In this document: piece by piece, positions 1 to 64,000 of the stretch
Layout: each line of letters starts with the position of its first letter
How positions within the stretch are numbered: the stretch's first letter is position 1
DNA from: Candidatus Nomurabacteria bacterium
GTDB taxonomy: Bacteria; Patescibacteriota; Minisyncoccia; Phycocordibacterales; UBA918
Assembly: GCA_020632155.1 (NCBI GenBank)
Contig: JACKGE010000001.1
Coordinates: 220,011 to 284,010 of the forward strand
DNA: 64,000 bases
Reading direction: 5' to 3'
Program-made: the position numbers and the translations under genes
Notes under the pieces: model-generated
Database searches by the model: none
Seen by the model: the letters and a program-made list of their open reading frames with translations, nothing else
Told to the model about the DNA's origin: nothing

Positions 1-54
1 ATAACACGGACTGTCCATCTATTTTTAAGAAAAGCGTGTGGTACAGTATATTCC

Positions 55-1302
55 ATGAAACTGTCAGAGGAACTCCAAAAGCGCGGGTTTGTCTTCCAAC
101 ATACAAGCGAGACCCTTGAGGAAATATTTGATGCCGGTGCGACTCGAACGGTTTATCTCGGCATTGATCCCACTGCCGACTCGATGCATGTGGGGCATCT
201 AGTGCCGTACATGATGCTTAATCACATCATGCAGGCCGGACACAAGGTCATTGTTCTCATGGGCGGCGGCACCGCGCTTATTGGTGACCCGTCTTTTAAA
301 GAGCAGGAACGTGATATTGCCAGTATTGATACCATTAGCGAGCAATGCAAAGGCCTTGAGAAAAATATTCGTCGCATCACTACTTCAGATGAGATCGCGT
401 TCGTGAATAATTACGATTGGCTTTCAAAACTGTCCGCTATTGAGTTTCTCCGTGACGTTGGCAAACACTTCACCGTTAACAACATGATCAAAAAAGAGTC
501 GGTTGCTCGCCGCTTTGAGACCGAACAAGGTATTTCGTACACCGAGTTCTCCTATTCGCTCCTACAGGGCTACGATTTTTACCATCTCAATCAGACCTAC
601 GGCTGTGATGTTCAGATCGGTGGTTCTGATCAATGGGGGAATATCATAGCTGGTGTTGACTACACCAGACGTCGTACCGGCGCTGAGGTATTTGCCCTTA
701 CCATGCCACTTATCGTCGATAAGGCAACCGGCAAGAAGTTCGGTAAAAGTGAAGGCAATGCCGTTTGGCTTGATGCTGACAAAACCAGTGTGTACCAGTT
801 CTATCAGTTCTGGGTCAATACTTCGGACGAAAGCGTCATCGATTATCTCAAGCTGTTTACCTTCATGCCTCTTGATGAGATCGCAGCGGTGGCGATAGAG
901 GCGGAGCAGGATCTAGGCTCGCGACTAGGACAAAAACGCTTGGCGTTTGAGGTCACCAGTTTCATTCACGGGGAGGAGGCAGCGAAGCGTGCTCGCGAGG
1001 TCTCAGATATATTATTTGGTGAAGGTGATATTACTGCACTTGATGAAGAAGGTACACATATACTGCTGCAAAATGCTCCCCATCAAGAAGTAGCTGAGGG
1101 CACCCCGCTCGTTGATGTGTTGGTAGACAGTGGCCTTGCCACTAGTAAACGTGAGGCGCGAACTTTTATTGAGAGTGGTGCCGTTACGTTGGGTACACAG
1201 AAGGTGACCGGTCTGGAGATAGTGTTATCAGCACATGACCACGGCCCGCTTGTGCCACTGCGGCGCGGTAAGAAACAGTTTTGTGTGCTCACGTTCAAAT
1301 AA
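55..1302 (+). CDS. tyrS: tyrosine--tRNA ligase
   Basis: HVGH (HIGH) and KFGKS (KMSKS) class I aaRS motifs. C-terminal S4-like region. Full-length ORF with ATG start. Confidence 0.93.
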   Translation: MKLSEELQKRGFVFQHTSETLEEIFDAGATRTVYLGIDPTADSMHVGHLVPYMMLNHIMQAGHKVIVLMGGGTALIGDPSFKEQERDIASIDTISEQCKGLEKNIRRITTSDEIAFVNNYDWLSKLSAIEFLRDVGKHFTVNNMIKKESVARRFETEQGISYTEFSYSLLQGYDFYHLNQTYGCDVQIGGSDQWGNIIAGVDYTRRRTGAEVFALTMPLIVDKATGKKFGKSEGNAVWLDADKTSVYQFYQFWVNTSDESVIDYLKLFTFMPLDEIAAVAIEAEQDLGSRLGQKRLAFEVTSFIHGEEAAKRAREVSDILFGEGDITALDEEGTHILLQNAPHQEVAEGTPLVDVLVDSGLATSKREARTFIESGAVTLGTQKVTGLEIVLSAHDHGPLVPLRRGKKQFCVLTFK

Positions 1303-1321
1303 GATTCGAGCTACGAGATGT

Positions 1322-1356
1322 GAAAAAAGCCCGGCGCGCAGCGCCGGGCTTTTTTC
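1322..1356. terminator. bidirectional rho-independent terminator between tyrS and the convergent acidic-protein gene
   Basis: AAAAAAGCCCGGCGCGCAGCGCCGGGCTTTTTT: perfect GC stem flanked by A and T tracts. Confidence 0.75.
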
Positions 1357-1636
1357 ACATCTCGTCCACATCGTCGAAGGTATCGTAGTCGACGTCTTCC
1401 GCGTCGTCTTCCAGCTCATCGTCCTCATCACTATCATCTTCTTCCTCCGCTTCGTCTTTGGCCTTGCCATCATCACTTTCGTCAATGTGCCCAAAGCCCT
1501 CGGTGTCGTCATCACTTGAGTCGTCATCACCGATCTCATCGATCATATCGTCGTCGAGACCAGCATCCATGTCTTCCTCCTCCTCTTCCTCAGGATTCTC
1601 ATCTTCGTCAGTACGCGCTGTAAAAAACAACATCAT
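1355..1636 (-). CDS. small extremely acidic (D/E-rich) protein
   Basis: 93 aa ORF that is about 60% Asp/Glu. It sits at the tail of the ruvC operon. It could be a low-complexity artefact. Confidence 0.35.
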   Translation of the reverse strand: MMLFFTARTDEDENPEEEEEEDMDAGLDDDMIDEIGDDDSSDDDTEGFGHIDESDDGKAKDEAEEEDDSDEDDELEDDAEDVDYDTFDDVDEM

Positions 1637-1720
1637 AGTCTTTGGTAAGTTAGTGCTTATTTTGTAACAAAGTGTGATGATCCCTGCAAGTCGGTATCAT
1701 CGAAATGAGATTGTATCGCA

Positions 1721-2197
1721 TCAGCGCTGATGTGCAAGACAGGTAACACCCACTGCGATGGCGTCATACTCATCGTCAAGAGCTTTTTCTGGCACATCAC
1801 GTACCAGCCGCCGCACCATATCAATGACAGCCCGTTTGTCGCTGTTGCCATAGCCGGTCATGGCCACTTTTACCTCTTGTGGGCCAAATTCTTGCACCAC
1901 GCAGCCAGCACGCCGCGCCACGTATTCGATGACGCCGCGCGCTTCGGCCACTGCCACTGCAGTTTTTTGGTTTTTATTAAAAAATAAGGTCTCTACCCCA
2001 ACGCACTCAGGCTTGTACGTAGTGATAACTGACTCTAACTCGTTTCCAATTGCCAGTAGTCGATCACAAAAAGGAAGTTCTTTGTCGGTCTGTACGCAGG
2101 TAGAAAAGACCACTGTGTCATGACCGTCTACTTTTTCGACGACGGCGAGACCAAGGCGCTCATATCCAGGATCGATACCTAAGACCCTCATAGACAA
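1721..2197 (-). CDS. ruvC: crossover junction endodeoxyribonuclease RuvC
   Basis: N-terminal MRVLGIDPGYERLGLAVV RNase H-like fold signature and acidic catalytic residues. Adjacent to yebC and ruvB. Confidence 0.9.
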   Translation of the reverse strand: MSMRVLGIDPGYERLGLAVVEKVDGHDTVVFSTCVQTDKELPFCDRLLAIGNELESVITTYKPECVGVETLFFNKNQKTAVAVAEARGVIEYVARRAGCVVQEFGPQEVKVAMTGYGNSDKRAVIDMVRRLVRDVPEKALDDEYDAIAVGVTCLAHQR

Positions 2198-2200
2198 AAA

Positions 2201-2743
2201 TTATTCTTCCGGTGTGTCAGCAGTGGTATAGACATCTTGGACGTCATCCTGCTCCTCAAGAGCCTCAATAAGACTAGCGAGCTTCTCTCCGTCAGCGTCA
2301 GATAAGTCGACCGGACTGGTTGGTACATATCCATCATCAGTGCGGGTAAAGGCCCACGCGGCACTGCCGGGAGTACCAAGCGCAAAACCGGCTTTGGTAA
2401 AGATATGACGTATCTCCGGCGCTGTCCGGTTGTTATTATCCGTGACCGCAGTAATGATCATAGCGGTGCCACCAGGACCAAACGCTTCAAACATGACTTC
2501 CTCAAGCGCTGCACCGCCACTTCCGGAACCCTTCGCGACCGCTCGGTCGATATTATCTTTTGGCATCGAGTCCTTTTTAGCGCGCTCGATTGCGGCTGCT
2601 AGGCTAGGAGAAGCAAGGTTGCCACCTGCCTTGCGCGACTCCATGGCAATAAGGGCGGCATGTTTGCTGAACACCTTACTCTTGGCAGCATCAGACGCCG
2701 CTTTTTTGTGTTTTATTTTTGACCATTTATTATGTCCTGACAT
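2201..2743 (-). CDS. YebC/PmpR family DNA-binding regulator (short form)
   Basis: N-terminal MSGHNKWSKIKHKK..KSK.F YebC signature. Classic yebC-ruvC linkage. Confidence 0.8.
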   Translation of the reverse strand: MSGHNKWSKIKHKKAASDAAKSKVFSKHAALIAMESRKAGGNLASPSLAAAIERAKKDSMPKDNIDRAVAKGSGSGGAALEEVMFEAFGPGGTAMIITAVTDNNNRTAPEIRHIFTKAGFALGTPGSAAWAFTRTDDGYVPTSPVDLSDADGEKLASLIEALEEQDDVQDVYTTADTPEE

Positions 2744-2865
2744 ATAAATTTCCTGAAAATTGCGATTTACTTTGTCACGTTTCTAAAAATAATCCTCGCC
2801 GTATAGCAATACGTCTCCCATTCTTTTTATCACGTTCCTCGTACCTCATCAATTTTCATAAAATC

Positions 2866-3858
2866 TTACAAACCAACGGCATTTTGTATATGCCCATAGG
2901 CCTCTGCACTAGCTACGCGGCCGCGTGGTGTGCGCTCGAGGAGGCCTTGGCGAATAAGGTACGGCTCAATGACATCCTCAATTGTAGCTTGTTCCTCACC
3001 GGTCGCCGCGGCGATGGTGTTTAGGCCAACCGGACCACCACTGAATTTGTGGATGATCACTTCCAAGACGGCGCGGTCAGGGGCACCGAGACCCAATTCA
3101 TCTATCTCAAGAAGCGCGAAGGTGCGCTCTACTACATCGGTGTTTATTGGACCATTTTCGAGCTGCGCGAGGTCACGACAGCGCTTGAGGAGATAGTTTG
3201 CTGTGCGCGGCGTAGCGCGACAGCGACGCGCAATGTCAGTGAGGAGTTCGTCAGTAATACTGGCTTCCAATAGACTGGCTGAGCGCTTTAAGATCTCAGC
3301 TATCTCGCTTTCGCTATAGAACTCTAGCCGGAAAGTACCGCCGGAAAAGCGTGAGCGAAGCGGGGAAGAAAGAAGAGAGATACGGGTAGTGGCGGCAACG
3401 AGTGTAAATGGCGGTAGTTCAAGCTGTACCGTTCGTGCTGACGGCCCTTTACCAATGATAATATCGAGTACCCCTGACTCCATGGCTGGGTAAAGTACCT
3501 CCTCGATGCTCTTGCTAAGGCGATGGATCTCATCAATAAAGAGCACATCTCCGGGGGAAAGGTTAGTGAGGATGGCGGCAAGGTCACCCACCCGCTCAAT
3601 AGCTGGGCCTGAAGTGACGCGCATATTGGTGCCCAGCGTCTTAGAGATAAGATGGGCCAAAGTGGTCTTACCAAGCCCCGGTGGCCCATAGAGAAGGATA
3701 TGTTCAGCAGCATGGCCGCGCTGCTTAGCAGCGGTAAGGAGAATACGAAGGTTTTCTTTGGTCTTTTTCTGGCCGATGTACTCGTCCCACGAGTGGGGGC
3801 GGAGGGTTTGATCGAGATTGCTGGCACTGTCTTTGGTGAAATTCGGCGTGTCGGTCAT
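2866..3858 (-). CDS. ruvB: Holliday junction branch migration helicase RuvB
   Basis: LLYGPPGLGKTTLA Walker A in the AAA+ region, and a C-terminal winged-helix region. The ORF track begins at 3906 (in-frame extension); the likely start is the M of MTDTPNF at about 3858. Confidence 0.9.
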   Translation of the reverse strand: MTDTPNFTKDSASNLDQTLRPHSWDEYIGQKKTKENLRILLTAAKQRGHAAEHILLYGPPGLGKTTLAHLISKTLGTNMRVTSGPAIERVGDLAAILTNLSPGDVLFIDEIHRLSKSIEEVLYPAMESGVLDIIIGKGPSARTVQLELPPFTLVAATTRISLLSSPLRSRFSGGTFRLEFYSESEIAEILKRSASLLEASITDELLTDIARRCRATPRTANYLLKRCRDLAQLENGPINTDVVERTFALLEIDELGLGAPDRAVLEVIIHKFSGGPVGLNTIAAATGEEQATIEDVIEPYLIRQGLLERTPRGRVASAEAYGHIQNAVGL

Positions 3859-4317
3859 ATGCACCCTCATTATATAGATTAATGGCAGGGGACACAAAGG
3901 TACCAAAAAGGGTTGACAATAGACTTAATTCATGCTAACATCATGACCAATCAAGTTCCCACTCTGACCGATGGTCGGAGATGATTCCTCGCCAATTTCA
4001 TAGTAAACAAATAAAAACGCCTTAAATGGCGCCTGTTTTTGTGTCCTTCCAGATGATAATTCTCTAAGCAATCTGAGTGTTGTTGCGAGGGTGATTTGGT
4101 ACTCACCATCGAGTGAGAGCACTGGTTCACTCCTTAGCGCATCGTTCACTTTCATGATTGAGAGCTTGCTTAGAGAATTATCCTCTGGAACAAATCTTCA
4201 TTTTTCATCTGTGATGAACGATTTGTCCGACTATAGCATAGGAAGGTAATTGCACATATTGACCCCGGCACTAACTTGTGGGTTGTTCTGTGAGATTTAT
4301 ATATTACTGCTCACTGT

Positions 4318-4343
4318 GCATAGTCCAATCGATTGGACTATGC
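4318..4343. repeat. 26 bp perfect palindrome GCATAGTCCAATCGATTGGACTATGC
   Basis: Seen directly in the sequence. Its 14-mer AGTCCAATCGATTG recurs at about 46180, just upstream of tRNA-Arg-TCT. Confidence 0.6.
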
Positions 4344-4351
4344 GTTTGTTG

Positions 4352-4381
4352 CAAAACAGCCGACTCTTGTCGGCTGTTTTG
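4352..4381. terminator. terminator-like hairpin downstream of pilB (minus strand)
   Basis: CAAAACAGCCGACTCTTGTCGGCTGTTTTG stem-loop with flanking A/T tracts. Confidence 0.6.
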
Positions 4382-4382
4382 T

Positions 4383-6116
4383 TTACACAATATGTGAAGC
4401 AAAGAGGTCGTCTTCTCCCTCAGCTTTAGGCTCGGGCGCTGCGCCGCGCAGATCGGTGAGGTCAACCACGCGCTGTAGTTCTGCAAGGGAAGTGATACCA
4501 AGGATGACTTTTTCCATACCGTCTTCTGGCATAGTTGGTATACCTTGGCCGCGCGCCGCTTCAAGAATAACGTGTTCACGCGGGTCGCGAATGATTGCTT
4601 CCTCCACGGCCTTATCAACGCGAATAGCTTCAAAGATACCTTGACGGCCCTTATAGCCGGTGCCGCTACAGATCGGGCAGCCGCCCGGTTCGTAGACAGT
4701 TGTGTCAGCACCGAATGCTGGCGGCTGTGGGTGGCCAGCCATAACCTCCTGCATAAGCGTATACTCCTCAGGGGTCATCATGCGACCTTTTTTACACTCT
4801 TGGCAGAGTTTGCGCACGAGACGTTGACCAAGGCAAATATTCACGGAGCTGCCAATCATGCGGTAGTCAACGCCAATGTCGATAAGACGCGGAAAGGCCC
4901 CGACTGCGCTGTTGGTGTGCAGGGTTGAGAATACCAAGTGACCGGTCTGAGCAGCGTGAATGGCAGTCTCTGCTACGTCATGATCGCGGATCTCACCAAC
5001 CATGATGATGTCGGGGTCTTGGCGGAGAATAGCGCGCAGGCCCGAGGCAAAGGTATAGTCTTCACCAACTTGTGTTTGTACAATGTCGTCAACTTTATAC
5101 TCAACTGGATCTTCAATGGTGATTATTTTTACCTCCGGTTTGTGGGCTTTGCGCAGAAAGGCGTAGAGGGCTGTAGTTTTACCGGAGCCGGTCGGACCGG
5201 TGGTAATAATAAGTCCATTTGGACGCTTTAATTCTTCGGTCATCACTCGGTACATGGTCTCATTAAGGCCAAGTTGGTCCATGATAAAGCTGGCAACGGT
5301 CGGATCAAGCAGACGCATTACCACTGACTCACCAGCAGCCCCCGGAATCACTGAGGTACGTACTTCGATCTCTTTCTCACCCATATCGAAGGTAAAACGA
5401 CCATCCTGCGCTTCGTCATGCACATTGAGTTTCATACCGGCAAGCAGTTTGAGGCGTGAGCAGAGACGATCGTAGACACTTTTTTCAAGATCCATGACAT
5501 CATGCAGTACACCATCAAGACGGTATCGAAGACGCACACCCGTTTCTTCCGGTTCGATGTGGATGTCAGATGCGCCAAGAGACATAGCTCCAGCAAACAT
5601 CGCTTCGATGGTCGAAGTAATACGTCGCGCGGTATTAAGTGAACGTATCTCTTTGATGTACTCAGAGACATTGTCACGAGTCTTGAATTGTTTCTGCAGT
5701 TTTTTAATCTCCTCCGCATCGATATCAAGCACCCCTTTCTTTACCGCTGCGGTCTCGTTGCGGTCACCATAGCGTTTCCACGCGTGCTCAAGACTAAAGA
5801 AAGAACAAATATGCAGTGACACAGTCCACCTATCCTGCCCGAGTTTTTCCAAGACTGCTTTAGTGCTCGGATTGTTCGGACTTCGTACGGCAACCGAGAG
5901 TTGTCGGTTGCGGCGCTCGAAGATGGCAATACCGGCCTCTTTAGAAACCGTTTCAGACACGATATTAAGCGCACCAGGGTCAATAGTTACTCCCTGAAGT
6001 TTGATATACGGCAAACCCATTTGTTTGGCCTGCGCCTCAACGAAGTGCTCCTCCTCAATTTTGCGTAGTTCGTTGTAGCGTTTGCTATTTAAGACCCTGT
6101 CGTCAAACTGCGGCAT
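4383..6116 (-). CDS. pilB: type IV pilus / type II secretion assembly ATPase (PilB/GspE family)
   Basis: TGPTGSGKTT Walker A, Asp box, His box, and a C-terminal CxxC...CxxC tetracysteine motif (CQECKKG...CPICSGTG). Confidence 0.85.
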   Translation of the reverse strand: MPQFDDRVLNSKRYNELRKIEEEHFVEAQAKQMGLPYIKLQGVTIDPGALNIVSETVSKEAGIAIFERRNRQLSVAVRSPNNPSTKAVLEKLGQDRWTVSLHICSFFSLEHAWKRYGDRNETAAVKKGVLDIDAEEIKKLQKQFKTRDNVSEYIKEIRSLNTARRITSTIEAMFAGAMSLGASDIHIEPEETGVRLRYRLDGVLHDVMDLEKSVYDRLCSRLKLLAGMKLNVHDEAQDGRFTFDMGEKEIEVRTSVIPGAAGESVVMRLLDPTVASFIMDQLGLNETMYRVMTEELKRPNGLIITTGPTGSGKTTALYAFLRKAHKPEVKIITIEDPVEYKVDDIVQTQVGEDYTFASGLRAILRQDPDIIMVGEIRDHDVAETAIHAAQTGHLVFSTLHTNSAVGAFPRLIDIGVDYRMIGSSVNICLGQRLVRKLCQECKKGRMMTPEEYTLMQEVMAGHPQPPAFGADTTVYEPGGCPICSGTGYKGRQGIFEAIRVDKAVEEAIIRDPREHVILEAARGQGIPTMPEDGMEKVILGITSLAELQRVVDLTDLRGAAPEPKAEGEDDLFASHIV

Positions 6117-6200
6117 GACTCTATTGTAGCAAGTTCGGGCTGTACCTCGACGCTATATACGGGAAAACATCAATGAGATATCGCCAAGTCTCTGACTAGT

Positions 6201-6662
6201 GTGGTCGGTGGTACAATGCGCTACATGAATGGGGAATATGACATCACCAACAAAGCCGACCTTGAGTCAGTCGCCGCGCAGCTAGCTACGTACCTACAGT
6301 CACACCAGACTGACGTGGCAAGTGTCGTGGCTCTTCATGGAGAGCTTGGGGCGGGCAAGACAACGTTTGTGCAGGCACTGGCTGCTTCCTTGGGAATAGC
6401 GGAGACGGTGACCAGCCCCACGTTCCTTATCATGCGTTCGTATAAAACTACGGCGGGGCGAAACCTCGTTCATATTGATGCGTACCGAGTGGAGGCCGAG
6501 TCTGAACTCACGGTACTTGGGTTTGAAGAACTCCTGCACCATCCAGAAAACATTATCTGTATTGAGTGGGCGGAGCGAATAGCCGGACTATTACCAAAAC
6601 ACACCCTGCAGCTCACCTTTGCCCTTGCGAGTGACGGCGTGCGAACAGTAACCATTTCGTAG
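6201..6662 (+). CDS. tsaE: tRNA threonylcarbamoyladenosine biosynthesis protein TsaE
   Basis: GELGAGKTTF P-loop in the YjeE-like context. Size about 150 aa. Confidence 0.8.
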   Translation: MVGGTMRYMNGEYDITNKADLESVAAQLATYLQSHQTDVASVVALHGELGAGKTTFVQALAASLGIAETVTSPTFLIMRSYKTTAGRNLVHIDAYRVEAESELTVLGFEELLHHPENIICIEWAERIAGLLPKHTLQLTFALASDGVRTVTIS

Positions 6663-6664
6663 TC

Positions 6665-9052
6665 ATGGCCAAGAAACAAGACAGCAAAACCCTTGTCCTC
6701 CTCGATGCACACGCAATCTTGCATCGGGCCTTTCACGCGCTGCCAGATTTCTCATCACCTACCGGCGAGCCAACTGGTGCTCTCTATGGTGTGGTCGCGA
6801 TGCTGCTGAAGATAATTGAGGACCTCAAGCCCGATTACATCGTAGCTTGTTTTGATTTACCAGAGCCAACGTATCGCCATGAAGCCTTTGACGGCTACAA
6901 AGCCAAGCGCGAAAAGACCGATGATTCACTCGTCGCGCAAATTAACCGCTCGCGCGATATTTTTGCTGCGTTTCACATTCCAATTTATGAACACGTTGGG
7001 TTTGAAGCGGACGACATGCTCGGCACTATTGTCGAAATGACTAAAGGAGAAAGAGATTTGCATGTCATTATAGCTTCAGGTGATATGGACACGTTGCAGC
7101 TTGTCGATAAGAAAAAGGTGACCGTCTATACCCTGCGTAAAGGAATCAAAGACACTATTCTCTATGATGAGAAAACGGTGGTAGAACGATTCGGGTTCCC
7201 ACCAAAGCTCGTTGCTGACTATAAGGGCCTCCGCGGAGACACGAGCGACAACATCCCCGGTATTGTCGGCATTGGCGAGAAGATTGCCACCGAGCTTATC
7301 ACTACCTTCGGCTCCATTGAAGCCATATACAAAAAACTCAAGAAAGACGAACAGGCGTTTGTTGATGCCGGCTTTAAACCACGGGTCATTACGTTGCTTA
7401 AAGAAAACGAGGAGGAGGCGCAGTTCTCAAAAATGCTTGCCACCATTCGCCGTGATGCACCAATTGACTTTCAGGTACCCACACAATCATGGAAAGAGGC
7501 GGCGGACACTGAGGCTATACTGACGCTTTTTAGCGAGCTTGGTTTTAGAACCCTGAGTGCTCGCATTAAAAGTATTTTTGCGCTCAAGGATGAGGCTTCG
7601 ATAGACCAGATTACTAATCAGGTAAGTGACGAAGACGTGGCCAAGGCGGCAGTACTGCTCTGGCTACTTGAGTCTGATCGCACCAAACCGTCGTTTGATG
7701 ACATTGTCGATTACGGGCGTTCATACTTCGGTACCACTGACTTTAGTGAGATCGTAACAAAGCTCGAAGCTGCCGTGCGCGAACATGATTTGCTCCCAAT
7801 ATATGAATCCATTGAAGAGCCACTTCTGTTGGTACTGAGGGCGGTCAACCAAACAGGCATAACCCTTGATGTGGCGTATCTTAAAAAACTATCAAAAACC
7901 TTCCGCAGAGAGTTGTCTGGCTTGGAGAAGGACATCTACAGCCTTGCCGGTAGTGAATTTAATATCAACTCACCCAAACAACTCGGTGAGGTGCTCTACG
8001 ATACGCTTGGCCTTAAGCCCAAGAATCAAAAAAAGACCGCCACTGGTCAGCGCACCACACGCGAGGCGGAGCTGGTAAAGATGCAAGATGAACACCCGAT
8101 TATCGAGAAAATTCTCCGCTATCGCGAACTGCAAAAACTGGTTTCAACCTACATCGACAATTTGCCGGACATGGTCGGAGATGATGGCCGATTGCGCACA
8201 ACCTTCATTCAGACCGGTACTACGACTGGACGCATTGCGAGTAAGGACCCCAACTTGCAGAACATTCCAGTGCGCAGCGAAGAGGGTAGAGCCGTTCGTA
8301 AAGCGTTTGTGGCGTCCAAGGGTTACCAGCTGGTGTCTATCGATTACTCGCAGATTGAACTACGCATTGCCGCTATGTTATCGGGGGACACAAAACTCAT
8401 CGATATTTTTAAGCGCGGTGAAGATGTGCATACCGGTGTCGCAGTACGGGTCTTTGGTGTCAGTGCAGAGGAGGTCACACCGGAGATGCGTCGCCGCGCT
8501 AAGGTTATTAACTTTGGCATTCTCTACGGCATGGGCGTAAATGCCCTGCGGCAGAATCTTGGTGGTGATACCAGTCGCGAAGAGGCCCAGCAATTCTTAA
8601 ATGCGTACTTTAATACTTTTACCCGCCTCGCTGAATACCTCGAGGAGACCAAAGCCTTTGCCCGCGAGCATGGCTACACCACTACGATGTTTGGCCGACA
8701 CCGACACTTTGCTGGTATCACCTCAAGCGCTCCGTTCATTCGAGCCGCGGCCGAGCGTATGGCCATAAACGCACCAATCCAAGGTACGGAGGGAGATATT
8801 TTGCGTATCGCAATGATTAACATCGATACGTATATCAAAGAGCACAAACTGGAAGACACGGTCCGTATGTTGCTGCAGGTCCATGATGAGCTAGTCTTTG
8901 AAGTGAAAACAGAAGCGCTTGATGAGCAGATATTGCAGCTTCGGAACCTTATGGAAGGTGTATTTGCTGGGCAGCAGACGCGCGGGGTGCCAGTTGAGGT
9001 TGAGGTCAAAGTTGGTGATAATTGGGCTGACTTACAAAAGTGGACGCAGTAG
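6665..9052 (+). CDS. polA: DNA polymerase I
   Basis: N-terminal 5'-3' exonuclease (FEN) domain. Pol A motifs RRxAKxINFGILYG and QVHDELVFE. At 795 aa the 3'-5' exonuclease domain is reduced or absent (Taq-like). Confidence 0.9.
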   Translation: MAKKQDSKTLVLLDAHAILHRAFHALPDFSSPTGEPTGALYGVVAMLLKIIEDLKPDYIVACFDLPEPTYRHEAFDGYKAKREKTDDSLVAQINRSRDIFAAFHIPIYEHVGFEADDMLGTIVEMTKGERDLHVIIASGDMDTLQLVDKKKVTVYTLRKGIKDTILYDEKTVVERFGFPPKLVADYKGLRGDTSDNIPGIVGIGEKIATELITTFGSIEAIYKKLKKDEQAFVDAGFKPRVITLLKENEEEAQFSKMLATIRRDAPIDFQVPTQSWKEAADTEAILTLFSELGFRTLSARIKSIFALKDEASIDQITNQVSDEDVAKAAVLLWLLESDRTKPSFDDIVDYGRSYFGTTDFSEIVTKLEAAVREHDLLPIYESIEEPLLLVLRAVNQTGITLDVAYLKKLSKTFRRELSGLEKDIYSLAGSEFNINSPKQLGEVLYDTLGLKPKNQKKTATGQRTTREAELVKMQDEHPIIEKILRYRELQKLVSTYIDNLPDMVGDDGRLRTTFIQTGTTTGRIASKDPNLQNIPVRSEEGRAVRKAFVASKGYQLVSIDYSQIELRIAAMLSGDTKLIDIFKRGEDVHTGVAVRVFGVSAEEVTPEMRRRAKVINFGILYGMGVNALRQNLGGDTSREEAQQFLNAYFNTFTRLAEYLEETKAFAREHGYTTTMFGRHRHFAGITSSAPFIRAAAERMAINAPIQGTEGDILRIAMINIDTYIKEHKLEDTVRMLLQVHDELVFEVKTEALDEQILQLRNLMEGVFAGQQTRGVPVEVEVKVGDNWADLQKWTQ

Positions 9053-9054
9053 GT

Positions 9055-9756
9055 ATGATACGGGTATTTTTTGGTACAGATACAGTGCAGGTACGGGAAG
9101 CAGCGTTTTCGTATGTACATGAGCGAGAAGGTGAGGGCGTGACTGTTGTCTTGGTAGATGGAGACAGCTATGAAGCGGGTGTATATGCTGCTGCAGTCGG
9201 CGGAGCCTCGCTGTTTGGTGATGAGACGCTGTACATCATTGATACTCCTTCAAGTACCGCTGCGTGGTACGAAGAGACCGTTGCGTATTTACCGGAACTC
9301 GCTGCGTCTTCCAGTGAGTTTGTGATGATAGAAGGGGGACTGTTGGCGCCTGAGAAAAAGAAATTTACCAAGCACGCTGAATCAATGGAAGAATTCAAGG
9401 CTTGTCCAGCCGAGCGGTTTAATGTCTTTGCGCTTTCTGATGCCTTGGCCCGTAAAGACAAACGCTCACTTTGGCTTGTGTACAGCGAAGCGCGTCTCTT
9501 AGCGATTCCCGTTGAGGAAATGATCGGCATTATCTGGTGGCAACTGAAAGCACTGCGACTAGCAAGTCTCACGAACACTGCTGCTGAGGCGGATATGAAA
9601 GATTTCCCGTACAACAAAGCTAAGCAATCACTCAAGAATTTTAAATTTGATGAACTGGAACAGTTATCACACTCACTTATCAAGCTGCAGCACGAGAGTC
9701 GTTTAGGCCGACACGAACTGGATCTAGCCTTTGAACGGTGGTTGCTCAGTATATAG
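9055..9756 (+). CDS. DNA polymerase III delta subunit-like (HolA-like) protein
   Basis: Short, 234 aa. Position and weak family resemblance (FFGTD N-terminus, helical C-terminal). Overlaps or abuts the polA stop. The ORF track gives 9040 as an alternative start. Confidence 0.4.
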   Translation: MIRVFFGTDTVQVREAAFSYVHEREGEGVTVVLVDGDSYEAGVYAAAVGGASLFGDETLYIIDTPSSTAAWYEETVAYLPELAASSSEFVMIEGGLLAPEKKKFTKHAESMEEFKACPAERFNVFALSDALARKDKRSLWLVYSEARLLAIPVEEMIGIIWWQLKALRLASLTNTAAEADMKDFPYNKAKQSLKNFKFDELEQLSHSLIKLQHESRLGRHELDLAFERWLLSI

Positions 9757-9886
9757 TAGGATCATTTTTTAAATAGGGTTGAATTCGGAGTTTTCAACCT
9801 ACCACAAAACCATTTACAAAAAATGAATAATGTGTTATATTATTAGATAAGTGTGGCACCCGTCATACTACATTAGGGAGATCGAA

Positions 9887-10180
9887 ATGAATAAGATCAT
9901 CGTTCTTGCTGCTGCGGCAGCTCTCGCGCTTTCGGCTCGCACCGCCACCGCCGCCGACTACCTCGTGCAGGTGTCGACGACCGACGGAAAGGCACCCCTT
10001 TCTGTGACCATTCCCGGCTTCCAGGTCCAGAAGAAGGGGACCTTCAACTGGAACGGAAAGCGCTGGCGGAAGATCGTGGCGCGTGGCCCGGGCGTCCCTG
10101 CCAAGGTGTGCGATCACCAAGGCCGGTGTGTCCGTCTCACACGCAGTCCTCAGGGCGCTTACTCGGGCATCATGCAATGA
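9887..10180 (+). CDS. GC-rich small secreted protein (hypothetical)
   Basis: Internal ATG after an AGGGAG RBS gives MNKIIVLAAAAALALSARTATA signal peptide. About 62% GC versus about 40% in the flanks. Own terminator. Confidence 0.6.
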   Translation: MNKIIVLAAAAALALSARTATAADYLVQVSTTDGKAPLSVTIPGFQVQKKGTFNWNGKRWRKIVARGPGVPAKVCDHQGRCVRLTRSPQGAYSGIMQ

Positions 10181-10181
10181 C

Positions 10182-10214
10182 CCTCGTTCATGGGCGCAGC
10201 CAGCTGGCTGCGCC
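10182..10214 (+). terminator. rho-independent terminator
   Basis: GGGCGCAGCCAGCTGGCTGCGCCC hairpin followed by a T tract. Confidence 0.65.
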
Positions 10215-10386
10215 CGCCTTTTTATACTATGTCCAGACCTGATCAAAGTTTCAGGGTAGTTGTTTTGAGTGTAAAATTTTAAGCAGAAGGTCCTTGATAA
10301 AAGATGTACATAAAGGTATAGTGCACGCACTTTTGCTAACGTATCAACGAAAGTCGTACTCTCGTATGGTAATATACTAAGGCATC

Positions 10387-10459
10387 CGCCTGTAGCTCAG
10401 TTGGTAGAGCAGCGGCCTTTTAAGCCGACGGTTCGGAGGTTCGAGCCCTCCCAGGCGGA
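10387..10459 (+). tRNA. tRNA-Lys (anticodon TTT)
   Basis: Cloverleaf folded by hand. Acceptor CCGCCTG/CAGGCGG, D-arm GCTCAGTTGGTAGAGC, anticodon loop CTTTTAA, T-arm GGAGGTTCGAGCCCTCC. No encoded CCA. Confidence 0.8.
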
Positions 10460-10460
10460 C

Positions 10461-11291
10461 ATGAAGTCCTTCAAACAACAATGTATTGAGTTGCGAAAGA
10501 AGGACCATACCCTGAATGAAATAGTACAAATTACTGGTCGAAGTAAAACGACAGTGTACTTTCATATTAGGAACATTCCTCTAAGCAAACAAAAGCGAAA
10601 AAAAATAAGTGAAGCGACCCGATGGCGTGCCCTTCGAGTTGCTGCTGCTCGCAAAGGAAAAGCCTTGCGACCGTTCAAGCCATTTCAAAGCTGGACACCC
10701 GAACTCGTTCTATTAGTTTCCCACCTTATGTTTGACGGGGAAATAACCAAATCAAAGTGTCGTTACCATAATAGAAGTGCGGCCCTGATAAAAAGGGTGG
10801 AGGACTTAATGCAGCTTGTGTACGATTACAAGGGAACAAAAAATACCGATACTACAAGCGGTGTTGTTACCGTAAGTTTCCATAACGTAGAACTTGAAAC
10901 ATTTTTGAAAAGTAAATCAAAAGAACTGCTAAAAAACATTCATGTTTTTTCGAGATCTAAACAGACAGAATTCCTCCGCGCATTTTTTGATGACGAAGGA
11001 TGCATGGACGTACGTTTGAACAAAAGCCTGCGTCGTATTCGTGGTTATCAAAACGACCAAGAGATTCTTAAACTCGTAAAACTGCTCCTAAAAAACTTTG
11101 ATATTGAATCAAAACTCCGTAAACCTAATGAGGTTGTAATTTCTGGTAAGGAAAATCTACGGAAGTTTCAAAAGGAAATAAATTTCTCTAAAGGGGTTAG
11201 ACTAAATCCTAATCGGACGAATAGTATTTGGAAAAAAGATATCGAAAAAAGGGAGCTGTTAGATATTGCTATTAGATCGTACCAGATATAA
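10461..11291 (+). CDS. HTH-containing LAGLIDADG-type homing endonuclease-like protein
   Basis: ATG is immediately 3' of tRNA-Lys (the ORF-track TTG at 10401 would read through the tRNA). N-terminal HTH (LNEIVQITGRSKTTVYFHI). Two LAGLIDADG-like motifs (LVSHLMFDGEI and FLRAFFDDEGCMD). Confidence 0.5.
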   Translation: MKSFKQQCIELRKKDHTLNEIVQITGRSKTTVYFHIRNIPLSKQKRKKISEATRWRALRVAAARKGKALRPFKPFQSWTPELVLLVSHLMFDGEITKSKCRYHNRSAALIKRVEDLMQLVYDYKGTKNTDTTSGVVTVSFHNVELETFLKSKSKELLKNIHVFSRSKQTEFLRAFFDDEGCMDVRLNKSLRRIRGYQNDQEILKLVKLLLKNFDIESKLRKPNEVVISGKENLRKFQKEINFSKGVRLNPNRTNSIWKKDIEKRELLDIAIRSYQI

Positions 11292-11346
11292 CAAGTGTTC
11301 GACTTACGCAGTCGAACATTCGACAACTCAGTTGAGTTAAGAATAG

Positions 11347-11745
11347 TTAGAGCGGTAAATCAAACGCTGGTACTCCTGCACCGGTAACAAAGAGGGTTGT
11401 TGTGGCGCCAAGGAGTAAGAAATAAAACAATTTTTCTGGAATACTGGGATGAGAAAAATAGTTACGAAGCAGCAGTAATTTAATCGACATAGCAATCACT
11501 GCTAGAGCTGCATACTGGGTATGGGCGCCTGCAAGTAGTAGTAGCCCTAGCGACAGCTCACCAAGCGGTAATAGGGTAGCCACCAAGCGACCGTACGGAA
11601 ACCATGAGAGTCGCAGCACATGTTGTAATTCATCACGTACCCGCCAATGCTTGGTGCCAAGATGGAGCAGACAAACGGCGATAGTAACGCGCAATATAAA
11701 ATATGCAAACAAAGCGAGAAATTGAATGGGAAATGGATTCAGCAT
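11347..11745 (-). CDS. small polytopic membrane protein (DoxX-like?)
   Basis: Four hydrophobic helices. No clear motif. Confidence 0.35.
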   Translation of the reverse strand: MLNPFPIQFLALFAYFILRVTIAVCLLHLGTKHWRVRDELQHVLRLSWFPYGRLVATLLPLGELSLGLLLLAGAHTQYAALAVIAMSIKLLLLRNYFSHPSIPEKLFYFLLLGATTTLFVTGAGVPAFDLPL

Positions 11746-11762
11746 TACACAAATGGTAGCAT

Positions 11763-12239
11763 GTGAACGCTATGAAACGAGAGGTGTACGTGTATCTCGA
11801 TAACATCCGCAGTGCTCATAATGTTGGCTCCGTTTTTCGGACTGCTGATGGGGCTGGCGTGTGCAAGGTCATTCTTGGCGGTTATACTCCAGCCCCAATA
11901 GATCGCTTTGGCCGTACGCAGCCTGAGATCAACAAGACCTCACTTGGTGCATGCGAGTACATTCCGTGGCAGTCGCTTGACGATGTTGCTGGGGCAGAAG
12001 AATTGAGATGCCTTCAAAACAAAGGTTTTTCAGTCGTCGCGGTTGAGCAATCTGCTAGCGCTATATCACTTCATGAACTTGTCGTACCCAACAAAGTGGT
12101 CTATATATTTGGCAATGAGACCGATGGTGTCTCCAACGGATTGCTTGATCTGTCTGACACTGTTGTTGAGATACCGATGCATGGCCAAAAAGAATCACTT
12201 AATGTTGCAGTGACGGCTGGTGTGATATTATTTCATTAA
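11763..12239 (+). CDS. SpoU/TrmH-family RNA 2'-O-methyltransferase
   Basis: SPOUT motifs: N-terminal ...NVGSVFRTADGAG, then FGNETDGVS and a C-terminal knot region. Confidence 0.8.
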   Translation: MNAMKREVYVYLDNIRSAHNVGSVFRTADGAGVCKVILGGYTPAPIDRFGRTQPEINKTSLGACEYIPWQSLDDVAGAEELRCLQNKGFSVVAVEQSASAISLHELVVPNKVVYIFGNETDGVSNGLLDLSDTVVEIPMHGQKESLNVAVTAGVILFH

Positions 12240-12518
12240 TTGAAAAATATGGAATACGTTATAGAAGATTCAAAAGAAGGCTACTTTGATGTATACCAGC
12301 ACCAAAACGGCAAGAAGTACATTGTTTTAGAAGGCCTTGATCCAAGGCAAGTACACGAACAGGGGAAAATAGAGCAGTTCACTCGAGCTCATTACAACGA
12401 ATTTGCATCAGCCTACTGGTTATTGCTCTTCATGACGATGATGTACCTCCTTTGTACATACATTATTTCACCTCTTTGGTATCGAGTGCAGAGTCCCCAT
12501 CACGTTTCAGGGCAATGA
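12240..12518 (+). CDS. small hypothetical protein with C-terminal hydrophobic helix
   Basis: ORF only. Overlaps the 3' end of the convergent 12463-14193 gene by about 55 nt. Confidence 0.25.
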   Translation: MKNMEYVIEDSKEGYFDVYQHQNGKKYIVLEGLDPRQVHEQGKIEQFTRAHYNEFASAYWLLLFMTMMYLLCTYIISPLWYRVQSPHHVSGQ

Positions 12519-14193
12519 TCTCATTGGCATAGGTTGGAAGAAAATAGGTATCGGTTGTTTTATTGTACACAACGGTATTGGTGATGCGTTCCACAGCTTG
12601 GAAATATCCTAGGTGAGTGCCGGTGCGTGGTTCAAGTTCGTGCAAACGAGCGGCATTGGTTCCAACGTACAAACGGCCATTGATAACAGTCGGACTCGAA
12701 AAGATACGTGTTCCATCAACGAGTACATCAAATAGTAGAGACAAAGAGTCGAGATTGATAGCTCGAACGCGTTTGTCAGCAGCAGTAAAGTAAACAGTAT
12801 CTTGGTATATGTATGGGGTAGAGAATATGCCGAATTCACATTTATGGTGATGAACTAAATGTCCCGTTTTGCGATCCAAAATGTACAAAAATCCATCTAT
12901 TGCGCCAAATATTATGTAGTCGTGTTTTTGAGAGTATGTGAAACTTTCTTTTATGTCCCCATTACTGTAACCAATATGACCTGTCTCAGGTACGAAGTCA
13001 GCGGCACCGAAAGTAGTAAATTTCCAAAGCACATAACCGGTACGGGCATCATGAAGCCTCACCACTCCATCGTTGGAACCAATGACCACTTGCTTGTGCT
13101 CAGCAATATAGTGGGGAGAGCAATGAGTCATAGCCATGTGAGTACGGTCAATCCATTTAGGCTCGCCACTCGCTACATCAAGAGCAATAATGCCACCACG
13201 TTTATTTATCAACCCAAACTCAAGTCCAATAAAAACTAACCCAAGCTCTTGCGACACAGCAGGGGATGATCCTACCCAGTCAGCTTCAAAGCATATCCAC
13301 TTGACCGCTCCAGTATGTTTATCCAGACAGTACACATTTCCATCGTAGCTGCCAAATATGACCGTATTTTTATATAGTGCTGGGTTAGAGAAAATCGCTT
13401 TCTTTCTTTGTACACTCCCGACTTGATATTTCCAGGCTACCGAACCATCCGCTTGATTAATGGCCCAAAATGTCCGATTGTCCGAACCGAAGTATATCTT
13501 ACTGTCGTCAATCACTGGTTGTGATTTGTTAACTACCCATTCCAAACTTGGTTTTTCACTGCGGAATCCCCATAGGGTACTGAAAGGCATGGCGATAGAT
13601 TCAGGTACTGTTTTGAGGCGCGTTTGGGCTTCGTCGCCAAGACTGTCAGCAAACTCATCGAGCGTAAATAATGACCGCACTTTTATTCCTCTCTGGTAAA
13701 AGCGCTTGTAGTAGGACTCATCTTGGTATCTGAGTATTGCCCAAACGGTATCGACAGTGTACCCATAATACTCTAGTACTTCTATTTGTCGCCAAAAGGT
13801 ATTGCCAGAGTTTATAACATCGTCAACAAGAATGATCTTTTTGTGTTCCTCAAGGGAGCCTTCTATCATTCGGGTCATTCCAGTCTTTTTTCTAGACTTT
13901 CGTATAAAGACAGCGTTACTGTCGGCGTGTCCTTGGGCGTAAAACTTGTTCATTAAAGATGTGGCGAGAGGTACGCCAGCTATCTCCTGTGCACAAATTT
14001 GAAACGGGTACTCAGTGTGAAACTGTTCATAAAATATGCTAGCGATGATATCAGCAGCTTTGCCGTTCATTAAGATCTCTCGAAAATTGAATGTCCATGC
14101 ACTGGGATCAGTTTGCATGGCTAATTGACCGTTCGTGTTTTTGAATATCACGTGATCTTTAATGATATTTCTTAGTGTTTCCAAGTCACTCAT
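12463..14193 (-). CDS. phosphoribosyltransferase domain fused to PQQ-like beta-propeller repeats
   Basis: N-terminal type I PRTase PRPP loop (KIILVDDVINSGNTF). C-terminal repeated YxGSxDGxxYxxDxxTGxxxW blades. Confidence 0.55.
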   Translation of the reverse strand: MSDLETLRNIIKDHVIFKNTNGQLAMQTDPSAWTFNFREILMNGKAADIIASIFYEQFHTEYPFQICAQEIAGVPLATSLMNKFYAQGHADSNAVFIRKSRKKTGMTRMIEGSLEEHKKIILVDDVINSGNTFWRQIEVLEYYGYTVDTVWAILRYQDESYYKRFYQRGIKVRSLFTLDEFADSLGDEAQTRLKTVPESIAMPFSTLWGFRSEKPSLEWVVNKSQPVIDDSKIYFGSDNRTFWAINQADGSVAWKYQVGSVQRKKAIFSNPALYKNTVIFGSYDGNVYCLDKHTGAVKWICFEADWVGSSPAVSQELGLVFIGLEFGLINKRGGIIALDVASGEPKWIDRTHMAMTHCSPHYIAEHKQVVIGSNDGVVRLHDARTGYVLWKFTTFGAADFVPETGHIGYSNGDIKESFTYSQKHDYIIFGAIDGFLYILDRKTGHLVHHHKCEFGIFSTPYIYQDTVYFTAADKRVRAINLDSLSLLFDVLVDGTRIFSSPTVINGRLYVGTNAARLHELEPRTGTHLGYFQAVERITNTVVYNKTTDTYFLPTYANEIIALKRDGDSALDTKEVK

Positions 14194-14325
14194 AGTCGGT
14201 AGTATATATGCTTTAGTATTCTTGGTAAAATTAGTCTAACTATTCGCACAAAATGCACAGGCATTTCTTTACACCTCGGGTGTTTTTTTGGTGTAGCTCG
14301 CGTGATAATATGTCAGTAAATCAGT

Positions 14326-15621
14326 ATGGTTGCTCTTAAAAAGTTATTGTTAGCCACGGGTCTTCTTTTGTTCGTGTTTATTCTTGCTGTAGTAGCTTGG
14401 TATTACTATTACTCGGTTCAAAAGTCACCCCCTACCTCCATTAACAATAAACTGTATTACTCTAAGGTAGCGGAAGACATATTTGTCGCTGTGGAGAGTT
14501 TTAGAAACGATGGTGCTACTGATGAAGAATTCTTGCGTTTCACCGAAGAGCAAGTAAGACAGTTAGATATGGACACACTGTATCCAATAGATCGCGCTTG
14601 GATGGAGCTCTTACTGGCTAGAGCTAAAGAAAAGATAGACCGCGATGCTGCTCTCCTAGGCTATGCAAAAGTTTATAACAAACCCGAATATGAACAGTTG
14701 TGGACTGTTAGGGGCAGTGCTTTAGCCTCAGCCATGTTGTACGCAACTGAAGTTGGCTCACCCCGCTTGAGCTTAGCGGAAGCCAAAGAATTAATCTTTA
14801 AACCGGATTTGTTTGGTCGTGCAGTAGGGATTGACTCAATAGACGAACTGAATCAAATAGAGACTGAGGAGGAACTTAGGTTATTGGTAGGCATTGGATT
14901 AGAAAAAGCAAGCCCTAACATTTTGTCTAAAGCTCGTGAGATGAGACTCGAAGTGGAGAGCCTCTTGCTTCAGTCTGGGACTATTTTAGAAAGATTGTAT
15001 AATAGTAATGATTCTGTCGAATTTACCTCAACTGAGGCCACGTCTCATCTCAACGAACACTTAGAACTTCATGCACAATACGATAGTATCAAGGAGCGAG
15101 CTGACGCACTAAATGCCGCAATACCAATTGTTATTTCCGACCGAAGCATATACTCATCTGAGGTACTTTACACACTAAACTATTTACAGCGTCTCTACAC
15201 CCAGCTGTTGTTTGTCGGATATGATGTGATGCCGTCCATACTTAACATGCATGAGTACTTGTCCGTTTACATCAATTTACATGGTAATGAACATGAGTTT
15301 GCTTTAGAAAGAACAAATATTATTCGAGCCAGCTCGGACTATCGCTTAGTGTGTGCGTTGATACTAGTGAACCAACAAGAAGGTGGAGATACGAACAAAC
15401 TTTCGGCTGAGAATGTTCTATTGAAGAGCCTTTACGATCTTTCGGAAGATGAACTCAGAGCTAACGGCTCGTTGCTTATTGACGCCGCCAAGAGGCCATA
15501 TTATCCTTGTCACCAAGCCTTTTTGACTCTTGGCAGAGAAAACCAAAGATTTGCTGATTTTTTAGTAAAGAATGTCGGAGGTTGGTCGTATGAACAATTT
15601 ACTTCGCCTAAAACCAATTAA
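14326..15621 (+). CDS. TOMM-cluster partner protein A1 (N-terminal TM anchor; paralog of 16068-17384)
   Basis: One N-terminal TM helix. Conserved blocks shared with its paralog: SALASAMLYATEVGSP, ILYTLNYLQRLYTQ, DAAKRPY.PC. The stop lies 10 nt before the precursor peptide. Confidence 0.6.
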   Translation: MVALKKLLLATGLLLFVFILAVVAWYYYYSVQKSPPTSINNKLYYSKVAEDIFVAVESFRNDGATDEEFLRFTEEQVRQLDMDTLYPIDRAWMELLLARAKEKIDRDAALLGYAKVYNKPEYEQLWTVRGSALASAMLYATEVGSPRLSLAEAKELIFKPDLFGRAVGIDSIDELNQIETEEELRLLVGIGLEKASPNILSKAREMRLEVESLLLQSGTILERLYNSNDSVEFTSTEATSHLNEHLELHAQYDSIKERADALNAAIPIVISDRSIYSSEVLYTLNYLQRLYTQLLFVGYDVMPSILNMHEYLSVYINLHGNEHEFALERTNIIRASSDYRLVCALILVNQQEGGDTNKLSAENVLLKSLYDLSEDELRANGSLLIDAAKRPYYPCHQAFLTLGRENQRFADFLVKNVGGWSYEQFTSPKTN

Positions 15622-15631
15622 TGCCTAGATT

Positions 15632-15955
15632 ATGATAAAAAGAAAGACCAAAAAATTTTTATATATACTTAGTGCACTAGTTAGCGTAGTGTTTGGTTAT
15701 ACCATCGGCAAAGATCATGCCGATTATACAAACTTCACGGCCGGCGACGTTTTTTTCAAGGAAGCCCAGGCTGATGTCCCACCACCTCCTTCGTGTGGAG
15801 GGGACACATATAGCTGTGGCGGCGGTGATGATGATGGTGGCTGCGGTGGCTGCGGCTGTGGTTGCGGCGGCGGTGATGATCATGGGGGCTGTGCTTGTAG
15901 TTGTGGTGCACCAGACTGTGGTCAGTGTGGGTCACCAGGCGATGAGCTTTATTAG
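15632..15955 (+). CDS. RiPP precursor peptide 1 (microcin B17-like Gly/Cys-rich core)
   Basis: 107 aa. N-terminal K-rich segment plus hydrophobic leader, then conserved GKDHADYTNFT, then a core rich in G/C/D/S (11 Cys, runs such as CGGCGCGCGGG) ending in GDELY. Confidence 0.6.
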   Translation: MIKRKTKKFLYILSALVSVVFGYTIGKDHADYTNFTAGDVFFKEAQADVPPPPSCGGDTYSCGGGDDDGGCGGCGCGCGGGDDHGGCACSCGAPDCGQCGSPGDELY

Positions 15956-16067
15956 TTCAGTCTCCCTAAACACTCGAAGTGAGATTTACACATGTTGTTC
16001 CGTAGTCCCGATGATTACTATCATTGTTGTGACTAAGTGTACGTGTTAGCATGTCTATGGTCTGATT

Positions 16068-17384
16068 ATGCGCAAGGTTAATAACTTTTTACGTCTCCTC
16101 CTACTCGTCCTTGCTTTATTGATGGTAGTGGTGATTGTGGGTATCGGGTTACTCTTTTTAAAAACACAATCAAACCCTCCGTCAGTTAATAACAAAGAAT
16201 TATATCTCAGTGATACAATCGCCACACTCCTTCAGTCTGCTCAAGAAAAACAAAATGAAGGCGTACCACCTGAAGACATCTTAGCCACTGTCGAGGCTCA
16301 CCTTGCTGAAATTGATGTTCAAGCATTAGCGCCAGTGGATCAGGCTTGGATTGCTCTAGAATGGGCTAGAGTTCACGAACCGATTGATAGAGATATGGCG
16401 CTACTTGAATATGCACGAATATACAATGAACCATCATACGAGTCGTTCATGCCGGTTCGTAATAGTGCTCTGGCTTCAGCCATGTTGTACGCAACCGAAG
16501 TAGGTTCACCGAAGTTATCTTTTATAGATGCCAAACGATTTATCTTCGCACCCGATCTATTTGGCCATGTAGTTGGCATTGATACACAACAAGCCCTCGA
16601 CGCTTTAAAGAGTGATGAAGACCTGCGATTGTTAGCTAGTATCGGGCTGAATCTTTCCAGTGGAGGTATGTTATCGTCCGCCCGTGAGTATCGATTGCAA
16701 GTTGAAAGCTTATTGTTGAAGTCAGAGCATTTGTTGTATCAACTGTACGAAAAAGATACGTCGATTGATTTCATTCCGATTGTTGCACAGCAAAGGTTAG
16801 GCCAAGACTCCTCAATACAAAAACAATTCGAAGAAATCTTTGCTCAAGCAAATAGTATTTTGACGGATCTTCCAGCAAATATCGCACGTCGTAACGCATA
16901 TGTTTCAGACATTCTATATACTCTCAACTATTTACAGCGCCTGTACACGCAGTTTGTTTTTATAGGATATGATGCCCTCCCGCCACTTGATACCTCTAGA
17001 CAGCTACTCAATTCGTACGTAATTACTCATCAGGACGACCATTCCTTTGCTGCACAGCGATCAAATGTCATCTTGGCTAGTTCAAATTATCGCTATGCTT
17101 GTGCATTGGTGATTCGAGACGAATTGGACGGTCAAGAACAATCTGTAGACAGCCGGATCATACGTTCGTTACTCGACGACATACGACAACTTTCAGAAAC
17201 AGACATTGAGGCAGGCAAATCACTTTTAGCTGACGCTGCTAAGAGACCATATTTGCCTTGTTCATACGCCTCAGTGGTAATCGGGACCGTTTATGACCCC
17301 TCCTTTGCTGATTTTCTGGTCGATGAAGTAGGGACATGGAGTCGTGATCAGTTTATGACCCCTAACGATGGTGCTAGTATATAA
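16068..17384 (+). CDS. TOMM-cluster partner protein A2 (paralog of 14326-15621)
   Basis: Same architecture and the same conserved blocks as A1, at about 45-50% identity by eye. Translationally coupled to peptide 2. Confidence 0.6.
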   Translation: MRKVNNFLRLLLLVLALLMVVVIVGIGLLFLKTQSNPPSVNNKELYLSDTIATLLQSAQEKQNEGVPPEDILATVEAHLAEIDVQALAPVDQAWIALEWARVHEPIDRDMALLEYARIYNEPSYESFMPVRNSALASAMLYATEVGSPKLSFIDAKRFIFAPDLFGHVVGIDTQQALDALKSDEDLRLLASIGLNLSSGGMLSSAREYRLQVESLLLKSEHLLYQLYEKDTSIDFIPIVAQQRLGQDSSIQKQFEEIFAQANSILTDLPANIARRNAYVSDILYTLNYLQRLYTQFVFIGYDALPPLDTSRQLLNSYVITHQDDHSFAAQRSNVILASSNYRYACALVIRDELDGQEQSVDSRIIRSLLDDIRQLSETDIEAGKSLLADAAKRPYLPCSYASVVIGTVYDPSFADFLVDEVGTWSRDQFMTPNDGASI

Positions 17385-17391
17385 TTAAAGT

Positions 17392-17670
17392 ATGTTGCAA
17401 AGAAAAACAAAACAAGCCATGTATCTTGTGGGTGCCCTTGTGGGGATCGTGTTTGGATACGTGGTAGGTAAAGATCATGCAAATTACGCCAGCTTTACTC
17501 CAGAAGACCTCTTTTCGAGTGAGGCGAGTGCAGACACACCAAGTTGTGGTGGTGGAGATGCCAGTTGCACACCAGGTGATGACGATAGTTGTGCTGGTGG
17601 CGGTTGTAGTTGTGGTGACGCATGTGGCGGTTGTAGTTGTGGTGGAGGACAGGGTGACGAGCTCTACTAA
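17392..17670 (+). CDS. RiPP precursor peptide 2 (Gly/Cys-rich core)
   Basis: 92 aa. Leader homologous to peptide 1 (GYVVGKDHANYASFT). Core SCGGGDASCTPGDDDSCAGGGCSCGDACGGCSCGGGQGDELY, 8 Cys. Confidence 0.6.
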   Translation: MLQRKTKQAMYLVGALVGIVFGYVVGKDHANYASFTPEDLFSSEASADTPSCGGGDASCTPGDDDSCAGGGCSCGDACGGCSCGGGQGDELY

Positions 17671-17690
17671 TAACTCGTTCCAACCGAGGT

Positions 17691-18917
17691 ATGTTTTTTA
17701 AGGAAGAGTTTAGGTTAAGTTTTATTCTGCAAGTGGCCTTGGCAGCCCTAGTTTTTTGTTATTTCATGGTCTTTGCTGATTGGGTGTCTCGATCAGCCAT
17801 AACACTTGATTCGGTCATTAATCATGCAGCACTGTGCCCAACTTATTTCCAGTCGTGTGAAAGTCTATACTTTTTGCGTGCACTCCCTGATGGATATTCC
17901 CAGAGCATGTGGTACATGCTCTTGTTTGGGAGTCTTATAGTAAGCGCTTACTTTCTCATCTGCCGCCGGTGGAGTGAAGCCCAGTGGATACTTTTGCCCG
18001 CATATGTGTGGCATACGCTAAATGTATTTGTACTTACGTATTACGGTAGTGGAAATTATGAATACTACGTCTTTGTTTTCGGCACGATTCTATTCTTTTT
18101 TCCACATAAAGAATTCTTTTTAAAGCTGACCCTAGTTCTGTTCTACGTCATGTCTACTGCCGCTAAAATCCATCCAGCATGGATAGCAGGAGGATACTTC
18201 ACGAACATGAGCTTAGGCCTCCCTGTCTTTCCTGAGTGGTCAATACCACTATTTACTAATCTTGTTATTGTGATGGAAATGGTCGGGGCATGGTTTTTGC
18301 TTTCAAAACATCCCCTCGTGCAGCGCACGGTCCTTTTATTTTTTGTAATCTTTCACCTCTATTCCGGTGTGTTGGTTGAATACCGCTATCCTGCTACGGT
18401 GTTGCCCATGCTTCTTATTGCCTTTGGTCCATGGTACCGTTATCAAAAGCCGCCATTAGATAAGAAGTCTGTCATTGGTTGGACGTTCATCGGCTTACTG
18501 TGTATTTTGCAACTTACTCCAAAAATGGTTGTGGGTGACGAAAAACTCACTCTTGAGGCGAACAAGTACGGCCTCTATATGTTCGAGTCCAATCATCAGT
18601 GCATCGTATCGGCTGAGTATATCTACACCGACGGACACGTAGACACATATATGGAAGTACATAACAATCCTCGCTTCCGCTGTGACCCATACATGTTTTG
18701 GTATCGATTCAACCATGTGTGTGAACAGGACCCCCGTCTTTCTCGCATCGCTTGGACCTTTGACCACTCCATTAATGGCGACCCCTTCTTACGTATTGTT
18801 GACACTGATAACGCCTGCGACCTAGAATACAAACCTTTCTCCCATAATGAATGGATCAAGACGTATACTGACAACCCTGAAGTGATCGGTTGGCCGGCAC
18901 AAAATGATTATCACTAG
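17691..18917 (+). CDS. HTTM-domain (vitamin K-dependent gamma-carboxylase-like) multi-pass membrane protein
   Basis: About 9 TM helices in the first 280 aa plus a soluble C-terminal domain. The segment LRALPDGYSQSMWYMLLFGSL resembles the VKGC/HTTM block [24 protein letters not shown]. Confidence 0.45.
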   Translation: MFFKEEFRLSFILQVALAALVFCYFMVFADWVSRSAITLDSVINHAALCPTYFQSCESLYFLRALPDGYSQSMWYMLLFGSLIVSAYFLICRRWSEAQWILLPAYVWHTLNVFVLTYYGSGNYEYYVFVFGTILFFFPHKEFFLKLTLVLFYVMSTAAKIHPAWIAGGYFTNMSLGLPVFPEWSIPLFTNLVIVMEMVGAWFLLSKHPLVQRTVLLFFVIFHLYSGVLVEYRYPATVLPMLLIAFGPWYRYQKPPLDKKSVIGWTFIGLLCILQLTPKMVVGDEKLTLEANKYGLYMFESNHQCIVSAEYIYTDGHVDTYMEVHNNPRFRCDPYMFWYRFNHVCEQDPRLSRIAWTFDHSINGDPFLRIVDTDNACDLEYKPFSHNEWIKTYTDNPEVIGWPAQNDYH

Positions 18918-20061
18918 AAGCAAAAGACATACGATGCTATGCGCCTTTGTGTGTGGACTTTTTTTTGCGCTTAGTGGTAGTTATCTATACACACTCATTG
19001 CTAATAGAGCCGTTACACCCGAAGTGCGTCCGGTTGTGTATGATAGAGAGCAACTGGCTAACGGAACGATCTACACAACCCTTGGTAATCAACAGGAGTT
19101 CAATCAAAAGTATGCTCACCAGCGGCCATATTTATTGGAGCTGGCCGCAGATGGCACTTTGGTTTGGTCTGAGTCGACCGAGAGTACTCCATTTCATTAT
19201 CAACGACTACCTAATGGTACCAAGGTATACGCCCTACATGATATTGACAGCAAGCGGTGGTCTGCACACTGGCATGTAATAGAACCTGATGGCTCAAAAC
19301 ACATTGTTCAAAGCCAAGAAATTGACCATACTGACTTTCATTTTTTATTACCGACTCCAACTGGAGAGTTTTGGGTACCAGGGTATAGATTGCAAGAATT
19401 AGAAGGACAAAAGGTAGAGTCTTTATGGCTTGAGTTGCAGAATCAGGCAGGTGAGGTGATGCAGTCATGGGATAGTTTGTCACATGTGAGTTTAGATTCA
19501 ACGCAGGCCACAGAAACACGAAAATATTGGCTGGAGCACGATATCAATGATTATTTTCACGGTAACAGCGCCACTTACGCACTCGATGGTGCACTTCTCA
19601 TCTCGGCTCGCAATACCAACCAAATATACAAGGTAGACCCCCAAACCGGTGAGGTAGTTTGGAGGTTGGGAGGGAAGGACAGCGATTTCAATATAATAGA
19701 TGATCCTCTCGGTGGTTTTTCTCATCAACATACCGTTAGCCAGTTAGGAAACGGGAATATACTTCTTTTTGACAACGGCAATCTACACCAACCGCAACAG
19801 TCTCGCGTTGTAGAGTACCAGCTTGATGAAGAGGCGATGACCGCTACGTATGTTTGGTCGTATACCGAAGCTGGTCGGTTTTCGTACGCGGCTGGCTCAG
19901 CTCAGCGGCTACCAAACGGCAATACGTTCATTAGTTGGGGGCTCGAGGTTGATGAGTCAAGTGGTAAAGCCAAAATAACGGAGGTCTCTCCGTTGGGAGA
20001 GAGGGTGCTGGAGATTTTTTTTGCTCCTGAGGTATTTTTCTACGACGCCTTCAAGCTATAG
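18904..20061 (+). CDS. arylsulfotransferase (ASST)-like beta-propeller protein
   Basis: N-terminal signal/anchor. ASST-family blocks FHGNSATYALDGALLISARNTNQIYKVD..GEVVW and HQHT....GNGNILLFDNGN. Confidence 0.55.
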   Translation: MIITRSKRHTMLCAFVCGLFFALSGSYLYTLIANRAVTPEVRPVVYDREQLANGTIYTTLGNQQEFNQKYAHQRPYLLELAADGTLVWSESTESTPFHYQRLPNGTKVYALHDIDSKRWSAHWHVIEPDGSKHIVQSQEIDHTDFHFLLPTPTGEFWVPGYRLQELEGQKVESLWLELQNQAGEVMQSWDSLSHVSLDSTQATETRKYWLEHDINDYFHGNSATYALDGALLISARNTNQIYKVDPQTGEVVWRLGGKDSDFNIIDDPLGGFSHQHTVSQLGNGNILLFDNGNLHQPQQSRVVEYQLDEEAMTATYVWSYTEAGRFSYAAGSAQRLPNGNTFISWGLEVDESSGKAKITEVSPLGERVLEIFFAPEVFFYDAFKL

Positions 20062-20092
20062 AAAAACCGCCGACTACTGCCGACGGTTTTTG
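20060..20092. terminator. bidirectional terminator-like hairpin
   Basis: AAAAACCG...CGGTTTTT stem between convergent genes. Confidence 0.5.
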
Positions 20093-20116
20093 ATTGGACG
20101 GAGGCGAAGACCCGAC

Positions 20117-20440
20117 CTACTTGAAGACTTGGACTTGGTCGTCCTTCTCTCCATTTTTGTCTCGGGTCGAGAAGGTCACCTTATACTTCCCGCCGCCGAT
20201 ATCCTTGATGTTGATGGCGGCGCGGCCACCGGGCCAGCGTATCCGCCAACGGCCGTCCTTGACGCGGTCGGCCGTGTAGCACCGCCCCTTGTGGCAGTAG
20301 ATCGCTTTCTGGGCAGACACGACTCGCACCGAGGCGGCGCTGCCGTCGTTCCAGCGGCCGGAAGCTTTCTCACCGGCGGTTGCGGGAGCGGCTGCCAAGG
20401 CGGCAGCGATGGCAGCGACAACAAAGAACGCACGTTTCAT
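20117..20440 (-). CDS. GC-rich small secreted protein (hypothetical)
   Basis: MKRAFFVVAAIAAALAAAPATAGE signal peptide. About 63% GC. Sits between the ASST-like gene and sagB-like. Confidence 0.55.
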   Translation of the reverse strand: MKRAFFVVAAIAAALAAAPATAGEKASGRWNDGSAASVRVVSAQKAIYCHKGRCYTADRVKDGRWRIRWPGGRAAINIKDIGGGKYKVTFSTRDKNGEKDDQVQVFK

Positions 20441-20507
20441 GGGACTCTCCTTTCCCTATGTTGTGATGGTCAATTTATAACACAAATATATAATTTTTGC
20501 AACACGC

Positions 20508-21212
20508 TTAGTTTGAAAGAGTGAAAGTGTAGATTGGCTGTTCATCAAAAGGATCGAGCTCCAATACGTCGGTAATCTTTTCATCACGAAAGCCACCAAT
20601 AGGGCAGAAATGTAGGTTGGCCGTCTCAGCCGCTAAAGACAGATTTTGTCCAATATGACCTGCTTCTAGTAAGCAGAGATCATAAGCAAAATCAGAATAT
20701 TTTGGCGTATTTCGACTCCAGCGTGCGGTGAGAATTATGACTGCGAGTGCCTCGGTTTCGATGTCGGCTTTAAAGAGATCGTTAGTCGTTAGCTTTAGTG
20801 GCAACTCCCATAGTCTTTCCAAGACGTGCTCTTTGACTTGGTAATGGTACAGTGTTGGCCGAGCATCCGTCTCAAGCCGCGTACAAAGGTAGCATTCAAC
20901 GGGGTAAAAGGAACCGCCTGATGGGTATGGTCGGTGGTGATCCTTATGTTCTCGTAAGGCGAGACCAAACAGTGTTCCCAGTTGTTGGGGAGTTGGGTAG
21001 ATAGATGTGTCCGACCGGCGTCTTGACCGCCTCTTTTGTAGTAGTTCAACAAATGTATCAGTTGAAACGGGGTCTGGTAGTGGAATTTTTAGAAAACGGG
21101 GGTAGGTCTTACTCTGCTGTATTGCTGGCCAGAGTGATTCTGACGTGGCTGTTTTGCCTTTGTTAGTTCGGCGAATATATTGATGGATTCTAAGTGGCGT
21201 AAGGTTAAGCAT
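20508..21212 (-). CDS. SagB-type (TOMM) FMN-dependent dehydrogenase
   Basis: RRSRRR, YPSGGSFYPVECY and LLEAGHIGQNL..C.IGGF blocks typical of the SagB/ThcOx nitroreductase-fold family. The start is 9 nt after the ycaO stop. Confidence 0.8.
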   Translation of the reverse strand: MLNLTPLRIHQYIRRTNKGKTATSESLWPAIQQSKTYPRFLKIPLPDPVSTDTFVELLQKRRSRRRSDTSIYPTPQQLGTLFGLALREHKDHHRPYPSGGSFYPVECYLCTRLETDARPTLYHYQVKEHVLERLWELPLKLTTNDLFKADIETEALAVIILTARWSRNTPKYSDFAYDLCLLEAGHIGQNLSLAAETANLHFCPIGGFRDEKITDVLELDPFDEQPIYTFTLSN

Positions 21213-21220
21213 ATTGGTAT

Positions 21221-22669
21221 TTAAGCAAAAGGATGTGGGTAGGCTGTAAAGGGTGTAGGTAAAGATTGGTAACCAAATTTTTCTGGTACAGCGGATAGAC
21301 GTTTTCCCGTTACGTATGGTACACGTTCGTTTTGATGCATGGGTTGTAAATCAGGCATGACCACCATTTCAATATTCCAAGGAGACACGTTTCTTTTTGT
21401 TGAACCAACTGAGACTGAACATAGTTCGTAATTATTGTTCCTAGCCCAATTAACTATTCTTCGTAAATGATCACTCTCGGAGTCAGCCTCCCAGTTCTCG
21501 CTTGGGTTTGGTTCACTGGAGTCTGTTCCAGAAAGGAAGTACATATTACTAACTTGTTGAGGCTCAGCCCAGTAGTCCAATCGTTCAAGGTGGTTCAACT
21601 TCGACCCGTCTCTTTTTACAGATTGCTTGCCAGTACGAGACTGCCGATTCCTAATGGTTTGGCGTATGCGCAACGCTTCGAGCAGGGCTCCCTCAACGGC
21701 CGTACTCAAGCTATTATGCGCTTTAAGTCCTACCGTAAAAGCAGGAACATGTTCATGAGTGTCTTTGAGACTGGCACAAATTGCGTACGTTGGCGCATCT
21801 GTTACCATTCGAATTGCTGAAGGTTCAAGCTGGTATTTCTTGCACAACTCGAGTAGGCGTTGCAATTTTGGTGAAGTGTGAGCCAGATCAAGAAGGTTAA
21901 GTCTTGGTAACTTGAGTTGGTTGAGCCAAAGTATCATATAGGCATCACGTTCAATCACTTCTAGTGCTCCAGCAAGAACAGCTCCCTCACGTGTTGGCCA
22001 TGTTGCAAGACCGGTCGTAATCGGCATAAGGAGTATCGGCTCACGAGCGAGTTTTTTGTCACGGCAGCTATTGACCAGCTGGGCGGGCAAGTACAGCTGC
22101 TTCCCAGTGGTCCATGACTGACCCAAGGTCCAAGTGAATTTACTATCTGGAGCAAAAGAAAGCCGTCCATATTTTTCTCGTTGCTCTTTTGAGACGCCAG
22201 TTATTTGGTCCGGTGAGATGAACGAAATGGATTTTTTTTGCATCTCGTTTATGCTTGCGTACATTGGTTTTTTAAAATAGGAAGTGTCTTCAAACCATAA
22301 ATATCTTTCCACTGCTTCAGCCAAGGCAGCGATAAAGGCATCATAATCGCTGTCTATGGACATACCGCCGGCCCGTTGATTATCATGTGTGCCGCATGTC
22401 ACTGCCCAGTGGTATTGCAAGGGCTCATCATGGTAGCCAGTGATGGGACGATAGTTTTTTATTAGTTTGGCCTCAATCAGTTGTTGTGCTATGGAGAATA
22501 AAGGAATGAGATCTGTTCTTCCATAGGGTATATAGTTAGCATCGACTGTAACAGACGCATTAAAGTATTTTTCAATAAATGTTATCAAGGCTAACTTCGC
22601 ATCATCCGAAAATCCTTGCCTTCGTTTCCTAATAATCTCCGTTAACAGTAACGTATCGTGCATGACCAA
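21221..22669 (-). CDS. YcaO-domain cyclodehydratase (TOMM D protein)
   Basis: AEAVERY, ITTGLATW and ALEVIERDA motifs (ATP/Mg binding, ExxERD). C-terminus YPHPFA, like the PxPxP tail of azoline-forming YcaOs. Confidence 0.85.
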   Translation of the reverse strand: MVMHDTLLLTEIIRKRRQGFSDDAKLALITFIEKYFNASVTVDANYIPYGRTDLIPLFSIAQQLIEAKLIKNYRPITGYHDEPLQYHWAVTCGTHDNQRAGGMSIDSDYDAFIAALAEAVERYLWFEDTSYFKKPMYASINEMQKKSISFISPDQITGVSKEQREKYGRLSFAPDSKFTWTLGQSWTTGKQLYLPAQLVNSCRDKKLAREPILLMPITTGLATWPTREGAVLAGALEVIERDAYMILWLNQLKLPRLNLLDLAHTSPKLQRLLELCKKYQLEPSAIRMVTDAPTYAICASLKDTHEHVPAFTVGLKAHNSLSTAVEGALLEALRIRQTIRNRQSRTGKQSVKRDGSKLNHLERLDYWAEPQQVSNMYFLSGTDSSEPNPSENWEADSESDHLRRIVNWARNNNYELCSVSVGSTKRNVSPWNIEMVVMPDLQPMHQNERVPYVTGKRLSAVPEKFGYQSLPTPFTAYPHPFA

Positions 22670-22689
22670 TCGATTGTAACAGTATTATT

Positions 22690-23154
22690 TTGGGCCTACA
22701 AGATTCGGTGACAATTGGTAGTGACATGGCTACGCATGCTGGTTACAATGGTCTCTGTAGCATGAACAGACTTCCACCTTGTACGGTTTTATATCAAGGC
22801 AATTGTACCTTTTGTCGTTGGTGTATGAGACTGGTACTCAAAAACAGTCGAGAAGGGATGTTTACATTCATCCCGATTGAAAGTGAGGAGGGGAAGGCTC
22901 TCATTAAAGAGGGGTCTCTATCGATAAACCCTGAACATCCAGACAGTATTGCAGTATTAGTGTCTGACGAGAAGGTTTACTATAAATGGCAAGGTGGAGT
23001 AGAAATTGCTCGTCACACAACGTTTCCGTTTCGGTTGGTGTATTTTGTTGCGATGATGGTGCCGAGTTTTTTGGGAGATCGTATATATGACTGTATTGGT
23101 CGTCATCGGGCTCTGCTGTGTCGGTTGGTCCGATGTCGCCAAAGGCAGTCATAG
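22690..23154 (+). CDS. DCC-family (DUF393) thiol-disulfide oxidoreductase
   Basis: LYQGNCTFCRWC CxxC motif near the N-terminus and the downstream family pattern. The real start is probably the M of MNRLPPC at about 22762. Divergent from ycaO. Confidence 0.6.
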   Translation: MGLQDSVTIGSDMATHAGYNGLCSMNRLPPCTVLYQGNCTFCRWCMRLVLKNSREGMFTFIPIESEEGKALIKEGSLSINPEHPDSIAVLVSDEKVYYKWQGGVEIARHTTFPFRLVYFVAMMVPSFLGDRIYDCIGRHRALLCRLVRCRQRQS

Positions 23155-23207
23155 GAAAGGCCGCGAATCTTACTCGCGGCCTTATTGCAGGTTTCTACTG
23201 CTCCACC

Positions 23208-23573
23208 TTAGCGAAGATCTGGGTTTGGGTCAGTGCAGACGTCGATGAGGTATTTTCCGCTCAACCACTCGCCATCTAGGTGACCACTCACCTCCACCAC
23301 GTAACGGCAGGGCGTTTCGGGGAAGTCCAACGACAGCGTGTCGTTGTACCGGACTTCCGTACCGTTAAAGTCAACGCCCTGCCAAAGGTCATCGGCAGCA
23401 ACCTCGGGACGCAGCCGGACCTCTGTCCAGTTGACGGGCGTGTGGTTGGTGAAGACCACCCTAGTCATCTGTCCGTCATTGGTAGAGACGGTCGGTGTCG
23501 CCGCCAGCGCTGAGGCGGTTGCCAGCAAGCTGGCGATTATAGCGTGAAAGAACGATCTCATGATCTCCTCCAA
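23208..23573 (-). CDS. GC-rich small secreted protein (hypothetical)
   Basis: Signal peptide MRSFFHAIIASLLATASALAATP. About 62% GC. TTG or ATG start ambiguity. Confidence 0.5.
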   Translation of the reverse strand: MEEIMRSFFHAIIASLLATASALAATPTVSTNDGQMTRVVFTNHTPVNWTEVRLRPEVAADDLWQGVDFNGTEVRYNDTLSLDFPETPCRYVVEVSGHLDGEWLSGKYLIDVCTDPNPDLR

Positions 23574-23667
23574 AGACGATTAAGCGTACCGTTTACCGAC
23601 TTATATAATAGCACATTTTAATATTTTTGTCAAAACAAAACTTTGAAATAGTATAAAAAGAAAACCG

Positions 23668-23699
23668 GGCTGCTGGGAAGCAACCCGGTTTTGTCCGCA
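23668..23699 (-). terminator. rho-independent terminator after 23713-24060 gene
   Basis: AAAACCGGGCTGCTGGGAAGCAACCCGGTTTT hairpin with a T tract on the minus strand. Confidence 0.55.
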
Positions 23700-23712
23700 T
23701 GTCGCCGGCGGA

Positions 23713-24060
23713 TCAGAAGTTCATGAAGTGCAGGTGCGAAGCGACGACGTAGCGGCCGTCGAGTTCGACGAGGCCGAAACTGGCTCCACCCTCGCGGTGA
23801 GCCGTGCGGGCCGCCTGTTCGAGCAGTCCGATGTCGCTGTCGGGGTAGACCTGCATATGGCAGGCGCCGGCGGCGATGAGCGGCTCGAGGACCGACAGGA
23901 AGGCCGAATCGTCGGCCTCGGCCTGCAGGGACGGCGTATTCAGAGCCGACCCCATCAGAGCGCCGGCGTCGGTGACGTTGTCACAGGACACAATCTCGGC
24001 GGCCGCGGCGGGGAAGGCGCACGCGGTGACGATAAGAACGGATGCAAGAATCTTCTTCAT
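23713..24060 (-). CDS. GC-rich small lipoprotein / secreted protein (hypothetical)
   Basis: MKKILASVLIVTAC lipobox-like signal. About 66% GC. Confidence 0.5.
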   Translation of the reverse strand: MKKILASVLIVTACAFPAAAAEIVSCDNVTDAGALMGSALNTPSLQAEADDSAFLSVLEPLIAAGACHMQVYPDSDIGLLEQAARTAHREGGASFGLVELDGRYVVASHLHFMNF

Positions 24061-24192
24061 GGGGACCCCATTTGGTTGGTTTGATTCTGGCGATATTGCC
24101 GTTAGCTATACTACTACAAATAGGTAAAATGTCAACCTCAAAAAGGGCAGTTATACAATAACGTGATATTGGCTAGGCACAGAAAGGGTATA

Positions 24193-25875
24193 ATGAGGCC
24201 AATGAAAACGTATTTGGTATCCGTGCGCGACTTCATCTGGCGCCATCCGTTGTTGATAGCTCTTGGTGGGTTGGCGTTTGTCGCTCTCTATGTATGGAGC
24301 GAGAGTTTTGGTGTCGCAACTGGTTCGTGGCTGCCGGCAGTATTTGGCCTTGGCGGCCAAAGCGGTTCCCAGTCGGGTAGTTCTAGTTCATCAACTGGTG
24401 GCTATTCGACTTACTCAGGTAGTCGTGGAACCTATGGCGGCCGCATGACCCAAACTGAGTTTGGTGACTATGCTGAGAGAGACGGAGCCGATGTGTATCA
24501 TTATGATGGTTACTCAAAAGCGTATTATTCTGATGGCTCGACATCATCTTGGAGCAGTTCCAGCTCCTCCAGTCCATACTTATTGGTTTGGAACGGTAAG
24601 CGTTATCTGCATGAAAATGATTTCTTGTTTGGTAAGCCCACCACTGTATTTACTGATTATGCAGAAGGGTATACGGCGTACCGACGAGGTATTGGCGGTG
24701 ACTCGTATTTGGTACGCCTTCCAGTCGTGGAAGAAGACGGGAAACTTCGCTTCCAAATTCGAGAGATAGAACCAGAAGAGTCATTTATAGACCGATTTTG
24801 CTTACAGGCTATTGATTTACATCCTGACCAGATACCGATTGTCGACGGTTCGCTTGGCTGTGTACATGTATTTGACGCCAAGACAGCCAGCCTCGTAGCT
24901 GATCAAACCGTGCAACACTACCACCGTAATACAAACACCGTATCAGTTCAGACCTTTGCTGATAGTAAGGTACTGCGTGTACACGACCGCGGGGGTTCCA
25001 TGTTAGAGACTGGAGATGAAATCATCATTCAGATACCTCGAAAAGATCTGACCGAGGAAGCTTTGTATGTAGTGGTGGATTCCTACTTTAGAGATTGGAC
25101 ACTAGGTGAAACTGTACCCTTTTCATATCAAGATCGTCTCCTCATCTATTCTCGTGGTACGGCTCGTAAGTTGGCTACAACTGCCGCAGGGGTGAGTTTA
25201 CTCCTTGCCGGTATGGCAGTGACACAGACCGTGTCCGGTCACGCACTCCAGAATATCCTTGCTACTCCCTACGCCAATGCAGATGTTCCACCACCACCAC
25301 CGACGAGTGGTGGTGGAGGAGGAACAAGTTGTGGGGGTATGACAACGGCCTGTTCGTCAAAATCTCTAGAGGTGAGTGTGATGATTGGTGGCCGGCGTAT
25401 TTTGCTACAGACACTCTTTCCTCGACTGGTACAGGCTTCAAAAGAAGTGGTGTGTATACCAAAGGATCTTGTACAGAGTGTTGCAGACGAAGTCATTACA
25501 ATTTGCATTAAAGCTACCAAGCGCCACCAGGTCACGTTTGCCGGTGTTATGCAGGGGCAGGCAGTTTTAGCCGAACCGACCTTGTTAGGTAGACAGACAG
25601 TGGTACATACGCGGACAGGACAAGATGTGTCAGAGAAAATACGCCAAAAGAATGAAGACTTCCTCCATATTGTGCCAGGTGATACCTACGAGGTTACCGT
25701 GTCTGATATGCCTACTGTAGCGACTGGCCTACAGCGCCACATTCTTCTCAGTACCAATGGTTTTTATACGCGACTATCAGAAGCAACAAAGAGGCGCATC
25801 GGCGCTAATTGGTATCGTACATTAGCTCCTGAAGACAAAGCCATTTTGCGCAGCCTTAAACAAATAGGTGTTTAG
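24193..25875 (+). CDS. membrane-anchored hypothetical protein with Ser/Gly-rich linker
   Basis: ATG after an AAGGG RBS (the ORF-track GTG is at 24163). TM helix, a low-complexity GSQSGSSSSS stretch, and a PPPPPTSGGGGG linker. Confidence 0.45.
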   Translation: MRPMKTYLVSVRDFIWRHPLLIALGGLAFVALYVWSESFGVATGSWLPAVFGLGGQSGSQSGSSSSSTGGYSTYSGSRGTYGGRMTQTEFGDYAERDGADVYHYDGYSKAYYSDGSTSSWSSSSSSSPYLLVWNGKRYLHENDFLFGKPTTVFTDYAEGYTAYRRGIGGDSYLVRLPVVEEDGKLRFQIREIEPEESFIDRFCLQAIDLHPDQIPIVDGSLGCVHVFDAKTASLVADQTVQHYHRNTNTVSVQTFADSKVLRVHDRGGSMLETGDEIIIQIPRKDLTEEALYVVVDSYFRDWTLGETVPFSYQDRLLIYSRGTARKLATTAAGVSLLLAGMAVTQTVSGHALQNILATPYANADVPPPPPTSGGGGGTSCGGMTTACSSKSLEVSVMIGGRRILLQTLFPRLVQASKEVVCIPKDLVQSVADEVITICIKATKRHQVTFAGVMQGQAVLAEPTLLGRQTVVHTRTGQDVSEKIRQKNEDFLHIVPGDTYEVTVSDMPTVATGLQRHILLSTNGFYTRLSEATKRRIGANWYRTLAPEDKAILRSLKQIGV

Positions 25876-25896
25876 TCATAAAGAATCATAACAATC

Positions 25897-27054
25897 ATGG
25901 ATACGGAAATAAATACAAAAAAACGTTTTCGTGTAATGCTGCCGTTGGGACTGATGGTCTGTATCGTTGCCCTTCTGTATGCGGCTTGGTATGTGTATGA
26001 AAAAATCCAAACCGAACGTTCGGTTAATCTGACACAAAATGCATACATTGAAAATGAAGGTTTGTCTGACGATCTCAGTGACTATGAGCCGATGGGTGTG
26101 TTATATGCAAGCGCTGTTGTAGATCAAGGCACTACCACTACTGCAACCATCGTTGCCTTTGATCTTGCAGAACTCTCTTCACCAGTGCAGGTCATCACCG
26201 ATCCATTTATGTATTTGACACAGAATGTTCTTTTTGAAGATTCATTGGGATCTCCCCAATATCTGCTAACAACAATAACTCCTGACAGTATAACCTCGAC
26301 TGGAATAGCTATTCCGGCGCTGCATGTAATGACCGGAACAGAGGCCTCAGGGCGATCGGTGGTACGTGCATTTCGGGCTGCTCAAAGTGAGAGTTTGACG
26401 GGAGTGAGCCTTTCACCTGACAAGGTTCAGGTAGCCTTTTCACAAATCAGAGATGAAACGACAATACAAAACAGCAGCGAAGCATACGATCTTCGATCAT
26501 GGGAGACCGTTATTTTAGATTATCAGACCGGTGAGGTTCTGCATGTTATCGAAGGTGGCGCACTCGGCCAATGGTTGTCTCCCACTCGACTCGCATTTCT
26601 GCGTGTAGACGGAGTCCACGTATTTGATACTACAACCGCTGATGAGTGGCCGCTTATTCTTGCTCAACCTATAAAAGGTGATTCTACTGGCGTCAATATT
26701 CAAACAAATATGGCGGCCACCGTTGATGGAAGCATACTAATCCTCACTTCACCATACATGAATCGGATCGAAGTGTTTGCCGTAGATACAGCAGATGCAA
26801 GAAGTACGTACTCCTTGGGAAGAATTACTGTACCAGGTACACAGTTCTTTAGTCCGGTGGTAGCCCCAGACAATCGGTCGTATGCGGTGCATGCGGTAGC
26901 TGAAGACGGTAGTCAGTCACGAATTGAGATTCGTCCGCTCACGGGTCGGAAAGTCGTACAGACAGTAGATATACCCGATACAATCGGGGCAGAGGGTTTT
27001 GCACTCGATGATTGGGCCCTAGTTCGTGACCCGTCTACTGGTGTTGCTCAGTAA
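25897..27054 (+). CDS. membrane-anchored hypothetical protein
   Basis: N-terminal TM. No recognisable motif. Confidence 0.45.
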   Translation: MDTEINTKKRFRVMLPLGLMVCIVALLYAAWYVYEKIQTERSVNLTQNAYIENEGLSDDLSDYEPMGVLYASAVVDQGTTTTATIVAFDLAELSSPVQVITDPFMYLTQNVLFEDSLGSPQYLLTTITPDSITSTGIAIPALHVMTGTEASGRSVVRAFRAAQSESLTGVSLSPDKVQVAFSQIRDETTIQNSSEAYDLRSWETVILDYQTGEVLHVIEGGALGQWLSPTRLAFLRVDGVHVFDTTTADEWPLILAQPIKGDSTGVNIQTNMAATVDGSILILTSPYMNRIEVFAVDTADARSTYSLGRITVPGTQFFSPVVAPDNRSYAVHAVAEDGSQSRIEIRPLTGRKVVQTVDIPDTIGAEGFALDDWALVRDPSTGVAQ

Positions 27055-27119
27055 GAAAGAGTAGAGATCAGGCTGTCGTGTTGAGTTGTAGATGCACTCT
27101 AATCATCAATGTAGTCTAT

Positions 27120-28622
27120 TTATTCAGGTAAGCCATATTGTATTAGAGTCCAGTAGGCCTGTCTCTCTAACGTTTGCCCTTGCTGTAGACGGCCTGTGGC
27201 ATCGACCATATAACTAGGGGCTTGGTTACTGGTCACGATGATTGGGATGTCACTCCAGGCTGCCTGAACACGTAGCATGTTTTGTAGTTGGTACCAGAGT
27301 CTGGACGGTGAGTGAAACCAAGCGTGTGAGACGATATGTGCAACGAAGGCATGACCGTCAGCATTCAGCCGCAGTGGACTCGCAGATTCAAAACAAAACA
27401 GTATCGACAGAGTATCTGGTTCCTGCTGATTTGGTCCAGGCCTATAGTTTTGTGTCGTTTCTACCGTGTTAGTTAGAATTTCGTTCCGGCCGTTTCGTAA
27501 CAGTAGTAATACCCAGTAGGCGACAAATTCTCCCTGCGGCACAAGGTATTGTTTGTCATACAATTCCAGTTGGTTGGTTGAAAGGTTGTATGTATAGGAA
27601 CGCAGAACACTACCTTGTCCTGTTTCCAGTGAGGTACGAGCACTATCAAGTAAGATCGTAGATGAGCTGAGCTGACTTAGATGTTCGAGAGCGGCTTGCG
27701 CGCTAGTAAAGTGACTAGTGAGTCGGCTATCCTCAGGCAAGATAACGTAGTCGGGCTGGTATGACAAAGCAATTCGTACCGCTCGATTCAATTGATCACT
27801 TTGTAGCATGCGACCGCTTGAAGAGTTAAGCATTTCTCCAGAAAAACGAGTTGCAAGTGAGACCGCCGTAGTCCCCTCAATTGCGACATCTGTTTGATGA
27901 ATAGTGGTGTCTTGTTGAGTACCAATCAAGAGAATTAGAAGAAAGACAATTATGCAGTACCACCACCGCTTTGCACGAAGACATCCAAATAAAACAACCC
28001 CAAGACCACTGACTACAAAACTGAGGCCATAAACGCCAGCTAACTTTGCGAGTGTCAACATTCCCGGCCAAGCAGCTACCGCATACCCAAGATATCCAAA
28101 GCCAAAGTTGATGTTCGGAACGCTACTCGGGCCAAGCGAGTAGATTGAAAATAAAAAAGAGCCGCACACCTCGCTTAATACCAGCAGAAAAGGGAAAAGA
28201 TACAGTACTTTTTCACCAAAATATGTTCGTAGGGGTATATAAGCAAGAAAAGGTATGGCCGCACCAAAACCTATCGATACCCAAGTCCCAGTCCACAGTA
28301 CGCCAATCAACAGGAGTTGTGTCGGTAGCGTAGTTGGCAACCAAGGGATTGGATACACGTACCAAAACCAATGTAAGACAATGGCACTCTTAATACCAAA
28401 AATGATCCAACAATACAAAAATAGTGGTCGCGTGTGATTGACTCGCCGAAGACAATAGATAGTCAGACAAAGTCCCACGAACAGTAGCCAACTGAGAGTA
28501 GGAGATATAAATGCCAATCCAAGACAAGTCCCAGCTAAGGTGGGCATAAGAAACTGGCGTATCGTCGGTGTTTTTGACTGATTGCTGAGTGGGGTGTTCA
28601 GGATCGTTGAGTGCATGTGCAA
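27120..28622 (-). CDS. apolipoprotein N-acyltransferase-like (Lnt-like) protein
   Basis: Multi-TM N-terminus plus a C-terminal CN-hydrolase-like region with ILPED and CFES (Lnt E/K/C triad-like). Confidence 0.45.
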   Translation of the reverse strand: MHMHSTILNTPLSNQSKTPTIRQFLMPTLAGTCLGLAFISPTLSWLLFVGLCLTIYCLRRVNHTRPLFLYCWIIFGIKSAIVLHWFWYVYPIPWLPTTLPTQLLLIGVLWTGTWVSIGFGAAIPFLAYIPLRTYFGEKVLYLFPFLLVLSEVCGSFLFSIYSLGPSSVPNINFGFGYLGYAVAAWPGMLTLAKLAGVYGLSFVVSGLGVVLFGCLRAKRWWYCIIVFLLILLIGTQQDTTIHQTDVAIEGTTAVSLATRFSGEMLNSSSGRMLQSDQLNRAVRIALSYQPDYVILPEDSRLTSHFTSAQAALEHLSQLSSSTILLDSARTSLETGQGSVLRSYTYNLSTNQLELYDKQYLVPQGEFVAYWVLLLLRNGRNEILTNTVETTQNYRPGPNQQEPDTLSILFCFESASPLRLNADGHAFVAHIVSHAWFHSPSRLWYQLQNMLRVQAAWSDIPIIVTSNQAPSYMVDATGRLQQGQTLERQAYWTLIQYGLPE

Positions 28623-28626
28623 AAGA

Positions 28627-29934
28627 TTACTGAGTACCCTGCGATTGCAATTGTATTGTGGCTAGTTCTTGGGTCACAACCTCAGCGTCACTCCATGGCT
28701 GCTTGCTGCCATGAGGCCCCATGATGTACGGGTCAGTGCCTTTGCCGGAAATGATCACGTAGCCACCATCAACCGCTTTATCAATTGCTGTTTTTATAGC
28801 TTCCCGTCGGTCCATAATGACTTCGAGCTTACTCGTATCAGTGATGCCTTTTTCCATGTCAGCTATGATTTGTCGCGGGTCCTCATCGTACGGGTCTTCG
28901 TTGGTAAGAATGATATGGTCACAATAACGCTCTGCAATAGCAGCCATCTCTGGACGCTTCCAAGTATCGCGACCGCCACCCGTATTGCCAAGTACACACA
29001 CTTTGGGCACATCTTTAAAGGCCTGATAGAGTTTTTCGAGGGAGTCAGGGGTATGGGCGTAGTCCACTATGGCCGTCACGTTTCTAGTACTATCTTTCGG
29101 TGAATAGAAATGTTCAACGCGGCCACGTACCGGTGGCAGGCCACGAAGAGCCCTCTCAATCGTAGCGAGTGAGACCCCAAGAGCTTTAGTGATGGTGATG
29201 GCGGCTAAGGTATTATAGACATTGAATAACCCAACCAGCGGTACTCGGATGGTGGTCTCCTCACTTTGCGACTGGAAAATAAGACCAATGCCGTCTTTAT
29301 GTAAGGTGTGAAGCTTAAGATCAGAAAGAGTATAGGGAAGTTTTTCTTCGACATTAATCTTCAAGAAATCAGCTCCGTGCTCGTCGTCCACATTGGCAAC
29401 GATGTAGCGCGGTCTTTTCGTCGACCGCTCAAGTTGTTCGGCGATTTTCAATTTGGCAGCTTTGTACTTTTCAAATGAGCCATGGGATTCTATGTGCTCT
29501 GGTGCCAAATTAGTGAACACGAGAGCGTCAAGTTCAATGAATTTATGACGGAACTGTTTTGCCCCCTCGGAGGTCATTTCAATAACGGCGTGGGAACATC
29601 TAGCATCGACCGCTTGACGTAAAAAATGCTGCACAAAGAAGCGCCCTGGTGTGGTCATCTTATAGAGGTTCGGACGAATGTCACTACCGACCTTAAATTG
29701 AATGGTAGAAAGTGATGCGGTGGTATATCCTGCTCCTTCTAAGATGGCGGAAATAAGCTCCACTACCGTAGATTTGCCTTTAGTACCAGTTACTGCAATA
29801 ACCGTAATATCACGCGATGGATGTCGATACCACATTGCTCCTATCCAAGCTAACGCCAAGTGGTATGGTGGACGCAGTACTTCAAGCAAATGATGTGGCA
29901 ATACGCGTTTGAGCCAATACAGCAGAGTTCCCAT
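28627..29934 (-). CDS. Mur ligase family protein (MurE-like)
   Basis: VTGTKGKST P-loop, NLAPEH, and VDYAHTPDSLEKL C-terminal-domain motif. Confidence 0.65.
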   Translation of the reverse strand: MGTLLYWLKRVLPHHLLEVLRPPYHLALAWIGAMWYRHPSRDITVIAVTGTKGKSTVVELISAILEGAGYTTASLSTIQFKVGSDIRPNLYKMTTPGRFFVQHFLRQAVDARCSHAVIEMTSEGAKQFRHKFIELDALVFTNLAPEHIESHGSFEKYKAAKLKIAEQLERSTKRPRYIVANVDDEHGADFLKINVEEKLPYTLSDLKLHTLHKDGIGLIFQSQSEETTIRVPLVGLFNVYNTLAAITITKALGVSLATIERALRGLPPVRGRVEHFYSPKDSTRNVTAIVDYAHTPDSLEKLYQAFKDVPKVCVLGNTGGGRDTWKRPEMAAIAERYCDHIILTNEDPYDEDPRQIIADMEKGITDTSKLEVIMDRREAIKTAIDKAVDGGYVIISGKGTDPYIMGPHGSKQPWSDAEVVTQELATIQLQSQGTQ

Positions 29935-29952
29935 AAATACAGTATATCGCCT

Positions 29953-30552
29953 TTATGAGCTCAGGTATTTAAGTGCCTGTTTAATCACTTGTTCCGCGTT
30001 TTGGGGCTCGTCATGGTCTTCGGCTACGTGGCGCACTGCCTCACGTACTGACCGTTCCGGGTACCCCAAAGCCACTAGGGCATCAATGGTGTCAGAAAGT
30101 TCCTCAGAGGAATGGGTGTTGGATTCTGCTCCAGTTCCCCCAACGAGAACCAATAGATCGTGTTTATCACGTAGCCCGAGCACAATATTTTCAGCACTTT
30201 TTTTTCCGATACCAGAGAGCTTAGAAAGGTAGCTGGCATCATCATTTATGACCGCCTTGGCGAGAGTCGCGAGATCACTCTGGGCCAGTATCTGAAGCGC
30301 CGAGCGCGGACCGATCTTAGGTATAGTGAGGAGTAGTTCAAATACCCCAAGTTCTTCGGGGGAAGCAAACCCGTAGAGATCGTGTGCCGTTTCTCGCACT
30401 GCGAAGTACGTATGGAGTCTCACGGTCTCTCCGAGGGCACCTACACGAGTCGGGTAGGGAGTAAATACTTGGTATCCAAGACCACTTTTCGTCTCCAGTA
30501 CCACAAATGTCGGCTCGGTTGCCACCACGGTACCCTGAATGCTACGTATCAT
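29953..30552 (-). CDS. ruvA: Holliday junction DNA helicase RuvA
   Basis: MIRSIQGTV...LETKSGLGYQV OB-fold start, and HhH motifs (GIGKKSAENI). The ORF track begins at 30588 in-frame upstream. Confidence 0.85.
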   Translation of the reverse strand: MIRSIQGTVVATEPTFVVLETKSGLGYQVFTPYPTRVGALGETVRLHTYFAVRETAHDLYGFASPEELGVFELLLTIPKIGPRSALQILAQSDLATLAKAVINDDASYLSKLSGIGKKSAENIVLGLRDKHDLLVLVGGTGAESNTHSSEELSDTIDALVALGYPERSVREAVRHVAEDHDEPQNAEQVIKQALKYLSS

Positions 30553-30605
30553 AGGAGTCAGTATACAGAGCAAGTTCGACCATCGCAATCAACGCGCTTC
30601 CCAGT

Positions 30606-31457
30606 GTGTCCACGAGATGCGGTATATACTGTTTCAATATGCGAGGACGTGACATTAGTGTGCTATCCGTAGCGATAACGTTGCTGGCAGTGATAGTTGG
30701 AGGGGCGATATTATTGCGATCAGAGCAGTTGTTTTTTAGCGGCCAGCAAGATAATAAAACTGATTCAGCATTTACTTCAATAGCAGATGATTCATTCTCG
30801 AAAGCGCAGTATCACTTTGGTCATACAGAAGGAGCGTACGATCTGGTGTTAGCACGCCGGTACTATACTGACGTGACCCTTAACGCCACCGCTAAGTTCA
30901 ATAAGTCAGAAGTGTCCATGTCGTGGTACCAGCTAGCGCGCATCGATTTTTTAGAAGGTAAATATGGCTCCGCAGAGACAAAGCTCAAAATGCTTGAAAA
31001 AGAGTTTGGTGACAGTTTTTATAATGTGTATTACATCGAGGGTCTCGTCTACGGCTATCGCGCGCGCGATATTGGTAACAAGGAGGATTGGCAGCTAGCT
31101 GAAGAAGCATTTAAAAAATTTTTGGCAGTAAAACCAGAAAGTCCGTGGGCGCGTACCGACCTCTCGTGGGTCTACTTTGCACAAGGCAAGTTTGCTGACA
31201 TGATACCGGTTCTTGAAGAAGGACTTGAGTACGAACCAGAAAGTCCGTGGCTTCATAATATGTATGGCCTTGCGCTACTGAACACGGGACAGAACGACCT
31301 TGCTAACGAACATTTTAGTTTTGCACAAGAAAGAGCACGTCTACTCGATCCTGAGGGCTGGGGAGCAGCGTACCCAGGTAATGACCCAGCTGGTTGGGGG
31401 GTGGGTCTGGCGGAGTTTCAAGCGGTCATAGATGGTAATCTTCAACTTACAGAATAG
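30606..31457 (+). CDS. TPR-repeat protein with N-terminal TM anchor
   Basis: Repeated W/Y-L-G-x-A-Y 34-residue periodicity. Confidence 0.5.
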   Translation: MSTRCGIYCFNMRGRDISVLSVAITLLAVIVGGAILLRSEQLFFSGQQDNKTDSAFTSIADDSFSKAQYHFGHTEGAYDLVLARRYYTDVTLNATAKFNKSEVSMSWYQLARIDFLEGKYGSAETKLKMLEKEFGDSFYNVYYIEGLVYGYRARDIGNKEDWQLAEEAFKKFLAVKPESPWARTDLSWVYFAQGKFADMIPVLEEGLEYEPESPWLHNMYGLALLNTGQNDLANEHFSFAQERARLLDPEGWGAAYPGNDPAGWGVGLAEFQAVIDGNLQLTE

Positions 31458-31507
31458 TATACACAGAAAGTCAATCCAGTTGGCTAGACAGGGGCTATAA
31501 TAAACGT

Positions 31508-33247
31508 ATGTCCATATCTAGGATCAATATTTACACCATACTGCTCCTCGGAGCAGTTGTGTTTGGTGTTGCCGCAGTGCAGCTTTTTGCTTACGGCGTA
31601 AGCTTTGCTCGTTCAGTAGAGTTTGGCCTTTCTGAGATGTCACCACTTGGCCAATCTGCTGGGCGGGCTATGCCTGCTTCTGGCGAGAGTGTCTCATGTG
31701 TGATGACGTTTGCGCAGAACCCCATCGGACAGGGGGATAATCCTGACCTATCAGTTGCCGTTTCGCTTGACCCCTCAATGTCTGCCACCACCTACCCAAG
31801 CCTCATCGTCGCTCGTTGTGACAGCACTGTTTCTGCTTGCGAGTCCAGCTGGTCGTGGGCTCAAAGTCAGTTACGGTTACTGGACTTTCCTAGCGCTGGC
31901 GGCTGGACAAAGATCATTAGCCAAGGGAGCTACAATGCTATTCAATTTGGTGAACCTGTTACTGATCCTAATATTACAACTAGTGCTGATTCTCCAGCCC
32001 TCGCACGTGGGTCGTATCTCTATCGCTATTCTTTGCTCTACAGCACCTCTATCACTAGTGAACATGATGCGTTTCAGGTTGGTGGATTCTGGTGTGATCC
32101 ATCCAATCCACTTTACTCGACCTTTTTGTGTGAACCACAAACTTATACCGAGTCAGGTCACAGCGGCACGATCACCTGTGATAGCTATCTTGATATCGAC
32201 CCACCCCCACCCCCAACTGAGTGTAATGATGGTATTAACAATGACACTGATAGCGGTATCGACTGGGCAGGTATCCCGTCGTTGCCTGATACGTATGATT
32301 TCAACACTCAGCACCCTAACTCCTCCTACGCACCTACTGTTTGGCAGAATTCGCCAACAAGGATCATGTACACTGTAGAGGACCTTGAAGGGGATACCAC
32401 TATTATTTCAAATGATTCGTACCCGTATTTTAACAGCGATAGCCAAACCGCTAATAGGATCTGTAAAGTTGCTGGCTATAACACGGCACAAGTAACCCAG
32501 ACCATATCAGCCTACAACTTAGGAACGGTCGGTAACTCTATCGGGTCAGACCTCGCAGTTGCCATTTGGGATGGTTCTGACTGGGCGTTTGCACCAACTG
32601 CTGGTTATTACAACGCCATTTACACTATGCAGTGTTCTGACCCAGATCCGGGAGCCCCCCCTGATCTTGAATGTAACGGGGATCCTGACTGGCCAACTGA
32701 ATCGTCAGGGCCAATCGCCCATATTGAGGTGCGTGACGTCACTGCCAGTGGCTCGTATACTGGAAGTACTTTGCAGACAACCACAGGTAATACGCTAAAC
32801 TTACAATGGTGGACAACTGGCGGTGTAGCTACTAGTTGTAGCGGCCTTAGGTTTAGTACTGGCGGCGCGATATCTGGTTCGGATGTTACACCAAGTCAAA
32901 ACCCAGTCCCTGGTTCTCCGGTCACCTACCGAGTCGACTGTGAAGGCCCAGCCGGTGACAGTTTTGATACGGTGACCGTGGAAGCTGTTGGTACGGCCCC
33001 GTCTATTGAAAGCGATCCCCGTATACTCTACCGAGGTGAGGAAGCGAATATACAATGGAATACCAACGGTATTGATCCCGTACTTTGTTCAGTCAGTGGC
33101 CCCAACCTTGACATACCAGTCTTGTCTGTCGATACTGGCTCTAGTGACGAGACAATCAATAACGAATCCACCTACACCATTGACTGTGGTACTGCTGGCT
33201 CTGACTCAGTTACCGTACGTATCCTACCGGTCATTCAGGAGACCTAA
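31508..33247 (+). CDS. large secreted/anchored hypothetical protein
   Basis: N-terminal hydrophobic segment. Cys pairs and T/S-rich repeats. No motif. Confidence 0.45.
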   Translation: MSISRINIYTILLLGAVVFGVAAVQLFAYGVSFARSVEFGLSEMSPLGQSAGRAMPASGESVSCVMTFAQNPIGQGDNPDLSVAVSLDPSMSATTYPSLIVARCDSTVSACESSWSWAQSQLRLLDFPSAGGWTKIISQGSYNAIQFGEPVTDPNITTSADSPALARGSYLYRYSLLYSTSITSEHDAFQVGGFWCDPSNPLYSTFLCEPQTYTESGHSGTITCDSYLDIDPPPPPTECNDGINNDTDSGIDWAGIPSLPDTYDFNTQHPNSSYAPTVWQNSPTRIMYTVEDLEGDTTIISNDSYPYFNSDSQTANRICKVAGYNTAQVTQTISAYNLGTVGNSIGSDLAVAIWDGSDWAFAPTAGYYNAIYTMQCSDPDPGAPPDLECNGDPDWPTESSGPIAHIEVRDVTASGSYTGSTLQTTTGNTLNLQWWTTGGVATSCSGLRFSTGGAISGSDVTPSQNPVPGSPVTYRVDCEGPAGDSFDTVTVEAVGTAPSIESDPRILYRGEEANIQWNTNGIDPVLCSVSGPNLDIPVLSVDTGSSDETINNESTYTIDCGTAGSDSVTVRILPVIQET

Positions 33248-33333
33248 AAGAACTCCTCAAACTAACACCACAAAACCCACTACGTGTGGGTTTTGTGTTG
33301 CAATTTTACAAGGCTTACGGTATAGTTTCGGCC

Positions 33334-33597
33334 ATGCCAATAACTAGAGGAGCGCAAAAGGCCCACCGTTCATCGCTGAGAAAGCGTGTCTTTAACCTAC
33401 GTCGCAAGGGAGCTATGAATGACGTGGTCAAGGATATTCGCAAGCATGTGGCCGGAGGGAAGCTCGATGAAGCTGCGAAACTGCTACCAGCAGCACACAA
33501 GGCCATCGATAAGGCAGCCAAACGCGGTATCATAAAAGAAAACACTGCCGCCCGCAAGAAGTCACGCCTTGCTGCCGCTATCAAACGCGCTAAATAA
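33334..33597 (+). CDS. rpsT: 30S ribosomal protein S20
   Basis: MPITRGAQKAHRSSLRKR...AARKKSRLAAAIKRAK. Confidence 0.85.
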   Translation: MPITRGAQKAHRSSLRKRVFNLRRKGAMNDVVKDIRKHVAGGKLDEAAKLLPAAHKAIDKAAKRGIIKENTAARKKSRLAAAIKRAK

Positions 33598-33598
33598 G

Positions 33599-33626
33599 AA
33601 AAAACGCCGGAGGGCGTTTTTTGGTT
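33599..33626. terminator. bidirectional terminator after rpsT
   Basis: AAAAAACGCCGGAGGGCGTTTTTTGG. Confidence 0.65.
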
Positions 33627-33674
33627 TGAGTCAGTATGTAGGGGAGTCGTTCCGCTTTTTAAGGATTGGGAGTC

Positions 33675-33747
33675 GGTCACAAATCACTAAGTATATTTGT
33701 TCGTTTCACTCCAAATCTACTAAGTGTTTGCGACCCCGCCTCGCTCG
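33675..33747 (-). repeat. tRNA-3'-flank repeat element, copy R1
   Basis: About 73 bp matching 53089-53161 and 56166-56238. Shared blocks GCCGGGGTCG..AACACTTAGTAGA and TACTTAGTGATTCGTGACC. Same orientation relative to the adjacent tRNA in all three copies. Confidence 0.6.
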
Positions 33748-33843
33748 TAAACATCGCTACGGCTTTCGACTCCTGGCCGCAAGGTGCGAAGGCACCTTGC
33801 TTGGGAGCACCATTAGAAAAAACCCGTAATGGGCTTTTTCTAA

Positions 33844-33918
33844 TGGTGCTCCCACCAGGAGTCGAACCTGGATTACAGGTACCGCAAACCTGCGTTCTAT
33901 CCATTAAACTATGGGAGC
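33844..33918 (-). tRNA. tRNA-Arg (anticodon read as GCG) with encoded CCA
   Basis: Hand fold: acceptor GCTCCCA/TGGGAGC, anticodon stem CAGGT/ACCTG, loop TTGCGGT, T-arm CCAGGTTCGACTCCTGG, 3' ACCA. Confidence 0.65.
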
Positions 33919-34053
33919 ATGTGCTTTGTAGACTGTCTGCGCTGAGTGAAGTTCGAGGCGTGCGAGGAAAATAAATTGAGGTGAACTAGACTGTTCAGTG
34001 AAAGTTATTTTACGAAGCACAACAAAGAAATTCTTCAGTGCGGACAGTCTACA

Positions 34054-34524
34054 TTAAAATCCAAAAAATTCCAGTACCTTATGGAGCAGCGGCTCCTCCA
34101 AGTCCGCTTCCGGCAACCGAGCCGAAACCAGGTCCTCGATCTCCTCAACGTATTCTTCCGGTAGCGGCATTACCAGCAGGGTAGCATGCAGCTGTTTTGA
34201 CCTCAGAAAGAGGCGTGGGCCAATGGGATCTTCATCGTCGACTCGGTACCCATCGAGGCTATTGTACGGGTATACCTGTTCACCAATACGAACCCCGCGG
34301 GTACTAACGGCAAACGGAATGATCGCCGGCTCTCGCGCCGCCATGATACCCATGGCGGCGCCGGCTACACAAATAAGAATGGTAAACAGGAAGTTGCCAA
34401 AGAAAAATGCTGCCACCGCAACAGAGATGGTCACGATCCCAAGTATCCAGTACCAGTCAGCTCCTTTTTCAAAGTGGGTATGTTCAGGAGCTTCCCACGT
34501 AATAGCTGTAGTTACCTCGTCCAC
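34054..34524 (-). CDS. hypothetical membrane protein
   Basis: Two TM helices. Acidic C-terminus. Confidence 0.4.
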   Translation of the reverse strand: MDEVTTAITWEAPEHTHFEKGADWYWILGIVTISVAVAAFFFGNFLFTILICVAGAAMGIMAAREPAIIPFAVSTRGVRIGEQVYPYNSLDGYRVDDEDPIGPRLFLRSKQLHATLLVMPLPEEYVEEIEDLVSARLPEADLEEPLLHKVLEFFGF

Positions 34525-34571
34525 AATGCAGTAATTGTAGCATGTGCCGTAGCCCGTCTGTAGGTTGCAAA

Positions 34572-35339
34572 TTAGCGTTTACCGCCACCCCAGCCACGTC
34601 CACCCGAGCCGGTCCTACCAGCAGTACTACCACGTTCTTGATTGGTTGAAGTTATCGTCTCTAGTTCAGTTGAACTAATATACTGGGCGGTATAGGTCGC
34701 GTCTTGCGCTGTTAGTTGGCGAGTAAAGGCGCGTAGGTGGTTGCGTGAACCACGCAGCAAGTTCTCGTACACGAGGGTTATGTCCTCGTTGTCAGTTTGG
34801 GTAAGAAGACGAGCAAGGTCACTGATATCAAGGTCTTCAATGGTGGCACCGACGGTAAGGGCGTCAGTTTCAGATTGGGTACCTGCTGCCACGAGTGAGC
34901 GGTAGAGGTCCGCTAAGTTCTGATCGGTGAATACACCTACAGTATCGTCTGTCACAGGGTCGGTTACATCATATTTATTCAGCAGATCGCGCACTGCTTC
35001 GGTATGCGTTTGTTCACTCTGGGCGATATTCGCAAAAATCTGTAGGCCCCATTTCTCATATAGTGTTTGATACACATCTCGCGCTAGTTTTTCCTCCTCG
35101 CGCATCAACAACAGCCCCGCTCGTTCTTCGTCGGTGAGGAGTTCTGTTGGTAGAGAATCGACAGCTGGTCGCAGTGACACATAGTCTTCAGCAGCTGGAG
35201 TGTACTCTGCTTTCTCGTATTCATTGGCGTTGGTTTCGTTTTGGCTCGGCGTAGGTTGTTCACCCATATAGTTCCCAGCCGCGAGACCAGTAAGTAAGGC
35301 GACGATTGCCGCTAGTATAGTAGAGACATTCATGTTCAT
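34572..35339 (-). CDS. secreted ferritin-like DUF2202-family protein
   Basis: Signal peptide. Blocks REEEKLARDVY, SEQTHTEAV, GSRNHLRAF. Gly/Arg-rich tail. Confidence 0.55.
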   Translation of the reverse strand: MNMNVSTILAAIVALLTGLAAGNYMGEQPTPSQNETNANEYEKAEYTPAAEDYVSLRPAVDSLPTELLTDEERAGLLLMREEEKLARDVYQTLYEKWGLQIFANIAQSEQTHTEAVRDLLNKYDVTDPVTDDTVGVFTDQNLADLYRSLVAAGTQSETDALTVGATIEDLDISDLARLLTQTDNEDITLVYENLLRGSRNHLRAFTRQLTAQDATYTAQYISSTELETITSTNQERGSTAGRTGSGGRGWGGGKR

Positions 35340-35344
35340 TATAG

Positions 35345-35605
35345 TTAATCACTGGCTAAGACTTTCAGCGCCTCAGCTACCTGCTCGTCACGTTTTTTCT
35401 CCGGTAGGCTCTGGCACTGTTTGATGTGCATGAGCACATACTGTTCGCTCGTGCCTTTAAGAGCGCTGCGGGCCGCTTTGATCTGGGAGATAAAGGCTTT
35501 GCAGTCCTGTATCTTGCCCGATTCAAGGGCACCGCGCAGGGCCCGTATCTGGCCTTCAGCTCGGCTAAGGCGGTCAGCCAATTTTTTGTACGCAGGATTA
35601 GTCAT
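35345..35605 (-). CDS. csoR: CsoR/RcnR-family metal-sensing transcriptional repressor
   Basis: DUF156 fold pattern. Cys...His...Cys ligand set (QDC ... MHIKQC). The ORF track begins at 35650. Confidence 0.75.
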   Translation of the reverse strand: MTNPAYKKLADRLSRAEGQIRALRGALESGKIQDCKAFISQIKAARSALKGTSEQYVLMHIKQCQSLPEKKRDEQVAEALKVLASD

Positions 35606-35658
35606 ATGTATTTCGTTGATAAGGGTATACCCAGATAATAGCATTAGCACTTTACTTT

Positions 35659-35676
35659 GTATACCCCATGGGGTAT
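35659..35676. promoter_or_regulatory. candidate CsoR operator: perfect palindrome TATACCCCATGGGGTATA
   Basis: 18 bp perfect inverted repeat in the divergent csoR/MFP intergenic region. It resembles the GC-core CsoR operators (TACCC...GGGTA). Confidence 0.6.
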
Positions 35677-35686
35677 ATTACACTCC

Positions 35687-37270
35687 ATGCTACAAAGATA
35701 TAAATTGGCCCTTGGGGCAGGGCTCACCGTTGGGGTGTTTTTTATATTTGTTTTTCCGCAGGTTCACTTGCGAGCGACTGCTACCAACACGCCTGCATAT
35801 GACCCAATTTCTGAGGAAACAGTCTTCCTTGATAGTGCAGACCTCCCGCTTGCAGTCTCCGGTCTGGTCGAAGCTTCTGATCGGGCAGTGGTATCTGCTC
35901 GCACTAGTGGTGTTCTCACGTCTATTCTTGCCGCTGAGGGCACGTATGCGCCATCTGGTTCGGTGCTCGCACGATTAGACACACCCGTGGCAGATGCAAG
36001 AGTTGTCTTAGCGGAGCGAGAACTTGAGCTTGCACGTCTTGATCGTACGCTCGCGACTCGTCTTACTGAACTTGAATCAGTGCAGGCCCGTGCCGTAGCC
36101 TATAGTGCTGAAGAAATTGCCTTCTTGCGCGCTTCATCAAGTGACACCCGTATTATCGAAGCCACTGACAGTCTGCGCGGGCAAGCTGAACAGAGTCTTT
36201 TAGCTCTAGGCGCAGCACTTGATTTTGTCGACGATAATCGCTCCCTCTTTGACGCTGAGGCTCTCGCACAGTATAGACAGGTGGTAAGCGATCTCTACGG
36301 CTCTATCCCGAAACAGTTTCAAAGTAAGGTACAGGTACCAGTCTCTGGCAGTCAAAATATACAGGCGTTACTGGAGCTAATGCACACCGACGATTTCCTT
36401 GATGTTACAGCAATGCGCGAGCTAAGTTCACTTATTCATACAGAGCTGGCTCTCACCGCTGCGCTCTACGAAGGGGGAGAGCGGGACGCCTACATCGACA
36501 ATAATGATGCGCGTACCGAAGCGTATCTGACAGAGCGAACCGCACTCGTCGAAACACTCATTGCTCATGCTGCTCAAAGTGCCGCTGCTGGCACAAAGCT
36601 CGATGCGGTCCTTGAAGACGCCACGGTGCAACAGAAAAATGTAACAGTTACTGATATTGACCGACAAATGGCTGATGTACAGGCTGAATTTGGCAAGGCC
36701 ATTGAAGCTGCTGGTACGAACGTCGCTATGGCTGGTGTATCACTGGCGGCAGCTGAACGTTCGCTTGGTGACGTGCGGTCGCCATTTTCCGGTACGGTAG
36801 CAGAAGTGTTGGTTGATGAGGGAGAGTATATACAGGCGGGCACACCCATTTTGACACTGATCGGTAGCTCAGGCAGAGAACTTACGGTTGCCATTCCAAA
36901 TTCACTCTTGCCGCTAGTGCACACCGGAGCGGAGTTTAGTACAGACGGTCATGTGCTCGGAATAGTCGATCGTGTTGGCGTTCCGTATGGCGGCCATAGC
37001 GCGACCGCCGTTATCGTACTAAGTAGAGATGACGTCACTGTTGGAGAAACACTGCACGGCACCCTACTACTTGCTGGCAGTGACGATATATTTACAGCGC
37101 CACGGGGGGTTATCCACTTTGATTCAGAAGGACCGTACATCGTGTATCAAAACGGCATTAAAGCCCGCGTAGAAATTGTGTATGACGCTGGTACCACAGT
37201 GTATGTCACAACAGATACGTTTCTATCAGAGCCACTTGCGCTTGCTCGCCCGTTTGATCTACGTCTATGA
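35687..37270 (+). CDS. efflux RND periplasmic adaptor (membrane fusion protein, HlyD-like)
   Basis: N-terminal TM, long coiled-coil region, and a C-terminal beta-barrel-like region. Overlaps the RND gene start by 4 nt. The ORF-track TTG start is at 35657. Confidence 0.6.
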   Translation: MLQRYKLALGAGLTVGVFFIFVFPQVHLRATATNTPAYDPISEETVFLDSADLPLAVSGLVEASDRAVVSARTSGVLTSILAAEGTYAPSGSVLARLDTPVADARVVLAERELELARLDRTLATRLTELESVQARAVAYSAEEIAFLRASSSDTRIIEATDSLRGQAEQSLLALGAALDFVDDNRSLFDAEALAQYRQVVSDLYGSIPKQFQSKVQVPVSGSQNIQALLELMHTDDFLDVTAMRELSSLIHTELALTAALYEGGERDAYIDNNDARTEAYLTERTALVETLIAHAAQSAAAGTKLDAVLEDATVQQKNVTVTDIDRQMADVQAEFGKAIEAAGTNVAMAGVSLAAAERSLGDVRSPFSGTVAEVLVDEGEYIQAGTPILTLIGSSGRELTVAIPNSLLPLVHTGAEFSTDGHVLGIVDRVGVPYGGHSATAVIVLSRDDVTVGETLHGTLLLAGSDDIFTAPRGVIHFDSEGPYIVYQNGIKARVEIVYDAGTTVYVTTDTFLSEPLALARPFDLRL

Positions 37271-40200
37271 ATGAAGATCATGTAAATATAGTCGGACGTA
37301 TCAGTCATTTTTTTGCTGTTAATCGGCCACTTTCAGTACTGATACTCATCATCTCACTGCTGTTTGGGCTCTTTGCGTTTTGGCTCACTCCCAAGCAATA
37401 CAATCCGGAGATCACGCGGCCGGCTTTTTTGGTCAGTATCAACTACTCGGGCGCTGATATCAACGAAGCTAGTGATCGCGTCGCGCATGAACTTATCGAA
37501 AAGATCCAAACAGTGCCAGGGGTCGATGATGTACTAACTGAAGTCAGTGATGGCGCCACCGTGCGTAGTACCGTCATTTTTGAAGTCGGCTACGACGCTA
37601 CCAAGGCCAAGCTCGACCTACTTTCGCAGCTTAATCAGCACAGTTATTTGGCGCGCGGCTTTATAGCACCGCCAGCGGTCATTGAGATAAATCCGGAGAC
37701 CATCCCCATTTTGCAGGTTGTTTTTGGTTCACCCACACGTTCCGTGCCGCAGCTACGTGCCGAGCTCATTAAACTCGGTCATGAGCTCGGACAGATAGAA
37801 GATGTCAGCGAGGTCAGTGTTCATGGTGGATACATGCCGAGTCTCGTGATTGAAATTGATCCACACCGTCTGGCAGCCACCGGACTCTCGGTGACCGAGG
37901 TGGTGCAGGTATTACAGCAGTCACAACTACGTGACATACATGGCGCGGTCACAAGTGATCAATACCGGGTCGAAGCGGTATTTGATGCCACAACGGATTC
38001 GCCGGCTGAGGTCGGAGCATTGTTCGTCGGTGACGGCGTTCGACTGCGTGACGTTGCGTCAGTATTTGAAGGAACTACTGGCCAGCGTGAGTATGTCCTT
38101 CATAGTACCGCCACGGCTTCGGGTGAGGTGGTAATGCTCTCGGTCGCAAAGGTCGAAGGCAGTAGCGCGCCGGTTGTCAGTAGCGCAGTTCTGGCGGCCC
38201 TTGAAGCGTACCGCAGCAAGGAGGGAAGTGACATCTCATACGTGGTTGTTGGCAACGATGGTGCCACTGCTAACGCTGAGATATTTGGCCTTACCAAGAA
38301 CCTGCTTACCTCCATCGTTATTGTGGCGGGAGTGTTGTTACTCTTTCTCTCGCTACGTGCCGCCGCGGTGGTGATGGTAGCGATACCAGTTACGCTACTG
38401 ATTGTCTTTGGTCTTGGTTTCCTCTTTGGGGAGACCATCAATCGCATTACGCTCTTTGCCCTTATTCTCTCCCTTGGCCTCTTGGTCGACTCAGCTATCG
38501 TGGTCGTCGAGAACATTTACTCGCATTTGAAGGAGTGGTCGGCGGTAGGAGACAGCAGCAAGACCCGCGAACGAGTGATTGCTGGTGCCGTCCACGAAAT
38601 TGGTATTGGACTGCTTCTTTCGACAGTGACCTCGGTGATTGTGTTCCTACCGATGCGGTATATCACTGGCATGATGGGCCCATATATGGGACCAATTGCC
38701 TTTTTTGTACCGGCAGCGCTCGTAGTCTCGCTTTTGGTGGCCGTCGTCATCACGCCATTTGTGGCAGCATATCTTTTAAAGGCTGACGAGAAGCCGCTGG
38801 CGCTTACCGCGGGGTTTGGTCGATTCTTTGACCGACTCACAATCTGGTATCGGCGGCAGCTCAGCGCTGTTTTACAAAGCCGCGTTTTGCAGCAACGCCT
38901 CCTTGGCGGCGTATTACTACTCTTTATAGTGTCGCTGCTGTTACCGGCTCTGGCGTTGGTGCATTTTCAAATGCTACCGCGCGCTGACCGCGATCAGTTC
39001 TATGTCTACGTCGACCTGCCGGTAGATACCGCTACCGAGGCAACGCATCAGTTTGCCACTGACCTAGCCGCTCTTATCAATACAGATGCTGAAGTGGTCT
39101 CGGTAGAGGAATTTATAGCGCGGCCGCCAATTCTCGATTTTAACGGCATGTTCAAAGGTGCCGGTGGCCGCGACCACGCGTACGAAGCGAGCTTGCGCGT
39201 CAACCTCACGCCTGCCCGTGAGCGTTCCCTAAGTTCCACCGACGTAGTCGCACGTCTTCGCGCTCAGGTAGTAGAGCAATTTGGCGCCAAGGCAAGCGCC
39301 GTGCGTTTTATCGAGGAACCCCCCGGACCACCAGTCCTCGCAACCCTAGTAGCCAAGGTTTCAGCTGACTCACAGGAAGAGCAGCGTGAGGTAGCTCTAG
39401 CCTTAACCGAGCTTATCGACACCATCTCAGGAGTGGTCGATCCGTACACCACCGAAGAGGACGCCATCGGACGCGTTCGCTATCGTTTTGATCGTGAAGC
39501 AGCCAGTAGGCTTGGGGTGAGTGAAAGCGCTATTACCGAGGTCTATAGACTCCTTACTGGCCCAGAGGAGGTGGGTGAGTGGGTTAGTAGTGGTGCCCGT
39601 GAATATTCACCGCTTATGGTGACGCTGCCGCACGCAGACCAAGACTCACCCAGTGACATTGATACACTGATGGTCAAAAGTGCTGACGGCAGTGCAGTGT
39701 CTCTTGGCAGCGTACTGACACCTGCATACGAACTGCGTCCCTCACGCGTTAGTTTTGATGGGGCGCTGCCGGTCTCGTACGTGACTGCTGAGGTAGAAGG
39801 GCGTTCCATTGTCTACGTGGTTATCGATACCATGCGCGCCCTTATGCGCGGCGAGCTCGCTGGTTATGAAGTTACCAGCTGGAATTTATTTTCACTGACC
39901 CTACAAAATGTAGAGACCAACAGTGAACTTACCCTGCGCTGGGGTGGGGAATGGGAGATGACTCTCGAAAACTTCCGTGACCTTGGCATTGCTATGGGAG
40001 TGGCGCTCCTTATGGTCTACGCAGTCTTGGTAGCTCAGTACAATCGGTTTGCGACACCAGCCTACATTCTGGTGACGGTACCACTTGGCCTCGTGGGTAT
40101 TTTGTGGGGCTTTCTACTCCTTGATCAGGTCTTTGGTGTGTATCTCACTGCCACCGCGCTCATTGGCTTTATCGCCCTCATCGGTCTCGTGGTAAACAAC

Positions 40201-40476
40201 GCCATCATCTTCCTTGAGTATGTAGAACAAATGCAGGCAGCTGGACATAGCTACCAGAGTGCCTTGCTGGAGGCAGGACAGGCGCGCCTTCGCCCCATCT
40301 TCCTCACGTCACTTACCACCGTCCTTGGCAGTCTTACCATTGCCGGCGATCCGGTCTGGTCGGGCCTCGCGTGGGCCATTGTCTTTGGGCTGTCACTCTC
40401 GACGATCCTGACACTGGTCATTTACCCGACCCTGCTTATGTATTTCGTGAGCAGCAAATTAGAAAATAATAAATAA
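37267..40476 (+). CDS. RND-superfamily efflux transporter permease (AcrB/CusA-like)
   Basis: 1069 aa. 12 TM helices in two 6-TM bundles with two large loops. Typical ACR_tran layout. Confidence 0.85.
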   Translation: MNEDHVNIVGRISHFFAVNRPLSVLILIISLLFGLFAFWLTPKQYNPEITRPAFLVSINYSGADINEASDRVAHELIEKIQTVPGVDDVLTEVSDGATVRSTVIFEVGYDATKAKLDLLSQLNQHSYLARGFIAPPAVIEINPETIPILQVVFGSPTRSVPQLRAELIKLGHELGQIEDVSEVSVHGGYMPSLVIEIDPHRLAATGLSVTEVVQVLQQSQLRDIHGAVTSDQYRVEAVFDATTDSPAEVGALFVGDGVRLRDVASVFEGTTGQREYVLHSTATASGEVVMLSVAKVEGSSAPVVSSAVLAALEAYRSKEGSDISYVVVGNDGATANAEIFGLTKNLLTSIVIVAGVLLLFLSLRAAAVVMVAIPVTLLIVFGLGFLFGETINRITLFALILSLGLLVDSAIVVVENIYSHLKEWSAVGDSSKTRERVIAGAVHEIGIGLLLSTVTSVIVFLPMRYITGMMGPYMGPIAFFVPAALVVSLLVAVVITPFVAAYLLKADEKPLALTAGFGRFFDRLTIWYRRQLSAVLQSRVLQQRLLGGVLLLFIVSLLLPALALVHFQMLPRADRDQFYVYVDLPVDTATEATHQFATDLAALINTDAEVVSVEEFIARPPILDFNGMFKGAGGRDHAYEASLRVNLTPARERSLSSTDVVARLRAQVVEQFGAKASAVRFIEEPPGPPVLATLVAKVSADSQEEQREVALALTELIDTISGVVDPYTTEEDAIGRVRYRFDREAASRLGVSESAITEVYRLLTGPEEVGEWVSSGAREYSPLMVTLPHADQDSPSDIDTLMVKSADGSAVSLGSVLTPAYELRPSRVSFDGALPVSYVTAEVEGRSIVYVVIDTMRALMRGELAGYEVTSWNLFSLTLQNVETNSELTLRWGGEWEMTLENFRDLGIAMGVALLMVYAVLVAQYNRFATPAYILVTVPLGLVGILWGFLLLDQVFGVYLTATALIGFIALIGLVVNNAIIFLEYVEQMQAAGHSYQSALLEAGQARLRPIFLTSLTTVLGSLTIAGDPVWSGLAWAIVFGLSLSTILTLVIYPTLLMYFVSSKLENNK

Positions 40477-40482
40477 CTGTAT

Positions 40483-40722
40483 ATGTTCACTCTTAAAACC
40501 AAAAATGTATCAGAGCCAGTCACGCTTAGAAATTTACCAACCCTGCGTCAGGCGTTTGTAGTGGCGTCAGGTCTTATCGTCGCGGGGTATGTCCTCGCGG
40601 CACTTGTGCATCCGGCGTTTATCTACCTGCCGCTGTTGCCAGCTGGCGGCCTCTTATTTTCTGGCCTCACTGGTTTTTGTCCAATGGTGTACATTTTGCA
40701 GAAGTTACCGTGGAATCGGTAG
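40483..40722 (+). CDS. DUF2892 (YgaP-like) small membrane protein
   Basis: GLTGFCPMVYIL motif. Confidence 0.5.
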   Translation: MFTLKTKNVSEPVTLRNLPTLRQAFVVASGLIVAGYVLAALVHPAFIYLPLLPAGGLLFSGLTGFCPMVYILQKLPWNR

Positions 40723-40905
40723 AGGGGGATGGTGAAGAGTGTCTGTGGGTATTGCGCTTCGCAGGTGGTCTCGAGTTGTAGTCTTGTAATATCAATTTCT
40801 ACTTGACAGAACTTACTCACTCCCTCGACTCGTCTTGTGCGCTAAAAGCAACACCAGCGACAAAGTGGTTGAAATTAAGCCTAAAAAAGCACATAATTCG
40901 CTAAA

Positions 40906-41211
40906 ATGTCAAAAGTTAAAGAAAAAGGTATTTCTCAAATATATAGTTACCTTGTATTGCCTGGCAAAGGTGATGATACTGTTCCTGATATTGCAGGGGC
41001 GGAATTAGAGCTCAAAGGCAAGGTTTTTAAGATGCTTAGAGAAATATACGAGAGCTCTGAAAAAGATTGCAAAATACCGATTTGTTTTGATATGGGTGAT
41101 GATGGGAAACAAGAAAACAAGGTTAGAGATGAGGTAATAGCCTTTGTTAAAAAACCAAGTGAAAAGAAAGGTCGCGTTTTGGCAAACGATATCTGGATGT
41201 ATAGTCGATAA
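40906..41211 (+). CDS. hypothetical protein
   Basis: ORF only. AT-rich. Confidence 0.3.
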   Translation: MSKVKEKGISQIYSYLVLPGKGDDTVPDIAGAELELKGKVFKMLREIYESSEKDCKIPICFDMGDDGKQENKVRDEVIAFVKKPSEKKGRVLANDIWMYSR

Positions 41212-41796
41212 AAAGTCTTGCATTAATCTCATTTAAAGTTTTTAGTGCTTCTTGTTCAGACATGCTGTAAACTCATGTTCAAGGACCGTTCGCTTTCTGT
41301 GATCCACTACATAGTCTTTTGATTAAGGTAGGTCAAAACAGTGAATATACCTAAGGAGACATTTATAAACTGATATCTTTTCGCGTTTTTTCAAATTCAG
41401 CACCACTTACCAAATCAACTGTCCACTATATCAAGTACCGTCACTTAGTAGTTCGTCATACCTTCTAACTTAATTGCCAGATTTGAATCATGAATACTTG
41501 AACGAAAAGACTCTGTAGAAGCTTCTTGTAATGTAACCAGAATCAAAGTTGAATCAAGATAAGACTGAGCTGATTGCTTAGTCTTTATCCAACTCTTCAG
41601 AAATTGAGAGTTTTTCATTATTGGCTCATATATTTCAGCATTATCAAATCAAAAACTTTTCGTGCACAAGTACCGAAAGAGATGAGTGGTTTCGCTGTGG
41701 TGAGTCTTTATGTACCAAAAAAATTGGAAATTCACCCAAGAATTATAAACAAAACTAGCACGAAACATAGTGTTTCGTTACTAGCTCTAACAACGG

Positions 41797-41881
41797 CGGA
41801 GAGAGGATTCGAACCCTCGGACCCCGTTAAGAGTCTCTGGTTTTCAAGACCAGCGCCTTAAACCAACTCAGCCATCTCTCC
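41797..41881 (-). tRNA. tRNA-Ser (anticodon TGA), type II with long variable arm
   Basis: Acceptor GGAGAGA/TCTCTCC, anticodon stem CTGGT/ACCAG, loop CTTGAAA, long variable arm, T-arm GAGGGTTCGAATCCTCT. Confidence 0.8.
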
Positions 41882-42053
41882 AGAAATATTCTATTGTATA
41901 AGTGGTTGGAAGTTTCGCCCACCTCACGCCTCATAAATATCGGCGTGTCGCGCTCAAATTGAATACTTGGAACGGATGAAAAGTGAAACAGTTCACTTTT
42001 CATCACTCAGCCATCCCTCCATTACTTGATGTGGCACGATAGTTAGCAAATAA

Positions 42054-42470
42054 ATGGGGCAGATTCCAAGCCTGTGCTATGCTACGAGCATGCGATATAT
42101 GGGGATAGATTTTGTGAGCAAAAAGGTTGGGGTGGCACTCTGTGACGAGTCTGGCACCATGGCCTTTCCTGAAACGGTTCTACCGAATGATGCCGCGCTC
42201 CTACCCGCCATTACTGCTCTTATAACAGAGAAAGGTGTGGCTGAGGTAGTCATTGGTCACTCACTAGGCAAAGATGGAGAACCGAACGCTGTCCACGCTT
42301 TGGCCGAGGAATTCATGACCGACCTCACCTTGGCTCTTGGCCTGCCGGTCCACTTAGAACCGGAACAGTTTACCACTCAGGCGGCACTCCGCCTCCAAGG
42401 TCGCACCGCGCAGACCGACGCCTCAGCGGCGGCACTTATATTAGATGGATTTTTAACACGCAAAAAATAA
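42054..42470 (+). CDS. ruvX: Holliday junction resolvase-like nuclease RuvX/YqgF
   Basis: MGIDFVSKKVGVAL...VVIGHS... pattern. Confidence 0.8.
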   Translation: MGQIPSLCYATSMRYMGIDFVSKKVGVALCDESGTMAFPETVLPNDAALLPAITALITEKGVAEVVIGHSLGKDGEPNAVHALAEEFMTDLTLALGLPVHLEPEQFTTQAALRLQGRTAQTDASAAALILDGFLTRKK

Positions 42471-42472
42471 GT

Positions 42473-42880
42473 ATGGATACAGAACACAAAGATACATCAG
42501 CAGAAGAAACGGTAGTGGAGGGAGCGCCCGCGGCGGAAGCTTCGCTTCCGCCGCTCATCTCCTACGATGATTTTGCCAAGCTTGATATCCGTATTGGTAC
42601 TATCACGGCTGTTTCTGTCGTTGAAGATGCAGACAAACTGCTCAAGCTAACCGTCGACCTTGGTGAAGGGGAGCAGCGGCAGATCGTCTCTGGCATTCGT
42701 GAGTTTTTCAGCGACCCCAATGAACTAGTAGGCAAACAGTGCCCGTTTTTGGCTAACCTTGAGCCGCGTACTATTCGTGGCCTTGAAAGCCAAGGCATGA
42801 TCTTGGCCATCGGCAGGGGAGACACCTTTGCACTTTTGGAACCTTCTCTGCCGGTACTGAGTGGTACTAAGGTGAACTAA
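42473..42880 (+). CDS. tRNA-binding domain protein (CsaA/Trbp111-like)
   Basis: LDIRIGTI...LKLTVDLGEGEQRQIVSGI...QGMIL OB-fold pattern. Confidence 0.7.
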   Translation: MDTEHKDTSAEETVVEGAPAAEASLPPLISYDDFAKLDIRIGTITAVSVVEDADKLLKLTVDLGEGEQRQIVSGIREFFSDPNELVGKQCPFLANLEPRTIRGLESQGMILAIGRGDTFALLEPSLPVLSGTKVN

Positions 42881-42882
42881 CC

Positions 42883-43485
42883 ATGGAAACCCCTAAGACC
42901 AAGACCCTACTCGAAGAACAGCTCGGCCATCATTCGGCTCGCTGGCTCGATACCAAGTACAGTAGTGTTCTCTTGGCCTTTATTTCGTTTATTGAATCGG
43001 TGATTGCTCCCATCATTATCGATCCGTTTTTGGTGGCTTTTATCTTGGCCCGCCGTGAGCGCTGGCTTTGGTACGTTGGCATCTCAATTTTATTTTCGGT
43101 CCTTGGGGGTATTGCCGGCTACTACCTCGGTTTCTTTTTCTTTGAATTCATCGGCACGAAGATCATCTCGTTTTACCATCTCAACGCTCAGTTTGCTGAA
43201 GCGGCCACCAAGATCGACACCAACGGCTTTGTGTTTGTGCTCATTGGTGCACTAACCCCGATTCCATATAAGTTAGTGGCGATTGCCAGTGGGGTATTTC
43301 AGATGTCATTTGTGACTTTTCTCTTTGCGTCAGTCTTTGGACGGGTGCTTCGGCTCGGTCTTGTGGGCTACGCTACCTACGCAGCCGGGCCACGGGCACT
43401 GCCACTTATGCGCCGCCACCTCCTTAAGATAGCGTACGGTTTTGGCGCTCTTCTTATCGTCTACCTTCTCATCAAATTCCTCTAG
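42883..43485 (+). CDS. YqaA/DedA (VTT-domain) membrane protein
   Basis: FISFIESVIAPIIIDPFLVAF segment plus TM pattern. Confidence 0.5.
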   Translation: METPKTKTLLEEQLGHHSARWLDTKYSSVLLAFISFIESVIAPIIIDPFLVAFILARRERWLWYVGISILFSVLGGIAGYYLGFFFFEFIGTKIISFYHLNAQFAEAATKIDTNGFVFVLIGALTPIPYKLVAIASGVFQMSFVTFLFASVFGRVLRLGLVGYATYAAGPRALPLMRRHLLKIAYGFGALLIVYLLIKFL

Positions 43486-43537
43486 TTGTGTATGGCCCCA
43501 GCGGTACTTGAGCGCTTGTACCGTATAATAATGCTAT

Positions 43538-44641
43538 ATGTCAGTTCTTGACGCGGTTAGCTACGTTCTTCCGACCCCGAACTACTTACGCATACCAAGT
43601 GCGGGGGTGGATGTTTCTGATACTTCGCTCAAGTACATTCTCTTTGAACCTGATAGCTACAGTGGCAACAAGCTTCAGCTAAAATACTGGGGTGATATCG
43701 ATATTGCCGACGGCGCACTTTCGCGCGGTGAAGTAGCTGACGTCGATGAACTCAGTCGCGTCCTCAAGGAAGTCAAAAGTCGCACCGGCGTGCAGCACGT
43801 CCGAGTGTCTCTCCCAGAAGAGCGAGCATACCTGTTTGAGACCGCCATCAAGCGCGATACGCCATATAAAGAGGTTCGTGGTCTCTTGGAGTTCAAACTC
43901 GAGGAGAATGTGCCGCTTTCACCGCGAGATGCCTATTTTGATTATCATATCTTTGATGAACCAAGCGACAGCAGCCAACTGATGGTCGGTGTCACGGTTT
44001 ACGCACGCGAGACGGTCAATAGCTACTACGAAGCGTGTCGCAAAGCCGGCGTTATCCCGCTCTCGTTTGAGGTTGAGGCGCAGGCCATTGCCCGCGCTAG
44101 TATTGCGCGTGGTGAACAGGGAACACACATGATTGTGGACTTCGGCAAAACGCGCACTGGCATCGGCATCGTGCACCGCGGCGAGCTCATGTATACCTCA
44201 ACTATCGACATTGGTGGCAAGGAACTATCGAATGCGCTACGCCGCCAGCTGGGCGAATTGCCTGAGCATGAACTCACAGACATCAAGAACACCCAAGGTT
44301 TGGTGCGTGGCAGCAAAGATAGTCGAGTGTACGAGGCTATCGTCAGTACTATGTCAGCCATCAAAGATGAGATCACCCTGCGCCTCCAATACTGGGACAG
44401 TCGCGCCACACACACAGAAGATAAGTACGTGGACAGCGTCATTCTCTGTGGCGGTAGCTGCAACCTTAAAGGTCTACCTGACTACTTCACCGAAACCCTC
44501 AAGATTGACACGGTACGAGCTGATGTCTGGCAAAACGCCCTTGATATCGAAGAGGACGTCCCACCGATCGGAAGGCGGTACTCCTATGGGTACGCCACCG
44601 CTATCGGTCTTGCGCTCACCTCATTCATGCAGAATCTATGA
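43538..44641 (+). CDS. pilM: type IV pilus assembly protein PilM (actin-like)
   Basis: ASKHA-fold pattern and synteny with pilN/pilO-like genes. Confidence 0.7.
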   Translation: MSVLDAVSYVLPTPNYLRIPSAGVDVSDTSLKYILFEPDSYSGNKLQLKYWGDIDIADGALSRGEVADVDELSRVLKEVKSRTGVQHVRVSLPEERAYLFETAIKRDTPYKEVRGLLEFKLEENVPLSPRDAYFDYHIFDEPSDSSQLMVGVTVYARETVNSYYEACRKAGVIPLSFEVEAQAIARASIARGEQGTHMIVDFGKTRTGIGIVHRGELMYTSTIDIGGKELSNALRRQLGELPEHELTDIKNTQGLVRGSKDSRVYEAIVSTMSAIKDEITLRLQYWDSRATHTEDKYVDSVILCGGSCNLKGLPDYFTETLKIDTVRADVWQNALDIEEDVPPIGRRYSYGYATAIGLALTSFMQNL

Positions 44642-45165
44642 TGAACCTCATCCCCCCACAAGCGAAGCGAGTGGTCACTGCCGAGTACTGGGTACGGGTC
44701 TTTACCGTCTGGCTCTGGCTCCTTTCGCTTGGCCTATTGATATCACTGGTGTTGTCGGTGCCGGTACATTTTCTGATGGGTGGTATCAATAAGTCATTGT
44801 CTGGAAAATTTGATGAAGTGAAAAAGCAGCAAGAGCAGTATGACGCAGCCGTGGCTGAGACCAAGGAGTTCAATACTCGCCTCAAGCTCTTGACTCGTGG
44901 TCCGGTACTGGTGCCGCACTCCATCATCATCAATGCACTTGATGACATTGGTGGCTTGGCTGTTAGCATCGACCAAGTAACCTTCAAAGCTGATGCCACC
45001 AGTGTCGACATCGTCGGTCATGCCGCAACGCGCGCTGACCTATCGAATTTTGCCAGTGCGCTTGAGGAGCATGAGTTCTTTAGCAACGTGGAGCTTCCGA
45101 TATCGAATCTGGCTAAAGACCGCGACATCACCTTTGTTATGAGTGTTGAACTCGCCGAATCATAA
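44638..45165 (+). CDS. PilN-like bitopic membrane protein
   Basis: Overlapping start, single TM, periplasmic domain. Confidence 0.5.
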   Translation: MMNLIPPQAKRVVTAEYWVRVFTVWLWLLSLGLLISLVLSVPVHFLMGGINKSLSGKFDEVKKQQEQYDAAVAETKEFNTRLKLLTRGPVLVPHSIIINALDDIGGLAVSIDQVTFKADATSVDIVGHAATRADLSNFASALEEHEFFSNVELPISNLAKDRDITFVMSVELAES

Positions 45166-45707
45166 TGCCTATGTTCTTCCTTTTTCTTAAAACCAGTTCT
45201 TTCCGCTCACTTGTGATCGCTCTTGTGGTTTTCGCGGTGCTTCTGGGGGCAGTGATAGTGGGTCATCTCAATATTAAAAAGCGCGGCAATGAACTCATTG
45301 AAAACCAAAAGCTGGTCCAGCAGCAGCAAAATCTCGTCTCCGAATACAACCGCTTACGCACCTCGCTCGACTCCTCGAGCGAGCAACGTGAAGCCATCAA
45401 AGCGCTCACCCTACACAATGACGAGCACTCGGTGGTGGAATTCCTCTCCTATCTTGAAGGGGTGGCCGGGCAGATCGGGGTATCATTTGATACTAAAACC
45501 TTGGAAATCGTAGAACCAAAAGGGGAGACAGCGTACCTTGACCTTAGGCTCTCTCTTTCTGGGAGCGAATCTCAGGTACTCGATATGCTCCGTTTGTTTG
45601 AGGTCTTGCCGTATCATGCCCAGATTGATACCCTCGCACTTCGTCGAGACAGAGGTGAGCATACGACCACTGCTGAAGTGGGTCTTCATGTAACGGTAAC
45701 CGAATGA
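45165..45707 (+). CDS. PilO-like bitopic membrane protein
   Basis: Single TM plus coiled coil. Position in operon. Confidence 0.4.
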   Translation: MPMFFLFLKTSSFRSLVIALVVFAVLLGAVIVGHLNIKKRGNELIENQKLVQQQQNLVSEYNRLRTSLDSSSEQREAIKALTLHNDEHSVVEFLSYLEGVAGQIGVSFDTKTLEIVEPKGETAYLDLRLSLSGSESQVLDMLRLFEVLPYHAQIDTLALRRDRGEHTTTAEVGLHVTVTE

Positions 45708-46141
45708 TGTTTATGAAAAAAGACACTTGGGACATACAACATATCGCCAAACACTTCATGCGCAAACAGCGTCGACTGTCTGATCACCGCCTGATGCATC
45801 CGCGACGAGAGTGGTTTATTGGGCTGCTGGCACTTCTCGTCTTGCTTATTGCCGGTATTTCGTACCAAGCGTACAACTTCATGTATTTCAGTGATATCGA
45901 CAAAGTATCTTTTGCTGAAGATATTACCCGTGTCGATCTAAGTAGCGAGGGCATGGAGGAAGTGTTAACTGATACAGCGGCTGATGCGGAGACCTTTGCT
46001 AGTATTGTCGCCAAATACAGTCGCGCGCCGGTCGAGCCGGCAACTCCTGAAGTGGCTACCACCACCGCTGAGACTACTGAAGACACTGAGTCAGCACCTG
46101 ATGAAGCACCGCTTGACCCCAGTGATATTTCGTTTGAATAA
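45704..46141 (+). CDS. hypothetical membrane protein with acidic T/E/A-rich tail
   Basis: ORF. Operon position. Confidence 0.35.
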   Translation: MMFMKKDTWDIQHIAKHFMRKQRRLSDHRLMHPRREWFIGLLALLVLLIAGISYQAYNFMYFSDIDKVSFAEDITRVDLSSEGMEEVLTDTAADAETFASIVAKYSRAPVEPATPEVATTTAETTEDTESAPDEAPLDPSDISFE

Positions 46142-46194
46142 TCAGGCTTGGTACGCTAGTATGGCTCACACCAAACAGTCCAATCGATTGTTTT

Positions 46195-46266
46195 GCCCCT
46201 ATAGTTCAATGGATAGAACAGGAGACTTCTAAGCTCTTGATGTAGGTTCGATTCCTACTGGGGGCA
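46195..46266 (+). tRNA. tRNA-Arg (anticodon TCT)
   Basis: Acceptor GCCCCTA/TGGGGGC, D-arm GTTCAATGGATAGAAC, loop CTTCTAA, T-arm GTAGGTTCGATTCCTAC. Confidence 0.75.
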
Positions 46267-46332
46267 CAGTCTAGTGAGACCTACTGAGAGGGGTTAATAC
46301 CCCACCAATCTCAGTAAGTCTAGCAAAACAAT

Positions 46333-46358
46333 AAAACCACTCAATTGAGTGGTTTTAT
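46333..46358 (+). terminator. terminator hairpin
   Basis: AAAACCACTCAATTGAGTGGTTTTATTGTTTTG. Confidence 0.55.
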
Positions 46359-46381
46359 TGTTTTGTCTTTATCCACTCGAC

Positions 46382-47149
46382 TCATTGCAGTAATTTTTCT
46401 TCAACGTAACGTACACCGTTAGGAGATAAGTGGACTCTGTTATCGATTTGATTATATTCGAGCAGTCTTTTTGAGTGTAGTTTTTTTAAGACATCTCTCC
46501 GATAAACTGATGAATTACTATGCTCAACCCATTCACATAGCTTTGATTCATCAACCCATCCAGTTGTAGAGTGGAGTAAAAGGAGTGTTTGATCTGTTTT
46601 AGACATAGATGAATCTAGTACTCTTTTAACATTACCTACACCCCAAACCAATGGGTACCTTTTCTCTACAAGCGCATCCACTGTTTCTTGCGCCTCATCA
46701 ATACTCACATTGTGAAAAATCCTACATAACTCAGCCAAAATCCAACTTGCCATTGCTAGTACGGTCGTTGCATCCATGTAATTTGGATTAACATCACCTC
46801 CAACATGACCAACGCCCCTATTATTTCTAATCTCATACAGTGGTAGCACCATCCGTGGAATGAGAATTCTCAGGCTCCTATCACCTGTACGAGATGGATT
46901 TGGTGAAGAAGATTCAAGTAATCTACATGCGTCCACCATGTTGTTTGGCTTAGTTGCTTGTGCAGGAAAATTCCCAGATATTGCACCATCAACTACAGAA
47001 TAGACAACCTCACAGAACTTTCCACCATTAAGCTCAGACGGCTCCCAGCGTCTTTCAGAATAATTGCGAACAATTTCACTATACGATTCAACCAGTTCAT
47101 CGCGCAAACCATCGGGTAAATTTTGAAGAAAATTTTCTGGTTTGACCAT
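46382..47149 (-). CDS. hypothetical protein (possible HEPN-like Rx4-6H motif)
   Basis: AT-rich island gene. EIRNNRGVGH motif. Overlaps the upstream gene stop (operon). Confidence 0.4.
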   Translation of the reverse strand: MVKPENFLQNLPDGLRDELVESYSEIVRNYSERRWEPSELNGGKFCEVVYSVVDGAISGNFPAQATKPNNMVDACRLLESSSPNPSRTGDRSLRILIPRMVLPLYEIRNNRGVGHVGGDVNPNYMDATTVLAMASWILAELCRIFHNVSIDEAQETVDALVEKRYPLVWGVGNVKRVLDSSMSKTDQTLLLLHSTTGWVDESKLCEWVEHSNSSVYRRDVLKKLHSKRLLEYNQIDNRVHLSPNGVRYVEEKLLQ

Positions 47150-47151
47150 TA

Positions 47152-47694
47152 TTATTTCTTACTTGTTTTGGCGCTAGCTTTCTTCTTTGCTGTTTTAGTT
47201 TTCTTTTTCTTATGTTTTGATGCGGCATCCCGGTCAGGTAAAGCGTCAACAAATTGTTGTCCCTGATAAGACAGTTTATTAGCATCACGACCCGTACCAA
47301 GATTAAATAGCCCAGACTGACGTCTCGCATTATCAATATCACGCCCAAAGTTCTTATCATCAAAATTACGTCGTGCTTCTGCAAATACCGCTTTGATGTC
47401 TGCCTTAGAATGTTCCTCCGAGCCGGCGGTCAACTCTAGATATCTCGCAGCAACAGCAAGCTCCTCACCCTTATTTTTTGGGTTTTTCTCTGCAAAGAAT
47501 GCTTGTGCCCCTTCCGTCACATCAGACACGCCAACGAATGGCATTTTTGTCGAAGGTTGCCCTGCGGGCACGGTATTATCTCCTAGTAATATTACCGCTG
47601 CCTGAATAATTCTTTGTCTTTCCTCCGTTGAGTAAGACTCCAGCAATTTAAATAACTCTACTGAAGTGTCCGCAATACTTTTTTGTTCGCTCAT
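47152..47694 (-). CDS. hypothetical protein with Lys-rich C-terminal tail
   Basis: ORF. Conserved upstream repeat (47797-47855). Confidence 0.4.
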   Translation of the reverse strand: MSEQKSIADTSVELFKLLESYSTEERQRIIQAAVILLGDNTVPAGQPSTKMPFVGVSDVTEGAQAFFAEKNPKNKGEELAVAARYLELTAGSEEHSKADIKAVFAEARRNFDDKNFGRDIDNARRQSGLFNLGTGRDANKLSYQGQQFVDALPDRDAASKHKKKKTKTAKKKASAKTSKK

Positions 47695-47796
47695 GGTTAT
47701 ATACGTTATTTATAATCGTTATTTGAGACAATAATAACGTAATTTTAAAGGAGAAGCAAATTTGGGTCAATACCTGAAATTACAGCTCTACCGACA

Positions 47797-47855
47797 GGGG
47801 TCAGGAAAGACGGAATTCAGCCGCCAAGAAACGCCTATGGGGCTTACTGGGTATT
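47797..47855. repeat. 58 bp direct repeat copy A (GGGGTCAGGAAAGA...GCTTACTGGGTA)
   Basis: About 80% identical to 49730-49790. Both copies lie 100-180 bp upstream of minus-strand genes. Confidence 0.55.
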
Positions 47856-48308
47856 TTTCCGCAACGCCAAGGGGGCACATTGATGAAACTAAAAGGATGA
47901 CAGCTATACTGTCATCCTTTTAGTTTTAGAAAGCAAACTTCTTTGCTTTCGTGCCAATGTGCCAGACGGAGACATATTTTTCTCGCTTTCCTAGCGAGAA
48001 AAAAGTCGAGGCCGGGGTGAGTCAGTCTGGGAGACTGACGCAAGACCTTTTGAGATGCTTTGCATCCAAAAGGTATACAGCTTCTGTAGGAAGGAAGTGC
48101 TTAGTGTAAATATTCACAAGGTGAATATTTTACTTAGCAACTTGACCCCAGTACCAAATAGACTTAATAACTTGTGAGTTAACGTCTCATAAATCTCGAT
48201 AAATCTAGCTACAACAAAGTCGTCTAAACCAGACGACTTTGTTGTTATGGAAAAGAAATGCCCCGCGAATGGCCGCGAGGCATGTTAGCGTCCTAGTGTG
48301 TAGGACTT

Positions 48309-49553
48309 TTACTCTTCTGCAATGATGACGGTTCTGGTACCGCCGATAATCCCATAGAGTGGGACGAGGTCGGCACGAACCAGAACAGGAGGCACGCGAA
48401 CCGTTTTCGGGGCATCGGGTGCACTTCCGCGTGGGCGCTTGTAATGTGCACGACGCCAATGTGGTCGGACATACCCTTTACTGCACCGACGATTCGGCTC
48501 ACTCGTGACCTCAGACGGATCGATACGTCCTTTGCCCACGATGTCGCAAATGTGGTCTGGCTCGGTGATGATTGCAGGCGCACCACCAACTGTCATTCGC
48601 GGGCCAGTAGGTGTCGGAACTCTCCAAGCAATCGACTTCTCGGAAAGCGTTTCGAGATAAAGCATCCAGCCGACAACAATACGAATCGTGACACTCAAAC
48701 CTTCGTAATAGGAACGAGTGCTCTCATCAGTGTAGACGCCACCATAACCATCAGGCACGCCACCATGAGCAGTGCGTAATGTTTCCGGCTCCACAATGAT
48801 GGCATCATTTGCACCTCCGATCCTGAGAACGGCATTGTATGAGCCCTGTTGGTGCGTATAGTCACGGTTTAACTCACGGGCTTTTCGTGCCATGAGTTTT
48901 ACCGCTGCTCTCGGTTTTTTCTTTTTCAGCTTCCTGAATTCCGCAATCTCCAGGCCCGTAAAACCGTATCGTTTGCCCGGCTTTGCTGGCACATGAAGCC
49001 AACGAAAGAGCACTTGCGGTGTCCCGTCGGTGCGTTGCGAACGCGTCACCATAACGGCATCGAGCCGCTGATCGATACCATCCGCCGGATGCGCCATAAT
49101 CAATGGCTTTTCAAGCGAGATGATAAACGATTCAAACGGCCAGAGCACGTCGCTCCACCGCATGTCCGGCAACTCAGCCGCTGCCAACATCGCCTCGAGA
49201 GAGTGCGGCAGATGAAAGACACGCCGCGACGTTCGATTCCAACGAAGCAACTCGTATGGAAACGCCTGGTAGTTTCGCAGCTTTTCCGCCCCACACGGAC
49301 GCATGTCTTCCGGCATCAAGTACGCGATCTTTTGGTTTGGCTGCCACTCTTCAATGCTAAGAATCTCATAAGATCCGTCAAGAATCTTGTCAGCAAATTT
49401 CGTATGCTGTTCAGCCGCACGCACATCCTCGTCAGACACAAGTCCTTGCGCAAAAAGCGCGAGCACCTCCAGTTCATGTTCAAAGTGAAGAACTTGCCAC
49501 ATGGCAAGTGTGTTCGCGAGACGTTCGGAAACGTCAGGATAGTTCGATGTCAT
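48309..49553 (-). CDS. GC-rich hypothetical protein (414 aa)
   Basis: About 58% GC. GGAGG RBS. No motif recognised. Confidence 0.5.
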   Translation of the reverse strand: MTSNYPDVSERLANTLAMWQVLHFEHELEVLALFAQGLVSDEDVRAAEQHTKFADKILDGSYEILSIEEWQPNQKIAYLMPEDMRPCGAEKLRNYQAFPYELLRWNRTSRRVFHLPHSLEAMLAAAELPDMRWSDVLWPFESFIISLEKPLIMAHPADGIDQRLDAVMVTRSQRTDGTPQVLFRWLHVPAKPGKRYGFTGLEIAEFRKLKKKKPRAAVKLMARKARELNRDYTHQQGSYNAVLRIGGANDAIIVEPETLRTAHGGVPDGYGGVYTDESTRSYYEGLSVTIRIVVGWMLYLETLSEKSIAWRVPTPTGPRMTVGGAPAIITEPDHICDIVGKGRIDPSEVTSEPNRRCSKGYVRPHWRRAHYKRPRGSAPDAPKTVRVPPVLVRADLVPLYGIIGGTRTVIIAEE

Positions 49554-49729
49554 CTGACACCTCCTTCGTCAAGTTGTAGAGAACAGGTTTACTAGGCGGA
49601 ACGATACCACAGAAGTGCTATTTGTCTATACTTCGCGTTCGATCTCAGAGAAATAAGAACCAGATGCAATTTGCTTGAACTATGCCGAATGCAGTTGCAA
49701 AAGTCAAAGACTACCTCTACTGAAAGGAA

Positions 49730-49790
49730 AGGGGTCAGAAAAGAGCGACATCAGCCCCAAAGAAACGCTTGTGGTACTTGCTGGGTAAAG
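49730..49790. repeat. 58 bp direct repeat copy B
   Basis: See copy A. Confidence 0.55.
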
Positions 49791-49895
49791 GATCACTGTA
49801 ACAAACGTACTTTTGAAACGTCTGTACCAATAGCTGCGCGGCAGCGAAATTTTTGTTAATCTTACACGTACTATTTACCACACTAGCCATATTTC

Positions 49896-50648
49896 ATGAA
49901 TCGACGCCCTATCATCATTGCTGTCATTGCCATCTGTGTCCTTGGCCTCGTAGCCGCCGTCTCTTTTAGTCAGCCGGGTGACTTTTTGTATAAACTAAAG
50001 TCTGGTTTTGCTGATTCGGTATCCCAAGACCCCACCACTGCTATTGCAGACAGTATGAGCGCGGTGGAGAGTGAAATGAAGCAACTCAAAAAGATGTCGC
50101 TTGAAAACCAAACGGTAGATGCAACTGCGGCAGAAGAAATTGCCGGCCGCGTATCAGGTAATATTGACACGATCATCACGAACGTTCGCCAGAGTGCCGA
50201 CACAATGACAACAGAAGAGAGAGTAAATACGTATCAGACACTCGATAGCTACTTGTTTGCAATGGAACAGTTAGCAAACGGAGACAGCGACCTGCATTCA
50301 CTTAAAGTACCGCTTCAAGACCCACAGTACCGCGTCGAAGACGAACTGCAGCGCGAAGTAGATTCGCTGGTAGCCAATAACTCAGAGGTCTTCTTGCGTA
50401 ACTATATTGGTGATCAGATTCAGCTTGTGATGGAAGGTTTTGGACAAGTTGATGATGCAAACTCACTTCGTTTTGCACAGCGCTACATGACTAACCTCAA
50501 CGAAGCGCTTGCTAGTGGTGACAATACCGGCGCCATTGTAGCGGCGCTCAGCGCCAAGACGGTGCTTGATGTAGAGGGATATATGTCTGACAGTGGTGAC
50601 TTTGAGTTTGATGTCGAAATGCCGGCTGAAGGAGAGCCGCAAGGTTAG
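49896..50648 (+). CDS. membrane-anchored hypothetical protein
   Basis: N-terminal TM. Helical/acidic. Confidence 0.45.
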   Translation: MNRRPIIIAVIAICVLGLVAAVSFSQPGDFLYKLKSGFADSVSQDPTTAIADSMSAVESEMKQLKKMSLENQTVDATAAEEIAGRVSGNIDTIITNVRQSADTMTTEERVNTYQTLDSYLFAMEQLANGDSDLHSLKVPLQDPQYRVEDELQREVDSLVANNSEVFLRNYIGDQIQLVMEGFGQVDDANSLRFAQRYMTNLNEALASGDNTGAIVAALSAKTVLDVEGYMSDSGDFEFDVEMPAEGEPQG

Positions 50649-50671
50649 GGAGGGGAGTGAAAAGTAAGACA

Positions 50672-50700
50672 AAAACGCGGCGCTTTGCGCCGCGTTTTTT
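50672..50700. terminator. bidirectional terminator
   Basis: AAAAACGCGGCGCTTTGCGCCGCGTTTTTT. Confidence 0.7.
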
Positions 50701-50754
50701 GTTTGTAGAGCAAAAGGAAAGGCCGGCGGTGGAACGCCGGCCATTTTCGTTGGC

Positions 50755-50997
50755 TTATGCCACCAACCGAGCTTGCCGTACTTCGGTGAGAAGACGGCGA
50801 GAACCGCTCTCGAGGTCCATCATGGTGGGCGTAAGCTCCACGACCTCAGGCATCTCCCCGGTCGCGATTCGTTTTGCCGTCGATACGACATTACGGATCG
50901 TCAGCTCGGGATGCGTTTTCAGGAAGTCGCGGATACGTGTGCGAGCTTCCAAGCACAGCCATGTGGGCTGCGTTGGGGTACGTCTCTTAAAGAACAT
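50755..50997 (-). CDS. small GC-rich hypothetical protein
   Basis: AAGGAG RBS 7 nt upstream of the ATG. Confidence 0.4.
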   Translation of the reverse strand: MFFKRRTPTQPTWLCLEARTRIRDFLKTHPELTIRNVVSTAKRIATGEMPEVVELTPTMMDLESGSRRLLTEVRQARLVA

Positions 50998-51146
50998 GAC
51001 CCGCTCCTTTTGCTCTACGTTAAGGGAATCTCAACGTTAACCTCAAAATACTCCTCAATAAAAATGCGTCAAGTCAAGTTGTGCACACGTTGTCTTGGTA
51101 CGGTGAAAAAGCGTTAGAATGTAGGTATACCCACTAAGCAATTTCT

Positions 51147-51584
51147 ATGGAACAAGCAGCATTACGCAGCACGGTCATCGACTTTCTAAACGCGCACCGC
51201 AAAGCCGTGTTCTCTATTCTTGACGAGCAAGGTTTGCCGACCACCTCGCTCATGCTCTACGTCATTGATGACGATATGAACGTGTATTTTGGTACGCGAA
51301 AGGCCTTTTCAAAGTACGGTCATCTCACCGAGAACAACGTGGTATCGCTCTCGGTCATTGAAGAAGTACTCGATCCGCTTAAGGTCGTTGATATGCGCGG
51401 TGAGGTAGAAGAACTTACCCCAGAGGTGCAGGAGGAGATGTATGCGTACTTCAAGTCCAAGAACCCATCAAAGTACTACGTCGAAGGAGCAGAGGACTTT
51501 GTCATGTTCAAGCTCACCCCGCACTTTGTGCGCTGGCTCGACGCTGGCAGTGGGGAACTCGCGATTGTTGATTTGGATTTGTAG
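51147..51584 (+). CDS. pyridoxamine 5'-phosphate oxidase-like FMN-binding split-barrel protein
   Basis: GSG26/PNPOx-like pattern (LATTD-like N-terminus, VYFGT). Confidence 0.5.
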   Translation: MEQAALRSTVIDFLNAHRKAVFSILDEQGLPTTSLMLYVIDDDMNVYFGTRKAFSKYGHLTENNVVSLSVIEEVLDPLKVVDMRGEVEELTPEVQEEMYAYFKSKNPSKYYVEGAEDFVMFKLTPHFVRWLDAGSGELAIVDLDL

Positions 51585-51687
51585 TTTCCAGTGTCTAACA
51601 AAAACACCAGCCACAAAGTGACTGGTGTTTTGGTTACTTCGGCGCACCTTATAGGGTTGAGTTGATAATTTTTTTAAAAGAAAACCT

Positions 51688-51716
51688 TGCATGAATCTAT
51701 GTAAAATATTATATTG
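51688..51716 (+). promoter_or_regulatory. sigma70-like promoter (TTGCAT-17-TATATT)
   Basis: Near-consensus hexamers with 17 nt spacing, upstream of the noncoding locus. Confidence 0.45.
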
Positions 51717-51721
51717 GTAGT

Positions 51722-52078
51722 GGATCGAAAGTCAGGACATCAAACGAGACTCCGGGAAAGGGGGAAGTACCTTGACCGGATCAGGTCATTCGAACGCTAG
51801 GCTTATACCGATAAAACCATAGAGGGTATCCAGTCCCGTGTTGGGAAAGCTGCAAACAATTCGACCGAGTAGCAGCTCAGAAATGGGTTTGCGAAAGCGG
51901 GTGGCTATGTCACATATAGAGCGACGGCCGAGAGGCGTCAGGTTAAGCCGTTAGGTGTAGCCAAGTTTGGAGGCGAACTTCCAAGCGTTGTCATATGCTC
52001 GTGTTACCCATCCAAGCCTCAGGACTATAATGATCCCGCCTCCCCGACAGCGACATGTCGGGGATTTTCTTTTTTATC
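51722..52078 (+). ncRNA. candidate structured noncoding RNA (~355 nt, unknown class)
   Basis: Bounded by the promoter above and a strong terminator, CCCCGACAGCGACATGTCGGGGATTTTCTTTTTT. No ORF longer than 60 aa. Internal hairpins. Confidence 0.3.
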
Positions 52079-52188
52079 TTGGTGCACCATGTGGGACGAG
52101 GTTAGAACTTTTTATCTAAAATAGATACAGCCCCGACCTCCCATAGGGAAGCCGGGGCTGGTATCGCTTGCGCTGCTTGGCAGAATGA

Positions 52189-52977
52189 TTAGTCCTTCTT
52201 GACGCCGAAGAAGCGGAGCAGGTGCAGGAACAGGTTGATGAAGTCGAGATAGAGCGTGAGTGCTCCGTACACGACCAGTCCACTATGGTCCATCCGTTCA
52301 CCGTGCATCTGGCACAGCTTCTGCATGTCGAACGCCGTCAGGGCGGCGAACAGCAGAATAGCGGCGAAGCTGATGACATAGTCCATCGTCGGCGAACCGA
52401 AGAACGCGTTGACGATCATGGTCACCAGCAGGCCGATGAGGGCGTAGAGGAAGAACGTTCCCATGCCCGTCAGGTCGCGCTTCGTGGTCATGCCCCACAG
52501 TGCGCAGCCGCCGAAGGTAATCGACGTGATCAGGAACACCTTCGCGACGCTCGCTGCCGTATAGGCGTAGAGCACCGGGGCGATGGTGATGCCGTTGAGA
52601 GCGGCGAAAATCACGAAGAGCACAGTTCCGGTTCCGGCGCTCATGTTTGCCATCGAGCTTCGGCCGCTGATCACGAGGACCATGCCGAGTTGCCCGATTG
52701 CTGCGAGCCACCACCACCCCGAGGCCGAAAATTCGGTGACCGTCTCACCTTCATCATTGATGGTTTCGAAGGTGTTGAACAGGGCAGCCATGTTCGCGGT
52801 ATCGAGTGCGATGTAGTAGGCGATTGCCGCCGTGATGAGCAGGCCGAGACCCATGAGCAGGAACGTCTTTTCGAAGAATTCCTGCTGAGAAAGGTAGGCG
52901 CCCATTCGGCGGTTACGATACTGGGTGTTTTCCATCTCTGGTCTCCCGTTGGATGTGAATGGATTTGTGGCGATCAA
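52189..52977 (-). CDS. Bax inhibitor-1/YccA (TMBIM) family membrane protein
   Basis: Seven TM helices and the family C-terminal pattern. About 60% GC. Confidence 0.75.
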   Translation of the reverse strand: MIATNPFTSNGRPEMENTQYRNRRMGAYLSQQEFFEKTFLLMGLGLLITAAIAYYIALDTANMAALFNTFETINDEGETVTEFSASGWWWLAAIGQLGMVLVISGRSSMANMSAGTGTVLFVIFAALNGITIAPVLYAYTAASVAKVFLITSITFGGCALWGMTTKRDLTGMGTFFLYALIGLLVTMIVNAFFGSPTMDYVISFAAILLFAALTAFDMQKLCQMHGERMDHSGLVVYGALTLYLDFINLFLHLLRFFGVKKD

Positions 52978-53088
52978 GTCTCCACTTTTAATTATAGTAT
53001 AAAAAAATACCTAGTCAAGGTTTGTACGCGATGAGTGACTTGGTCACCTCCACATCAATATTCTTTATTTAAGCTTGTGGTCACGAAT

Positions 53089-53161
53089 CACTAAGTATAA
53101 TCACGCACTATCGTGCAGATTCTACTAAGTGTTCTCGACCCCGGCTCGTCTATTTTTGCGC
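53089..53161 (-). repeat. tRNA-3'-flank repeat element, copy R2
   Basis: See R1. Lies 3' of tRNA-Val and about 110 nt upstream of the BI-1 gene. Confidence 0.6.
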
Positions 53162-53228
53162 TAGGAAAGGCGCAAAAATTATGACTCCGCCTCGCACACA
53201 GGCACGAAACTGAAGCAGTTCAGTTTCT

Positions 53229-53272
53229 AAAACAAAGACGCAATTCCTGAAGGGAATTGCGTCTTTGTTTTA
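53229..53272 (-). terminator. long perfect hairpin terminator after tRNA-Val
   Basis: AAACAAAGACGCAATTCC-TGAAGG-GAATTGCGTCTTTGTTT. Confidence 0.6.
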
Positions 53273-53281
53273 CCTGTGTGC

Positions 53282-53353
53282 GCGATGAGAGGCTCGAACT
53301 CCCGACCTTCGCAGTGTAAATGCGCTGCTCTACCAACTGAGCTAATCGCGCGG
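53282..53353 (-). tRNA. tRNA-Val (anticodon TAC)
   Basis: Acceptor GCGCGAT/ATCGCGC, D-arm GCTCAGTTGGTAGAGC, loop TTTACAC, T-arm GGGAGTTCGAGCCTCTC. Confidence 0.75.
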
Positions 53354-53448
53354 TCGTGGTAGGGCATAGTATATATAAAACTTTTCATAGTGCAAACAGG
53401 GTATTAAATTTTGTACCCATTACCTATTTATTATATAATAAATAGGTA

Positions 53449-54123
53449 ATGAAATTAGCTGAAAAGTTAAAGGCTCGGACGCTCAGAGTCAAAGGACACT
53501 CAATTGGTGAGATAGCCACTAAACTTTCTGTTTCAAAATCAAGTGTTAGTAACTGGGTAGCCGATATAGAACTGTCCTCAGCGCAAATCAAGCAGCTCAA
53601 AACAAATTCACATTCTGCGGTCGCGGTCGAGAATCGGAGAAGGTCACGATTAAAAAATGAAAATGCTCGCCGTGAACAGATTATTGAGAAAGCAAAAAGC
53701 GAAGTCAACAAACCTACGGCCCAAGAGTTATTTTTTCTTGGTGTAGCCTTGTATTGGGGCGAAGGAACCAAGAAAAAGCGAGGAGTGGTTGAGTTTACAA
53801 ACAGTGATCCAAAAGTAGTTGAAGTAATGATGCGATTCTTCAGGGATGTATGTAGTGTTCCTGAGAAAAAGTTTCGTGGGCATGTCTATATTCACGAACA
53901 TTTATCGATTGAGAAGGCAGAACAATACTGGAGTCGAGTTGCCCGTATCCCGCGAAGACAGTTTTATAAAACTTCCATTCAACACAATCGCACTCGTCTT
54001 AAAAAAGACACTCTAACGAAAGGCACCTTTGCAATTTCTATTTGTGACACTGAACTAAAATTACGTATATTGGGTTGGATAGAAGGGGTTTACCAGACAA
54101 CAACTGTTCAAAGTTGTGAGTGA
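53449..54123 (+). CDS. HTH-containing LAGLIDADG-like endonuclease paralog
   Basis: N-terminal HTH homologous to the one in 10461-11291 (HSIGEIATKLSVSKSSVSNW versus HTLNEIVQITGRSKTTVYFH). LFFLGVALYWGEGTK motif. Confidence 0.45.
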   Translation: MKLAEKLKARTLRVKGHSIGEIATKLSVSKSSVSNWVADIELSSAQIKQLKTNSHSAVAVENRRRSRLKNENARREQIIEKAKSEVNKPTAQELFFLGVALYWGEGTKKKRGVVEFTNSDPKVVEVMMRFFRDVCSVPEKKFRGHVYIHEHLSIEKAEQYWSRVARIPRRQFYKTSIQHNRTRLKKDTLTKGTFAISICDTELKLRILGWIEGVYQTTTVQSCE

Positions 54124-54150
54124 GGTCACTCGTAGTACTATTATGGTTGT

Positions 54151-54426
54151 ATGATCGAGATGTATTGTGTGGTGTCGGGAAAGGTCCAGCGAGTGGCGTA
54201 TCGTGCTTTTGTGCAGGATTCAGCTGGCACTCTTGGAGTTGTCGGCTGGGTGCGCAACTTGCCGGATGGCAGTGTTGAGTTGGTGGCTCAAGGACCAAGC
54301 GATGTACTGAAAGAATTCGTGGAGTATCTCCATGAGGGCTCGCTGATGGCCAAGGTCGAGTCGGTCTCAATTGACTGGCGTAGTGTTAAACGGCCGCTTG
54401 ATGATTTTTCTATCAAACATGATTGA
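54151..54426 (+). CDS. acyP: acylphosphatase
   Basis: VSGKVQRVAYRAF and GWVRNLPDGSVE motifs. Confidence 0.8.
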   Translation: MIEMYCVVSGKVQRVAYRAFVQDSAGTLGVVGWVRNLPDGSVELVAQGPSDVLKEFVEYLHEGSLMAKVESVSIDWRSVKRPLDDFSIKHD

Positions 54427-55165
54427 GCCAGAGATACTATTTGAAGACGCTAATGTAATCGTGGTGAATAAACCAGTCGGTTTGATGGTGCACGAGGACG
54501 GAGTCTCCAAGGAGGAGACGGTGGTGGACTGGCTCCTTAGCCGCGCGCCGGAGGCGCGCGGCGTCGGCGAAGCGGGCTATTCACCAAAAGGTGAGGTGCT
54601 AGAGCGTTCAGGCGTAGTACACCGCCTCGACCGCGACACTTCGGGTGTACTTATATTAGCGAAGAACCAAGAGGCTTTTGTTCACCTGAAAGCCCAGTTT
54701 AAAGACCGGCAGGTCAAAAAGGAGTATGTCGCCTTGGTCTACGGAACATTACCCGAAGAACGCGGTGTTATTGACCGCCCCATAGGACGCAGCGCCAGTG
54801 ACTTCCGCAAACGTTCCGCTGAGCGCGGCGCCAAAGGAACGCTCCGCGAAGCAATCACCCATTATGAACGTCTAGAAGAAGGTCAGTACGAAGGCGAAAC
54901 CTTTTCTCTCGTGCGACTACTCCCTAAGACCGGCCGTACACACCAGCTGCGTGTTCACTTAAAGGCCATTGGGAGGCCGATTGTAGGTGATAGCTTGTAT
55001 GCAGGCAAAAAACGAGAAACCTCTAATAATATAGGACTTGAACGTCTGGCTCTTCATGCTGAGGCACTGACCCTGACGCTCCCTAGCGGAGAGGCAAAGC
55101 GCTTTGTGGCGCCGCTTCCGTCAGAGCTCGCTGTCGCGACCGCCCGTATTGCACCCATTTCCTAG
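54371..55165 (+). CDS. RluA-family pseudouridine synthase
   Basis: HRLDRDTSGVLILAKN catalytic Asp motif. The start is probably an internal M around 54400. Confidence 0.8.
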   Translation: MTGVVLNGRLMIFLSNMIEPEILFEDANVIVVNKPVGLMVHEDGVSKEETVVDWLLSRAPEARGVGEAGYSPKGEVLERSGVVHRLDRDTSGVLILAKNQEAFVHLKAQFKDRQVKKEYVALVYGTLPEERGVIDRPIGRSASDFRKRSAERGAKGTLREAITHYERLEEGQYEGETFSLVRLLPKTGRTHQLRVHLKAIGRPIVGDSLYAGKKRETSNNIGLERLALHAEALTLTLPSGEAKRFVAPLPSELAVATARIAPIS

Positions 55166-55222
55166 CTGTGGTACATTACCGGAGCTTTTTACAGCGCTAT
55201 TTTTGTATCTTATTTAAAAATT

Positions 55223-55879
55223 ATGACGACAACCCTCACAGGTGTAGCAATATCTCCGGTCAACATGGATGACCGCAAGAGTCTCGGTATCAAAGCCGGT
55301 GACACTGTTCGCGTACACCAAAAGATCCAAGACAAAGGTAAGACCCGTATTCAGGTATTTGAAGGCGTGGTATTGGCCCGAAAACATGGTGATGAACCCG
55401 GAGCAACCTTCACTGTTCGCAAGGTCTCCAGTGGTGTCGGCGTAGAGAAGATCTTCCCGCTTTACTCACCAAACATCGATAAGATCGAGATCGTGAAGCG
55501 TGCCAAGGTACGCCGCGCAAAGCTCTACTACATCCGTGAGAAGGTAGCTAAGGAGATCCGTCGCCAGATGCGTCGTATGAGCTTGGTCTCAATGGGTACT
55601 GAATCAGAAATGGAAGCCGCTCAACGCGCCGAGGCCGAAGCAGCCGCTAAGGCAGAAGAGGAGGCTAGAGCAGCCGAAGAGGCAGCCGCTAAGCAGGCAG
55701 AGGAAGAAGCCAAGGCCGCTGAGGTAGCCGCCGCTGAGACTCCAACTGAGGAGACTGCTCCAGAAGATGACACCGCTACTGATAAAGAAAAGACAGAAGA
55801 GGTTGCGCCAGAGGAGGCCGAGGCACCAGTTGAAGACGCTTCCGAGGAAGCTCCAACTGAAGAAGAGAAAAAAGACTAG
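55223..55879 (+). CDS. rplS: 50S ribosomal protein L19 with long Ala/Glu-rich C-terminal extension
   Basis: L19 core over residues 1-120, then an AEEAAAK low-complexity tail of about 90 aa. Confidence 0.85.
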
Positions 55880-55982
55880 TTGCTACGCAACTCTAGAAAC
55901 CAAAAAACTGCCGGAGGCAGTTTTTTAGTTGCAAAACTACGGAAAATCTTTAGAATGTACCCACTTCGAAAAGGAAGTCTTT

Positions 55983-56066
55983 GCCCAGGTGGTGAAATTG
56001 GTATACACGCTACCTTGAGGTGGTAGTGGCCGTTCGGTCGTGCTGGTTCAAGTCCAGTCCTGGGCA
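55983..56066 (+). tRNA. tRNA-Leu (anticodon GAG), type II
   Basis: GCCCAGGTGGTGAAATTGGTA... Anticodon loop CTTGAGG. Long variable arm. T-arm GGTTCAAGTCC. Confidence 0.8.
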
Positions 56067-56104
56067 CAAAATAAAATCCCCTTCACGGGGATTTTATTTT
56101 GTGC
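56067..56104 (+). terminator. terminator after tRNA-Leu
   Basis: AAAATAAAATCCCCTTCACGGGGATTTTATTTT. Confidence 0.65.
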
Positions 56105-56165
56105 CCAGGAAACACGCAAACTGCTTTGCGTGTGTCTGGACTTGAAAGGCACAGCTATGCCGTAG

Positions 56166-56238
56166 GCGAGCGAGCCGGGGTCGAGAGTACTTGGTGAAGT
56201 ATGAGTTAACGAAATACTTCACTTAGTAACTCGTGACC
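56166..56238 (+). repeat. tRNA-3'-flank repeat element, copy R3
   Basis: See R1. Lies 3' of tRNA-Leu and about 100 nt upstream of the 56342 gene. Confidence 0.6.
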
Positions 56239-56341
56239 AAGTCCAGTTTGAAGATTGTGACCACAAAATAAAAGCCCCTTTCGGCAACTCATGACCAAGT
56301 CCGTCTAATGCTGGGCATGCTGTGTTTGTTATACTTTTGTT

Positions 56342-57370
56342 ATGGAGAAGATGATTCAGCGAACCATTGAAAAGGAAGATCCTGTCCGTTCAAATTATGA
56401 TTTCATCGAAGTCAGTAACGAACAGAGGGAGCTTACCGCCAGACACATTTTACCTTACAGAGAAGATATTATTGCTGACGCAAGAAGCTTGCGCGAGAAA
56501 GTAGACAGAGGTTTACAAAAAGATGTAGTGACCCGTAAGCGGCTACGTGATTATGGTAAAGTTTACCCTAACGGTTTATGTGGTGAGATTCGTAATGCTT
56601 GGTTAGAGCAATTACCGAGACATCTTTTTGACTCCAGTTCGGCTGGCTTTTGGCAGATAAGGCAATTTCTAAGGAGTGGGGGACTTATGTCTGGTTTTTG
56701 GGGTGTAGATTCGGGGCGTTATTTTCAGAATGCTATCCAACTTGGCAGCTCCATTCTGGACGTTGCAAACGACACTGTGGATAGAAGTAAGGAACCAGTT
56801 GTTTTTTATGATGACTACGAAACTGCTCCGATAAAAAATTTGGAAGATTTTGAGTCGTTTGCGGATATAGCAGAACTTTACTGGAAAGATAGAATATACC
56901 CCAATACTATATTTCCTTACATAAGCCCGTACTGTCCGCTACTTGTCGAGCGTGAACTTCAGGGCCAAGGAAAGACGGACAAAGTAGGATTATTTTTCCC
57001 CGCTCACGATATGAAATTTTTTAGGCGCAAAAATGCCAACTCAGTAGGGGTAGAGGGAAGGAGGTTTGAGAGTGCTCATAGATTTATATTTTCTAGCAAA
57101 TATAGCCACAGAAAATTACCAGACAGTTTTTTTGAGGAAATCGTCAAAAACGATTTCCTAAAAGACGTTTCACAGCGCTACCCACATGTTTTTACCTTAA
57201 GTGGTGACCCGTCTTTGTTTGAAGAACGTTTCAATCACTTTTATCATGAGGGGGAGGACATAGATTCGCTTGTACAGGAAATACAAGTTATGCGTGAAAT
57301 AACAGAATTAATGAATCGCAGAGGACCGATTGCAGTTTATCCGAAGCCATTGGAGAGTTATGAAATATAA
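56342..57370 (+). CDS. hypothetical protein
   Basis: ORF. No motif. Confidence 0.45.
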   Translation: MEKMIQRTIEKEDPVRSNYDFIEVSNEQRELTARHILPYREDIIADARSLREKVDRGLQKDVVTRKRLRDYGKVYPNGLCGEIRNAWLEQLPRHLFDSSSAGFWQIRQFLRSGGLMSGFWGVDSGRYFQNAIQLGSSILDVANDTVDRSKEPVVFYDDYETAPIKNLEDFESFADIAELYWKDRIYPNTIFPYISPYCPLLVERELQGQGKTDKVGLFFPAHDMKFFRRKNANSVGVEGRRFESAHRFIFSSKYSHRKLPDSFFEEIVKNDFLKDVSQRYPHVFTLSGDPSLFEERFNHFYHEGEDIDSLVQEIQVMREITELMNRRGPIAVYPKPLESYEI

Positions 57371-57809
57371 GAAGGACCACTCATACGGCGTGGTGCCGGT
57401 ACGAAAGAAGGATGGCACGTACGAAGTGCTCCTTATTGAGCAGTACGACAAACGCGGCGGTACTTTTTGGACCTTTCCCAAAGGCCACCCTGAAGCAGGT
57501 GAGTCGCCGAGTGATACAGCCGTGCGCGAGTGTCGCGAAGAGGTGGGCCTTGCTGAGGTTGAATTAGAAGAACACGCGCGTTTTCTACAGCAGTACTCCT
57601 TTATCTGGGAAGGTATAAAAATAGAAAAGACCGTAACGTACTTCATTGGCTACGTTCAAGAAGAGAGTATACTGAAGATACAAGAAGAAGAGATTGCCAG
57701 CGCTGCGTGGTTTGCGCCGAATGAGGCCCTCGGGCAGCTCAGTCATGATAATTCGCGAGCGGTGCTGACGGAAGTTATTAATTTTTTAACAACAAAAGAC
57801 ATACTATGA
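57360..57809 (+). CDS. NUDIX hydrolase
   Basis: Nudix box GHPEAGESPSDTAVRECREEVGL. The ORF-track start is 57330. Confidence 0.75.
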   Translation: MKYKKDHSYGVVPVRKKDGTYEVLLIEQYDKRGGTFWTFPKGHPEAGESPSDTAVRECREEVGLAEVELEEHARFLQQYSFIWEGIKIEKTVTYFIGYVQEESILKIQEEEIASAAWFAPNEALGQLSHDNSRAVLTEVINFLTTKDIL

Positions 57810-58123
57810 GTTTTTGGAAACGATACAAAGCGTATGTGAAGGACAATCCAGAAAGGTACTGGTTTAAACGCAAGCTCTTTGGTTGGGGGTGGACGCCGGT
57901 AACGTGGCAAGGGTGGTTGGTAACACTTAGCGTTGTTGTGGCTATTTTACTTAATGCTTTTTGTCGCAATCTTGAAGCGATGACCGACCGCGAGGCTTTA
58001 ACCCAGATAGTGGCACCGTCGCTGCTCCTCGCTGTCTTACTCATTGTCATTTGCTACAAAACAGGCGAGTCACCACGTTGGACATGGGGTTTCCCAAAAG
58101 ATAAAGACAATATTGGTCAGTAG
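57806..58123 (+). CDS. small membrane protein
   Basis: ORF. Two hydrophobic helices. Confidence 0.35.
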   Translation: MSFWKRYKAYVKDNPERYWFKRKLFGWGWTPVTWQGWLVTLSVVVAILLNAFCRNLEAMTDREALTQIVAPSLLLAVLLIVICYKTGESPRWTWGFPKDKDNIGQ

Positions 58124-58142
58124 TACTAGAATCTGATAGTAA

Positions 58143-58862
58143 TCAGATTCTTCGATACAACATCTTGAAGATGTCACGTTGGAATTTGGCCAGCGTGGAG
58201 TTTTCTATAATAGTTGCCATTTGTCCGCGGTAATCAATGAAGGCGATCTTGTTGCCATAGACTATTTGTGACACCCCGTAGTCAAATGGTAGGAATTCTT
58301 TTGGCACTATCTTGAGCGTCTCTTCAAGTGAGGGTTCGCGCGAGGCTACGAATTCTGGGTTGGTGATGACCACCCGTTCGAGCCTCATGGCATCGCGGCG
58401 TTTGACGTAGTCCTTAGGTACGCCAACGTTTAACATTTCTTCTTTTCCCTCAGAACTATAGCGATAGAACTCGTCTCCCTTTTGGAGGGTGCTTAAAATA
58501 TCCTCAAAGACAGCATGAATACCAACCTTGCCATCAAGGCGGCGGACGATCGGCGCTTTGCCTTGTTGTAGTTGGGTCAGTTCCGGTATGACGGTATTCA
58601 GCTCTTGATGCACCACTTCCAAAAGTGAGCGCAAACGCTCAGGCGGTTCGGCGGCGTAGTAAATGAGCTTGCCGATCTGTCGCTCGCTCACGAGGCCCTT
58701 TTCCTTGAGGTGGGGGAGGGCACGGTAAATAGCTGGCCGGTGCAGTTTACAGGTACGGGAAATACTGGAAATGGTCTGAGTCCCATACGTTAGGAGGTCC
58801 ATATAAATGGCCACTTCGTGTTTGCTGAGGCCAATGGCGGTCAATAATCTGGCTAGTTCCAT
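58143..58862 (-). CDS. TrmB-like HTH transcriptional regulator
   Basis: N-terminal winged HTH (HEVAIYMDLLTYGTQTISSISRTCKLHRPAIYRALPHLKEKGLV). Confidence 0.5.
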   Translation of the reverse strand: MELARLLTAIGLSKHEVAIYMDLLTYGTQTISSISRTCKLHRPAIYRALPHLKEKGLVSERQIGKLIYYAAEPPERLRSLLEVVHQELNTVIPELTQLQQGKAPIVRRLDGKVGIHAVFEDILSTLQKGDEFYRYSSEGKEEMLNVGVPKDYVKRRDAMRLERVVITNPEFVASREPSLEETLKIVPKEFLPFDYGVSQIVYGNKIAFIDYRGQMATIIENSTLAKFQRDIFKMLYRRI

Positions 58863-58877
58863 AGTTATTTTTTAATC

Positions 58878-58894
58878 TGTACCATTATGGTACA
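58878..58894. promoter_or_regulatory. 17 bp perfect palindrome TGTACCATTATGGTACA upstream of the regulator gene
   Basis: Seen in the sequence 16 nt upstream of the start codon. Candidate autoregulatory operator. Confidence 0.4.
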
Positions 58895-59253
58895 ACTTTT
58901 TTACACCTATAAAATGCTTATTTATATTTATACTAACATGTATTTTACTTTTACACAGTACACATTGTAAATATTTTTTACACAAAAAAGCATTCCGCTG
59001 CTATTCTACAGTTGAGGTTACAGAGAGACGGACCGACCAGCAGTAACCATAAGCACTTTCAAAACTTGCTAAATCTGACAAACCGAAGGAAAGGTTCCTT
59101 GCAAGGCTTTTCTTGTGGGGTGTTTTAGTCAGATTTAGCACTTCACTGAAGAGCTTTGCGAAGAGCGTTTCCTTTACGGGGACGCTCTTTCGCGTTCCGA
59201 CCCCGCGGTGGGGTCGGAAGATGGCGCGAAGTTCTCTACAACTGGAGGCAACA

Positions 59254-59589
59254 ATGACATTGATTCTGCAACTGGTGCTCGGCCTCGCGCTCATGTTGGT
59301 CGGGTGGGCCCTCTGGTATGCCCAGAGGAACGCATCGTGGAAGGGATGGATCGAAAAGACCTTCCTGCTGCCGGGCGACGACCTGTTCGCGACGGACCAG
59401 AACTACAGCGGCTACATCAAGTGGATTCGCTACGTCGCATTCCCGACCGGACTGGTCATGTTCGTTCCGACACCCATCCTCTACGACGCCATCATCGGCA
59501 TGATCGCTGCCGGCGTCTTCTGGTGGATGAACAGCCAGAAAGCGCGTCATGACCACCAAGTCCGTGACGCCGACAAGCCGGCCTCGTAG
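59254..59589 (+). CDS. small membrane protein (GC-rich cassette gene 1)
   Basis: ATG after a GGAGG RBS (the ORF track gives 59113). Two TM helices. Confidence 0.45.
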   Translation: MTLILQLVLGLALMLVGWALWYAQRNASWKGWIEKTFLLPGDDLFATDQNYSGYIKWIRYVAFPTGLVMFVPTPILYDAIIGMIAAGVFWWMNSQKARHDHQVRDADKPAS

Positions 59590-59664
59590 TCAGCTACGGT
59601 TTGGCCCGCAGTCGCCCTGCTAAATGGTCTGGCAGTCTGCTGCCAGACCATGCCTTCAACACAC

Positions 59665-59724
59665 AAATCTGACACGTTCCTTCAGCGCTGCTTGGTGACA
59701 GCAAGCAGTTTTGTCTGGAGCGTT
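59665..59724 (+). repeat. 60 bp exact direct repeat, copy A
   Basis: AAATCTGACACGTTCCTTCAGCGCTGCTTGGTGACAGCAAGCAGTTTTGTCTGGAGCGTT, identical to 60715-60774. Confidence 0.75.
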
Positions 59725-59739
59725 CTAAACGTTCCTCGT

Positions 59740-59803
59740 GTTCCAACCTCGCGGTGGGGTTGGGCGATAACGCGAAGTTCCTTGCCATGCAAAGGGGAAT
59801 CAA
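59740..59803 (+). promoter_or_regulatory. conserved 5' leader with hairpin (copy 2 of 3)
   Basis: GTTCCAACCTCGCGGTGGGGTTGG hairpin, then GCGATAACGCGAAGTTCC and an RBS. The copies at 59196-59253 and 60788-60849 show compensatory changes. Confidence 0.55.
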
Positions 59804-60667
59804 ATGCATACGCATCACAAGGAAGTCCTCGATCAAGTGGGTCGTCGTAAACAGCACTTTTTGTCCCAGTTGGTCTACTTTCTGGTAGTGGTCCTCGCGT
59901 GGGGTGGGGTATGGCTAATCGACTTCGTGAACCCTTCCTTCTTCCAATACCACTATCTGAATCAGGCACCTGTGTCTGAGGCTCTGGTCCACTTCTGGCC
60001 ATTGCTGGTCTACTTTCTGGTTCTGGTGGTTGCACCAAATATCACCGACTGGACCCAGCCGCATAGTCCGGCTGACGAACAAGCCTATATGTGGGGCCTG
60101 ATAACTGGCAACTTTGCCGCTGTGTGGGAAGAGCTGGGTTTTCGCTACGTTTTCATCTGCTATTCGATGATCTCGATAGCGGTAGTTAACTGGCTGCTCG
60201 GTACTTTTCTGCTCTGGGTAATGTTCGCCATGTGTGTCGTGACAGCGCTGCTGCTTATGTTCGTACCGGAACGAAGATTGTTTTCTGTCGTTCCGACACT
60301 GGCGGCGGCTGGTCTCTGGTGGGCTTCAGGAGCGGTCGATCCGCTTTACTTCCTCTATCAAGAGATCTGGATGCCGGTCCTAAACCTTGTCAGTTTTGGT
60401 AGCTACTCCGAAATCATGTACTCGGGTCAGTATCAAATGCTACTGGTTATGGGCGGTATTGGTGCCAACACGGCATTCCGCGATGGCCATAAATACCAAG
60501 GGCCGGTGGGGTGGTTGAACTCGTGGTTAGTAGGCTTTGTCCTTCTGTATGCGATGTTTACTTACGGCCTGCTCACCGCAATCGCACTCCACGGTATCTG
60601 GAACACCTTGTTTCATACCCACGAGTATGTGCGAGCAAAATCATCCCATATCTTGGCCCAATTCTGA
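59804..60667 (+). CDS. CPBP-family (Abi / CAAX-protease-like) intramembrane metalloprotease
   Basis: EELGFR (EExxxR), FxxxH region and HGIWN (HxxxN) motifs with a multi-TM topology. Confidence 0.7.
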   Translation: MHTHHKEVLDQVGRRKQHFLSQLVYFLVVVLAWGGVWLIDFVNPSFFQYHYLNQAPVSEALVHFWPLLVYFLVLVVAPNITDWTQPHSPADEQAYMWGLITGNFAAVWEELGFRYVFICYSMISIAVVNWLLGTFLLWVMFAMCVVTALLLMFVPERRLFSVVPTLAAAGLWWASGAVDPLYFLYQEIWMPVLNLVSFGSYSEIMYSGQYQMLLVMGGIGANTAFRDGHKYQGPVGWLNSWLVGFVLLYAMFTYGLLTAIALHGIWNTLFHTHEYVRAKSSHILAQF

Positions 60668-60714
60668 GCTACTGTCCGGGCGGTCTCCGCCCGGACAGGA
60701 ACCCTTTTCATACT

Positions 60715-60774
60715 AAATCTGACACGTTCCTTCAGCGCTGCTTGGTGACAGCAAGCAGTTTTGTCTGGAGCGTT
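60715..60774 (+). repeat. 60 bp exact direct repeat, copy B
   Basis: See copy A. Confidence 0.75.
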
Positions 60775-60849
60775 TAGCTCCCGTGCGTTCCAGTGCCATG
60801 TTGGTACTGGGAGATAACGCACTGTTCTTCACATGCCAAGGAGGCACAC

Positions 60850-61782
60850 ATGAAAACGAAACTGTTTGGCACACTCGCTGCTCTGATGATCGCAACCACG
60901 GCTCTGTCTGGATGCGGTACTGCAGTTGAAGTGCCGCCGGCCCATGTCGGCAAGCTGTCGACCGAGTCTGGTCTGCAGGAAGGCATTATCCATCCGTCGA
61001 AGTTCCGTCTGGAAGGATTCTGCTGGGTCTGTGACAACCTGATCTTGGTCGAGGCGTCCGACTACGGCGTCAAGGAGAGCATGAAGATCTATATGCCCAA
61101 GGATCAGCTCAACATCGACGTCGATGTGCGTGGTGTTTTCTCGATCAGCGCCGATCAGGCCAACGTCGAGCAGATCTTTTCTCGCGTTTCAGCCGATCAG
61201 GCTGAAGGAGAAGGTCGCATCCGCATTATCCCTATCACCAAGGTCTACAGCATCTACGCTGAGCCGGTGATCCGGGAGACCATCAGGTCGGCCCTTACCA
61301 AGTACACGATCGCGGAGGTGATGGAGAATCGCGAAGCGATCTCCACCGAGCTTGCCGGCGAGGTGCGTGATCGCCTCAAAGCAACGCCTATCACCACCAT
61401 CCGGTTTGGCTTGGCTGATGTTCAGCCGCCGGAAGTCATCGTGAAGGCCCGCGAAGCTGCCAAGGAGCGTGAGATCGCTATCCAGCGCGCCGAAGCAGAC
61501 AAGCAGGTTGCCCTCAAGGAGGCCGAAGCGGCCCTCGAAGTCGCAGTCAAGCAACAGCAGGTCGATCTCAAGGAGGCGGAAACGCAGGTCCTCGTGAACC
61601 AGAAGCTGGCTGAGGGCGTCAACGACGCGTTCGTCACCCAGCGCTGGCTGAAGGTCATGGACCAGCTTTCCAAGAACCCTGACGGCCGGGTGATCATCCT
61701 TCCGTTCGAAGCGATGAAAAACCCCGCTCTGCTGATGGGCACGTTCAACCAGGCCGTGGCAGAAGTCTCGGCTGACAAGTAA
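60850..61782 (+). CDS. SPFH/band-7 domain lipoprotein
   Basis: Lipobox LSGC. SPFH domain followed by an AEA-rich coiled coil. The ORF track begins at 60793. Confidence 0.7.
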   Translation: MKTKLFGTLAALMIATTALSGCGTAVEVPPAHVGKLSTESGLQEGIIHPSKFRLEGFCWVCDNLILVEASDYGVKESMKIYMPKDQLNIDVDVRGVFSISADQANVEQIFSRVSADQAEGEGRIRIIPITKVYSIYAEPVIRETIRSALTKYTIAEVMENREAISTELAGEVRDRLKATPITTIRFGLADVQPPEVIVKAREAAKEREIAIQRAEADKQVALKEAEAALEVAVKQQQVDLKEAETQVLVNQKLAEGVNDAFVTQRWLKVMDQLSKNPDGRVIILPFEAMKNPALLMGTFNQAVAEVSADK

Positions 61783-61793
61783 GGAGAAGCAAC

Positions 61794-62252
61794 ATGGACG
61801 TAACAGCGCTTTCTGTCGTCGCCTTTGCGACCGTGAAGATCATTCTGTGGCTTACGTTGATCATTATCGCGATCGGCGTGGCTCGGAAGGTCATCATCGA
61901 CAACAAGGCGGCGAGTGCCGAAGCAGCTGAAAATGGTGTTCAGGATGATACCTGGCACCTCAGCAACGCCCTTTGGGGCAACCGGCTGCGTATCGGAGTT
62001 GTCGTTGCTGTCGCACTAGTGGTGACGATGTTGTCACAGATCGAATTGGCCTACCGGCCGAAGACGTCCGTGAATATCAACAATCCGGTGCTGCAGGAAC
62101 AGCTGCGCGCGATCGATCAGGCCGAGCGGCCTGATATCAAACCGGCTCTCGGCGATAAGCGCGACAATGCGAATGCAGACTATAGCGCTCGCAATCGTGC
62201 GGAAAACGAGGCTGCGCGCGACAGCTTCCAGCAGCTGCCTTCCAGCAACTGA
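61794..62252 (+). CDS. membrane protein co-transcribed with the SPFH gene
   Basis: 12 nt gap after the SPFH gene. Two TM helices plus a disordered tail. Confidence 0.45.
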   Translation: MDVTALSVVAFATVKIILWLTLIIIAIGVARKVIIDNKAASAEAAENGVQDDTWHLSNALWGNRLRIGVVVAVALVVTMLSQIELAYRPKTSVNINNPVLQEQLRAIDQAERPDIKPALGDKRDNANADYSARNRAENEAARDSFQQLPSSN

Positions 62253-62282
62253 TCTTTGAGCCATCCATCCCGTCCGCGGGGT

Positions 62283-62312
62283 GGGAAACTATCAGCTCGG
62301 CGCTTTGCGCCG
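62283..62312 (+). terminator. rho-independent terminator
   Basis: AGCTCGGCGCTTTGCGCCGAGCTTTTCTTTTT. Confidence 0.65.
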
Positions 62313-62323
62313 AGCTTTTCTTT

Positions 62324-62722
62324 TTACTGTAGGTAGTTTCCAAGCAGGTAACTGAGCGTCGCAACAGTAGCGCCGAGGACTGTTCCCCAGAGGATATCAA
62401 CGACAGTCACCATAAGCGGCCAGTCTCTGAGAGTGGCATGGTTGGTAAGGTCGTAGGTGGCGTACGTCACGAGGCCAAAGAGGGCACCGAGCACCAGCGC
62501 CTTGCTAAGCGAGTGCACCTCAAGCGCGGGCAGAACTGCAAAAAATAAGAGCCCAGCTACAAATACAAAGTAGAACACAACAGCCGCTGGCCACACTACC
62601 GGACCGAGCAGTTCACCAAGACGTGACTGGTAGAAGTCTTTGGCAATAACGCCAAGCCATAGCAGGTCAAATAAGACAAAGATAGGAATCGTAAGGACGT
62701 AGAGCAGTACGTAGTGCACCAT
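62324..62722 (-). CDS. DUF2177-like small membrane protein
   Basis: Four TM helices. Confidence 0.45.
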   Translation of the reverse strand: MVHYVLLYVLTIPIFVLFDLLWLGVIAKDFYQSRLGELLGPVVWPAAVVFYFVFVAGLLFFAVLPALEVHSLSKALVLGALFGLVTYATYDLTNHATLRDWPLMVTVVDILWGTVLGATVATLSYLLGNYLQ

Positions 62723-62738
62723 GTTTTTAGTATAGCAG

Positions 62739-63851
62739 TTATTGCTCGCGGGATAGCTGGCTGCAGAGCGCCTCCACGCGCGTAAAGCTATCTTCTATAC
62801 GCTGGCGTAACGCAGGGTCAGCTTCGGCTGCTGTGACGAGCGCTGTTACAACGTTCTTAACTTCGCTTGGCTCGGCTGCAAGCAAAATGATGTCAGCGCC
62901 GGCATTAACAGACATCACACTGGCGGTAGGTACGCTGTAGAGGGTATCGATGGCGTCCATGCTCATGTCGTCAGTGATAATTACTCCTTCATACTCTAGT
63001 TCCTCGCGCAGTACTTTGGTCAGGAAGTACGGAGAAAGCGTAACCGGCAGACTGTCTACGTTCGGGAATAAAAGGTGAGCTGTCATTAGTGCCTGCGGTG
63101 GGGTAGTGCGCAAAAGTGTGAAAAATGGTGCTGCGTAGTTGGACAGCTCCGACTTAGTACTATTTACGGTCGGTAGCGTCGTATGTGAATCCTCACTAGT
63201 GTTTGGGTGACCGGGGAAGTGTTTGACTACGCCGACAACGCCACTTTCATGCATACCAGCCACCATTGCTTCCGCCATCTCTGCGCTTGTATCTCGGTCA
63301 GGGAACACACGATCATACATAAATGAACTGGAACTGCTCGCCGTATCAAGGACTGGTGCAAAGTTGAGGTTGATACCGAGTGCTGCTAGCTCAGCCCCAC
63401 GCTTTTTGCCGAGGGCGAACGCTTCGGTGGCGGTAGCGAGTTCCCGTTGACCGGTGGTGTCAAACTCTGCTCCGCGCAAACGTGAGACCGGACCACCTTC
63501 TTGGTCAATGGCGATAAGGAGGGTACTTGAACTAACGTCCTGCCACGCTGCTGTCCAGCTCTTTATCTCGCGTGGGTCTTCCGGTGCGCTCATAATGATG
63601 ACTCCGCCAAGATGGTACTGCTCTATCATGGCGGTGGTACTAGCCTCTGGCGAGTCCGCCCAGTGACCAATCATAAGCAGACTGCCAATCATCTCCGCCA
63701 GCGGTGGGTAGCTTATTATTTCAGTAGTTGTGGCTGTCTCTGGTTCGGGCAATGTAATATCTGGAACAGGCGACTGCTCGCGCGATAGAAAAAAGTACAG
63801 GTGAACTCCTACGAGCACCATTAGTAAAACGATAAAGTAAAACTTTTTCAT
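62739..63851 (-). CDS. glycoside hydrolase family 3 beta-N-acetylhexosaminidase-like (NagZ-like) with N-terminal anchor
   Basis: IAIDQEGG, KHFPGH and catalytic Asp region of the GH3 N-terminal domain. Confidence 0.8.
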   Translation of the reverse strand: MKKFYFIVLLMVLVGVHLYFFLSREQSPVPDITLPEPETATTTEIISYPPLAEMIGSLLMIGHWADSPEASTTAMIEQYHLGGVIIMSAPEDPREIKSWTAAWQDVSSSTLLIAIDQEGGPVSRLRGAEFDTTGQRELATATEAFALGKKRGAELAALGINLNFAPVLDTASSSSSFMYDRVFPDRDTSAEMAEAMVAGMHESGVVGVVKHFPGHPNTSEDSHTTLPTVNSTKSELSNYAAPFFTLLRTTPPQALMTAHLLFPNVDSLPVTLSPYFLTKVLREELEYEGVIITDDMSMDAIDTLYSVPTASVMSVNAGADIILLAAEPSEVKNVVTALVTAAEADPALRQRIEDSFTRVEALCSQLSREQ

Positions 63852-63866
63852 ACGTACGAGTGGCGG

Positions 63867-64000
63867 TCACCAGTTCAGATAGGCTATCGATAGTTGTAGC
63901 ACTGTAGCAAAAGCGACCCAGAGTAGATACGGGATATTTACATACGCCACCCAAGCAGTGTGAGGGAACATGGCAACCATCGCCCAAATCAGAGTTGCAA
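63867..64000 (-). CDS. TspO/MBR-family protein, C-terminal part (gene continues beyond window)
   Basis: Frame ending ...AWVAYVNIPYLLWVAFATVLQLSIAYLNW* with Trp-rich TM helices. Confidence 0.45.
   Translation of the reverse strand, partial: ATLIWAMVAMFPHTAWVAYVNIPYLLWVAFATVLQLSIAYLNW

Follow-up and report, generated by a model that had tools for sequence, protein, structure and literature searches.

A predicted two-state leader RNA, a candidate cis-acting switch, before TrmB-linked and apparently horizontally acquired membrane genes of Patescibacteria

Riboswitch and attenuator leaders (purine and SAM-I riboswitches; PyrR and LicT/RAT attenuators) are long 5′ leaders on the gene strand in which a strongly conserved core is enclosed by a closing stem, the domain has an alternative partner for its 3′ side, a downstream GC-rich hairpin is followed by U's and both conformers are conserved. 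All of these traits recur in the leader described here (type 1), where stem a:a′ takes the place of the closing stem. The 5′ UTR of E. coli cspA is a bistable mRNA thermosensor; like the type-1 leader it is long, has two global folds without a ligand (predicted ones in type 1) and stands before stress-related genes. Segmental mRNA stability is set by malEFG-type intercistronic stem-loops and by REP-type elements, with which the present cassette shares GC-rich hairpins without U-tracts between cistrons and repeats inside one operon. Integron attC sites resemble the cassette elements in being structured, poorly conserved in sequence and located between cassettes, with covarying stems and variable downstream genes.

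The window (the whole stretch of DNA analysed, 64,000 nt) derives from a Patescibacteria genome, and its segment at 58.9–62.3 kb is most readily read as a single operon whose four genes encode membrane proteins and are foreign in codon usage, with a full leader before gene 1 and abbreviated leaders inside, before genes 2 and 3 (table 1). The conserved two-state leader in front of these TrmB-linked, apparently horizontally acquired genes was taken to be a cis-acting RNA switch with a probability of roughly 0.55.

Table 1. Features of the operon, its spacer and its leaders, in window coordinates.
Feature	Position	Strand	Details
Divergent TrmB-family HTH regulator gene	58143–58862	−	239 aa; Pfam TrmB, E 4e-14
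Candidate operator 1	58878–58894	.	palindrome TGTACCATTATGGTACA; adjoins trmB start
Candidate operator 2	58957–58970	.	palindrome AGTACAcatTGTAA; just upstream of −35-like box
Candidate promoter	58977–59007	+	TTTACA 58977–58982, 19-bp spacer, TATTCT 59002–59007
P0, 5′-proximal hairpin	59016–59048	+	GGTTAC...GTAACC, purine-rich loop; judged by eye
Box a	59068–59079	+	GCTAAATCTGAC; 5′ arm of 12-bp stem a:a′; pairing and double changes
Invariant block	59084–59112	+	CGAAGGAAAGGTTCCTTGCAAGGCTTTTC; ~27 invariant alignment columns
b	59115–59122	+	GTGGGGTG; 5′ arm of b:b′; helix in 12/12 leaders
a′	59128–59139	+	GTCAGATTTAGC; 3′ arm of a:a′, or apical loop of long hairpin
b′	59139–59146	+	CACTTCAC; 3′ arm of b:b′; first base is last base of a′
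B1	59148–59159	+	GAAGAGCTTTGC; pairs with 59101–59112 (A:B1), alternatively with box after P3
Hairpin 2	59161–59190	+	AAGAGCG...CGCTCTT, then invariant TTT; 100% of cells paired
P3 of leader 1	59188–59231	+	inner stem CCGACCCC/GGGGTCGG, outer helix, bulge AAGAT; z = −4.15, covariation
Conserved box and RBS	59229–59248	+	AAGTTCTCTACAAC, then GGAGG (59244–59248); alignment consensus AAGTTCTTCACAAC
Gene 1	59254–59589	+	111-aa membrane protein, GC3 0.84; NCBI MCB9811582.1, 'hypothetical protein'
Hairpin 3′ of gene 1	59624–59651	+	perfect 12-bp GC-rich stem, no U-tract
60-nt repeat copy 1	59665–59724	+	5′ part of type-2 leader a; box AAATCTGAC, hairpin ACGTTCC..CTGCTTG-loop-CAAGCAG..GGAGCGT
Hairpin 2′ and P3 of leader 2	59717–59774	+	GGAGCGTT/AACGTTCC; P3 59737–59774; z = −2.73
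Gene 2	59804–60667	+	polytopic membrane protein, 287 aa; CPBP/Rce1-like only at motif level
Hairpin 3′ of gene 2	60672–60698	+	perfect 12-bp GC-rich stem, no canonical U-tract
60-nt repeat copy 2	60715–60774	+	5′ part of type-2 leader b; exact repeat
Hairpin 2′, P3 of leader 3, box and RBS	60767–60844	+	GGAGC/GCTCC; P3 60783–60822; box TGTTCTTCACAT; AAGGAGG; z = −4.73
Gene 3	60850–61782	+	SPFH/Band_7 lipoprotein, 310 aa; Pfam E 7e-13, lipobox LSGC
Gene 4	61794–62252	+	152-aa membrane protein, always paired with SPFH gene
Canonical intrinsic terminator	62294–62326	+	10-bp stem, then TTTTCTTTTT; closes operon

The first-pass annotation had put the cassette at about 60% GC; the measured value was 55.2% (59000–62320), against 48.0% for the remaining window. 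The deviation in composition was clearer at third codon positions (GC3 of 0.84, 0.62, 0.73 and 0.68 in the cassette genes against 0.474 ± 0.071 in 47 other ORFs). In a second strain the cassette was 100% identical while the flank differed by ~8%, and the SPFH gene with a 148-aa partner was also found in Proteobacteria-like contexts at ~70% identity. A foreign origin of the cassette genes, by horizontal acquisition, fits these three results. The gene content was as annotated: a small membrane protein, a polytopic protein, an SPFH lipoprotein and a trailing membrane protein. For gene 2 the CPBP label can be kept at motif level only: EExxxR, FxxxH and H263 were invariant or nearly so among its homologues, 7/25 of which weakly matched PF02517, but the 287-aa protein itself had no match in the Pfam search. 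Gene 3 had 367 relatives, with identities of 50–79% among the best 120, from many phyla, and an ORF of 137–153 aa followed the SPFH gene in nine loci. The proposed connection with bacteriocin immunity was not borne out, PADLOC giving no match and no bacteriocin gene lying nearby.

The AT-rich spacer common to the operon and the divergent TrmB gene was the only conserved promoter/operator region, and the operon is most likely transcribed from the candidate promoter in this spacer, with a predicted start. In this region TTTTTTACACAA was conserved, and related loci had a TATAGT-like hexamer at a fixed distance. A divergent TrmB gene was present beside the type-1 leader wherever the contig reached far enough, with 239–240 aa and in the same position in six loci. 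TGTAC..GTACA(ACTTTT) was kept at the position of candidate operator 1 in related loci, and AGTACA-N3-TGTAC(T) of candidate operator 2 in at least 10 loci; both GTACA-type palindromes are probably bound by the TrmB-family regulator. The promoter scan gave no promoter-like site upstream of genes 2 and 3, and in the terminator scan neither intergenic hairpin (59624–59651; 60672–60698) was terminator-like, the hairpin at 62294–62316 being the sole canonical terminator of the cassette. The cassette had been described as three independent units, each with its own terminator and upstream element; these scans speak against independence, and leader 1 differs in kind. Its inverted repeat of 12 bp, its invariant block of 27 nt and its alternative pairings had all gone unnoticed at first reading.

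In all three leaders a two-part hairpin (P3) was located 20–30 nt upstream of the RBS. Its stems differ yet pair (CCGACCCC/GGGGTCGG, CCAACCTC/GGGGTTGG and CCAGTGCC/GGTACTGG), as do the outer helices (CGCGTT/GGCGCG, CGTGTT/AACGCG and GTGCGTT/AACGCAC), each with a 5-nt 3′ bulge RRGAU. P3 was found in 16/16 leaders including homologues, with z-scores of −1.1 to −4.8. In an alignment of eight sequences 88% of cells were paired and both sides had changed in 10/16 pairs, with a covariation score of 0.42 against 0.23 ± 0.03 for shuffles (0/500 reached 0.42) and ≤0.18 for slid controls. The covarying hairpin noticed at first reading before each RBS was thus found again in the related leaders, with compensatory changes in related genomes, and the selected structure, which had been left as RNA or DNA, can be assigned by its G.U usage to RNA on the gene strand. 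The accompanying motif 'G.GATAACGC..GTTC' occurs exactly as written only in leaders 2 and 3; leader 1 has AGATGGCGCGAAGTTC instead.

The type-1 leader (~240 nt, about 59014–59253) was compared across 12 sequences of a single clade, comprising six a:a′ variants. Judged by its pairing patterns, its core is a two-state RNA with two mutually exclusive folds, each with compensatory changes. In state 1, the 12-bp stem a:a′ would close a domain containing the invariant block as P2, and hairpin 2 would form; a:a′ was paired in 98.6% of cells, with 6/12 pairs double-changed across the six variants, and three pairs of hairpin 2 were double-changed. In state 2, b:b′, A:B1 and a basal helix would make up a long hairpin of ~35 bp with a′ in its apical loop, and the basal helix would unzip the top of hairpin 2. 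The long hairpin was paired in 94.8% of cells, 12/32 pairs had changed on both sides, and its covariation score was 0.353 against 0.229 ± 0.016 for shuffles (0/500) and ≤0.165 for slid controls. Within it, b:b′ was a helix of 5–9 bp of unrelated sequence in all 12 leaders, with 5/7 pairs double-changed; compensatory changes were also present in A:B1 (L065, L066 and L075) and in the basal helix. The loop and inner 5′ arm of hairpin 2 covaried with 59084–59090 (CGAAGG/CCUUCG, UGGAGG/CCUCCA, GUAGG/CCUAC and AAAAGG/CC-UUUU). The final base of a′ is also the first of b′ (right offset 0 in 11/12 leaders), so that a:a′ and b:b′ exclude each other. G.U outnumbered A.C by 73:6 in the long hairpin and by 10:0 in hairpin 2, which indicates an RNA structure on the gene strand.

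The invariant block can accordingly be drawn either folded on itself as P2 or with 59101–59112 paired to B1 and 59084–59090 to the top of hairpin 2. P2 was paired in 97.5% of cells with hardly any variation and no covariation. For B1 with the box after P3, pairing reached only 80%, with zero double changes. At the position of P0, five related loci had a hairpin with another stem sequence (by eye, unscored). Predicted energies placed the two states within <3 kcal/mol of each other in 8/12 leaders (totals −59 to −88 kcal/mol), and when minimum-energy folds were predicted for the growing chain, a:a′ appeared in 12/12 leaders and gave way to A:B1 after synthesis of B1 in 11/12.

Type-1 leaders were found in 12 distinct Patescibacteria loci (model scores 105–136 bits), with one copy in the 64-kb window, and were absent from the 61 other SPFH loci searched. 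The genes behind them all encode membrane proteins: SPFH (six loci), CPBP-like, small membrane proteins and a 614-aa SPFH-like protein, a homologue of gene 2 standing directly behind the leader in L074. No family was matched in the Rfam scan suggested by the first-pass annotation, and no publication describing the leader RNA was found in the literature. By alignment and folding, the type-1 leader is a new RNA family, and probably a new RNA switch.

We infer that the leader is transcribed and switches, and that a signal and a read-out exist. The fold would depend on how long a:a′ survives as the polymerase moves through B1 and hairpin 2, and the chosen fold would set the amount of downstream message or protein. 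The read-out preferred, with low confidence, would be kinetically gated attenuation, sited at hairpin 2 with its UUU: off in state 1, read-through in state 2. A canonical terminator as read-out is unsupported, since the consensus scan of the window, L066 and L071 did not class hairpin 2 as terminator-like; in most leaders hairpin 2 was part of the minimum-energy fold predicted for either state. RBS masking is likewise unsupported, predicted accessibility of the RBS and start codon having no consistent difference between states.

This lack of a state-dependent terminator or RBS effect in the computations would suit mRNA punctuation without switching, in which the hairpins serve to stabilise the RNA, GC-rich stems guarding 3′ ends and P0 and P3 guarding 5′ ends, and the A/U-rich single-stranded box (A)AAUCUGAC, standing between hairpins, is an endonuclease site where the operon RNA is cut into segments of unequal stability, merely masked by a′ in leader 1. 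The intergenic 12-bp stems without U-tracts are each followed by the box after ~15 nt, the same arrangement occurs in L002 and L072, and the AAAU core of the box is invariant with variable flanks. Punctuation leaves unexplained the compensatory changes in two incompatible helix sets, the invariance of the 27-nt block and the covariation of the hairpin 2 loop with a segment 80 nt upstream, and was considered unlikely.

Somewhat more doubtful still is a single RNA fold (long hairpin, hairpin 2 and P3) in which a and a′ are paired DNA sites bound by a protein, for instance the adjacent regulator, and their apparent covariation is the co-evolution of two half-sites. The a:a′ cells form an almost purely Watson–Crick inverted repeat (140 Watson–Crick, 2 G.U and 2 A.C), which is strand-symmetric and could equally be a DNA-level element; the box stands alone in type-2 leaders, suggesting sequence-specific recognition, and a DNA-binding regulator is always adjacent. 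However, the half-sites are 48 bp apart, neither is palindromic by itself and both are unlike the GTACA palindromes of the promoter; a:a′ is predicted to form in the nascent RNA of every leader; and the basal helix still competes with hairpin 2, so that two RNA folds are indicated even without a:a′.

Type-2 leaders, which precede genes 2 and 3, combine the box AAAUCUGAC with two hairpins, one long and one small, and P3. They lack a′ and a U-run after the small hairpin, and the mode of action of type 1 is therefore impossible for them. The exact 60-bp repeat noted before two genes was recovered, and was intact in the second strain too. Its sharp edges, beyond which the sequences are visibly much less alike, and the mosaic leader 2, with the 5′ part of leader 3 and a P3 that shares 82% identity with the P3 of leader 1, recall integron-like recombination sites, where a 60-bp element and hairpins would mark the borders of genes inserted behind a fixed promoter; the genes behind type-1 leaders do vary between genomes, and the cassette is identical between strains with a diverged flank. 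This reading is very improbable: integrase or recombinase genes are absent among the neighbours, the core order GTT...AAC is wrong for attC (RYYYAAC...GTTRRRY; direct sequence reading), the element lies upstream of each RBS in a conserved RNA-type structure with strand-specific G.U pairs, and type-2 leaders change compensatorily between genomes and are not frozen repeats. Chance similarity with recent local duplication and no selected structure could account for the 60-nt identity in two of three leaders, but is barely credible: 12 loci of separate samples and genomes share the architecture while their stems are swapped for unrelated complements, and the statistics lie far beyond shuffled and slid controls.

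Set against riboswitches and attenuators, the type-1 leader has an unusually long P1 (12 bp, perfect Watson–Crick), a conserved core that is one 27-nt block and not junction nucleotides, no Rfam match, and a U-run of only 3–4 nt, which fails the terminator consensus scan. Unlike in cspA, the computed balance between states shifts by only ~1–3 kcal/mol from 10 to 55°C, in a direction that varies by leader, and RBS masking of the cold-box or FourU type was not seen. Compared with integron attC sites, the core motifs stand in the wrong order without an integrase, each element is 5′ of an RBS and only the coding strand has the G.U bias. REP elements are dispersed, whereas the repeats of the cassette are specific to this locus, extend into a conserved multi-helix structure up to the RBS and are homologous to the first leader of the operon.

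The sequence upstream of gene 1, the first of four open reading frames on one strand of 59000-62320, was found to align with the sequence upstream of the first gene behind trmB in related loci. Five further copies of this type-1 leader, a structured element of about 240 nt, were obtained by exact-pattern scanning of JGI metagenomes; the same type of scan gave 0 matches in viral contigs. The distinct copies numbered 12, and a covariance model built from them scored 105-136 bits on each, detected one copy in the window and found none at 61 other SPFH loci. An Rfam scan of the leaders had been recommended. With Rfam 15 at the gathering threshold the window returned six tRNAs only, and at E<=10 the interval 58800-62400 returned only sub-threshold microRNA, snoRNA and sRNA noise; neither setting matched the leaders to a family. 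The literature searched contained no paper that connects a leader of this kind with Patescibacteria or with SPFH genes. The feature is real and constitutes a new structured leader RNA family. A probability of about 0.85 was assigned to its being a selected RNA structure, and its most likely role is that of a two-state cis-regulator, placed on a TrmB-linked operon whose membrane-protein genes were acquired.

Table. Features of the cassette, its first leader and the divergent regulator gene.
Feature	Position	Strand	Description
TrmB-family regulator gene	58143-58862	- (divergent)	PF01978, N-terminal winged helix, 52.5 bits vs cut-off 25.6
Two GTACA-type palindromes	58878-58894; 58957-58970		Candidate operators in spacer 58863-59010; conserved
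-35-like TTTACA	58977-58982		With conserved TTTTTTACACAA
TATAGT-like hexamer TATTCT	59002-59007		19 bp beyond the -35-like box
P0 hairpin	59016-59048		Purine-rich loop
Box a	59068-59079		GCTAAATCTGAC
Invariant block	59084-59112		CGAAGGAAAGGTTCCTTGCAAGGCTTTTC
Variable segment b	59115-59122		Then UUUUA
a'	59128-59139		GTCAGATTTAGC
b'	59139-59146
B1	59148-59159		GAAGAGCTTTGC
Hairpin 2	59161-59190		AAGAGCG...CGCTCTT, then invariant TTT
P3 of leader 1	59188-59231		Then conserved box AAGTTCTTCACAAC, then RBS
Gene 1	59254-59589	+	111 aa, two or three hydrophobic helices
Gene 2	59804-60667	+	287 aa, polytopic
Gene 3	60850-61782	+	310 aa, SPFH/Band_7, signal peptide, lipobox LSGC
Gene 4	61794-62252	+	152-aa membrane protein

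Two folds of the type-1 leader were compared. State 1 comprises stem a:a', the inner hairpin P2 and hairpin 2; state 2 is a long hairpin comprising helix b:b', helix A:B1 and a basal helix, the last joining a segment on the 5' side to hairpin 2 at its loop and inner arm. RNAalifold on the type-1 core returned the one long hairpin of state 2. On the model-based alignment 94.8% of state-2 cells paired, both sides had changed in 12 of 32 pairs, and the covariation score was 0.353, against 0.229+-0.016 for shuffles (0 of 500 reached the score) and at most 0.165 for slid partners. The informative parts were the apical helix b:b' (five of seven pairs doubly changed), A:B1 (G-C to A-U in related locus L065, U-A to C-G in L066 and L075) and the basal helix, which takes the forms CGAAGG/CCUUCG, UGGAGG/CCUCCA (L077), GUAGG/CCUAC (L002) and AAAAGG/CC-UUUU (L066). 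MAFFT and the first covariance model placed b:b' out of register in L066 and L075, and hairpin 2 in four leaders (A4/A6); b:b' was therefore scored with an anchor-based script and hairpin 2 on alignment A3. With the script, b:b' was recovered as a 5-9-bp helix of unrelated sequences in all 12 leaders.

On the full-length alignment, 98.6% of a:a' cells paired and 6 of 12 pairs were doubly changed, with six sequence variants, among them AUCAAAUGUGAA/UUCACAUUUGAU and AACAAAUAUAAC/GUUAUAUUUGU; the variant types include AAAUGUGAA and AAAUAUAAC. Hairpin 2 paired in 100% of cells, with three pairs doubly changed. P2 was 97.5% compatible and nearly invariant, leaving almost no informative variation. 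Pairing of B1 with the box that follows P3 is unproven, since only 80% of cells paired and no pair was doubly changed.

The 3' arm of b:b' starts on the final base of a' in 11 of 12 leaders. On geometric grounds a:a' and b:b' cannot coexist, since a' and b' are separated by 0 nt and b lies 5 nt from a'; bases at the top of hairpin 2 are likewise shared with the basal helix. Mutually exclusive structures that share nucleotides are a feature of riboswitches and attenuators, and they are present here, with compensatory changes in both sets. G.U pairs outnumbered A.C pairs by 73 to 6 in the long hairpin and by 10 to 0 in hairpin 2, so the structure is read as RNA on the gene strand, a:a' excepted. 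That stem, unlike the rest of the structure, was almost purely Watson-Crick (140 Watson-Crick, 2 G.U and 2 A.C pairs), and it may possibly act at the DNA level. A pseudoknot in which a:a' and b:b' coexist was rejected, as a linker of only 5 nt would be left to bridge a helix of 12 bp.

The invariant block contains, at 59088-59127, GGAAAGG followed at 4 nt by TTG CAA GGC TTT TCT..., open for 9 codons in the window. The frame was open in all 12 leaders and stopped after 5 to more than 17 codons, and its third positions were invariant. A leader peptide was rejected, because the varying stop and the invariant third positions are better explained by constraint on the RNA.

Predicted energies with a:a' or A:B1 enforced were close, for example -88.4 and -87.6 in the window, -59.0 and -58.9 in L066 and -64.0 and -64.0 in L075, and at 37 C the ensemble free energies of the two states lay less than 3 kcal/mol apart in 8 of 12 leaders. 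In minimum-energy folds of the growing transcript, a:a' was present until b' had been made (12 of 12 leaders) and A:B1 once B1 had been made (11 of 12); a:a' returned in 7 of 12 with the post-P3 box. This predicted course is as expected for a kinetically controlled switch, and actual switching of the leader between the folds is judged slightly better than an even bet.

With its invariant UUU, hairpin 2 has the look of an attenuator. In state 2 the basal helix could close while the 3' arm of hairpin 2 is still to be made, and state 1 would leave that hairpin's 5' arm free; the outcome would be gated attenuation at hairpin 2 and the following UUU. On account of this kinetic order, in which the basal helix can precede the 3' arm, gated attenuation is the preferred, if improbable, read-out. 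The main alternative is state-dependent processing or stability of the transcript. Hairpin 2 was predicted in both states in most leaders, and the U's that follow it take part in the first pairs of P3. An anti-RBS role for b' was rejected, since only three leaders (window, L064 and L071) allow b' to pair with the RBS. Masking of the RBS as a translational read-out was also rejected, since the unpaired probability across 12 leaders differed between states by a mean of about 0 at the RBS and +0.05 at the start codon, with inconsistent sign. Hairpin 2 as a canonical intrinsic-terminator attenuator failed the terminator consensus (a GC-rich hairpin followed directly by a U-tract with at least five T in eight): in the window it is followed by TTTCGCGTT, and the scan did not report it in the window, L066 or L071. 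A thermosensor was dismissed because temperature dependence was weak and inconsistent across leaders, most of them shifting in balance by no more than about 1-3 kcal/mol between 10 and 55 C.

The first-pass annotation had described a hairpin before each of the first three genes whose stems differ yet keep their pairing, and both points were borne out for P3, the hairpin preceding the RBS. P3 has two parts. The inner stems of the three leaders are CCGACCCC/GGGGTCGG, CCAACCTC/GGGGTTGG and CCAGTGCC/GGTACTGG, enclosed by an outer helix with GCGTT-type and AACGC-type arms, with a purine-rich bulge of 5 nt on the 3' side (AAGAU, GCGAU, GAGAU). Z-scores against dinucleotide shuffles were -4.15, -2.73 and -4.73 for leaders 1-3, and 16 of 16 leaders had the two-helix layout as their minimum-energy fold. 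In the eight best-aligned copies 88% of cells paired and 10 of 16 pairs were doubly changed, and the covariation score was 0.42; shuffles gave 0.234+-0.033 and slid controls no more than 0.18. The literal motif GATAACGC, given for all three leaders, is present in leaders 2 and 3 and missing from leader 1. The annotation had thus captured P3, the downstream third of the leader, together with the upstream repeat, but had missed the bistable element, the regulator and the existence of two kinds of leader.

Leaders 2 and 3 are of a shortened type 2, in which a GC-rich hairpin is followed by the box (C)AAAUCUGAC without its partner, a long hairpin, a small hairpin, P3, the post-P3 box and the RBS. 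The long hairpin has the form ACGUUCC...CUGCUUG-loop-CAAGCAG...GGAGCGU; the small one, GGAGC/GCUCC or GGAGCGUU/AACGUUCC, contests the same GGAGC. The layout likewise follows a GC-rich hairpin in L002, with the inner stem CAGGGCU/AGCCCUG, and in L072, where ACGUUCC/GGAGCGU is changed to ACAUUCC/GGAGUGU. With four copies, two of which have the identical 60 nt, numbers are too small for covariation statistics. The part of type 1 to which type-2 leaders align consists of the A-block, B and hairpin 2, and by this alignment they are taken to be abbreviated type-1 derivatives. The direct repeat of 60 nt is exact, as first reported (59665-59724 and 60715-60774). Leader 2 is mosaic in make-up: it shares its first 60 nt with leader 3, and its P3 is 82% identical to that of leader 1. 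The apical loop of leader 1, GUCAGAUUUAG (59128-59138), complements the 5' box of that leader and also the unpaired internal-leader boxes at 59665-59673 and 60713-60723 (9 and 11 nt). Every locus with internal leaders carries one same box variant, and loop-box pairing along the mRNA is possible judging from these complementarities. Five short metagenome contigs bearing gene 1 (L090-L094) stop inside or just past the 60-nt repeat, showing that short-read assemblies are interrupted by it; such cassettes are therefore probably under-assembled in MAGs.

The division of the cassette into three independent units, each preceded by a terminator, was not supported. The hairpins after genes 1 and 2 are perfect over 12 bp, lack a U-tract and were not terminator-like in the scan, the only canonical terminator of the cassette being at 62294-62316 with a T-run. 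The palindromes, TTTTTTACACAA and the TATAGT-like hexamer ahead of gene 1 keep their arrangement in at least 10 related loci. No promoter-like site was found ahead of gene 2 or gene 3, so that a single operon with internal leaders is the simplest reading, and the leaders are of two kinds. A divergent trmB gene encoding 239 aa directly adjoins the SPFH gene and its partner of about 148 aa in L001, L002, L064, L065 and L077, and the upstream NUDIX gene is also syntenic in L077. By Pfam, the neighbours of the cassette are TrmB, NUDIX, DUF2177 and GH3. Just upstream of the NUDIX and trmB genes, 55983-57370 holds tRNA-Leu(GAG) and then a 342-aa open reading frame (41% GC, GC3 0.37) with no family match.

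The SPFH assignment of gene 3 was upheld (PF01145, 49.4 bits against a cut-off of 23.6; Pfam E 7e-13), and that of gene 2 to the CPBP family only in part. Gene 2 carries WEELGFRY, FRDGH and HGIWN, in the order EExxxR, FxxxH, HxxxN/D, a motif set which we take to define CPBP/Rce1-like intramembrane proteases. Across the 25 sequences of its family E110, R114, F225, H229 and H263 were invariant and E109 nearly so. Its product had no Pfam match even at E<=10, PF02517 included, and PF02517 was weakly matched by 7 of 25 homologues (best E 0.0052). A profile search matched no PDB sequence, and a confident AlphaFold model (pLDDT 90.4) gave nothing against the PDB with Foldseek, including no Rce1-type fold. 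With the motifs kept and these matches weak or missing, 'CPBP-like' is a motif-level label only. PADLOC defence models identified no system in the region, with only HTH noise on the TrmB regulator.

Identical counterparts of the window's proteins, annotated as 'hypothetical proteins', are present in NCBI MAGs that bear the labels Candidatus Nomurabacteria (H6783) and Candidatus Kaiserbacteria (KC722), and the nearest related loci carry the label Candidatus Saccharibacteria. By these labels the organism is placed in the Patescibacteria (CPR), class uncertain. The genes behind type-1 leaders vary, and every one encodes a membrane protein: the SPFH pair at six loci, a CPBP-like protein in L074, a 267-aa membrane protein in L073, and small hydrophobic proteins in the window, L002 and L072. 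In L071 (minus strand, 131-1972) the leader precedes a 614-aa membrane protein with weak Band_7 similarity (E 0.003), a possible long flotillin-like relative subject to the same control.

The GC content of about 60% first reported for the region was lower on measurement, at 55.2% against 48.0% in the rest of the window. The suggested codon-usage check did separate the four genes from the other open reading frames: their GC3 values were 0.84, 0.62, 0.73 and 0.68, against 0.474+-0.071 for other window ORFs, an anomaly greater at third codon positions than in overall GC. Elsewhere in the window, GC falls to 37% over 1 kb at 41001-42000, which contains tRNA-Ser(TGA) (41795-41881). The SPFH pair of L001 is GC-rich (59-62%) for its genome (about 42%). 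Of the 367 relatives of the SPFH protein, the best 120 were 50-79% identical and came from very different phyla. The gene and its partner of about 148 aa recur at 65-71% amino acid identity in Proteobacteria-like contexts (GST, SspB; Usp, DctP; L080-L087), nearly as close as among Patescibacteria genomes, and the leader elements were absent from those neighbourhoods. Judged by these identities, the two-gene SPFH module moves between phyla, and the operon shows how foreign genes are inserted behind regulatory elements already resident. Over 58997-62262 a second strain (L089) matches the window at 100% identity, and it has 26 differences in the next ~300 bp (62263-62564), the break lying about 10 nt past the last stop codon. 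An identical cassette beside a differing flank indicates that the cassette was exchanged, or was carried by a sweep, recently relative to its flank.

Patescibacteria are ultrasmall epibiotic bacteria that make up a large share of bacterial diversity, and to our knowledge almost nothing is known of their gene regulation; no dedicated structured regulatory RNA for them was found in Rfam or the literature. The leader would offer a compact, testable example with a fixed genomic address beside a TrmB-family regulator. Its candidate regulon holds only membrane proteins (SPFH scaffold, CPBP-like and small hydrophobic), giving a handle on the control of envelope function and bearing on life on the host cell surface. 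With the odds clearly against it as a whole, a Patescibacteria-specific new class of RNA switch might be represented here, with two selected conformers, a full copy ahead of the first cistron of a membrane-homeostasis operon, shortened reuse before its inner cistrons and a loop-box relay of one sensing event, the input being a metabolite, a protein or membrane stress.

Among known systems, dispersed REP or MITE repeats were set aside on finding the box and the type-1 model at this single locus within the 64-kb window. The core sites of integron attC elements have the form R''(RYYYAAC)...R'(GTTRRRY), with an intI integrase nearby; attC was rejected here because the hairpin reads GCGTT...AACGC, the reverse order, and no integrase is among the neighbours. 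A riboswitch is defined by the binding of a ligand, and the present leader is an orphan-switch candidate for ligand hunting; its a:a' stem covaries and encloses the invariant block. The design is like that of riboswitch and attenuator leaders, combining a closing stem with a conserved core and a platform that competes.
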